64,000 nt of DNA from Glycera tridactyla (lineage: Eukaryota): contig OZ286472.1 in the NCBI GenBank assembly GCA_965644265.1, forward strand, positions 26,226,001-26,290,000. The letters are read 5' to 3'. Every line of letters starts with the position of its first letter. Positions within the stretch are counted from its first letter, which is position 1. Both the position numbers and the translations under genes were made by a program. Below the pieces are notes generated by a model, which did not search any database, was not told the origin of the DNA, and saw only the letters and a list, made by a program, of their open reading frames with translations. Shown here in pieces: positions 1 to 64,000 of the stretch.

Positions 1-26487: not shown

Positions 26488-27206
26488 GTGAGATATGATT
26501 TCGATTTGCGGTTTACAGCTCACTGATATCGCAATACTGCTTGAATCCACGCGCATGCATGAAGCCGCATTTCAATGATAACATTGTCCAATCAGTATCC
26601 CAAGCTTCGTTCACTGTAATTGTGAAATTGTGGAATAGGTGCTCTTCATTTGTTCATTCATGTGGAGCATGTCAGTTATATCATGGTATATAAATATCTG
26701 CAGATGATTTTGGATAGTTCTTCAGAAACTGTCATGAAAATTGGGAAACGAATTGGAATTTCATATCACTACTCTCTAGCTGGGATTTTCACTGAATGAC
26801 AGAATGATGGAAACTCTTATATTTGTAATGAAAGTAGCATACATCATATGAGATAATTATGCATAAAATTGTCAAGAGATACCAGAATAAATCTGATTTT
26901 GGCTACCACCAACTTTCTACATACATGCTAGAATCATATGTGGGAATACCATATGCTCTGGATCTAGGTGATTAGCCTACCACTTCGCAGGTACTGGGCA
27001 AGTAGAAAATATCATATAAGTTGTAGAGACTTTTATGGTTAGGCTGCTCGCTGCCCCGGTCAACAAGGAAAAGAGAAAGCCAATATATCAGGAGAGGATA
27101 CTTTCCAAAATGTGGGTGCTTTTTCAAGAATTGAACAAATTTCACCAAATAGTCCTTCATCTTCTTAGCATCACCATGCTTGATTATGAATTTATCATCT
27201 TTGCAG

Positions 27207-27353
27207 ACACACTTTGAGGAGGAGGATGGCAAGGAATATATCTACAAGGAGCCCAAAATAACCGGACTAACAGAAATCTGTGATAGACTGCGTACCATGT
27301 ATTCTGAGAAGTATAGTAAAGGTGTGGTGAAACTCATCATGGACTCCACCAAG
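27207..27353 (+). CDS. DOCK9: DOCK-D exon F
   Basis: TTTGCAG / GTGAGC; [49 protein letters not shown], phase 0/0. Confidence 0.97.
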
Positions 27354-27377
27354 GTGAGCTTGCTACTTTCCTGCTAG

Positions 27378-27748
27378 AGTAAAACCTCTCTTGTGAGACT
27401 GCCCCAAATGCCATCCACAAGCCGTCTCTCAAGAGAGGTAGTCTCTCATTGGAGGTGTATTTGGCAGGGTTCTACATTCATTTTCTTCCTCAGCTGTCCT
27501 TCAGGCAGGTGAATAGGATTTTTACCTGCCCTCCCTGTCATTTTCACCTACCCCTTCAGCATATAATCATAGCCTGAATAATGATTGGGTACCTGCCAGG
27601 TGGGCAGGTAGATTGATAAAATCACCTGCCCTAACATCAAATCTGCCAGCCTGTGCCAGTAGGGCAACCATTAGCGTAGAGCCCTGTTTGACTATGTCAA
27701 ATAGAAAAGAACCTAATGAAGAGGGGTCTCACAAAAGAGGTTTTACTG
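27378..27748. mobile_element. Tc1/mariner/pogo-type MITE interrupted by a nested insertion
   Basis: TA-GAGTAAAACCTC ... GAGGTTTTACTG-TA; removing 27465-27686 restores the family core TATTTGACTATGTCAAATAG. Confidence 0.85.
27465..27686. mobile_element. CAGGG-ended non-autonomous element nested in MITE
   Basis: TIR CAGGGTTCTAC / GTAGAGCCCTG (1 mismatch); flanks TTTGG / TTTGA (imperfect short TSD). Confidence 0.8.
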
Positions 27749-28020
27749 TATTCGTAAAAATCATTATACAGTCAAACTTTTCCTGAGGAGCCGCTCAAGG
27801 GCAATGGAAAAGTGGCTGTTTAAGACAGGTGGCTGCTTAGAAGGGGTTCAAGTCTTACTCAGGAGCCAATCTGTACATACAAACTGGCTGAGCATGGGCC
27901 ATAGGTCATTGCTGTTGGGAGATCTGGTTCAGTGATTTCACACCTTCGACATCTCTGATACAGAGCTGTCATATCAATTGGCATAACGTCACCACTGATA
28001 GATTTGAGCAGATGACAGTA

Positions 28021-28193
28021 CAGTAAAACCTGTGACGAGAGCTCCCCGACCAGAGACCACCTCTGACAGGAGACCGCTTTTCTAGGGCAGCTTTTCTGTT
28101 TGACATAGTCAAATATACCTCCAACGAGACAACCTCTTTCAAGAGACCAATTTTGGTGACATTCAGGGCAGTTTCTCATCACAGGTTTCACTG
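28021..28193. mobile_element. Tc1/mariner/pogo-type MITE, TA TSD, lying between two halves of a CTAAGCAGCCAC-type MITE (~27769-28365)
   Basis: TA-CAGTAAAACCTGTGA ... TCACAGGTTTCACTG-TA; opposite orientation to the 8617 copy. Confidence 0.9.
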
Positions 28194-28587
28194 TAGTTCA
28201 CACCTTCCCGAGGCATCAGCTCACACATTTGCCGTAGACCATAGTCGGCAAATCCTTCGATGGCTGCTTAGGACAGGTGATCTAGGTGGTGAAATAGGCA
28301 GCTTGTGCTGCTTAAGACAGGTGGCTGCTTAGGATGGCTGCTTAGGCCAGGGTGCTGCTTAGTCAACCGTAAATATTAACTGAATGTATGACTCATGTAA
28401 ATATGATTTTTTGGTACTGTTCAATCTCTCAAGCTAAACTTTGATGAAGGAACCTGTTTTAGACAAACATTTCTTGATTTTTCCTTCCAATTTTCTACCA
28501 TATTGAACTTGTTAGGTAATATGATAGTGCTTTCATAAGATGGGTGGTCTTTCCATCTGCTGTTACACATGTTTTTATCCGTTGCAG

Positions 28588-28798
28588 GTAAACCCTGGTG
28601 AATTAGATCCCAAGCTTGCCTACATTCAAGTTACGTATGTCACACCCTACTTTGATGATAAGGAGTTGGAGGAGCGACAAACCGAATTTGAACGCAACAA
28701 TGATATAAACCGATTCATGTTCGAGACACCATTTACGAAAAATGGGAAACCTCGAGGAGAGATTGAGGAGCAGTATAAGCGAAGGACTATCCTGACAA
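28588..28798 (+). CDS. DOCK9: DOCK-D exon G
   Basis: TTGCAG / GTAAGT; [70 protein letters not shown], phase 0/1. Confidence 0.98.
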
Positions 28799-29686
28799 GT
28801 AAGTCACAGTCATGATATAGTCGATCCTCATATGAGTGAACACTCTATGCTCTAGAATATTCAGTTTTGCATGACAGGAAATCTTTCAGTGTAGCTATAT
28901 ATCGTATGGAAATTGTGAAATCACCATTGCAAAAAAAAACAATGGTTTTTTGGCATGAGGAGAAAGATTTGATTTATAAGAAAATACATGGTATTCAAAG
29001 GGTCTATGTGTTTCAGATTCAAGGTGATACAGGTGTAACAACACAAGTGAAATGTGATCATAAGGCAGGGGGAATGGTTGCCAAGCAAAACAACAGTTGT
29101 CACATGTATGATCGTGTTCAATGCCATAGTGCGCATGAGCAATAGTTACGATCAGAGCAGAGAATTTGAAAATCTTGTCAGTGGAGAATTTCGAAAGCAG
29201 CAGCATGGTCGGCGAGTGGTACGAAGTTGCCCCTGTCCAGGAAGTGACATTTTCGATAGCAGTTGTTTTTACTTGTCAAAGGCATTGCTGACTACAGGTT
29301 TTACTTCATCTGAGAATCCATGCCCGGTGTCTCGTACAAATATTAATCTTATCAAGTCAGATCATCAGTGAAATCTTATCACAGTGAGATATTGGTTGTA
29401 TCTTTCATGGGCATGGTCTGTACATTTCATTACTGCGGAGATGCCAACCATCACGATTTTGGAGTAATAATCAATATATTTGGGTCAAAATTTTGCCTTT
29501 TTCACAATATTATCACATGTAATTTCCACTTTTCATATTCGATCTCTGCAAATATTGCCACCGTTACTCCTGAAAATTAGCATTATTTCTGCTCCTGGAA
29601 TCATCCCTGGTTGATTGATGGACCTAGTGATACGAAATCTGTACTAGATCTCATGATAAGAAATATGTTTGGATTATTATTTTCAG

Positions 29687-29877
29687 CATCACATTCATTC
29701 CCCTATGTCAAGAAGCGAATCTTGGTTGTGTATCAACGAGATGAGGAACTAACTCCCATTGAAGTCGCCATCGACGAGATGCGTAAAAAAGTGGCAGAAT
29801 TGAACGAAGTTGTCAATCATCCTGCTCCAGACTTCAAGAAATTGCAGCTCAAACTACAGGGCAGTGTCAGTGTACAG
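29687..29877 (+). CDS. DOCK9: DOCK-D exon H
   Basis: TTTTCAG / GTGAGT; (T)SHSFPYVKKRILVVYQRDEELTPIEVAIDEMRKKVAELNEVVNHPAPDFKKLQLKLQGSVSVQ, phase 1/0. Confidence 0.98.
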
Positions 29878-30425
29878 GTGAGTGTATTCACAGCTCAAAC
29901 TACAGGGCAGTGTCAGTGTACAGGTGAGTGTATTCACAGCTCAAACTACAGGGCAGTGTCAGTGTACAGGTGAGTGTATTCACAGCTCAAACTACAGGGC
30001 AGTGTCAGTGTACAGGTGAGTGTATTCACAGCTCAAACTACAGGGCAGTGTCAGTATACAGGTGAGTGTATTCACAGCTCAAACTACGGGGCAGTGTCAG
30101 TGTACAGGTGAGTGTATTCACAGCTCAAACTACAGGGCAGCATCAGTGTACAGGTGAGTGTATTCACAGCTCAAACTATGGGGCAGTGTCAGTGTACAGG
30201 TGAGTGTATTCACAGCTCAAACTACAGGGCAGCATCAGTGTACAGGTGAGTGTATTCACAGCTCAAACTACAGGGCAATGTCAGTGTACAGGTGAGTGTA
30301 TTCACAGCTCAAACTACGGGGCAGTGTCAGTGTACAGGTGAGTGTATTCACAGCTCAAACTACAGGGCAGTGTCAGTGTACAGGTGAGTGTATTCACAGC
30401 TCAAACTACAGGGCAGTGTCAGTGT
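29845..30425 (+). repeat. 46-bp minisatellite (12 full + 1 partial copy) spanning the exon H / intron junction
   Basis: Unit CAGCTCAAACTACAGGGCAGTGTCAGTGTACAGGTGAGTGTATTCA at 29845, 29891, 29937 ... 30351, partial at 30397. Confidence 0.98.
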
Positions 30426-30497
30426 CATGTGACTAGATTGTACCATTTTGAAAGGAATGCAATGTCTTTGTGTTGCAGATACACAGTTATGCAGATG

Positions 30498-30661
30498 NNN
30501 NNNNNNNNNNNNNNNNNNNNNNNNNNNNNNNNNNNNNNNNNNNNNNNNNNNNNNNNNNNNNNNNNNNNNNNNNNNNNNNNNNNNNNNNNNNNNNNNNNNN
30601 NNNNNNNNNNNNNNNNNNNNNNNNNNNNNNNNNNNNNNNNNNNNNNNNNNNNNNNNNNNNN
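30498..30661. other. Assembly gap
   Basis: Run of N. Confidence 0.99.
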
Positions 30662-30678
30662 TATTGATGGTGTTGCAG

Positions 30679-30779
30679 GTGAACGCAGGACCATTGGCAT
30701 ATGCTGAAACCTTCCTGACCGACGAGAAATCATTCATCTACAAACGAGAAAAAGTAGCAGATCTTAAACAGGTGTTCAG
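30679..30779 (+). CDS. DOCK9: DOCK-D exon I (DHR2 catalytic VNAGP loop)
   Basis: TTGCAG / GTGAGG; VNAGPLAYAETFLTDEKSFIYKREKVADLKQVF(R), phase 0/2. Confidence 0.97.
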
Positions 30780-30858
30780 GTGAGGAGCTTTTCCAAAATC
30801 AACTATTGCTATGACTATTGAAGCTATCTCCTCACAACCAGGGCATTTGCTTATTGTT

Positions 30859-30899
30859 TGTTGACGTTTCGGCTTTCATCGGCAGCCATGTTCAGAACA
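30859..30899 (-). ncRNA. Degenerate minimal hammerhead ribozyme motif (Penelope-like remnant)
   Basis: Minus strand TGTT-CTGAACA-T-GGCT..AGCC-GAAACGTC-AACA; core differs from CUGANGA at G8. Confidence 0.5.
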
Positions 30900-31036
30900 G
30901 TTAGGATATGATCTTGATTAGAATAAGTCAGTTAAGATAAGTTTGAGTGTATATTGAGAGGTGATTGAATGAGAGGATTATAAGTTTCAGAATTGGCTTC
31001 ATTGATTGCCCTGATTGCCTGTCCTACATAACCATC

Positions 31037-31077
31037 CCATCTGATGAAGTGCTGCAATAGTACCAAAATCTTAATGG
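31037..31077 (+). ncRNA. Highly degenerate minimal hammerhead-like motif
   Basis: CCAT-CTGATGA-A-GTGCT-GCAAT-AGTAC-C-AAAATCTTA-ATGG; GAAA mutated to AAAA. Confidence 0.35.
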
Positions 31078-31308
31078 AAGCATAACTCATTCTGATAACG
31101 CATTATAAGGGCACCAGCAGTGGGAATCGTCCCAGTATTTTGCTTCTTTATATTACTTATATTGTGACACATTTCATTAGAAAATTGTGAAGGCTACTAA
31201 TGTGTCTGTTCCTTATCCTGAGTTGTCAGAATCGTGAAAATCAGAGTATTCCTCACTGTGTGGCATAATATGCTATGATAGTACTGTTTGTTTGTGTCCA
31301 TCTTTTAG

Positions 31309-31447
31309 AGATTTTGTGAAAGTGTGCAATAAAGCTCTGGAACTCAACGCTCGTCTCATCACATCTGACCAACTCGAGTATCATGACGCATTACGGAAAA
31401 ACTTCCGAGAGATGGCCGATAAACTCGCTGAAATATTCGATGAAATC
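31309..31447 (+). CDS. DOCK9: DOCK-D exon J (end of DHR2)
   Basis: TTTTAG / GTAAGT; (R)DFVKVCNKALELNARLITSDQLEYHDALRKNFREMADKLAEIFDEI, phase 2/0. Confidence 0.96.
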
Positions 31448-33068
31448 GTAAGTATTTCATGTAGTATGTTGCCCAAGTTAGATATAGGTACATGGTTGTG
31501 ATAATATTAGCTGCAAATAGATATCGTAGATATCGTTCATCGGTATTAACCCTGATGTTGCTATATAGCAAGATTTATTTCCAGTAGACTGAAGTATAAC
31601 AGCCCTCACCATCACCCATACTGATTTATTTCATGTGGCCCACCCAATTTCAAGAATGATACATGGTTTAACCTCAGTCCAAAGTGATAATATGTTATCT
31701 AAGAGAAGTTTTCAAGGTACTCATAGTAAGTTATGAATCTTGCCTGCTCTGGAGGTTTGAATCTTTTGCCTCATCACATGATTTAGTTACTATTTTTCGA
31801 TCACATGGCAGGTCTTTATCTCATGAAACATGTCCTGTTAGCTGAGTCCTGATTATACTAATATCACTATAGCCCACCTTGGATAGAACTACAAAAATGA
31901 TTATATAACATTCCCATTAGAAGAGGAGGTTCTTCTGTTCATACTCATGAGAACAAACACCAGCATGGTGTATCAGATGTTTACGTCTGTTGAACGTCAA
32001 ATAAATTTGAGAAAAAAAATTACAGAAAACCTCATCTCGTGAATTGATGGGGTTCCCACGGAAACTAAAGACATCACCATGATGAATATATTCACATGTA
32101 AATTACAGGTTTATTGTATTGTAATCATTTTTGACGCTCGTGGTTCTTTTAGGTTTAGATATTACCAAAAGGTAATCATACAAGTATGCTGAGAAGAAAC
32201 CCCTCACGATTTAGCTCTCTACTTCTTGACATTGTGGTCTCTCAATCTGATTAAAACCACTAACAATTAAGCCAGCATCCTGTCCGTTATTATGTTCATG
32301 TTCGTTCCTTGTGAATCTCCTTAACGACCAGTGTTTTCACCATGCTGTTGATGTGTCCTTGTTGAGCTTGCACTCTATATAAGTATTACCCTCATGTTGA
32401 TATAATCCATTCTCACAACAGTGTTTGTTTTATCACTCCCTTCATATATCTGATATTTCTTCTTAATATGTTCTGATTCAAGTGTCTTGGGTTTTCTCAT
32501 TCATTATGTTATTTTGTTATCATTAAGGACCTTTACTCACAAAGTTATCAAGTGTCAAAGTTTTCTTGCCAACTTATCTACAGTTACAGCTTCGTGCATA
32601 TTTATTGAGAATTGAGATCCTGCAGAGCTGCTAAGGCTGTTAATGGCTTTGTAATAGTGAATCATCTGGAAATGGTAATGATAAGTCTTCAATTTTGACT
32701 TTTGAATAAGTCTTCTCCAGGACAAAATCTAATGATGCGTTGAACAGAGTTGTAGCCCCAAGGCTCTGATGCAATCATATTTTCATGATCCTGAGAATGA
32801 TAGTTAAAAGTCATCCTCACATCTTTTGAGTACAGGTACACTTGTGATGAGAGACAGTCATGGGCACTGCAAAAATGGTCTCTCATAACATCTGGTTTCC
32901 ATGGTGTTCACAAAAACCTGTCTGACATCTGACATGTCAGAAGAGAATTCTCAAATTGTCTTGACTAGGCTGAAAATGTTTCACAATCGCTGCTTCCATA
33001 GAGTTATGTTTCATTTTGTTTTCTGTTTGATGTTGAACTGATACCAACTTAATGGCTCCAAGACACAA

Positions 33069-33190
33069 ATGGCTTCCTAATTTGGTCCATATTTTCCTTG
33101 TATTCTGAATTGTTTACTTTCAAAATGTATGGCTCCCTAATTTGGTCCATATTTTCCTTGTATTCTGAATTGTTTACTTTCAAAATGTAT
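33069..33190. repeat. 60-bp tandem duplication
   Basis: Two consecutive 60-bp copies differing at one base within the unit. Confidence 0.93.
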
Positions 33191-33479
33191 AAATCTGTTT
33201 CAGCTGTGGGGTGAGAGTGGCCCATCAAATATTGGATAAATTCACATCTTACATTTCAAGGCCACTGGGTGTGAGAGAGGTCAAATCACTCTCTGGACAA
33301 TTAAAAGTTTTAGAGCAATCAGCTTGAAACTCAGTATATGGATCAGTAACAGGAGAGTCTAGATGCCTAATGATTACCCTTCTGCTGGGGTAAAAGTGGC
33401 CCATTAGATATTGGACAAATGTGTAGTGGCAGCCATTGTGAATTTCAGGGTCACTGATGCGAAAAATAATAGGAGAATC

Positions 33480-34314
33480 CAGGGATAGCCCAACTCTGCG
33501 CCCTTGCGGGGATTCCCGCATAGTGATTTATTAAGCCGCATCAACAGGGATAGCTGTGCACCCATTGGGCACATGATTTATCAATTAAACAGCTGCCTGT
33601 TGCCTGGCCTGGCTGGGTGGAGTTGGTCAATCACTCCAGGGGATGTTTATGTTCTGCCACCTCCACTGGACATGATGACCCTAAATCTGCTTCCAATGTC
33701 AACATATCACATGATGACCCAAGTGGGATATTCAACAGCAATCACAATTTTTCATAATTATTGAAGATTCATCAAGTATTGTTAATGATCTGAAATGCTG
33801 TCTTTTCACTGAGTCTGGTGTTATATTTTTTCTTCCATGGGATGAATATAACCCAGAACCTGTCTTTCCTGACACCTGTATGGGTTGGATGTAGTCACCG
33901 TGTGACTCATAAGTCAAACTCTCTATAACTACCACTTTTCTATAAAGGCCACCCTGAGCTGCAGCAGTGGTAGCATAGATGGTAGCAGTCTGGTTCACTC
34001 CAAAATGTGTAAGATGCCAAATCAGGCTCCGCGTGCTATCCCTGGGGTATAGCAATGCAAAATCTATTGAGAAGAATACATTCTTAGAAACATTCAATTC
34101 AAACTTCTCAATATATTCCAAAGGAAAACATTTTCCATCAAAATAAATCCTCAAAAGACAACGAATGATTGAAAAGTTTCAGAAAGATGAAAGTATTCTT
34201 ATCATTGACAGAAATGAAGCAAATATTGGGCACATAAAATTTGGAAAAAGGCACATAAAATCATCAACAGTGTGCCCATTGGGCACATAAAATTTCTGAG
34301 TCGGGCTATCCCTG
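33480..34314. mobile_element. 835-bp CAGGG-ended element with 6-bp TSD (hAT-like, non-autonomous)
   Basis: 17-bp TIR CAGGGATAGCCC(A/G)ACTC; AGAATC on both sides; subterminal TGTGCCCATTGGGCACA palindrome and ATTTTATGTGCC-type repeats. Confidence 0.78.
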
Positions 34315-35036
34315 AGAATCAAAATGCCTGTCGATCACCAACAATCCAAAGAGTGACAAATTTTGATCACCAACTACAAGATAGAACAGGTATGAAAAAT
34401 ACCTCCTGTGATGCTTCATTTCAGCCAGCTCACGACTCTTTTATTCTGACATTAACAGAGATAATAGTGTGATATACAACAGCCGCATGGCGATGACCGC
34501 ACTGTCTTCTTGCCAGGATGTTATGATCACAGTGAATACCTCCGAATTAACCAATTGCCAGAACATTGGAATGATTAAAAGAATATATGTTCATGCGCAG
34601 CCAGAGATATGCAGTGTATTAATTTAACAAAACCTGTGGTGAGAGACCACCCTAAATGTCTACAGAAAAAGGTTTTGTGAGAAGTGGTCCCGTATCAGAG
34701 GTATATTTGACCATTTCAAATAGGAAATCTGCCCTGTAAATGTGGTTTCTTTGTCGGTCCCTGTTGTAAGTCCCTGTATATGTTCATGTAGATGTGTAAA
34801 TGGAAATTTGATGAAAGTTAATGATGCCATATGTGATGAAATGTTTATACTGTTGAGAGTAAGTTGTGTGACAGACAAGACGTTGTGGTTCCATCTACAG
34901 GTTTGCAGTGATTGCTCCGAGTTTGGTAAGATTTGGGGTTGCAAACAACACCAGCCTTGCCTACTGCCATGACACTTGGATGGTCATTTTGTCTATCCAG
35001 CATGCATACTGGGCTGCCGTTAGTTGAGTTGCTATA

Positions 35037-35399
35037 CGGTGAAACCTGTGATGAAAGATCAGGGTTGCATCCAGAGAGGGCATGAGGGCATTTTGCACAA
35101 TATATCCAGCGTGGGCCACTTTTCAAGGCAATTAGGGGTCACAACTCACAATGCCCCATATTGAGTGAATCTGTTTTGGGATATTCACAAAGAAACGCCC
35201 CCTTTTCATTAATGGAAGGGGGCAAATACCTGGAAGCAACCCTGAAAGATGGCTGTTAATGTTACCAAAAAGCTGTCTCTCAAAAGAGGTGGTCTCTTTT
35301 TTTAAGTATATTTGACTCTGTCAAATAGAAAAGCTGCCATGGAGAGTGGTCCCCTGTCAGGGTCATCTCATCAGATGGCTCTCATCGCAGGTTTCACTG
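35037..35399. mobile_element. Tc1/mariner/pogo-type MITE interrupted by a nested insertion
   Basis: TA-CGGTGAAACCTGTGATG ... CATCGCAGGTTTCACTG-TA; body homologous to 8617 copy once 35060-35244 is removed. Confidence 0.88.
35060..35244. mobile_element. 185-bp CAGGG-ended MITE with 6-bp TSD
   Basis: 15-bp TIR CAGGGTTGC(A/T)TCCAG; AAAGAT at 35054-35059 and 35245-35250; partial relatives at ~15043 and ending at 40332. Confidence 0.88.
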
Positions 35400-37757
35400 T
35401 ATCTAGCGTATGTTGAAAGATGTAATCCTTCATTTCTTGCCTGCTGATACAACACAATTTGCTGCGAAATAATATGTGAATGATTTGAATTATGACAAAT
35501 AAATTCATCAACTTTCTTCAAGAGATTGGCAAAGAGAAATCTTGATCTCCATACATTCAACTGAAATTCATCTCAAGCTGGTAGGAACCCAGACATGGTA
35601 TATTGTATATCAGTGTGATCATCAAGCTCAACCAAGATTTACCTATCTTATCTTGCCCAGTCATTTAGGTAATCTCCCAATTAGGTTTGAATGTATAATT
35701 GCAAAATGGTGACTGAGTTGATTAGCCGAACCATCAGTGTCTCAGTTGACGGTTTGTACTGGAGTACTACCTTTCATCATGACACAAGCTTTCAGCTGTA
35801 TGCGATTTGCATGTTGGTTTCATTTTGAAAAAGCAAAGAAGTGTCGTGTGAGAGTAGAAATCCTTGTATAGAGTCATTCTCTGCATTGATGCTAGCCAGT
35901 AGCCGGCGGCTAAAGCTCTCCCATCTAGCTGAAGGATTTGACTAGTTTTTAGCCTAACTGGCTAAAATGTATTGAACTTGAGCAAATGACCACGGGCACT
36001 GTACAGCCTAAATATTCATGAAAGATATGTGATTCCTGGTATTCTAGGGGCAGCATAAAATTTCTCATGTCTGAAACTCAATACACCAGGTTAGAATCAA
36101 AGTCATCACATGATGCTTCTTGTCAAAGCACAAGCAATTTGGCTAAAAATGATATAGCTGCTTCAGGAAATATTGTTCTAGCGCTAATACAGATTCTTGT
36201 GGAAAGCCCACGGATCCTGCAGATGATTATTGTTCATCAGTGACTTGTATCATCGAGAGTTCATTCTGTATTTGTAGTTTTCAATGGCTTTAAACATGCA
36301 GCTTACTTATGTTTGCTGTTTGTTGGCAATATTGCAAAAGGTAGAGCCAAGTTAGCTCATATTTATTCAGCGAAAAGTCAATTTGCCTCCTCTCCTTGAA
36401 ATGCTGGCTGTATTTTACTTGCTTTTTAGATGGTCATGACTGCACGGCACATTTCACTTCTGATGCCATCTCTTGTATATTTCTCATGATAGTCAAGCGC
36501 TCTTTATTGGTCTGTATAAGAAATTAGACCTGGCCATATTCTTGCCCTTTTCAGCCCTTGAAGTTGTGAATCATTGTGAAACTTCGTCAAGATTCAGTCC
36601 ATATTCCAGGCTGACCTCTATTCGTGCTCTTCCTATGTTTTTTGCGTTGCAATGTGAACATATTGTGGGTGAATATAATCTGCTGATTAGATTGATATTC
36701 GACAGGTTGAATGATTTGTTGAACAGTTTTTGTTGTGTTGAAACAATGATGCTGAATACATCTTAGCAAATCATTCGATGCACATGGAACATCTATCTGA
36801 AGGGAAGGGATCACTGGTTTTAGTTTTTTTGCTTTTGAGGATCTGATTCACCATCCTGCGAGATTAAGATAGCCATATCTTAGTATATATTCTTGAATCA
36901 AAACCTTACTATAATATCGAGTCATAAAAAGTCCAATATATGTATCATGTTGTACATGTGCGGGTCTCTAGGAAACTAGAATTTTTGGGATCCATCTGAA
37001 TTCTATCATCAGCTCCTGATGACTGTACTCATTGTCATGAGATACTGCAGTTGGTGAGGAATCAGATGACAGAATCTCCAGATGTATGTCAGTGGACAAT
37101 TGTGCCTGCTCCTGTCCTGGTTAAATGCTTGACTTGTACAAGACACATTCCCATCTCTTGCACATCATTGGGTTGTTTTGAATGCATTTACAGTTTGTAA
37201 TGCAGAAAGCATGAAGCATCAAAGAATGACAAAGTTCTGTGTGCAGAATCATATGGAAGATTTCAATGAAGTTTGAGAGTGCCCATAATTGGAATTATTG
37301 CCCTCATTCCTATAGTTTGTCACATATTCATAGCTAGAAATCATGCTCATCCAGTTTTGGGTTTGCTTGGATTTGAGTTAATGGGTTTCAGATTTCATCG
37401 GGTGTGATGTTGTACCGATTTCATACCAATGAATCTCATCAATCAATCCACCATCATACTGAGAATGAGGCAGTTTTTTCCTGGAATCTTCGGTGCTGGG
37501 AGTTTGATTCCAATGTTATGACTGTCATGGGTCAGTGATACAAGCCAAAGATTTCAAAAATAACTTAGCTCATTGCAATGCCAATTGAAATGTAGAGGTA
37601 TTGCTGAAAAAAAGGTCTCATTCTCTACTCACTTTTATGCACATCCAATGTAAAATCCAAATTCAATATGGTACTCAAATATAGCTCCTCTATAGAGACA
37701 TCTGGTGGTGAGGTCTACTTCAAGTATATGGTGCCATCTAGTTGGTGCACTGGGTAC

Positions 37758-38214
37758 TAGTGCTCTGACGATTGCCCGATTATATCTATTATTGTATCGT
37801 TGAGAGGTCCAATTCGAATAATCGATCATGAAAATTGATAATCGATCAAAATATTCATGATTTCTTTGTACTTTTATGGAATAACTTTAGATGATCTCAA
37901 TAACATCAGCATATATGCGTCATCATGGGAACGTCCAAATTTGATGCTGAAATTTCACCAAGCTCACAAAGTACCAAAAAAAAACGAATGTAGAAGTGTA
38001 TTGGTCAGTACAGGGACATCATTCGATGAAAGTTTGATGAATTGTCGAAAAGGTTATCACTCTTAGATAAGGGTACACAGTTATGATTTTATAGCAAATC
38101 TTCAGCATTGTGAGGTCTGCCAGGTGAGTCTTAACTTCGATCATTTAATCGATAATCAATCGCTGGCGTGTCTGATTAATCGATCATCATTTCTGCAACC
38201 GATTCCAAGCACTA
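37758..38214. mobile_element. hAT-type MITE with 8-bp TSD
   Basis: TAGTGCT ... AGCACTA termini; CTGGGTAC at 37750-37757 and 38215-38222; many AATCGAT subterminal motifs. Confidence 0.88.
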
Positions 38215-39234
38215 CTGGGTACTATCCATTCACATCAACATTCAAGACATCTTGATCCTCAGGTTCAAAGTGAAATTGACTGTATTGATCTACACCTGAT
38301 TTCCACGAAAGATTGACGTAGCCTTATTACCACTGATGATGATGATTGATCTTTATTTATACAGGCGTCATACAGCTTGAGTCTACGAATGTGAGGTACA
38401 TGTAAACGTAAAGGTACCAACTTGTAATCTGTATGGCTCCTTTTGAATCCTTCGGATTATCATGATATACTGTGTAATATATCATCACCTAACTCCCTCC
38501 AATCCCATGCCATCAGCACGGGAATATTTGTGCAATTTGTATGCAGATATTGTTATCTGTCAATTACAGGGATACCAACCATCAGAGTATCGGAGCAAGC
38601 GCTGATTAAAATGTGGCAACAGATGGACAAAAAGGAACCAAATCACAAAAGCTTGTCTTAACGCAAATATTGCATCTGTTGGCATCCTCAAGATTCTGAT
38701 GTAAATAGCATTGCTACATGATATTTGGATCTTTCTCATAGTTGGCAGAAACTGTCTTCTTTGAGAGTTGAAGGGTTAAATCGTCATCAATACTGTTTTA
38801 GCTCATCAGCGGTTGGTATCCATGCAATTGTCCAAATGTACCTTTGTGGAAACCACCTATCTTGCATTCAAGGTTTATCATCACAGATTCTAATTTATCA
38901 GCCAGGAAGTTCCTATGTGTTTGCTTGAGAATGAGAATTCATTGCTGTTTATCCATCAATTTCTCATCCTGCACTTTCCTGGGTAAAAAGTGTTCATAGT
39001 TCGTTTCTTAACTGAAGCATTTCATCAAGATCAATCTAATTGATGGACTGATAAAATGATAATGAAAAAGAATAGTCTTTAGCAGTACTGTAATTGAAAG
39101 TCTTTGAGGGGGAAATTGGTCATGTATCTAGAACCTGTGATCAGGGCAGTTCATCGTTCAATATGATATCCTCATCAGAAGGCCTGCGGGGCTGCAATCA
39201 GGGTTCAGAGAAGGTCACCTGTCTCTTTTGCTCA

Positions 39235-39235
39235 G

Positions 39236-39286
<51 letters not shown>

Positions 39287-39344
39287 ATGCGTGTGTGTGT
39301 GTGCGTGCGTGCATGCATGCATTTGTGCGTGCATGTGTGTGTGC
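39235..39344. repeat. Compound (GT)n/(GCGT)n/(GCAT)n microsatellite
   Basis: Direct reading. Confidence 0.95.
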
Positions 39345-39683
39345 ATCTCAAGTAATGATATTTGAATTCATATATTCTCTTGGGATGTTTGACTCGAATA
39401 TTTGGTTGGAATTGATACCGTCCTTATAGGCTGCATATTCGTGGCTTTCATCTTTACTATATTCATTTTCACTCAGAAATCTTATCTGATGATTGTTTCA
39501 TTATTTTCTGTGAGAGCACTTAGTCCTTGGTCATAGTACTCTGTACTCAGATGCCCGTTCTACTAAGGATGTAGATGCACTCAGAAAACCATGGCTTGGA
39601 AGCACTCAAGTCATTTTGAGTACACTGACTTTTAGTCGAATTGGCCGCAGTTGTTCGAGAGTGCGTCCTGGGTGTGGTTAGTA

Positions 39684-39771
39684 CAGTTGAACTTGCCCTA
39701 AGCATGAAGCCATGGGAGGTCATTAAACTGTGTGTGCTTAGTACAAGTCTTGCTTAGAACAAATTTGACTG
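39684..39771. mobile_element. Short Tc1/mariner/pogo-type MITE, TA TSD
   Basis: TA-CAGTTGAACTTG ... CAAATTTGACTG-TA. Confidence 0.8.
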
Positions 39772-40575
39772 TAGTGCCTGTCGGCTGTATGGCACAACTG
39801 TGGGTGGTAGTTGTGCCATGAGTTCTGGCACAGGATCACATTCTCCAGTCTTGTGTGCACCTAGCTGCAGAGGGAATTAAATAGTGTATGGACATACATT
39901 GGGGACCCGGGTGAGAAGACATCTGCACTGGGCAGAAGGGCAGCACTTTGTCCTCATCGGGATACTTATAGGTCTTATTCAAATTTTTTATTGGCAGACC
40001 CGCAAAATGGCAAGTGCCGTACCCAGACAATGTGCATGCAATCGCTATGATGCTTTGATTTGTGGTGTATACAGCACCCAAATATGACTCAACCATGCCA
40101 TCTGTCTGCTGCTTTCCATGCGGTTCGAATGCACATTTTTCATTTCAGAACCTAGGGTGCCGAAAATGTACAAATCTGTTTGTCATTTCACCATTTTTGG
40201 TACCATCGGGGCATGTCACACCTTTCATCCAGTTTGGGCCTCGTTCTGGGAGAAGTTTTTTGCAAGAAATGCATCCGATTCTCAAATTTAAGGGGTAGAT
40301 GGCCCCAATTCAGGATCCTAGATGCAACCCTGCTGGTCAACCACAGAAAGAGTGTGGCAGTATTCTATGATGGTGCAAATATGGGTATTATTTTTTAATG
40401 GCAAAGCCATTGGTTTCTATTGGGTATCTATGTATGGAATCAGCATTGTGAGTAATTTCTTGTTATGGAATCAACTTCAGGTTGAGATGGGAAGCAAAAT
40501 TGGGAATTGATGAAGGATTTTTTTTTTGTTGAAAGGTAGGATTCATGTTTCTCACAGTGTATGTAACAGTTTCTT

Positions 40576-40617
40576 GTACGAGCTTTCAAAATGCATCCGC
40601 ACTCTTTCATCAGCTAC
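40576..40617 (-). ncRNA. Minimal hammerhead ribozyme motif with intact core (Penelope-type)
   Basis: Minus strand GTAG-CTGATGA-A-AGAGTGC-GGAT-GCATTTT-GAAA-GC-TC-GTAC; stem II 7 bp with two G-U pairs; stem I closing pair mismatched. Confidence 0.55.
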
Positions 40618-40700
40618 TGGCTACTGTATATTTGTTGTTGTGAGGTCATGTGACCCGGAAGTTAGAGAAGGATCTCATGATCTGGGGATCACCCCATATA

Positions 40701-40853
40701 CAGTCGAACCTCTCCATTAAGGCCACCTTCGGTCACATTTAAAAGTGGTCTTTGTAGGTGGTCTTTATAGGTCTTTTACTGTTGCGAACACTACCATGTT
40801 CACAGCTCAGGGTGGCCTCGATAGAGAGGTGGTCTTTAGACCAGGCTTGACTG
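40701..40853. mobile_element. Tc1/mariner/pogo-type MITE, TA TSD
   Basis: TA-CAGTCGAACCT ... AGGCTTGACTG-TA. Confidence 0.88.
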
Positions 40854-41822
40854 TATACTAGGGAGGGTGTGTCGGCCCCTGTAGGATTTGATATTTGTAT
40901 TCGTGTATGCTAACTGTGAAATCTTGGTGAAATCTGCGAGCAAATAACATTAATTAAACTATATTTCATAATACATGGTATACAAACTACATTTTCAGAA
41001 ATCATAGATTTTCTTGTGAAGTTTCACCTAAAATTTGGCAAGACATCAACCACCTGTGAAGTAGCCAGCTGACAATAACGCACAAGTGTTGTGTTTGCCA
41101 CCATGGACTGGCACGAGTTCATGGGCACAAGAAATAGGTATTAGCCCGACACTTTCTGTGTAGTGTAGCCATGAATGAGTGCTGGTCCAGGATGGCGATC
41201 AAACATGAGTTTGGTGTTGTTTTATCACATGATAACGTTTTACCATGACACAATGCAATTCAATTTTTTATTAATAAAAGTTTGACATTCGTGGATTTGT
41301 TTAGAATATGGAAGCATGCACTATGTAGCCCCGGAAAGTAGAGTTTGGTCATGTGGGGAGAGTGTGGTCCGTTCCAGCATTCCACAATCATGAAAACGAA
41401 CCATACCACACTCTGGCAAAGTGGAGAACACATCCGATCACGTGAGGCAACTCTCTCAAATATGGCAGCTGGATGATCCGAACTGCAAATCAAGTGATTT
41501 TACATAGATCCATTTAAATCATCTCCCATTGCATTGAAATATCTCAAATGTCTGGTGTTTTTTTTCTTGTTGAGCAGCAGTTTTACTTAGTTCAGCTGAA
41601 TGTGCTTGATTTGAAAAACTTTCTCAGAGAACATTCATCTCATTCAGACATTGTACAGCTATGCATCGATGACCCAGATATCAGTCGGAGAATGATGGCA
41701 TGTATTTAATGTAAGGCTTCAGTAGTATGTAATGAATCCCAGCATGTGATTCCTATATGCATGTCTTGATAATCAGTATGTAATGTTTTTAATGATCATT
41801 TTATGTTTTATTCCTGTTGTAG

Positions 41823-41915
41823 TTACTTGAGGAGCAACAACAAATAGAAAATCATCGGAACTCCCTCACAGTCTTCAGTGTGATAAGCTCTACAGGAAAC
41901 ACGAGCGTAGCATAG
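41823..41915 (+). CDS. DOCK9: DOCK-D terminal coding exon
   Basis: TTCCTGTTGTAG acceptor, phase 0 matching exon J; LLEEQQQIENHRNSLTVFSVISSTGNTSVA*; NSLTVFSVIS resembles the NSLHIFNAIS motif I recall for DOCK9. Confidence 0.8.
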   Translation, partial: LLEEQQQIENHRNSLTVFSVISSTGNTSVA

Positions 41916-43288
41916 CAACGGTCCACCATCTTCATCATCATCATCATCTTCATCATCGACATCAGCATCATCATCTTCAGGATTGTGAGATGTTCTTCGG
42001 TCATGGGGGGAATATGTTTATCATCCTTATCATTAGCATCTGCGCGTATATTTCATGTATCGACATTATGCGCACAATTACTCCCATCATTCATCAGACT
42101 GTATCTCATCGCTGATGTGTATACAGTCACCTTGCATTTTAGATGCAGTCCAATTATTTGTGATAGCTTCCTAAATACGTTCTTCCCATCAAGTGTATCT
42201 TGCTCATTCACATCAATATTGGGGTTCATTGGTGCCCAATACTGGAACATCCTTGTTCCACGATGACTACATACGCTAATTTCATGATTTGCATGATCCT
42301 TAGAATTCCGGGAATATCTTAACCCTATGTCCCGTGCTAAAAGACACATAGAATTTTAAAAGGGCACATGCACCCATGTGTACTGTGCTCTAATGGCACA
42401 TTTGCTTCTGTGTACTTTGATATGTTTATATGGTTTGAGTACATGAAGAAAATAAAAGGCACATGAAAACCCAAATTTCTGTGCCCAAAATGCCCATATA
42501 TTTTCCCTAGTCAGGTGGTTGTTATTGCTTTAAGACAGAGAACCCTATGGGCCAGTACAGTACTGTACCTCATACTCTGAAAAGTTAAGTCCATAAGATA
42601 ATTTTTTTCCTCATGATACTTTTATTTGAGTATAAAACATGACTTTAGATTCTTATCAGTGATTAAATAATGTTAGGACACCATTATCAAAGGTACTTTA
42701 TTCCTCAGAAAGAGTATCAGCTAGGGCATGCACACTATCTGGGAAGATTGTAGAAATTTGCCTCAGTCACTGCATCTCTTGTCATCCCGCAATCAGCCAA
42801 ACATGATAATCGTTCAATTTATCACGCATCACATCGTTCATTGTATAATATTGTACAGAGAGGACTTCACTCACATTAGTTTATTTCACCACCACTATTT
42901 GGTCTGCTCAGCCACGTTCATGAGTTGTTTTTTTGCTCAAATTGCTCACATCATTTGTGAAAATGAGATGAGGGGATGTATGTACATGTAGTGTTATATT
43001 ATCAATGATGGATTCGTAAGCAACCATCATATTCTTGGGTGCTGCAATCCCTTAAGTTGTTAGTCGATATTTGTTATAAATCTTTCAGCTACTTTCACTG
43101 GACAACCTCCCTGGTTCCTCATCATCTTGTGTTCAGGGTTTGTGGGAGTGATGCCTGCAGAGGACATAGCATCCATCTATCACAGATCAGGAATATCTGG
43201 TACACATAATCTTTTGGGTTGATGTGTGCCATTGAGCCCCGACCAACAATTCAATCATTTACCGTGGCTCGTTATAAAGTAAGCTTTA

Positions 43289-43490
43289 CATCTGATACTG
43301 GATATATCTACCCTCGAATATCCTGATCCAGCCTCAATAGGGTGATCATGTGACGCATCTGATACTGGATATATCTACCCTCAAATATCCTGATCCAGCA
43401 TCAATAGGGTGATCCTGTGACGCATCTGATACTGGATATATCTACCCTTGAATATCCTGATCCAGCCTCAATAGGGTGATCCTGTGACGC
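43289..43490. repeat. 67-bp minisatellite, 3 copies
   Basis: CATCTGATACTGGATATATCTACCC... at 43289, 43356, 43423. Confidence 0.95.
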
Positions 43491-44089
43491 AAGTGTTTAA
43501 AGTGTAAATGTATTGGTTTGCTGTCAGAAATCCTTTAAAATTTCATCCAACTTTGGCAGGCCTGATCAAGCTTTGGCCTTTCCCATTTCTCTGTGGAGTA
43601 CATGTATACAACCATAAACACTGAGTTAACTGTATTGAGTATGCACTTTAGATTCTACATCACAGCCTATAGCCATGTATCCATTCACACCTGGGTAAAG
43701 TGGAGTAGTGGAGCACAGAGTCCACTCAGTTACAACCAATACAAGGGAGAAGCGTTGATCATGGAGATTTGTGTAATGGTGCAGATCTTGTATTGTATGG
43801 TGAACTTTGTCTATTTTGTTACCCATCCCATGAGTCCATTTCATGATTATAGACAATGCTCTTCAATTGAGAACTGGAGTGACTGCGCCTAACATGATAT
43901 TTATTGCTTCTCAGACAAATAGTACTCTTCAACACATTTCTCCTTCTTTACTTCATTGTACACCCCCATATTTATAATACAGAAGTATTATGTAGATGTT
44001 CGTTGTATCCCATGTTATCTTTGCCATGATGCACGCAGTGCCTAGAGAACATATATCCAACACTGAGAAATTGGGATAAAAATGCAGCC

Positions 44090-44310
44090 GTTGTAGATGT
44101 AGCAAATTGGGGGTATGGACTAGGATGTACCTTCACGTATTGTCTAAGGAGATATCTCCACCACAAAGAAACTTGGATGAATTATGGAGTTATTATTGAT
44201 GTAGCAAACCAGGGGTATGAACTAGGGTGTAAACTTTACCCTTCTGTAGTGTTTAAGGAAATATCTCCGCCAGTAATTATGGAGTTATTATAGATGTAGC
44301 AAATTGTGAA
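44090..44310. repeat. Diverged ~100-bp tandem repeat, ~2.3 copies
   Basis: GATGTAGCAAA at 44096, 44198, 44293 with shared AATTATGGAGTTATTA and GATATCTCC/AATATCTCC blocks. Confidence 0.7.
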
Positions 44311-44366
44311 GTGTACACTTAAGGGTGTACTCTTTGCCCCTGTGTTAGTGTTCTGCTGGCAGGCTT

Positions 44367-44480
44367 TGTAAATAGCTGTATAAAGCATATAATTATTATG
44401 TACATAAAGGGCTAGTTTTCCATTATTCGCAATTTTTTATGTAGTTCTACTATTCTTAAGATGAAATAAGATGAAATAAA
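44367..44480 (+). promoter_or_regulatory. Candidate DOCK 3' UTR end: Pumilio-type elements and poly(A) signal
   Basis: TGTAAATA (44367), TGTACATA (44399), AATAAA (44475) in U-rich context; other AATAAA sites exist, so position is uncertain. Confidence 0.35.
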
Positions 44481-46900
44481 TAACCATTGTCATCATGATT
44501 TAGTTTCATGGTTCTATGACAGTTGTTGTATTTATGCCTAGCAAATATGACATATGATTTTCCACTGGGACATCCAATAAACCACAAATTGTCATCAAGC
44601 CAGTCCTGAAGTCAGATTCCTGAAGTCAGATTCAATATGACCATTTTGAATATAGGACAAGCACCTGCTGATGAATATGCGATGGATTGAATGAATCCAC
44701 AAGTCCACTCTGCATTGAAGGAGTTGATAGACAATAGATGGTTGCTTCATGCACATCATGGTTCATATACGATATGGAAATAAAAATTTCAGCCATTGTA
44801 AGAAAAAACATACACGGAAAGGAGAAACTAAGAAGGGGGCCTTTTGTTGCATTGGGGTGGAATACATGGATTTCATGACTAGAATTATCGTTTTTGGCCA
44901 AAGCTTGAGTGATTTGGCTATAAGTGGAATTGCTACTTCAGCCAAATTTGCTGACGGGAGTATTTTTCTAGTGCTAACATAGTGACAGCCAGAACCTGAA
45001 CTAGCTTGATAGACTGTATTTAGCAGCTGTGTCGAACCAGCAGTCCCCGAGTTGTGACTTCGGGTTCATTCAAAGCTAGATATATCTCCCAGTCACGCTC
45101 TCACACCAAATAGTCTCTTCTCCACTTGATTGTATACCAGTATCTTTAACTGTGACAATTTGCCGTTTTATGTCTGATGAACACATGCCAGATTGTGTTA
45201 TGTATACATGTATTTATGCAGTTGTATCTTCAGGGATATTGTAAAAAGCTATATCATTCATTGACACGAAAGACTTAGAAAGCCATTTGCTATGGATGCC
45301 AAGTGATGCTGTTGAATCTTCGTCAGAAGGTAGATTATTGGAATAGGCGGTAGTTTGTACACCGGCAGTGCAGCATTATGATAGGTCATGGATTATCGAA
45401 ATCCTTTGTTTGTACAAAAACGTAAGATGAGTTTGAGAACCTGTCATTCAGCTATGAGCAATCATGACGGGACAATCTGAGAGGCCAGTGTGATATGGTG
45501 TGAAGAATGGATTCTCTTTCTCAAATTTGAATTGTTTTTTATTTCCTCATCCATGATTCCTTCCAATTTACTGTATCTGATCATAAAATTCAAGTTAAGG
45601 AGTGATGACTCATATGACTGCTAATGATATTTTAAGAAAAATCAGCGACAACTAGAAACTATAATCAATTTTTTGTGTTCAAACCTGATTTTTGAAATTA
45701 GTCATATTAATGCGTTGGGAGGTCATTGTATGATTTCTTTCATACATCAAAAGAAGAGTGATCAAAAAGTTGAGATATCTGCTGCATGAAAAAAGCAAAT
45801 CTTTGAATAAAGACAAAGTGTGAAATCCCAAGATGGCTGCGCTATTGTTGAGACTTGCAGATTCTGATGTACGACTGTTTGTATAGTTTTCTAGAATTGT
45901 CCCATTTCAGATACTGTACCTATGCCCTTAATAATTGTTCGTGCACCAGCTTCATGATATTAAATCACTGCATCAGTATCATTATCTTAAGTGTTGTGAA
46001 AATTGATCGAGTCATTCATTGAATCAATTATTGACCATGTCAGTCGTTGGATAATCAAAAATGTCATCTGGTCTCATAACTCCATAAGAAACAAGGATGT
46101 ATTATAGGGATGTGATCCTTGATATGACTGCATCATCATCTTATGTTCAGTGTTTGTGAAAGTGATGCCTGCAGGGGACAGAACATCTAATAATGCCTTC
46201 AAACGGCCAATCATTCAATCACAAATGAAGAGTATTATTTTGATGTAACACTACAAGCTGACAAAAGGTATCCTGAAAACTGTTGAAACTCACTCATATT
46301 CCCTGGAGTACCGTACTGGATCTTTTGACACTAGGAGCAATGCGCATTTGCTAAAAATCAGCTTATTGAATTTTTAATGTGAATGGGTGAATCTTTATTG
46401 AAACCAAGTGACTCATTTTAGACCTATTTGAATGTTTTGATGTGGTCAATGGATTGATTCAGCGATGATATATGTAATGATCAAAATATGGATATTGCTT
46501 CATTGGCGGCTTTCATCAACCTTCTATTCCACCTAGTTGTAACCATATGGCATATCAGTGTCGCAGCAAATTATACTTCACATGTACACTATACTATTTT
46601 TTCATCCTCACTCTGTCTATAATTCATGTCCATTGAATAGTGCCTATACACTTTTAGAAGTACCATTTACTGATTTTATTGTATCAACAGCAAGATTTTA
46701 TGGCACAACCAGTATGAGTCATATTTTGTATGGATATTTGTATGTCGTCAATGTTTTGTATACTTGATGTATATCTGGGTAATGTTCGGTCCATAAGGGC
46801 TGGCTGGCTGTGTAATTCACGGAAACTCCTCTCTAACTGAAGATCCCCTCGAACTACATGAATCAGCCTGAGCAAATTATTGCCATCACAGCCTGAACTA

Positions 46901-47222
46901 CAGTCAAACTTATTCTAAACATGAGGCTGTGAGAATGTGATAGAAGATTTGTGCTCAGGGCCAGAGCATGATCAGTTCTGGCTTTGTACTTAGTGCAAGT
47001 TCATGCTCAGCACAATGATTTGTATTAAGAGCAAGTTCATGCTTAGTACAATGCTTTGTACTAAGAGTAGGGCCATGCTTAGTAAAATGTTTTGTGCTGA
47101 GAGCAAGTTCATGCTAAGTACATGTAATTAAGAATGTGAGCTGTTCAGCATGGATGGACTGAAAACTTTTGGCTACAATCAGTTCTTCCTATGGAAATTC
47201 TCGCTTGTGAAAAGTTGGACTG
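46901..47222. mobile_element. Tc1/mariner/pogo-type MITE expanded by an internal 36-bp tandem repeat
   Basis: TA-CAGTCAAACTT ... AAGTTGGACTG; GCAAGTTCATGCT.AG units at 46995, 47031, 47067, 47103. Confidence 0.75.
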
Positions 47223-47234
47223 ATCGAATAAGTA

Positions 47235-47394
47235 CAGTCAAATTTGTTCTAAGTAAAACTTGACTTATACTAAGCATGAACTTTCCCTAAGCAAATGTTT
47301 CTGTTCATCCCACCTGAGTATATCTCACTGTTACTTACCTCAGCTTTAAGCATTCACTTCCTTCATGTGCCTTCGCTTGGGACAAGTTTGACTG
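47235..47394. mobile_element. Tc1/mariner/pogo-type MITE
   Basis: TA-CAGTCAAATTTGT ... ACAAGTTTGACTG. Confidence 0.82.
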
Positions 47395-47709
47395 CAGGTG
47401 TCATTCTATATTCTGATGGCAGATTCTATCATCTAACCAGTCCCATCCAGCCACACTTTTGTTTTGATGTGTAATAAAATTGAAAGAAGTGGTTTACCTT
47501 CAACTCAGTTTTCCAAAAATAATCACACTCATTATCATTATTGGTTTCATATTACAGTGACACCTATGATGAGCATGCACTTTAAACTCCTTGATATTTG
47601 GTCTTTCAAGAAAGGTGCTTGCTTCTCGTAGGTATACATGCAAAGGAAACATCAAGAGTAGTAGAAAAATGCTTGCCCGACACGAATAATTGCTTCTCAC
47701 GATTTCTCT

Positions 47710-47764
47710 CACACACACACACACACACACACCACCACCACCACCACACCACCACCACACACAC
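47710..47764. repeat. (CA)n/(CAC)n microsatellite
   Basis: Direct reading. Confidence 0.93.
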
Positions 47765-48550
47765 TGCTTGCAAATGGTTCATCAGTTCATCAGAGGTTTT
47801 TATTATTACTGCTCGGTAATGCTTTTGTTTTGCATCACTGCCAAGAAATTGCATGCTTTTTTATTACCGATTGCAGGCATACAATGTTTTGGGATTGACG
47901 CAGCAGCGGTTTTTGTACAGATCATGTTATTTATAATCGGTTTGTGATGTCACAATGAGATAGGGAGTCATTTCATGCCCAGTTTAACCATGATTCCACA
48001 GCTTCGCGCTGTGACCTATTACTTTCCCAGTCCGTAGACTTTCTGCGCCACACGCCCTCTCATTCAGTGATGCTTGATGCTTGCTATAATTTCATGTGAT
48101 AATGATTTACAACACTCATTCTTGACACAGCCCTTCCAATTCCTCATCATTTTGTGTTCAAAGTTTGCGAGAATGAAGCCTGTATGGGAGAGAGCATCCA
48201 CAATTCTCTGGGTTAAACCTCCACTAAAAGAAAACCAAACTGGTTTCCCTAGACCGGAAATACATTGCATACATAATGCATACAAGTCAACCTGTGAATT
48301 GTCAAATGAGGGCATCAAAAATTTGGTTTTGTGTTGCACATCTCACTGTATTCTAAAGCAGAGAGTCAATGGGAATATTTTCCCATCATGATTTTACCTT
48401 TTATGGGTATCTACTCTGTGATCGCTATGTGAGCCTCTCTATTGGCTAAATATGTAAGCCTTTCTATTGGCTAAATATGCATGCACACAAGCTCAGTGGT
48501 TTGAAAATTTATTGCATCTGTAATGAGCTATGTAATTTCTTTGATGAGAT

Positions 48551-49320
48551 AAACAAGAGCACCGCAAAGCGGGGCATAATAAGCCATCGCCGTGATTAGT
48601 GAGGCAGACTTTTCTCATCTGGAATGGGATTTGACCTTTATTGCCGTGACTAGTGACACAGACTGTTTTAATCCAGAAATTGTCTGCAATAGGATTTTAT
48701 CTTTTTGCACTCGGTGACCGGGATCGAAGGTTATGACTGCGAAATCATAAGGCATCTTCCTAGACCCAAGGTTATCGTCCGGAAATGGTCCGGCCAGAGA
48801 TATGACTTTTTTGCACTCAGCGACCTTGAAAATCAAGGTCGCAACCCCACAATCGGAAGGCTTCCTCCCAGACCCAAGGTGATTAGGTATACAAAGTGGC
48901 AAATCAATAGCTCTAAAACTTTTTGAGTTATCGTCCGGAAATGGTCCGGACCAGAGATTTGACCTTTTTGCACTCAGCGACCTTGAAAATCAAGGTCGCA
49001 ATTCCACAATTGAAAGGCTTCCTCCCAGACCCAAGGTGATTAGGTATACCAAGTGGCAAACCAATGGCTCTTAAACTTTTTGAGTTATCGTCCGGAAATG
49101 GTCCGGACCAGAGATTTGACCTTTTTGCACTCAGCGACCTTGAAAATCAAGGTCGCAACCCCACAATCGAAAGGCTTCCTCCCAGACCCAAGGTGATTAG
49201 CTATACCAAGTGGCAAATCAATAGCTCTAAAACTTTTCGAGTTATCGTCCGAAAATGGTCCTCCGGACGCACAGACGGACGGACAGCGCCATAACATAAT
49301 ACGCCCGATGGCGTATAAAA
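48551..49320 (-). mobile_element. Second HINE / DINE-1-like element with 157-bp central tandem repeats
   Basis: Minus strand: TTTTT then hairpin ATACGCC-ATCG-GGCGTAT (49299-49316), GTCC/GTCT microsatellite, subTIR ATACGCCATCG vs ATAAGCCATCG (48579-48589), 3' hairpin CCGC-TTT-GCGG then CTCTTGTTT; units anchored at GCACTC 48707, 48813, 48970, 49127. Confidence 0.85.
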
Positions 49321-52300
49321 ATCAGTTGATGTCATGAGCAAGGATTTGGATTCTTGTAATTGTTTCGGGCAGTATCAGTTGCCAGATGTACAGAAGAAAT
49401 AATACAAAGTTCATTATACATGTACTTGTAAAGTCAACCTGATCGTTTGACTGATGAGTCATCAAAATCATTATAGAAAATTGCTGGAAATCGATATAGC
49501 AAAGATGTGATTGGCCACTAAAGGAAAACCGCGAAGTTTGTAAATTGGTAATTCCAATCAGTATTTCAGTCAGATATGAAAAAGGAGACTGATTGAACCA
49601 CTGTACTAGGACACGCTGATGAAGGCAAGTTTGATTGTTATTTCAATAATGGTTTTATAGAGAATATGAAATGTGCACAGAAAATTCTGAATCCTTCCAA
49701 TTCATAATTTCAAAAATTATTGAAGGTGTCTTGCATCAGTGACACATTAAGGCTCTTTTATTGCATAGCATTGACATGACACTCATTAGTTTAGATTCAT
49801 TTAGAGAAACATGCCAATATAATGCACCTGGAATGGGCATGGTGGTGCTTCCAGTCTCTCAAACTCATGATAATGGTTTGTGTTTGTACAGTAGCCACTT
49901 TGTGATGTCAAGAACATATATGGGTTGTATATGTTTTTTAATAAAATATTACACATATAATGGTTGGTCTCATTGTTGTTATTGTAATCCTTCGATCCGA
50001 GAGCCAAAATGCTTGCTTGTAAAATATTCTTATAAAGACCCTGATAGATTCCCTGGTCTCAAGGAACTGTGTTGAAATCCTTACGTTTGTCCAATATTTT
50101 GTCTGGCTGGGAACTCAAGCAATCAAGTGACCTCAGAGGTAAGAAATAGCAAGTATAAAGACTAGGCCCTAGGAATTTCCCCAGTCCCTTTTGTTAAGGA
50201 CTGTGCTACTCTTACTGATTATCAAAACGTTGTCTAGGGTAGACAACAAAAAAGCGTGATTGTGAAAAATCTTTCCTCAGGCAATCAACTGTGAATCAAG
50301 ATTCATAATGTGAAGAGCATGTTTTGTTCAGAGACAGGCATTGAAACACAGAACAAATAAGTAACAGATATTGATTTAGATTCATTTATTGTAGGAATAA
50401 CTCTCCTCCTCGCTCCATCACCCTTCTCTTCTTGATATCAAGTACGAAAATAGAAAGCACAAGCTAAGCGGATCTCCAAGTACTTCAAAGTAGAAGTATT
50501 AGCATAATCATTCACATTCAATGTCACAGATATTCAACTTACACCCAAATATCTGCAGTCAACACACTTTCTGCTCCATGCTCACCCAGTCGGATCCAAG
50601 GAAGAAGTGCACATGGTTAGTGTGTGTAAGGGACAGGAAGTATGAATGATGGATGAAGATGAATTGGAAGATCAAAAGATCTCAACTTATCTACCCAAGT
50701 TCAACCCAACCCAAGTGTGTAGATCCTCTGAAATTATCGGTTCCGAAACGATACGCTATAAAGACAGAGAAAACATTTCGAGTCTATGATAACACAGAAC
50801 CGAACACGTCATCTCATCTCAGCGAATACCGAATCTGAACAATTTCCAAGACTACACGAGCGGACGGTGCGATTTAAAGATGATATTCTACAATAACTTC
50901 GTGGACCAAGTTCAGCTTCGAAACATTCAAGTTCTAACTCTGGGATCAAGAAAGAACTTAAGTCGAAGTGATGCTGGTCATTATAAAGCGATAATCTTCA
51001 TAGCGATGAGCCAGAGAGTGAATGAAAGAAACACCGGGAGGCGTTCAATGTCATCTGCGAATGCACCTACAAGTCACGCTCTGATGGAAAGAAGCAAAGC
51101 GCTGTAGCACACACAACACACATATCGCTGATTCGCTCAAGCATACGGCAGGCCGCTAAAGCTGGAAAGAGTTCATCAGGTATTCGAACACTTTAAAGAA
51201 GAATTTGGAAGTCTATGAAGACGAATGACGTTTCAAGACTAAAGAATTCAATTCTAAATTGAAATTCAACACCAAAGAAGTGTTCAAAGAATAGTGTTCA
51301 CAGTGTAAGACGCTGCAATATGACTAAAGAGTTCAAACTGTAAGAAATGTGCCCAAGAGAAGCTTGGAGACTATCAACCAGGACAAGGGTATTCATACTC
51401 TGTCAGGGACAGTGTCACTCAAATGGGTTCACTACAGTGAACAAAGTCAACCGGTTTTCACCACTGGATTGTTCATCGGTGAATCTTAAGATGTGGCAAG
51501 GTGAAACACATTACCAGTTACCATGCAGTGCTGGTCGACTGCAATGCACCACGCTGCATACCGATTCAGAAGATGTCGTAACGTCACGAGATGTCGTCAC
51601 AAGATGTCGTAGACAACACACTCTCACAACGTCAAGTATCGCTCGAGCTGAACGAAGGTCATCGGAGTTCAGTCCATACCAACTATACTCAACATTACAG
51701 CAAAGTCGGCTGATGACGAACGCTCTACTCTACAGACGACTTCGGATTGCACGAAGGAAGTCACCGAATGATGTCATCGAAGATGTCACCGAAGGCAAGA
51801 TACCTCGCAGCAAATCAGGAAAGAAATTCGAAGATCCTTCCGAAGGAAGATCCGGAGAATCCCGATCCGAAGAGATCGAAAATCCTTCCGAAGGAAGATC
51901 GCCCCGAAGGCCACTCCACGACTTCTAGCACTGGAAACGTTCGGCTGACGACCAGTAAGCCATGGCATGCATGCTGCCGCTACAGGAAAAGAAGAAACCC
52001 AAATTCCCTCAGCATCCAAGTGTGGTATGAAAACTAAATCAAAGTTTATGTTATATCGTTTTAGTTTGCAATTTTTTTGGTATTTTATATTGTTCCTGAT
52101 TCATTCGAAGAGACTATAGTTAAGAGAATTGAACATTCCATGTTAAGGCAATGCTCCATGTATCCACTAACTAAATGGCAGACATTGGGTTCTATGTTGT
52201 TCATACTAACTCCAACAATCAGTTAAGACTAACCAGAGTTGAGATAGTTAAGCTCAAAAAATATTTGTTGAGCCGAGACTACTTTTAATCAAGTGATCAC

Positions 52301-52979
52301 CTGCAATACTAATGCCATCAACAATCATTCTAACAAGAAAGCACGTAGCTGATTTGCATGAACTTTGTTTTGATTCAAGTTAGCATTAGTAGAGCAATAG
52401 CCCGAATCAGGATCCGAAAACAGACAATGTTCAACTATGCATCCAGTTGGCATGACTGTGGACTGATTCTGCTATTTTTATTTGTTGAAATTATTCTAAG
52501 TGATTTCACAAAGAAATTGCTTGCAAAATCAAGAAATTTCAATTTCTCAATTAATTGAGTGCCATTTCAAAGAGAACTACTCACTATCAATTGCAAGAAT
52601 TAAATAAATTCCATTGAGAAATAGCAAGTGTCATGATGTTCTAAGAGGGCTATCAATTGTAAACAAGTCAAAACTCTCACCTGGCCATACATGGAGGTCC
52701 ACTGAAGACCACCCACAATGGCAAGCAACACAGTGAATTCCGAATGGAATTCTACAAGTTCACTACCTATGCCTGTGTAGCAAGAATTTCCTATCTGTTC
52801 TTGTTATTCCATAGCCAAGTACTTCTTGACACAAGAAAAGAAGACAAAGAGGCTATTTGACTGAAATTGACAAGCTAAATTGGCTAAGATGACTAAAAAG
52901 CACTTCGAGAGCTACAAAGTGTCTTCACGAAATGGAATGGGTGTAATATGTGACTTGGAATTGTTGTAGATATACTGTG

Positions 52980-54180
52980 AGGGTTCCTGAAGGTCAAAAG
53001 TCGAAAATTGAGCGAATCTAATTGAAAGTCAGAAATTTCAAGATGGCCGCCAAATATAAACTGGCCGCTGCAGACCAACTCCAATGAGATACAAAGCTGG
53101 TATTCTCACACACACTATTTGAATCACCAGGCTTCCATTTGGGATGATTTTCGAATCGATATGACCTAAACTCAGAGATTTCAAGATGGCGTCCAAAATG
53201 GCCGACCAAAATCTCAAAATCGTTCTCCTGAGCTTAATATTGAAGCTAGTGGGTTGAGAAACTCACCACAGCTAGATATGAATATCTGTGACTATTTGAG
53301 CACATGAAATCAGAGATATCTAGAAAATTGACGAATTTGACTTTTCCCGGAAAATATATTGAACGCTGGTGGACAGAGTCAAAAGCTAGCGAAATCCGTC
53401 ACACCTCGAGTTTTCAAGGTAGAGACTTCATATTTCACATCATCACACATGACAATTGGGCCAACAACTTTTATCGCATGAATTATAGATACAGTGAATT
53501 TATCTACAAACGGCGGATGGTTCAAAAAGGTTACATTTTGGTTGGAAATTGGTTGGGGGGCGAAATATTTCACAAACATGAAATCTGAAGCGCCAAATCA
53601 ACTGGGGATTTCACAAATACTGCAACATTGGTTTTGAACATGACTGATAAGTGAAATCTGAGATTGGTTCAACCAATATTGGTCATACGTGATTGGTTTA
53701 GGTTGGTTGATCTCAAACCTGGACAGATGTATCAGACAAAGCCAGAATTGCCAGAATTCGGTCTAAGCACCTTAGAAATCAACCGTAAGTGTGAAAAATC
53801 ATGGAAAATCACGAATGGTCACAAATTCGAGGTTGGTCTCTCCACAAGGGTCTAAGTTCGAAAAGTAGGTCACGAGCTTTGGGAACATTTTAGGGCACAG
53901 TATATGAACAACCGTGTATGGAGTGTTCTATAAACGTGTTCTACGCGGGTTCTAGAGTGATTCTAGGTGGTCTTGATCCCACGAACCAAACATAAACAAG
54001 CCTATGTTCACTTTCTTGTCCGGAGAATTCTCGGAACAACATTTCATAGAGATGCGATATATCTACATAGATAATGGTCTCTAAACACTCAAAACAGGTC
54101 GTATCCCTCTCAAATAGATATTGTGTGTATTCCTCCGCGCTCGGCATGGGGGGAAGGGATTGAGTACTCTTGTGTTTGGT
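52980..54180. repeat. Unclassified repeat-like segment with recurring ATTTCAAGATGGC motif
   Basis: TCAAGATGGC at 53038 and 53181 (143 bp apart); termini not identified. Confidence 0.35.
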
Positions 54181-54375
54181 CGCCAATTCTTCAGTTTACG
54201 TACATTTGAAGTTGTGGAAAGTACATCTTTCGACTAATGAGCACTCATAGATTACGAATACTGAACGGTCTGGACTGATAAGCTAGTGGTTCGTATGCTT
54301 TATTGACGATTCTTCTGACGTGTGTGTTTCGATTGTCCGAGGATTCAAAATGGCGGGCCTGCGGCCTTAGCAACG

Positions 54376-56025
54376 ATGTCGACCGAAGCAGATTCTTCAG
54401 CTGACTCGATTTGCATTGACTCCGATAGTGAATCTGCCACGCTTATTGAAGAAGAAGGTTGTGACACATCCCCTATAATTACGAAAGGGTCCAAAAGAAA
54501 ATTATCTCCTGTTGCCTTGAAGGCAATTCCGTTGAGTAGACGCCGAAAGACGGATTTCTGTGACACTGATCTTGGCACGCCTATTGCTTTACGTGGCCCA
54601 GATTTCCTACAAACTCAAAGCACTCCGTCTAGTCAAGATACTTTGCAACCATCCTTCTCGAGTTTCGCTGAATCAATTTGTGAGAAATTGAACTTTTCTA
54701 CAGTGACTGGAGACGAATCTATCCTGGTTACCGCGACGAATGCTTCTCCGGCAGAAACAGCTGATCTGAGCCAAGTGGACACGCCCTCTTCCATCTTGAC
54801 AACAAATACAACTGGTGATACTCACGTGGTGGGGTTGAAATCATCTTTCAGTGAGGTTTTTGCTGACATTTTGGAACCCAAAAACCCCAGTGACTGGTTT
54901 GACTTGGTGGAGCTTGACTCAACAACAAAGAGTGATAAAATGGGTACAGTGAGGATTGTTCCTGATCAGTTTAAGGAGCTCTTCAATGAATGTATCTCTT
55001 CTGTTAACTCTAGAAACTTTATCACAGATGTGGTGAGGGGGGAGTTGAAAACAATTGATGAAAGAGTAAATGTCTTAGCTGCTGAAGTCCAAAATCACAG
55101 ATCCCAACTTGTCTCGGTAGATGACTTACGAGAAGAACATTCTGAGTGTACTAATCACCATCATCAAATTAAACTCCTTGGGGATAGCATTGGTAAATTA
55201 ACCCAGGATGTTGCTGATCTCATGGACATGAAGAGCATGAAAAATGAACTGAACAGCCTTTCCACCAGTGTTGAAAAGTGTTTGAATGAAAATAGTGCTC
55301 TTTCGGTCAACTTAAAGACACTTGATGACAAGTTATGTAAGATTGACACTTGTATGATTGATGCACATGATGGGGAGCGTGGTGCTGGTCTTCTGAAAAT
55401 GCAGGAAAAACTTGTGAAACTTGAGGGTGACATGCAAAAGGTTAAACCAGAACTCTCAGTGTCCCCAGATTTTAGCAAGGTTGAGGAGAGGATTACAATG
55501 ATGGAAAATAACTCCAATATGAAATTCCTGCTATTTGATGGTATTCCGGAACAGCAAAATGAGCAAATCCCTGAACATTTGGTTGAACATATGAGGGGTA
55601 AACTGGACCCTGGCTTTAATTTAGCTGATCTTGAAAATGCCAGGAGAATTGGCCCCAGGTCTGATACTAAGCCTCGACCTATACTTGCAGAATTTGTTTA
55701 TGCCTATAAGAGGAAAAGAGTATATCAAACACGCATGCAGCTAGCCAGAGTCAAAGACAATGTATTTATCAGTGAATATCTAACAAAGCATGCTAGCCAT
55801 ATGTTTTACTTGTGCAGACAGCAATTCAAACAAAAGAGGATTGGAAAGTGCTGGACCACTGATGGAAATGTCTATTTCTCGGTCTCTAAAACTTCCAAGG
55901 GAATTTGTGTAAAAAGACCAGCTGATTTATTTGATATAATTGGACAAGTATCAAATATTCCTCCTCAGACTGATGGACAAATTGCATCAACTTCAAAGCA
56001 ATCTAATGGAGCCATGGAAACATAA
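54376..56025 (+). CDS. LINE ORF1 protein (S/T-rich N-terminus, long coiled coil, RRM-like and C-terminal domain)
   Basis: Track ORF 54322-56025, first ATG in frame at 54376; heptad-rich middle then LLFDGIPEQ..RRIG..RPILAEF..VFISEYLT..CWTTDGNVYF, typical of L1-type ORF1 found in invertebrate L2/Crack elements. Confidence 0.85.
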   Translation: MSTEADSSADSICIDSDSESATLIEEEGCDTSPIITKGSKRKLSPVALKAIPLSRRRKTDFCDTDLGTPIALRGPDFLQTQSTPSSQDTLQPSFSSFAESICEKLNFSTVTGDESILVTATNASPAETADLSQVDTPSSILTTNTTGDTHVVGLKSSFSEVFADILEPKNPSDWFDLVELDSTTKSDKMGTVRIVPDQFKELFNECISSVNSRNFITDVVRGELKTIDERVNVLAAEVQNHRSQLVSVDDLREEHSECTNHHHQIKLLGDSIGKLTQDVADLMDMKSMKNELNSLSTSVEKCLNENSALSVNLKTLDDKLCKIDTCMIDAHDGERGAGLLKMQEKLVKLEGDMQKVKPELSVSPDFSKVEERITMMENNSNMKFLLFDGIPEQQNEQIPEHLVEHMRGKLDPGFNLADLENARRIGPRSDTKPRPILAEFVYAYKRKRVYQTRMQLARVKDNVFISEYLTKHASHMFYLCRQQFKQKRIGKCWTTDGNVYFSVSKTSKGICVKRPADLFDIIGQVSNIPPQTDGQIASTSKQSNGAMET

Positions 56026-57466
56026 TTCACTCCTTTTGCTTCACTGAACCCCTCTTTATGAATTGTTGTCTGACCTAAACTGTCTTTATCTCCACTCTGT
56101 GGTGGCTATTTCACCTGACATGTCATGATAATATTTGCCTGCATCTTGTATGATTTGCTCATGCTAACCAACTCAATCTGTATGATTGAAACCAGACTAT
56201 GACAATCTCATCTCATAATGGATTGACCAGTGCAAATTCCAACACGTCAGATTCCCCACCACCCATCTCTCGAAGTTTGTCAACATTAAAAGTAGTCCCT
56301 CCCTTAGCAACCCGCTCGTGACTTGTGACGTTAGGGTTTCCGTAGACATTCTTTATTCGTTTAATCTATCTACCTATCAAAGATGATGGTCTTCCAGAAG
56401 ATGTTTATGCTGAAACTGATTACCTAGCAAACCATATCTTGTCTATAAAGCAATTTCCGTTAGCGAACTACTTGGAAATAGTTTTGATTCAATTGTTCCC
56501 GGAGGGGTGAGTCGTATTGAGAGGCTGCGGCATTAGACTAGGGCAAACCGAAGAGGCCGTCTTGATCGCTGATTGGCCACATGCCTTGAACTGACCAATG
56601 AGAAGCCGTCTCTCTCACGATCTCGGCCTGGCCCGCAATATGGCGTGACTTGAGCAATTTCTCTACAACCTTCATTCGTATTTTGCTGAATTTATAAGCC
56701 AATACTGCCTCTTGACATAACGAATAATTTTCTTTTGAAAGAGAAGTCTCTATTTGTTCCTACAAACGTGTTGGACTAGCTTTTGAGTAAAATTTGCGTC
56801 CATGAAATGACGCTGTCTGTTATGGATCTGAGACGGATATATCGCGATCACCGAAATGGTCTGTGTTTTCCCTTCTCCTCATGCCGACTCCTTTGCCTGT
56901 ATATACTGACCTTTGGCCACCACACATCGGTGAATACAACCTGTGTCATTTACTTAGATGATATAGGCCACTGGGCGATATGGGGTAGATATAGTTTGGC
57001 GACGTCTCTCCTCCATAGCGCCCAGGGCTTACAGTTTCATGTGTTACATTCGCTTGGAATACCCTTTTTGCATTCGAAACTAGTTTCTGCAACGTTTAAG
57101 CAAGCTTAACAACCACTTGGTCTTGGTATTACTTGTATAACTTCAGCTGGTAATTCATCAGCTGACAGAGTTTTTATTTGTTAACCAAATATCTTAGAAA
57201 TTATTATGTATTGACCATGATACTACACCTATCTAGTACCAAATTCTTTATCAATCCTATCTCTTTTCTCCCATGCAGTTGTCAATGGAATACCCCATTA
57301 CAAACATGGTAAGAATCTTCTCCTGTTCATTATTTCTAGGGGTTCGGATGGGGCTTAGAAACCCCACTCTGATTCATATATCATATGACCATTTAGATAT
57401 GATGAAATTTGGGTCAAGGAAATTATCACTGTACCCAACATTAGTCTATCCAGAGATAATGTATCT

Positions 57467-60340
57467 ATGTACAGCTTGAGTGACCTCTCCGTGATGAAAG
57501 GTCTTGTATTTGCCCATCTTAACATCCATTATATATTGCCTAAACTTGATGAAATAAAAAGAATTCTCCATCATGGAGATATAGACTTGCTAGCAATTTC
57601 TGAAACTTTCCTCAACAGTGATATTGAAGATTCTGAGCTGTATATTGAAAACTACTGTCTAATACGCTTAGACAGGCAGGAACTGACTCGCAAATCTAAA
57701 GGTGGAGGCCTGGTGATATACATCAGAGACAATATCTCGTTCAAATATGAAGAAACCCTTTGTATCAGCAAAGGGTGCCTTGAACTCTTGTGTGTGAGGA
57801 TTACTCTTCCCAACACCAGACCTATTTTTTGTAATGCTATCTATAGGCCACCTGATGGTAAAATACAGGATTTCCTCTCAGATATAGCCAGAACTCTTGA
57901 CATGTTAACATCCATTGGTTTTGTTGAAACAATCTGCCTTGGTGATCTGAATCTTGATTTCCTCAAACCAAATACAAGGACAATGAGGCAATTCAGGAAT
58001 CTTGCTTATACCTATGACCTATCACATCTGATCTCTGAACCAACAAGAATCTCTGATTCTACCAGTACCTGTATTGACCAAATTCTGACAAATAGACTGG
58101 AATTGGTGAAAACAGCAGGAATCATTGAGATGGGAATTAGTGACCATTACCTCATTTTCCTTCAGAGAAAACACTCCAAAAAGAAACACTCGTCCAAATT
58201 CATTAGAGCAAGGAAAATGAGGGGTTTCTCTGAAGAAAAGTTTTTGAATGACATAGAATCTATTGATTGGACAAATTTGTATGACCATACTGATCCAAAT
58301 GATATTTGGAATGATTTTGTTCACGAATTTCGCAAAGCCTGTGATATTCATGCCCCTTATACTGACATGAAGGTTCAAGGGTCTCTACCAGAATGGATGA
58401 ACCATGACTTTGTCTCACTATGCGATGCTAGAGACTCTGCCAAACGAATTGGAGATAGAACCAGATGCCCAGTGGCCAAGGAGAACTATAGAATTCTGAG
58501 AAATCAGGTGGTGAGCCTTGGGAGAAATCTCAAAAGAAATTTCCTAACTAACTCTATTGAGGAGAGCAAGTATAACAGTAAGAAACTTTGGAAAATTCTT
58601 AGAAGCCTTGTCCCCTCAAATAAAGTTTCTGAATCAGCTGAAGTAGAAATTAATGGGAAAACTGATAAATTGGGAATCTCGGAAGACTTTAATAATTTCT
58701 TTTGTAATGTAGGAGCTGAATTATCAAAATCTCTCCCAAATCTGGGTAACATTGATCTGGAGGACATTACTAGCCCAGGTCAAATATTTAGCTTTACTAG
58801 AGTTTCTGAATCTGATACGCGCAAGCTCTTATCTAGAATTAGTGCATCCAAGGCCACTGGGCTTGATGGGATTAACCCCAGATTTTTAAAATTGGCATGT
58901 GACAAGACTTGTGGTCCAATAAGCCATTTGCTGAATTCTTCTATAACATCTGGAATTGTACCATCTGATTGGAAGATTGCACGAGTTACCCCCTTATATA
59001 AAGGTGGGGACAGACAATCCCTTGGGAACTATAGACCAATTTCAGTTTTGCCAGTCCTAGGCAAAATACTCGAAAGAATAATTCATGATCAGCTTTACAA
59101 TTTCTTTAATAGCTTTAACATTCTGGATCCAAATCAACATGGCTTCAGACCTGGACACTCCATGGTGGGATGCACAGCTGAATTAGTTGATCATCTTTAT
59201 CTAAATTTGGATAATAATATGGTCACTGGCCTTGTGTTTTTAGACTTAAAGAAGGCATTTGACACTGTCGACCACCATCTAACGTCGCTAAAATTAAGAA
59301 AATATGGGGTGGTCGGCAGTGCAAATTCTTGGCTTAGAAACTATCTGTCAAACCGCACTCAACGCACCGTATACCGTGGGGTATCTTCTGAAGTCATGAG
59401 CATTTCATGTGGTGTTCCCCAGGGGTCCATCCTTGGTCCCCTTCTTTTCATCATATATATCAATGATCTCCCCACAGTCGTCCGCAATTCTCAAGTGCTT
59501 TTATACGCTGATGACACTGTTATTTTCTACACCGGAGCTAGTGCTTATGAGGTCGAGAACTCTCTCCAGGAGGACCTAAATTCTATTGAATCCTGGCTGA
59601 AAAATAACAAGCTCTTTTTAAACGTTCAGAAAACAAAATCAATGTTAATCAGGAACCATTATTTCAAAGGACATACTGATCTACAGCTATCAATGTCAAG
59701 CGAACCGATTGAACAGGTCGACACCTTTAAATATTTGGGTGTTATAGTAGACCATAAGTTAAGATTTGATGCACATATTGATCACGTTTGCAAGAAAAGC
59801 AGAAGAAAGATTGGTCTCTTGGGCAGGGTTCGAAACTATATGACCTTAAACACTAGTCTCTTATCATACAAGTCATTGATCTCTCCCTTGTTTGATTATT
59901 GTGACATAATATATTCGCAGTCGACTCAGGAGAGTCTTTTACGCCTTCAGAGACTTCAGAATCGATGTTGTAGGATCATTCTTAAAAAACCATTCAGAAC
60001 TCCTACTATAGATATGCATGTTGAGCTAGGCTTGAATATGTTATCAGATCGCAGGGAACTTCATATGCAGGTATTCATGTATAAACTAGTAACTCTGAAG
60101 ATTGATTCCCATTACTTCGCTGCACGATTGCTTAGCCTTGATTTCCAGCATGAAAGAGAGACTAGATCTCGAATGCATGGAAACCTCATTGTTCCTAGAA
60201 CTAGAACAAACCAAGGAGAGAAGGCACTATCAGTATGTGGAACAAAAATGTGGAACTCACTAGATATAGAATCAAGAAAACTGCCTTCTGTGGGATCATT
60301 CAAGAAAGCATGTGTATCTAAAATATGTACTAAAAATTAA
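57467..60340 (+). CDS. LINE ORF2: apurinic-like endonuclease + reverse transcriptase (957 aa)
   Basis: APE motifs HLNI, AISET, YRPP, GDLN, IDQI, SDH; RT motifs KATGLDG, NYRPIS, QHGFR, DLKKAFD, GVPQGSILGP, YADD, KYLG. Confidence 0.98.
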   Translation: MYSLSDLSVMKGLVFAHLNIHYILPKLDEIKRILHHGDIDLLAISETFLNSDIEDSELYIENYCLIRLDRQELTRKSKGGGLVIYIRDNISFKYEETLCISKGCLELLCVRITLPNTRPIFCNAIYRPPDGKIQDFLSDIARTLDMLTSIGFVETICLGDLNLDFLKPNTRTMRQFRNLAYTYDLSHLISEPTRISDSTSTCIDQILTNRLELVKTAGIIEMGISDHYLIFLQRKHSKKKHSSKFIRARKMRGFSEEKFLNDIESIDWTNLYDHTDPNDIWNDFVHEFRKACDIHAPYTDMKVQGSLPEWMNHDFVSLCDARDSAKRIGDRTRCPVAKENYRILRNQVVSLGRNLKRNFLTNSIEESKYNSKKLWKILRSLVPSNKVSESAEVEINGKTDKLGISEDFNNFFCNVGAELSKSLPNLGNIDLEDITSPGQIFSFTRVSESDTRKLLSRISASKATGLDGINPRFLKLACDKTCGPISHLLNSSITSGIVPSDWKIARVTPLYKGGDRQSLGNYRPISVLPVLGKILERIIHDQLYNFFNSFNILDPNQHGFRPGHSMVGCTAELVDHLYLNLDNNMVTGLVFLDLKKAFDTVDHHLTSLKLRKYGVVGSANSWLRNYLSNRTQRTVYRGVSSEVMSISCGVPQGSILGPLLFIIYINDLPTVVRNSQVLLYADDTVIFYTGASAYEVENSLQEDLNSIESWLKNNKLFLNVQKTKSMLIRNHYFKGHTDLQLSMSSEPIEQVDTFKYLGVIVDHKLRFDAHIDHVCKKSRRKIGLLGRVRNYMTLNTSLLSYKSLISPLFDYCDIIYSQSTQESLLRLQRLQNRCCRIILKKPFRTPTIDMHVELGLNMLSDRRELHMQVFMYKLVTLKIDSHYFAARLLSLDFQHERETRSRMHGNLIVPRTRTNQGEKALSVCGTKMWNSLDIESRKLPSVGSFKKACVSKICTKN

Positions 60341-63096
60341 TCGAAAAATGACGCAACAACCGTAATATACTTGGCTATGTCTTGCTGTCATACTATGCAC
60401 TGATTTCTGCCTTTCAGGACTCTCCGATTCAACTTTAGTATTATCATGCCTTTTCTACCCACCACCCAATAACCAGCTACTGCAATATTATTGAACATTA
60501 ATAGAGATACACCATATGTAACTATATTTTGCATCAATTGAACCCAGGTTACAGTGTTAGAGTAGGCCATTTGGCCTAATGGTGATTTATTTGATGATTT
60601 GTACCTTTTTGCTATTTCTACAACTGTTACCGCCTGGTAAAATAAAGTTTTTGTCTATTGTCTATTGTCTATTGTCTATCACAGACGTGTAGGCAAGAAG
60701 CATTTATGACAGCGTGCAACAACAGGAAATGTGATTTTCGGAATTCTTTCGTCTATATACTTAAAATTGTCTCCACGATGACGGGATTTCACCAAAACAA
60801 CGTTTAGCTATCAAAAGTCACGAAATACTGTGCAATAACAACGTTTTGTGTGAGAAACGTCCAAAAAACAGTGTTTTTGATAAGATTTGGCTGAGAAACA
60901 GTGAAGCGCCTTTTCAAAGACAAAAACGGTCCGTGAATTTAAACCAGGGCGTGGGAACAATTAACCCAACAAGGCCACACACCGCGCGTCTCTCGATCAG
61001 ATCCGGCGTCTCGAAGTCATGTCAATTTCTGTCTGGAAACCTAGACAACCGTCTGACTTTGAAAGAATACTCTATATTGAGATCAAGTCGTTCACTTTAA
61101 AAGAAGCATTCAGGCATGCAGGACGCTTTTGGAGCGTTCTACATTCAACATTCTTGGACTTAACAGCCCCATTCGTCTCAATGCAAATCACTGATATTAG
61201 AAATACCGGATAGCACATTTATGAGACAAAATGGATATCTTACTCACTCTTTTTACCGAAATTATGAGTTACAGACCACGCATATCGCGAAAATAGACTA
61301 TTTGGAACATAATACGCATTTCTCTCAATAACAGACACTTCCAACACGATTGTCGGATGAATTACAGCCTGTGAATGTGGCAATGGAGTCCACGTTCACT
61401 GTGCTTTCATCCTTTCACCGGAAAACATCACAAATCGCGGTCACATGGATAGCTTTCACTCTCACAACCCCCACACACGAAAAGTCACGAAATATCAACC
61501 GCGAGGACATTTGGCACACAAAATGTATCACGAGGCACAGTAACATTACAAGAACAGTTCCACGGCACATTTCATGAGTCACACTGTCATTGAAGAGAGT
61601 TTCAGAGAAAAACATGTTTCACAGTGGTGAATGCATGGTGGCACATGGGTGGTGGGGTGTTCGTGTACCTATGCTCCTACATAATGCAGCTAACAATTGG
61701 TGATGCACCTCACAATTACTGACCTGTCAAAGATGTTTAACTCATGTGGTGGATCATGATGGTGGCTTCCCGTGGAGCACTTTAGGAGTAGCGATATCCT
61801 AAGGCATCAAGGAGGGTATCTGCAAACTTTCTTGCAAGACTTCTGATCCAGCGACAGCGACCTCCGGGGCGAATGTGTCGAAAGTAATCTTCACATTGCA
61901 GGTAGCCCAGATATAGGTGCTGACACCGATCTCTCCTAAGATACCAATGATATCACCAACCACCAATCATGTGTCCGGATTCTATTTACGGTAAACAATT
62001 ACGTTAGATACGGGCGAAGGTGTCTTGTGCTCTTTTTAGCAGAGTCTATTTTACGAGACGGTGACGCTATTTGCAGGAGGGTAGCGAAATTACAATAGCA
62101 GCAGTGAAGGACTCCCCTATCGGTTTACCAAGTGGACTCTTCCACTTTTCACTCGAGCAGAGGTGGTTCTCCACGTGCACGAGATCTCCACGCGCACGAG
62201 ATCTGCATATCCCGCTACACACCTGTCGCAAGACAATGGCACCTGTTTGCCTGTTAGATCTTCCTTTGATCTTCAGCCTGCTATAACTTTGAAAGTTTTA
62301 GGCGCAGTCCAGTCATACTTTCTGACATAACGTAGTTTATGTTTCACTACAATACTGCAATTCTCTCCGAAAATCTAGAATCTTAAAATACACATTATTT
62401 AAATCATCCAAATCGGAGTTAATTACACAGGCAGAGAATTTAGCTCCCTCTTTTCTGACAAAATCGAATCAGAGCTGCAGTCAGAGCAGGGGTTGTATCT
62501 ACCTCTCTGTTCAGTCATATGATCGAGATTACCACTGAAAAGAACAAGACGGGCTATACTGAGCCGTCAATAGGAAATTTACTGCCGAAACAACGATTCG
62601 TTAGATTTAATTTCCTCCTCCCATGTAATTCTAGAACTAGGCCTATAGCCATAAAAGGACAGTATTAGACCCTCGATTGTGGGACGAGATGTCACTGTTC
62701 CAGGCTTAGACCATAATAATTCCATATTACATATCAGATAACATCACGACCTTTTCGTGGTGTTACATTATTTTTCAGCAGGAATATATTCATGCATCAC
62801 AACAATTTGGTTACCACGGTGTATTTCACTTGATTTGAGCACAATCAGAATTTGAGTAGACCATTGTATCTCACTACCGCCTGCAATGACCCTGAAGGAG
62901 ATCTGATTCGAAGCACCAAGGATTCCAGTGCATTCATTTATTATAGAACATTCCTTGAATACTAAATAAGAACATAACTCAACCATTCTTAGAAGAATAT
63001 CTTTCTTCACAGTGCCATCATACACATGTTCAAAATATAGGAATATATACAAGTACAGGTCTGATAAAGCTGTATATAATGATATCCATGCCTTAT

Positions 63097-63132
63097 CACA
63101 CTCACACGCGCGCACACACACACGCGCACATG

Positions 63133-63177
<45 letters not shown>
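63097..63177. repeat. (CA)n/(CG)n microsatellite
   Basis: Direct reading. Confidence 0.95.
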
Positions 63178-63180
<3 letters not shown>

Positions 63181-63842
63181 TAAGCACAACCTCCATGTAT
63201 CAAAACAAGACAGCACCATCAAGTTTCTTGACACAAACATTTTCTAGAAAATCACTACTGGGGCATTTACAACACATGTGAAGTACTGGTTATTTCTTAT
63301 GATGACATTACTGAGGAGGCAGATTTACATCACTCGAATCGAATACTAGTAGCTGATACTGAGATTCTATCTTAAAGGTTGTGATCACCTATTACAGATA
63401 AACTTGCAAAACAAACACCCTTGATGTCACCAAAAAGTGATCTAAAAATGGGTGGTCTTTCGTCAGAGGTGGTTCTGACTGTCCAATACAAAAGATGCTC
63501 TGAACAAGTTATTTTGATGGGGTCACAGGGTGAGAATACATTAAGAAAGTTCACCTGCCCACCTGGAAAATCACCCTGCCTTGCTTGTACATGCATCTTA
63601 ATCATGATCATTTTCCACCTGCACACCTAGAAAATCTACCTGCCCCAGGCAATGTCATGCATGAATCGCCATAATTTTCACTCAAATAGAGTAATCATCA
63701 CTCCAAAATCATAATGGTTAGCATCTCTGTAGATTTCACAAGAGTTTCGAACCTGAGAAATAGGATAGTTGTCCCACAAGATGGATTAATGATGATTCTA
63801 TTCAATGACCTTGGCTCGCTACAACATCAACACGTAAAAGTC

Positions 63843-64000
63843 TCATTCATCACTGGAGGAACTGCTGGAGGAATCTGAGGAGTTCATCTCTTCAACATCG
63901 TTATGTTTGAGGCTGGCATGTGCGTGGGCTGCCATACTACTCGCACCGTGTTCACTACTCGTCTGCCATGACATCGACGGGGCCTGTGCACTTGTGTGGG
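63843..64000 (-). CDS. Possible last coding exon of a convergent gene (runs off window)
   Basis: Minus-strand frame open from window end: HTSAQAPSMSWQTSSEHGASSMAAHAHASLKHNDVEEMNSSDSSSSSSSDE*; CpG retained; no family recognised. Confidence 0.45.
   Translation of the reverse strand, partial: HTSAQAPSMSWQTSSEHGASSMAAHAHASLKHNDVEEMNSSDSSSSSSSDE

What the first reader, a model, noticed from the sequence alone, without database searches (positions are those of the whole stretch)
29845..30425. Minisatellite that multiplies a DOCK exon end and its splice donor 12 times
Seen: the 46-bp unit is the last 33 nt of exon H (QLKLQGSVSVQ, next to the DHR2 catalytic VNAGP loop) plus 13 intronic nt, so there are 12 tandem CAG|GTGAGT donors. 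Reading past the first donor reaches TGA at 29971-29973; donor 2 shifts the frame and later donors include that stop. Each unit also reads CAG|30 nt|GTGAGT, a frame-preserving pseudo-exon encoding LKLQGSVSVQ with a weak acceptor. Inference: the spliceosome must select the most upstream of 12 near-identical donors; copy number could tune productive versus NMD transcripts or yield proteins with a repeated active-site strand.
Basis: partly seen in the sequence, partly recalled or inferred. Interest (0 to 1): 0.75.

Follow-up and report, generated by a model that had tools for sequence, protein, structure and literature searches.

The report
Splice-donor minisatellite in a DOCK9-like gene
The last 33 bases of an exon of a DOCK9-like signalling gene and the splice signal after it are copied 12 times in a row, but assembled RNA uses the first, genuine signal, so this is a tolerated repeat of a known kind ("mirage"; human F7 intron 7).

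Summary
A 46-bp unit (33 exonic + 13 intronic nt) is repeated 12 full times plus a 29-nt partial copy at 29845-30425. All 12 CAG|GTGAGT donors are intact. The exon is the DHR2 lobe-C exon of a DOCK9/10-like gene, and the intron sits directly before the codon aligned with the catalytic valine (VNAGP).

Only donor 1 (29877|29878) keeps the reading frame; donors 2-12 all lead to premature stops. Spliced contigs from three public runs in two studies join 29877 to 30679. Two long contigs run through exons G-H-I-J without a break. One run also holds a unit-to-unit junction contig, so the duplication is not purely an assembly artefact. Copy number is unverified, and an N gap lies 72 nt downstream.

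A close relative (85% nt identity in the exon) and 20 more distant loci have no array. The spare copies vary without coding constraint.

This architecture is already described as amphioxus "mirages" and as the human F7 IVS7 minisatellite, where only the most upstream of identical donors is used. This scan has already reported several such arrays elsewhere in this genome. This is an ordinary new member of a known kind.

The parts
28586..28798 (+). DOCK exon G (DHR-2 lobe B)
   Evidence: Pfam PF20422, E=7e-34. RNA joint 28798->29687 with GT..AG ends in X3, X4 and X5.
29687..29877 (+). DOCK exon H (end of lobe B linker and start of DHR-2 lobe C), ending ...KLQLKLQGSVSVQ
   Evidence: Matches PDB 2wm9_A (DOCK9 DHR2) residues 284-346, E=3e-19. 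Covered by RNA contigs with 0 mismatches. 24 synonymous versus 2 non-synonymous codon differences to relative L001.
29878..29883 (+). Authentic 5' splice site GTGAGT (donor 1), the only productive donor
   Evidence: Joint 29874->30676 'cut +3', which is 29877|30679 with GT..AG ends, in X1, X4 and X5. Frame table.
29845..30425 (+). 46-bp minisatellite: 12 full units plus a 29-nt partial unit. The first unit contains the exon H / intron junction.
   Evidence: TRF score 1092; unit table; a 69-nt contig of run X1 crosses a unit-to-unit junction without mismatch (record 5).
29924..30389 (+). Eleven decoy donors CAG|GTGAGT, one every 46 nt (exon-side last bases 29923, 29969 ... 30383)
   Evidence: All verified as GTGAGT. 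Each would give a premature stop. No joint from any of them was seen.
29971..29973 (+). First in-frame TGA reached if donor 1 is read through
   Evidence: Translations.
30397..30425 (+). Partial 13th unit without a donor (continues CATGTGAC...)
30498..30661 (.). Assembly gap (164 N) inside the same intron, 72 nt after the array; left unfilled
30679..30779 (+). DOCK exon I. Its first codon GTG is the Val of VNAGP (the catalytic nucleotide-sensor position).
   Evidence: Aligns to 2wm9_A 347-380. Pfam DHR-2 lobe C positions 29-61. RNA joints on both sides.
31309..31447 (+). DOCK exon J (partial extent)
   Evidence: Joint 30777->31307 'cut +2' in all four runs; tblastn.

Best explanation
This is a young, lineage-specific minisatellite that arose by tandem duplication of a 46-bp segment spanning the exon H / intron boundary of a functional DOCK9-like (DOCK-D) gene. 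It belongs to the type called a 'mirage' in amphioxus and known from the human F7 intron 7 VNTR. It makes up most of an intron of about 800 nt. The 11 extra perfect donors are decoys. The splicing machinery uses the most upstream donor, the only one joined to the full exon, as shown experimentally for F7 (5'->3' oriented selection / exon definition). Any transcript spliced from a downstream donor carries a premature stop and would be expected to be removed by NMD. The array is therefore a tolerated by-product of repeat instability, not a regulator. What is shown: the array, the gene identity, the frame consequences, use of donor 1 in assembled RNA, absence of the array in relatives, and lack of coding constraint on the copies. 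What is inferred: the selection mechanism (by analogy with F7), NMD clearance, and neutrality.
For: Array anatomy. DOCK9/10 DHR2 identity and position directly before the catalytic Val. Spliced contigs join 29877|30679 in X1, X4 and X5. The X4 contig of 1307 nt and the X5 contig of 1969 nt run unbroken through exons G-H-I-J. Donors 2-12 all give premature stops. The closest relative L001 (85% nt, 97% aa identity in the exon) has a single exon end and donor followed by unrelated intron sequence. No array is found at this junction in 20 further related loci. Among 150 protein representatives only one, P0012, shows a second copy of the exon end. Every variant copy type changes the would-be peptide, while the real exon shows 24 synonymous versus 2 non-synonymous differences. 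The two-unit variant pattern of units 6-7 recurs in units 8-9, with one extra change in unit 8, which suggests block duplication as is usual in minisatellite turnover. The RNA has no special structure (z = 0.17). Literature: mirages in amphioxus globin, Adh3, TnC and PGBD5 genes do not disturb splicing (PMC3087553; PMC3902484). In F7 IVS7 only the most upstream of identical donors is used (PMC1557585).
Against: The RNA evidence consists of k=31 contigs, not reads. The 33 nt before every donor are identical, so a junction k-mer alone cannot tell donor 1 from donor k. The argument rests on contig continuity with unique exon H sequence and on the absence or low depth of unit-junction k-mers. My rough bound is that at most about 5-15% of steady-state transcripts retain units. 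NMD could hide substantial mis-splicing. Only X1 shows both the array and the productive junction in one run; the individuals behind X3-X5 might carry fewer copies or none. Copy number and polymorphism could not be measured, and an N gap lies next to the array. In-vitro work on duplicated strong donors (recalled from memory: Reed & Maniatis, Eperon and colleagues) often favours the intron-proximal site, so preference for the upstream donor is not a universal rule.
Confidence: 0.8

Rival explanations
1. Regulatory array: the number of decoy donors sets the ratio of productive to NMD-targeted transcripts, or in-frame use of a unit (CAG|30 nt|GTGAGT) yields DOCK proteins with an extra LKLQGSVSVQ strand next to the catalytic valine.
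For: Eleven perfect-consensus donors sit within 506 nt of the real one, and every one of them would give a premature stop. The 30-nt pseudo-exon is frame-preserving. In run X1, unit-junction k-mers reach pooled depth 4.08 against 7.64 for the productive junction, so some unit-containing RNA exists; it may simply be pre-mRNA.
Against: Only the three canonical joints were found in four runs. The pseudo-acceptor is weak, with 45% pyrimidines against 65-75% at the real acceptors of exons H and J. Adjacent units leave only 16 nt between a donor and the next acceptor, too short for an intron. The array is absent in the closest relative and in all other loci checked. The copies show no coding constraint. 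The known analogues, F7 and the amphioxus mirages, are silent.
Confidence: 0.07
2. Assembly artefact: the array, or its length, was created or inflated by mis-assembly beside the gap.
For: A 164-N gap starts 72 nt after the array. Units 1-4 are identical over 184 nt, which short reads cannot count. No DNA run covering the locus was available.
Against: An independent 2018 run (X1) contains a 69-nt contig crossing a unit-to-unit junction with no mismatch. The inner units carry distinct variants in an ordered two-unit pattern, which collapsed or invented repeats would not show. Earlier notes of this scan report many similar arrays in this genome; I did not check those.
Confidence: 0.08
3. Junction-targeted duplication: a mechanism in this lineage preferentially duplicates splice junctions, so the array marks a directed process rather than a chance overlap of a minisatellite with an exon end.
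For: Earlier notes of this scan list many donor and acceptor arrays in this genome. The exon end plus donor is itself a cryptic hexamer repeat (four AGTGTN-like hexamers in a row, read directly from the sequence), which could favour slippage.
Against: Only 1 of 20 DOCK junctions in the window is amplified. The window holds about 22 other arrays away from DOCK exons. A rough hand estimate (sum of array periods about 1300 nt x 20 junctions / 63 kb) gives about 0.4 junction-spanning arrays expected by chance, so one observed case needs no targeting.
Confidence: 0.05

Closest known systems
Amphioxus 'mirage' minisatellites (Adh3, globins BflGb6/9, TnC, PGBD5)
   Same: These are tandem repeats whose units span an exon-intron boundary and so multiply a splice site. 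Unit sizes are 10-160 bp. Regular splicing is undisturbed. Units are homogenised within the array and degenerate at its edge (PMC3087553; PMC3902484).
   Different: The host is not Branchiostoma: the B. floridae DOCK9-like protein is only 71% identical over this exon. The gene is different. Length polymorphism and somatic instability, shown for Adh3, could not be tested here.
Human F7 intron 7 37-bp VNTR (Borensztajn et al. 2006, PMC1557585)
   Same: The first repeat unit spans the exon-intron boundary. There are 5-9 identical donors there and 12 here. Physiologically only the most upstream donor is used, and the downstream ones are silent pseudo-sites.
   Different: The F7 donors are sub-optimal, whereas all 12 here are perfect consensus CAG|GTGAGT. 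In F7 some pseudo-sites would keep the frame; here none does. The functional competence of the decoys was shown by mutagenesis in F7 and is untested here.
Intron gain or exon creation by tandem duplication of an AG|GT-containing segment (the model discussed for mirages in PMC3087553)
   Same: Each unit carries an AG and a GT flanking 30 in-frame nt, which is the raw material that model requires.
   Different: There is no evidence that any unit is used as an exon. The pseudo-acceptor is weak and the spacing is 16 nt.
Regulated unproductive splicing (poison exons or sites coupled to NMD)
   Same: Alternative donors would introduce premature stops.
   Different: Regulated poison sites are typically conserved and detectably used. 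This array is absent from the closest relative, and no alternative joint is seen.

Membership tests
Mirage-type minisatellite (tandem repeat spanning an exon-intron boundary) | Head-to-tail array whose first (or last) unit contains the authentic exon-intron junction | tested here: met
   Unit 1 (29845-29890) holds the junction 29877|29878, which is confirmed by RNA joints.
Mirage-type minisatellite (tandem repeat spanning an exon-intron boundary) | Repeat units retain the splice-site consensus | tested here: met
   CAG|GTGAGT is invariant in all 12 units. Six variable sites among 46 positions would miss the 9-nt site by chance with P of about 0.25 (hand calculation), so this is not evidence of selection.
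Mirage-type minisatellite (tandem repeat spanning an exon-intron boundary) | Regular splicing is not disturbed; the authentic site is used | tested here: met
   Spliced contigs from X1, X4 and X5 join 29877|30679, and unbroken G-H-I-J contigs exist. This is contig-level evidence only.
Mirage-type minisatellite (tandem repeat spanning an exon-intron boundary) | Length instability or polymorphism between haplotypes | not testable with these tools
   Only k=31 contigs were available, and no DNA run held the locus.
F7-IVS7-type donor VNTR with upstream-donor dominance | Decoy donors are functional but silent as long as the upstream donor is intact | not testable with these tools
   This needs minigene mutagenesis. 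Only the silence at steady state was seen.
DOCK-D (DOCK9/10/11, zizimin) guanine nucleotide exchange factor | DHR-2 catalytic domain with lobes A, B and C | tested here: met
   Pfam PF06920 (exon A), PF20422 (exon G, E=7e-34) and PF20421 (exons H and I). Ten collinear exons match DOCK9 proteins by tblastn.
DOCK-D (DOCK9/10/11, zizimin) guanine nucleotide exchange factor | Invariant catalytic valine of the alpha10-insert nucleotide sensor | tested here: met
   Exon I starts with the Val of VNAGP, aligned to residue 347 of chain 2wm9_A. This equals Val1951 if the crystallised construct starts at residue 1605, which I recall from memory. The role of Val1951 is described in PMC10152721.
DOCK-D (DOCK9/10/11, zizimin) guanine nucleotide exchange factor | Closer to DOCK9/10 than to the other DOCK subfamilies; N-terminal PH domain | tested here: inconclusive
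   The best PDB matches are DOCK9 (3e-19) and DOCK10 (2.5e-18), against DOCK8/6/7 at about 1e-11 to 3e-12. The N-terminal part of the gene lies outside the window, so the PH domain was not seen.
Regulated unproductive splicing (NMD-coupled) | The alternative site is conserved in relatives and detectably used | tested here: not met
   The array is absent in L001 and in 20 other loci. No alternative joint was found.

The most novel reading that the evidence does not exclude
The array is a polymorphic dosage modifier. With 12 perfect-consensus donors, a copy-number-dependent share of DOCK9-like pre-mRNA is spliced from a decoy and destroyed by NMD, invisibly to steady-state contigs. Copy number would then tune the level of a Cdc42 exchange factor. 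More broadly, the abundance of such arrays in this non-chordate genome would reflect an unusually strict upstream-donor rule or a junction-prone duplication process.
Probability: 0.07. Interest if true: 0.6.

Novelty: new member of a known kind. Interest (0 to 1): 0.25.

Why it matters
The locus is a clean natural example of a long-standing question: how one of many identical 5' splice sites is chosen. Here there are 12 perfect-consensus donors, and only one is compatible with a catalytically intact DOCK protein. The intron sits directly before the catalytic valine codon, so any mis-choice abolishes function. That makes the locus a convenient reporter for donor-choice rules outside vertebrates. 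As a biological finding it is ordinary. The repeat type is described (amphioxus mirages, human F7), the expected outcome (first donor used) is what assembled RNA shows, and this scan has already logged several sister cases in the same genome. Its practical value is for annotation, because gene predictors may pick a decoy donor or read through into the array.

Tried and rejected
- RNA structure that might mask the decoy donors: the fold of 29800-30030 is no better than shuffles (z = 0.17). Rejected.
- Rfam scan of 28500-31600: one sub-threshold chance hit only.
- ORFs through the array on either strand: none. Every + frame meets TGA once per 138 nt.
- Homology between the right flank of the array and the intron of relative L001: local alignment score 17, against a shuffle mean of 16. 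No information on the ancestral intron could be drawn.
- Organism identification failed. A search with the 983-aa LINE-like ORF gave at best 37% identity and no useful names. Cluster names gave Branchiostoma, Antedon, Mya, Tubulanus, insects and fishes, none of them close. A paper search for the assembly accessions of a related contig found nothing. I can only say that the genome is not Branchiostoma. Other notes of this scan call it an annelid; I did not test that.
- The DNA of P0002 and P0012 could not be fetched because the sample files are too large.
- The original mirage paper (Canestro et al. 2002, PMC117041) is not held. It is cited only through PMC3087553 and PMC3902484.
- One Pfam call failed on a wrong reading frame and was corrected.

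Full report
**Observation.** The stretch 29845-30425 is a head-to-tail array of a 46-bp unit (TRF: period 46, 12.8 copies, 95% matches, score 1092).
- Listed unit by unit, there are 12 full copies and a 29-nt partial 13th copy.
- Units 1-4 and 12 are identical to the consensus. Units 5-11 carry one or two transitions each, all in unit positions 13-28.
- The two-unit variant pattern of units 6-7 recurs in units 8-9 (with one extra change in unit 8), which suggests growth by block duplication.
- GTGAGT stands at all 12 expected donor positions.
- A 164-N gap lies at 30498-30661, 72 nt after the array. I did not try to fill it.

**Gene context.** tblastn with DOCK9-like proteins returned by the representative search maps ten collinear exons on the + strand between 13752 and 31450.
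- Pfam assigns exon A to DHR-2 lobe A, exon G to lobe B (E = 7e-34), and exons H and I to lobe C.
- Exon H (29687-29877) matches the DOCK9 DHR2 crystal chain 2wm9_A residues 284-346 (E = 3e-19), with DOCK10 next and DOCK6/7/8 much weaker.
- Exon I (30679-30779) matches residues 347-380 and starts with the Val of VNAGPLAYA.
- If the crystallised construct starts at residue 1605 (from memory), this Val is Val1951. That is the invariant catalytic nucleotide sensor described in PMC10152721.

**Consequences of each donor.** A local frame calculation shows that only donor 1 (last exon base 29877) gives an open frame into exons I and J.
- Donor 2 adds 46 nt and shifts the frame.
- Donor 3 creates a stop at the junction itself.
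- Donors 4-12 include the TGA at 29971-29973.
- No frame on either strand is open through the array.
- For this calculation the exon DNA was concatenated inside a script only. No joined model was saved or sent to any search, and all searches were done exon by exon by reference.

**RNA evidence.** Eight public runs hold about 12% of the sampled words of 28900-30497, which is roughly the exon's share. I laid the contigs of four runs from two studies on 28500-31600.
- Three joints appeared, all with GT..AG ends: 28798->29687; 29874->30676 (cut +3, that is 29877|30679; runs X1, X4, X5); and 30777->31307 (cut +2).
- The X4 contig of 1307 nt and the X5 contig of 1969 nt run without a break through exons G, H, I and J. 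Exon H has no mismatch, so these are transcripts of the same species.
- No other joint was reported.
- In X1 the graph breaks at the shared node. A 69-nt contig (29852-29920, no mismatch, depth 4.08) continues from a donor into the next unit, while the spliced path has depth 7.64.
- That contig shows that the unit-to-unit junction exists in an independent 2018 data set.
- Its depth is pooled over the 3-4 exact copies of that stretch. It therefore corresponds to roughly 1 per copy, which is compatible with ordinary pre-mRNA.

**Caveat on the RNA evidence.** The 33 nt before each donor are identical and the contigs are built from 31-mers, so the junction itself cannot distinguish donor 1 from donor k.
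- The inference rests on continuity with unique exon H sequence and on the absence (X3-X5) or low depth (X1) of unit-junction words.
- My rough bound is that no more than about 5-15% of steady-state transcripts retain units.
- NMD could hide more.

**Age and constraint.** The best protein hit, P0001 (98% identity), comes from an 834-bp metagenome contig, L001.
- Its exon is 85% identical at the DNA level, with 24 synonymous and 2 non-synonymous codon differences. It is therefore a related species, and the exon is under strong purifying selection.
- Its intron starts with the same GTGAGTGT and then runs into unrelated sequence, without any repeat.
- Twenty further related loci have a single exon end.
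- In 15 of them (L005, L006, L008-L020) the coding sequence simply continues (…Q|VHAGP…), so they have no intron there at all.
- Among 150 representative proteins, only P0012 shows a second copy of the exon end after the junction. Its DNA could not be fetched.
- Within the array, every variant copy type changes the would-be peptide: V>I, Q>R, V>I, Q>W, S>N.
- The array is thus young or lineage-specific, and its copies are not under coding constraint.

**Pseudo-exon idea.** Each unit does read CAG|30 nt|GTGAGT in frame.
- The acceptor has a poor pyrimidine tract (45%, against 65-75% for the real acceptors of exons H and J).
- Only 16 nt separate a donor from the next unit's acceptor.
- No such joint was seen.

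**Mechanism and comparison.**
- Tandem repeats spanning exon-intron boundaries are described in the amphioxus Adh3, globin, TnC and PGBD5 genes. They do not disturb splicing and show the usual minisatellite turnover (PMC3087553; PMC3902484).
- The closest mechanistic model is the human F7 intron 7 37-bp VNTR. Its first unit spans the exon 7 boundary.
- A panel of 50 F7 constructs showed that the downstream identical donors are functional but never compete with the most upstream one (PMC1557585).
- The present array has the same architecture, and the RNA data show the same outcome.
- The RNA shows no special structure that could mask the decoys (z = 0.17).

**Is junction targeting needed?** Only 1 of 20 DOCK junctions in the window is amplified, and the window contains about 22 other arrays. 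A rough hand estimate (sum of periods about 1300 nt x 20 junctions / 63 kb) gives about 0.4 junction-spanning arrays expected by chance. This single locus therefore needs no special mechanism.

**Organism.** The B. floridae DOCK9-like protein is only 71% identical over exon H, so the genome is not Branchiostoma. Other notes of this scan call it an annelid. My attempts to confirm that failed.

**Verdict.** The regulatory part is unsupported and is contradicted at contig resolution. The locus is a new member of a known kind of repeat, and this scan has already reported the same kind several times elsewhere in this genome.

Noticed in passing
window 29426-29477 (intron G-H): A stretch of about 40 nt is covered at depth 237-339 by RNA contigs of runs X3-X5 (23 in X1). 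The flanks on both sides are many and unrelated. It is probably the core of a short repeat or mobile element that is present in many transcripts.
   Followed up: no
P0012 (ENA ERZ27297570, contig of 6254 nt; no DNA available): In another, unidentified eukaryote the gene call reads through the same DOCK junction into a second copy of about 21 residues of the exon end (ELSEIISANPPDIKKLQLKLQ twice). This may be an independent duplication at the same junction.
   Followed up: partly
L005, L006, L008-L020 (JGI metagenome contigs): In 15 related loci the coding sequence runs straight from ...SVSVQ into VHAGPLAYA. These loci have no intron at this position, while L001, L003/L007 and L021 have it. The intron before the catalytic valine has therefore been lost or gained within the sampled relatives.
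   Followed up: partly
L001:508-513 versus window 29872-29877: The close relative ends the exon with ACG (Thr) instead of CAG (Gln). TVNAGP also occurs in 3 of the 150 representatives, so the residue before the catalytic Val tolerates Q/T.
   Followed up: partly
window 29860-29886: The exon end plus donor is itself a cryptic hexamer repeat: four AGTGTN-like hexamers in a row, encoding SVSV and then Q|VSV. This may have favoured replication slippage at the origin of the array.
   Followed up: no
window 57389-60337 (+): An uninterrupted 983-codon ORF. Its homologues carry reverse-transcriptase and endonuclease domains (PF00078, PF03372, PF14529). This is an apparently intact LINE-type element, with the best database identity only 37%.
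   Followed up: partly
window 15531-16316 and 2222-4188: A 394-bp unit is repeated twice at 99% identity inside the 10-kb DOCK intron B-C. A 147/442-bp satellite of about 2 kb lies near the window start. The window holds about 22 distinct tandem arrays, so this genome region is rich in minisatellites.
   Followed up: no
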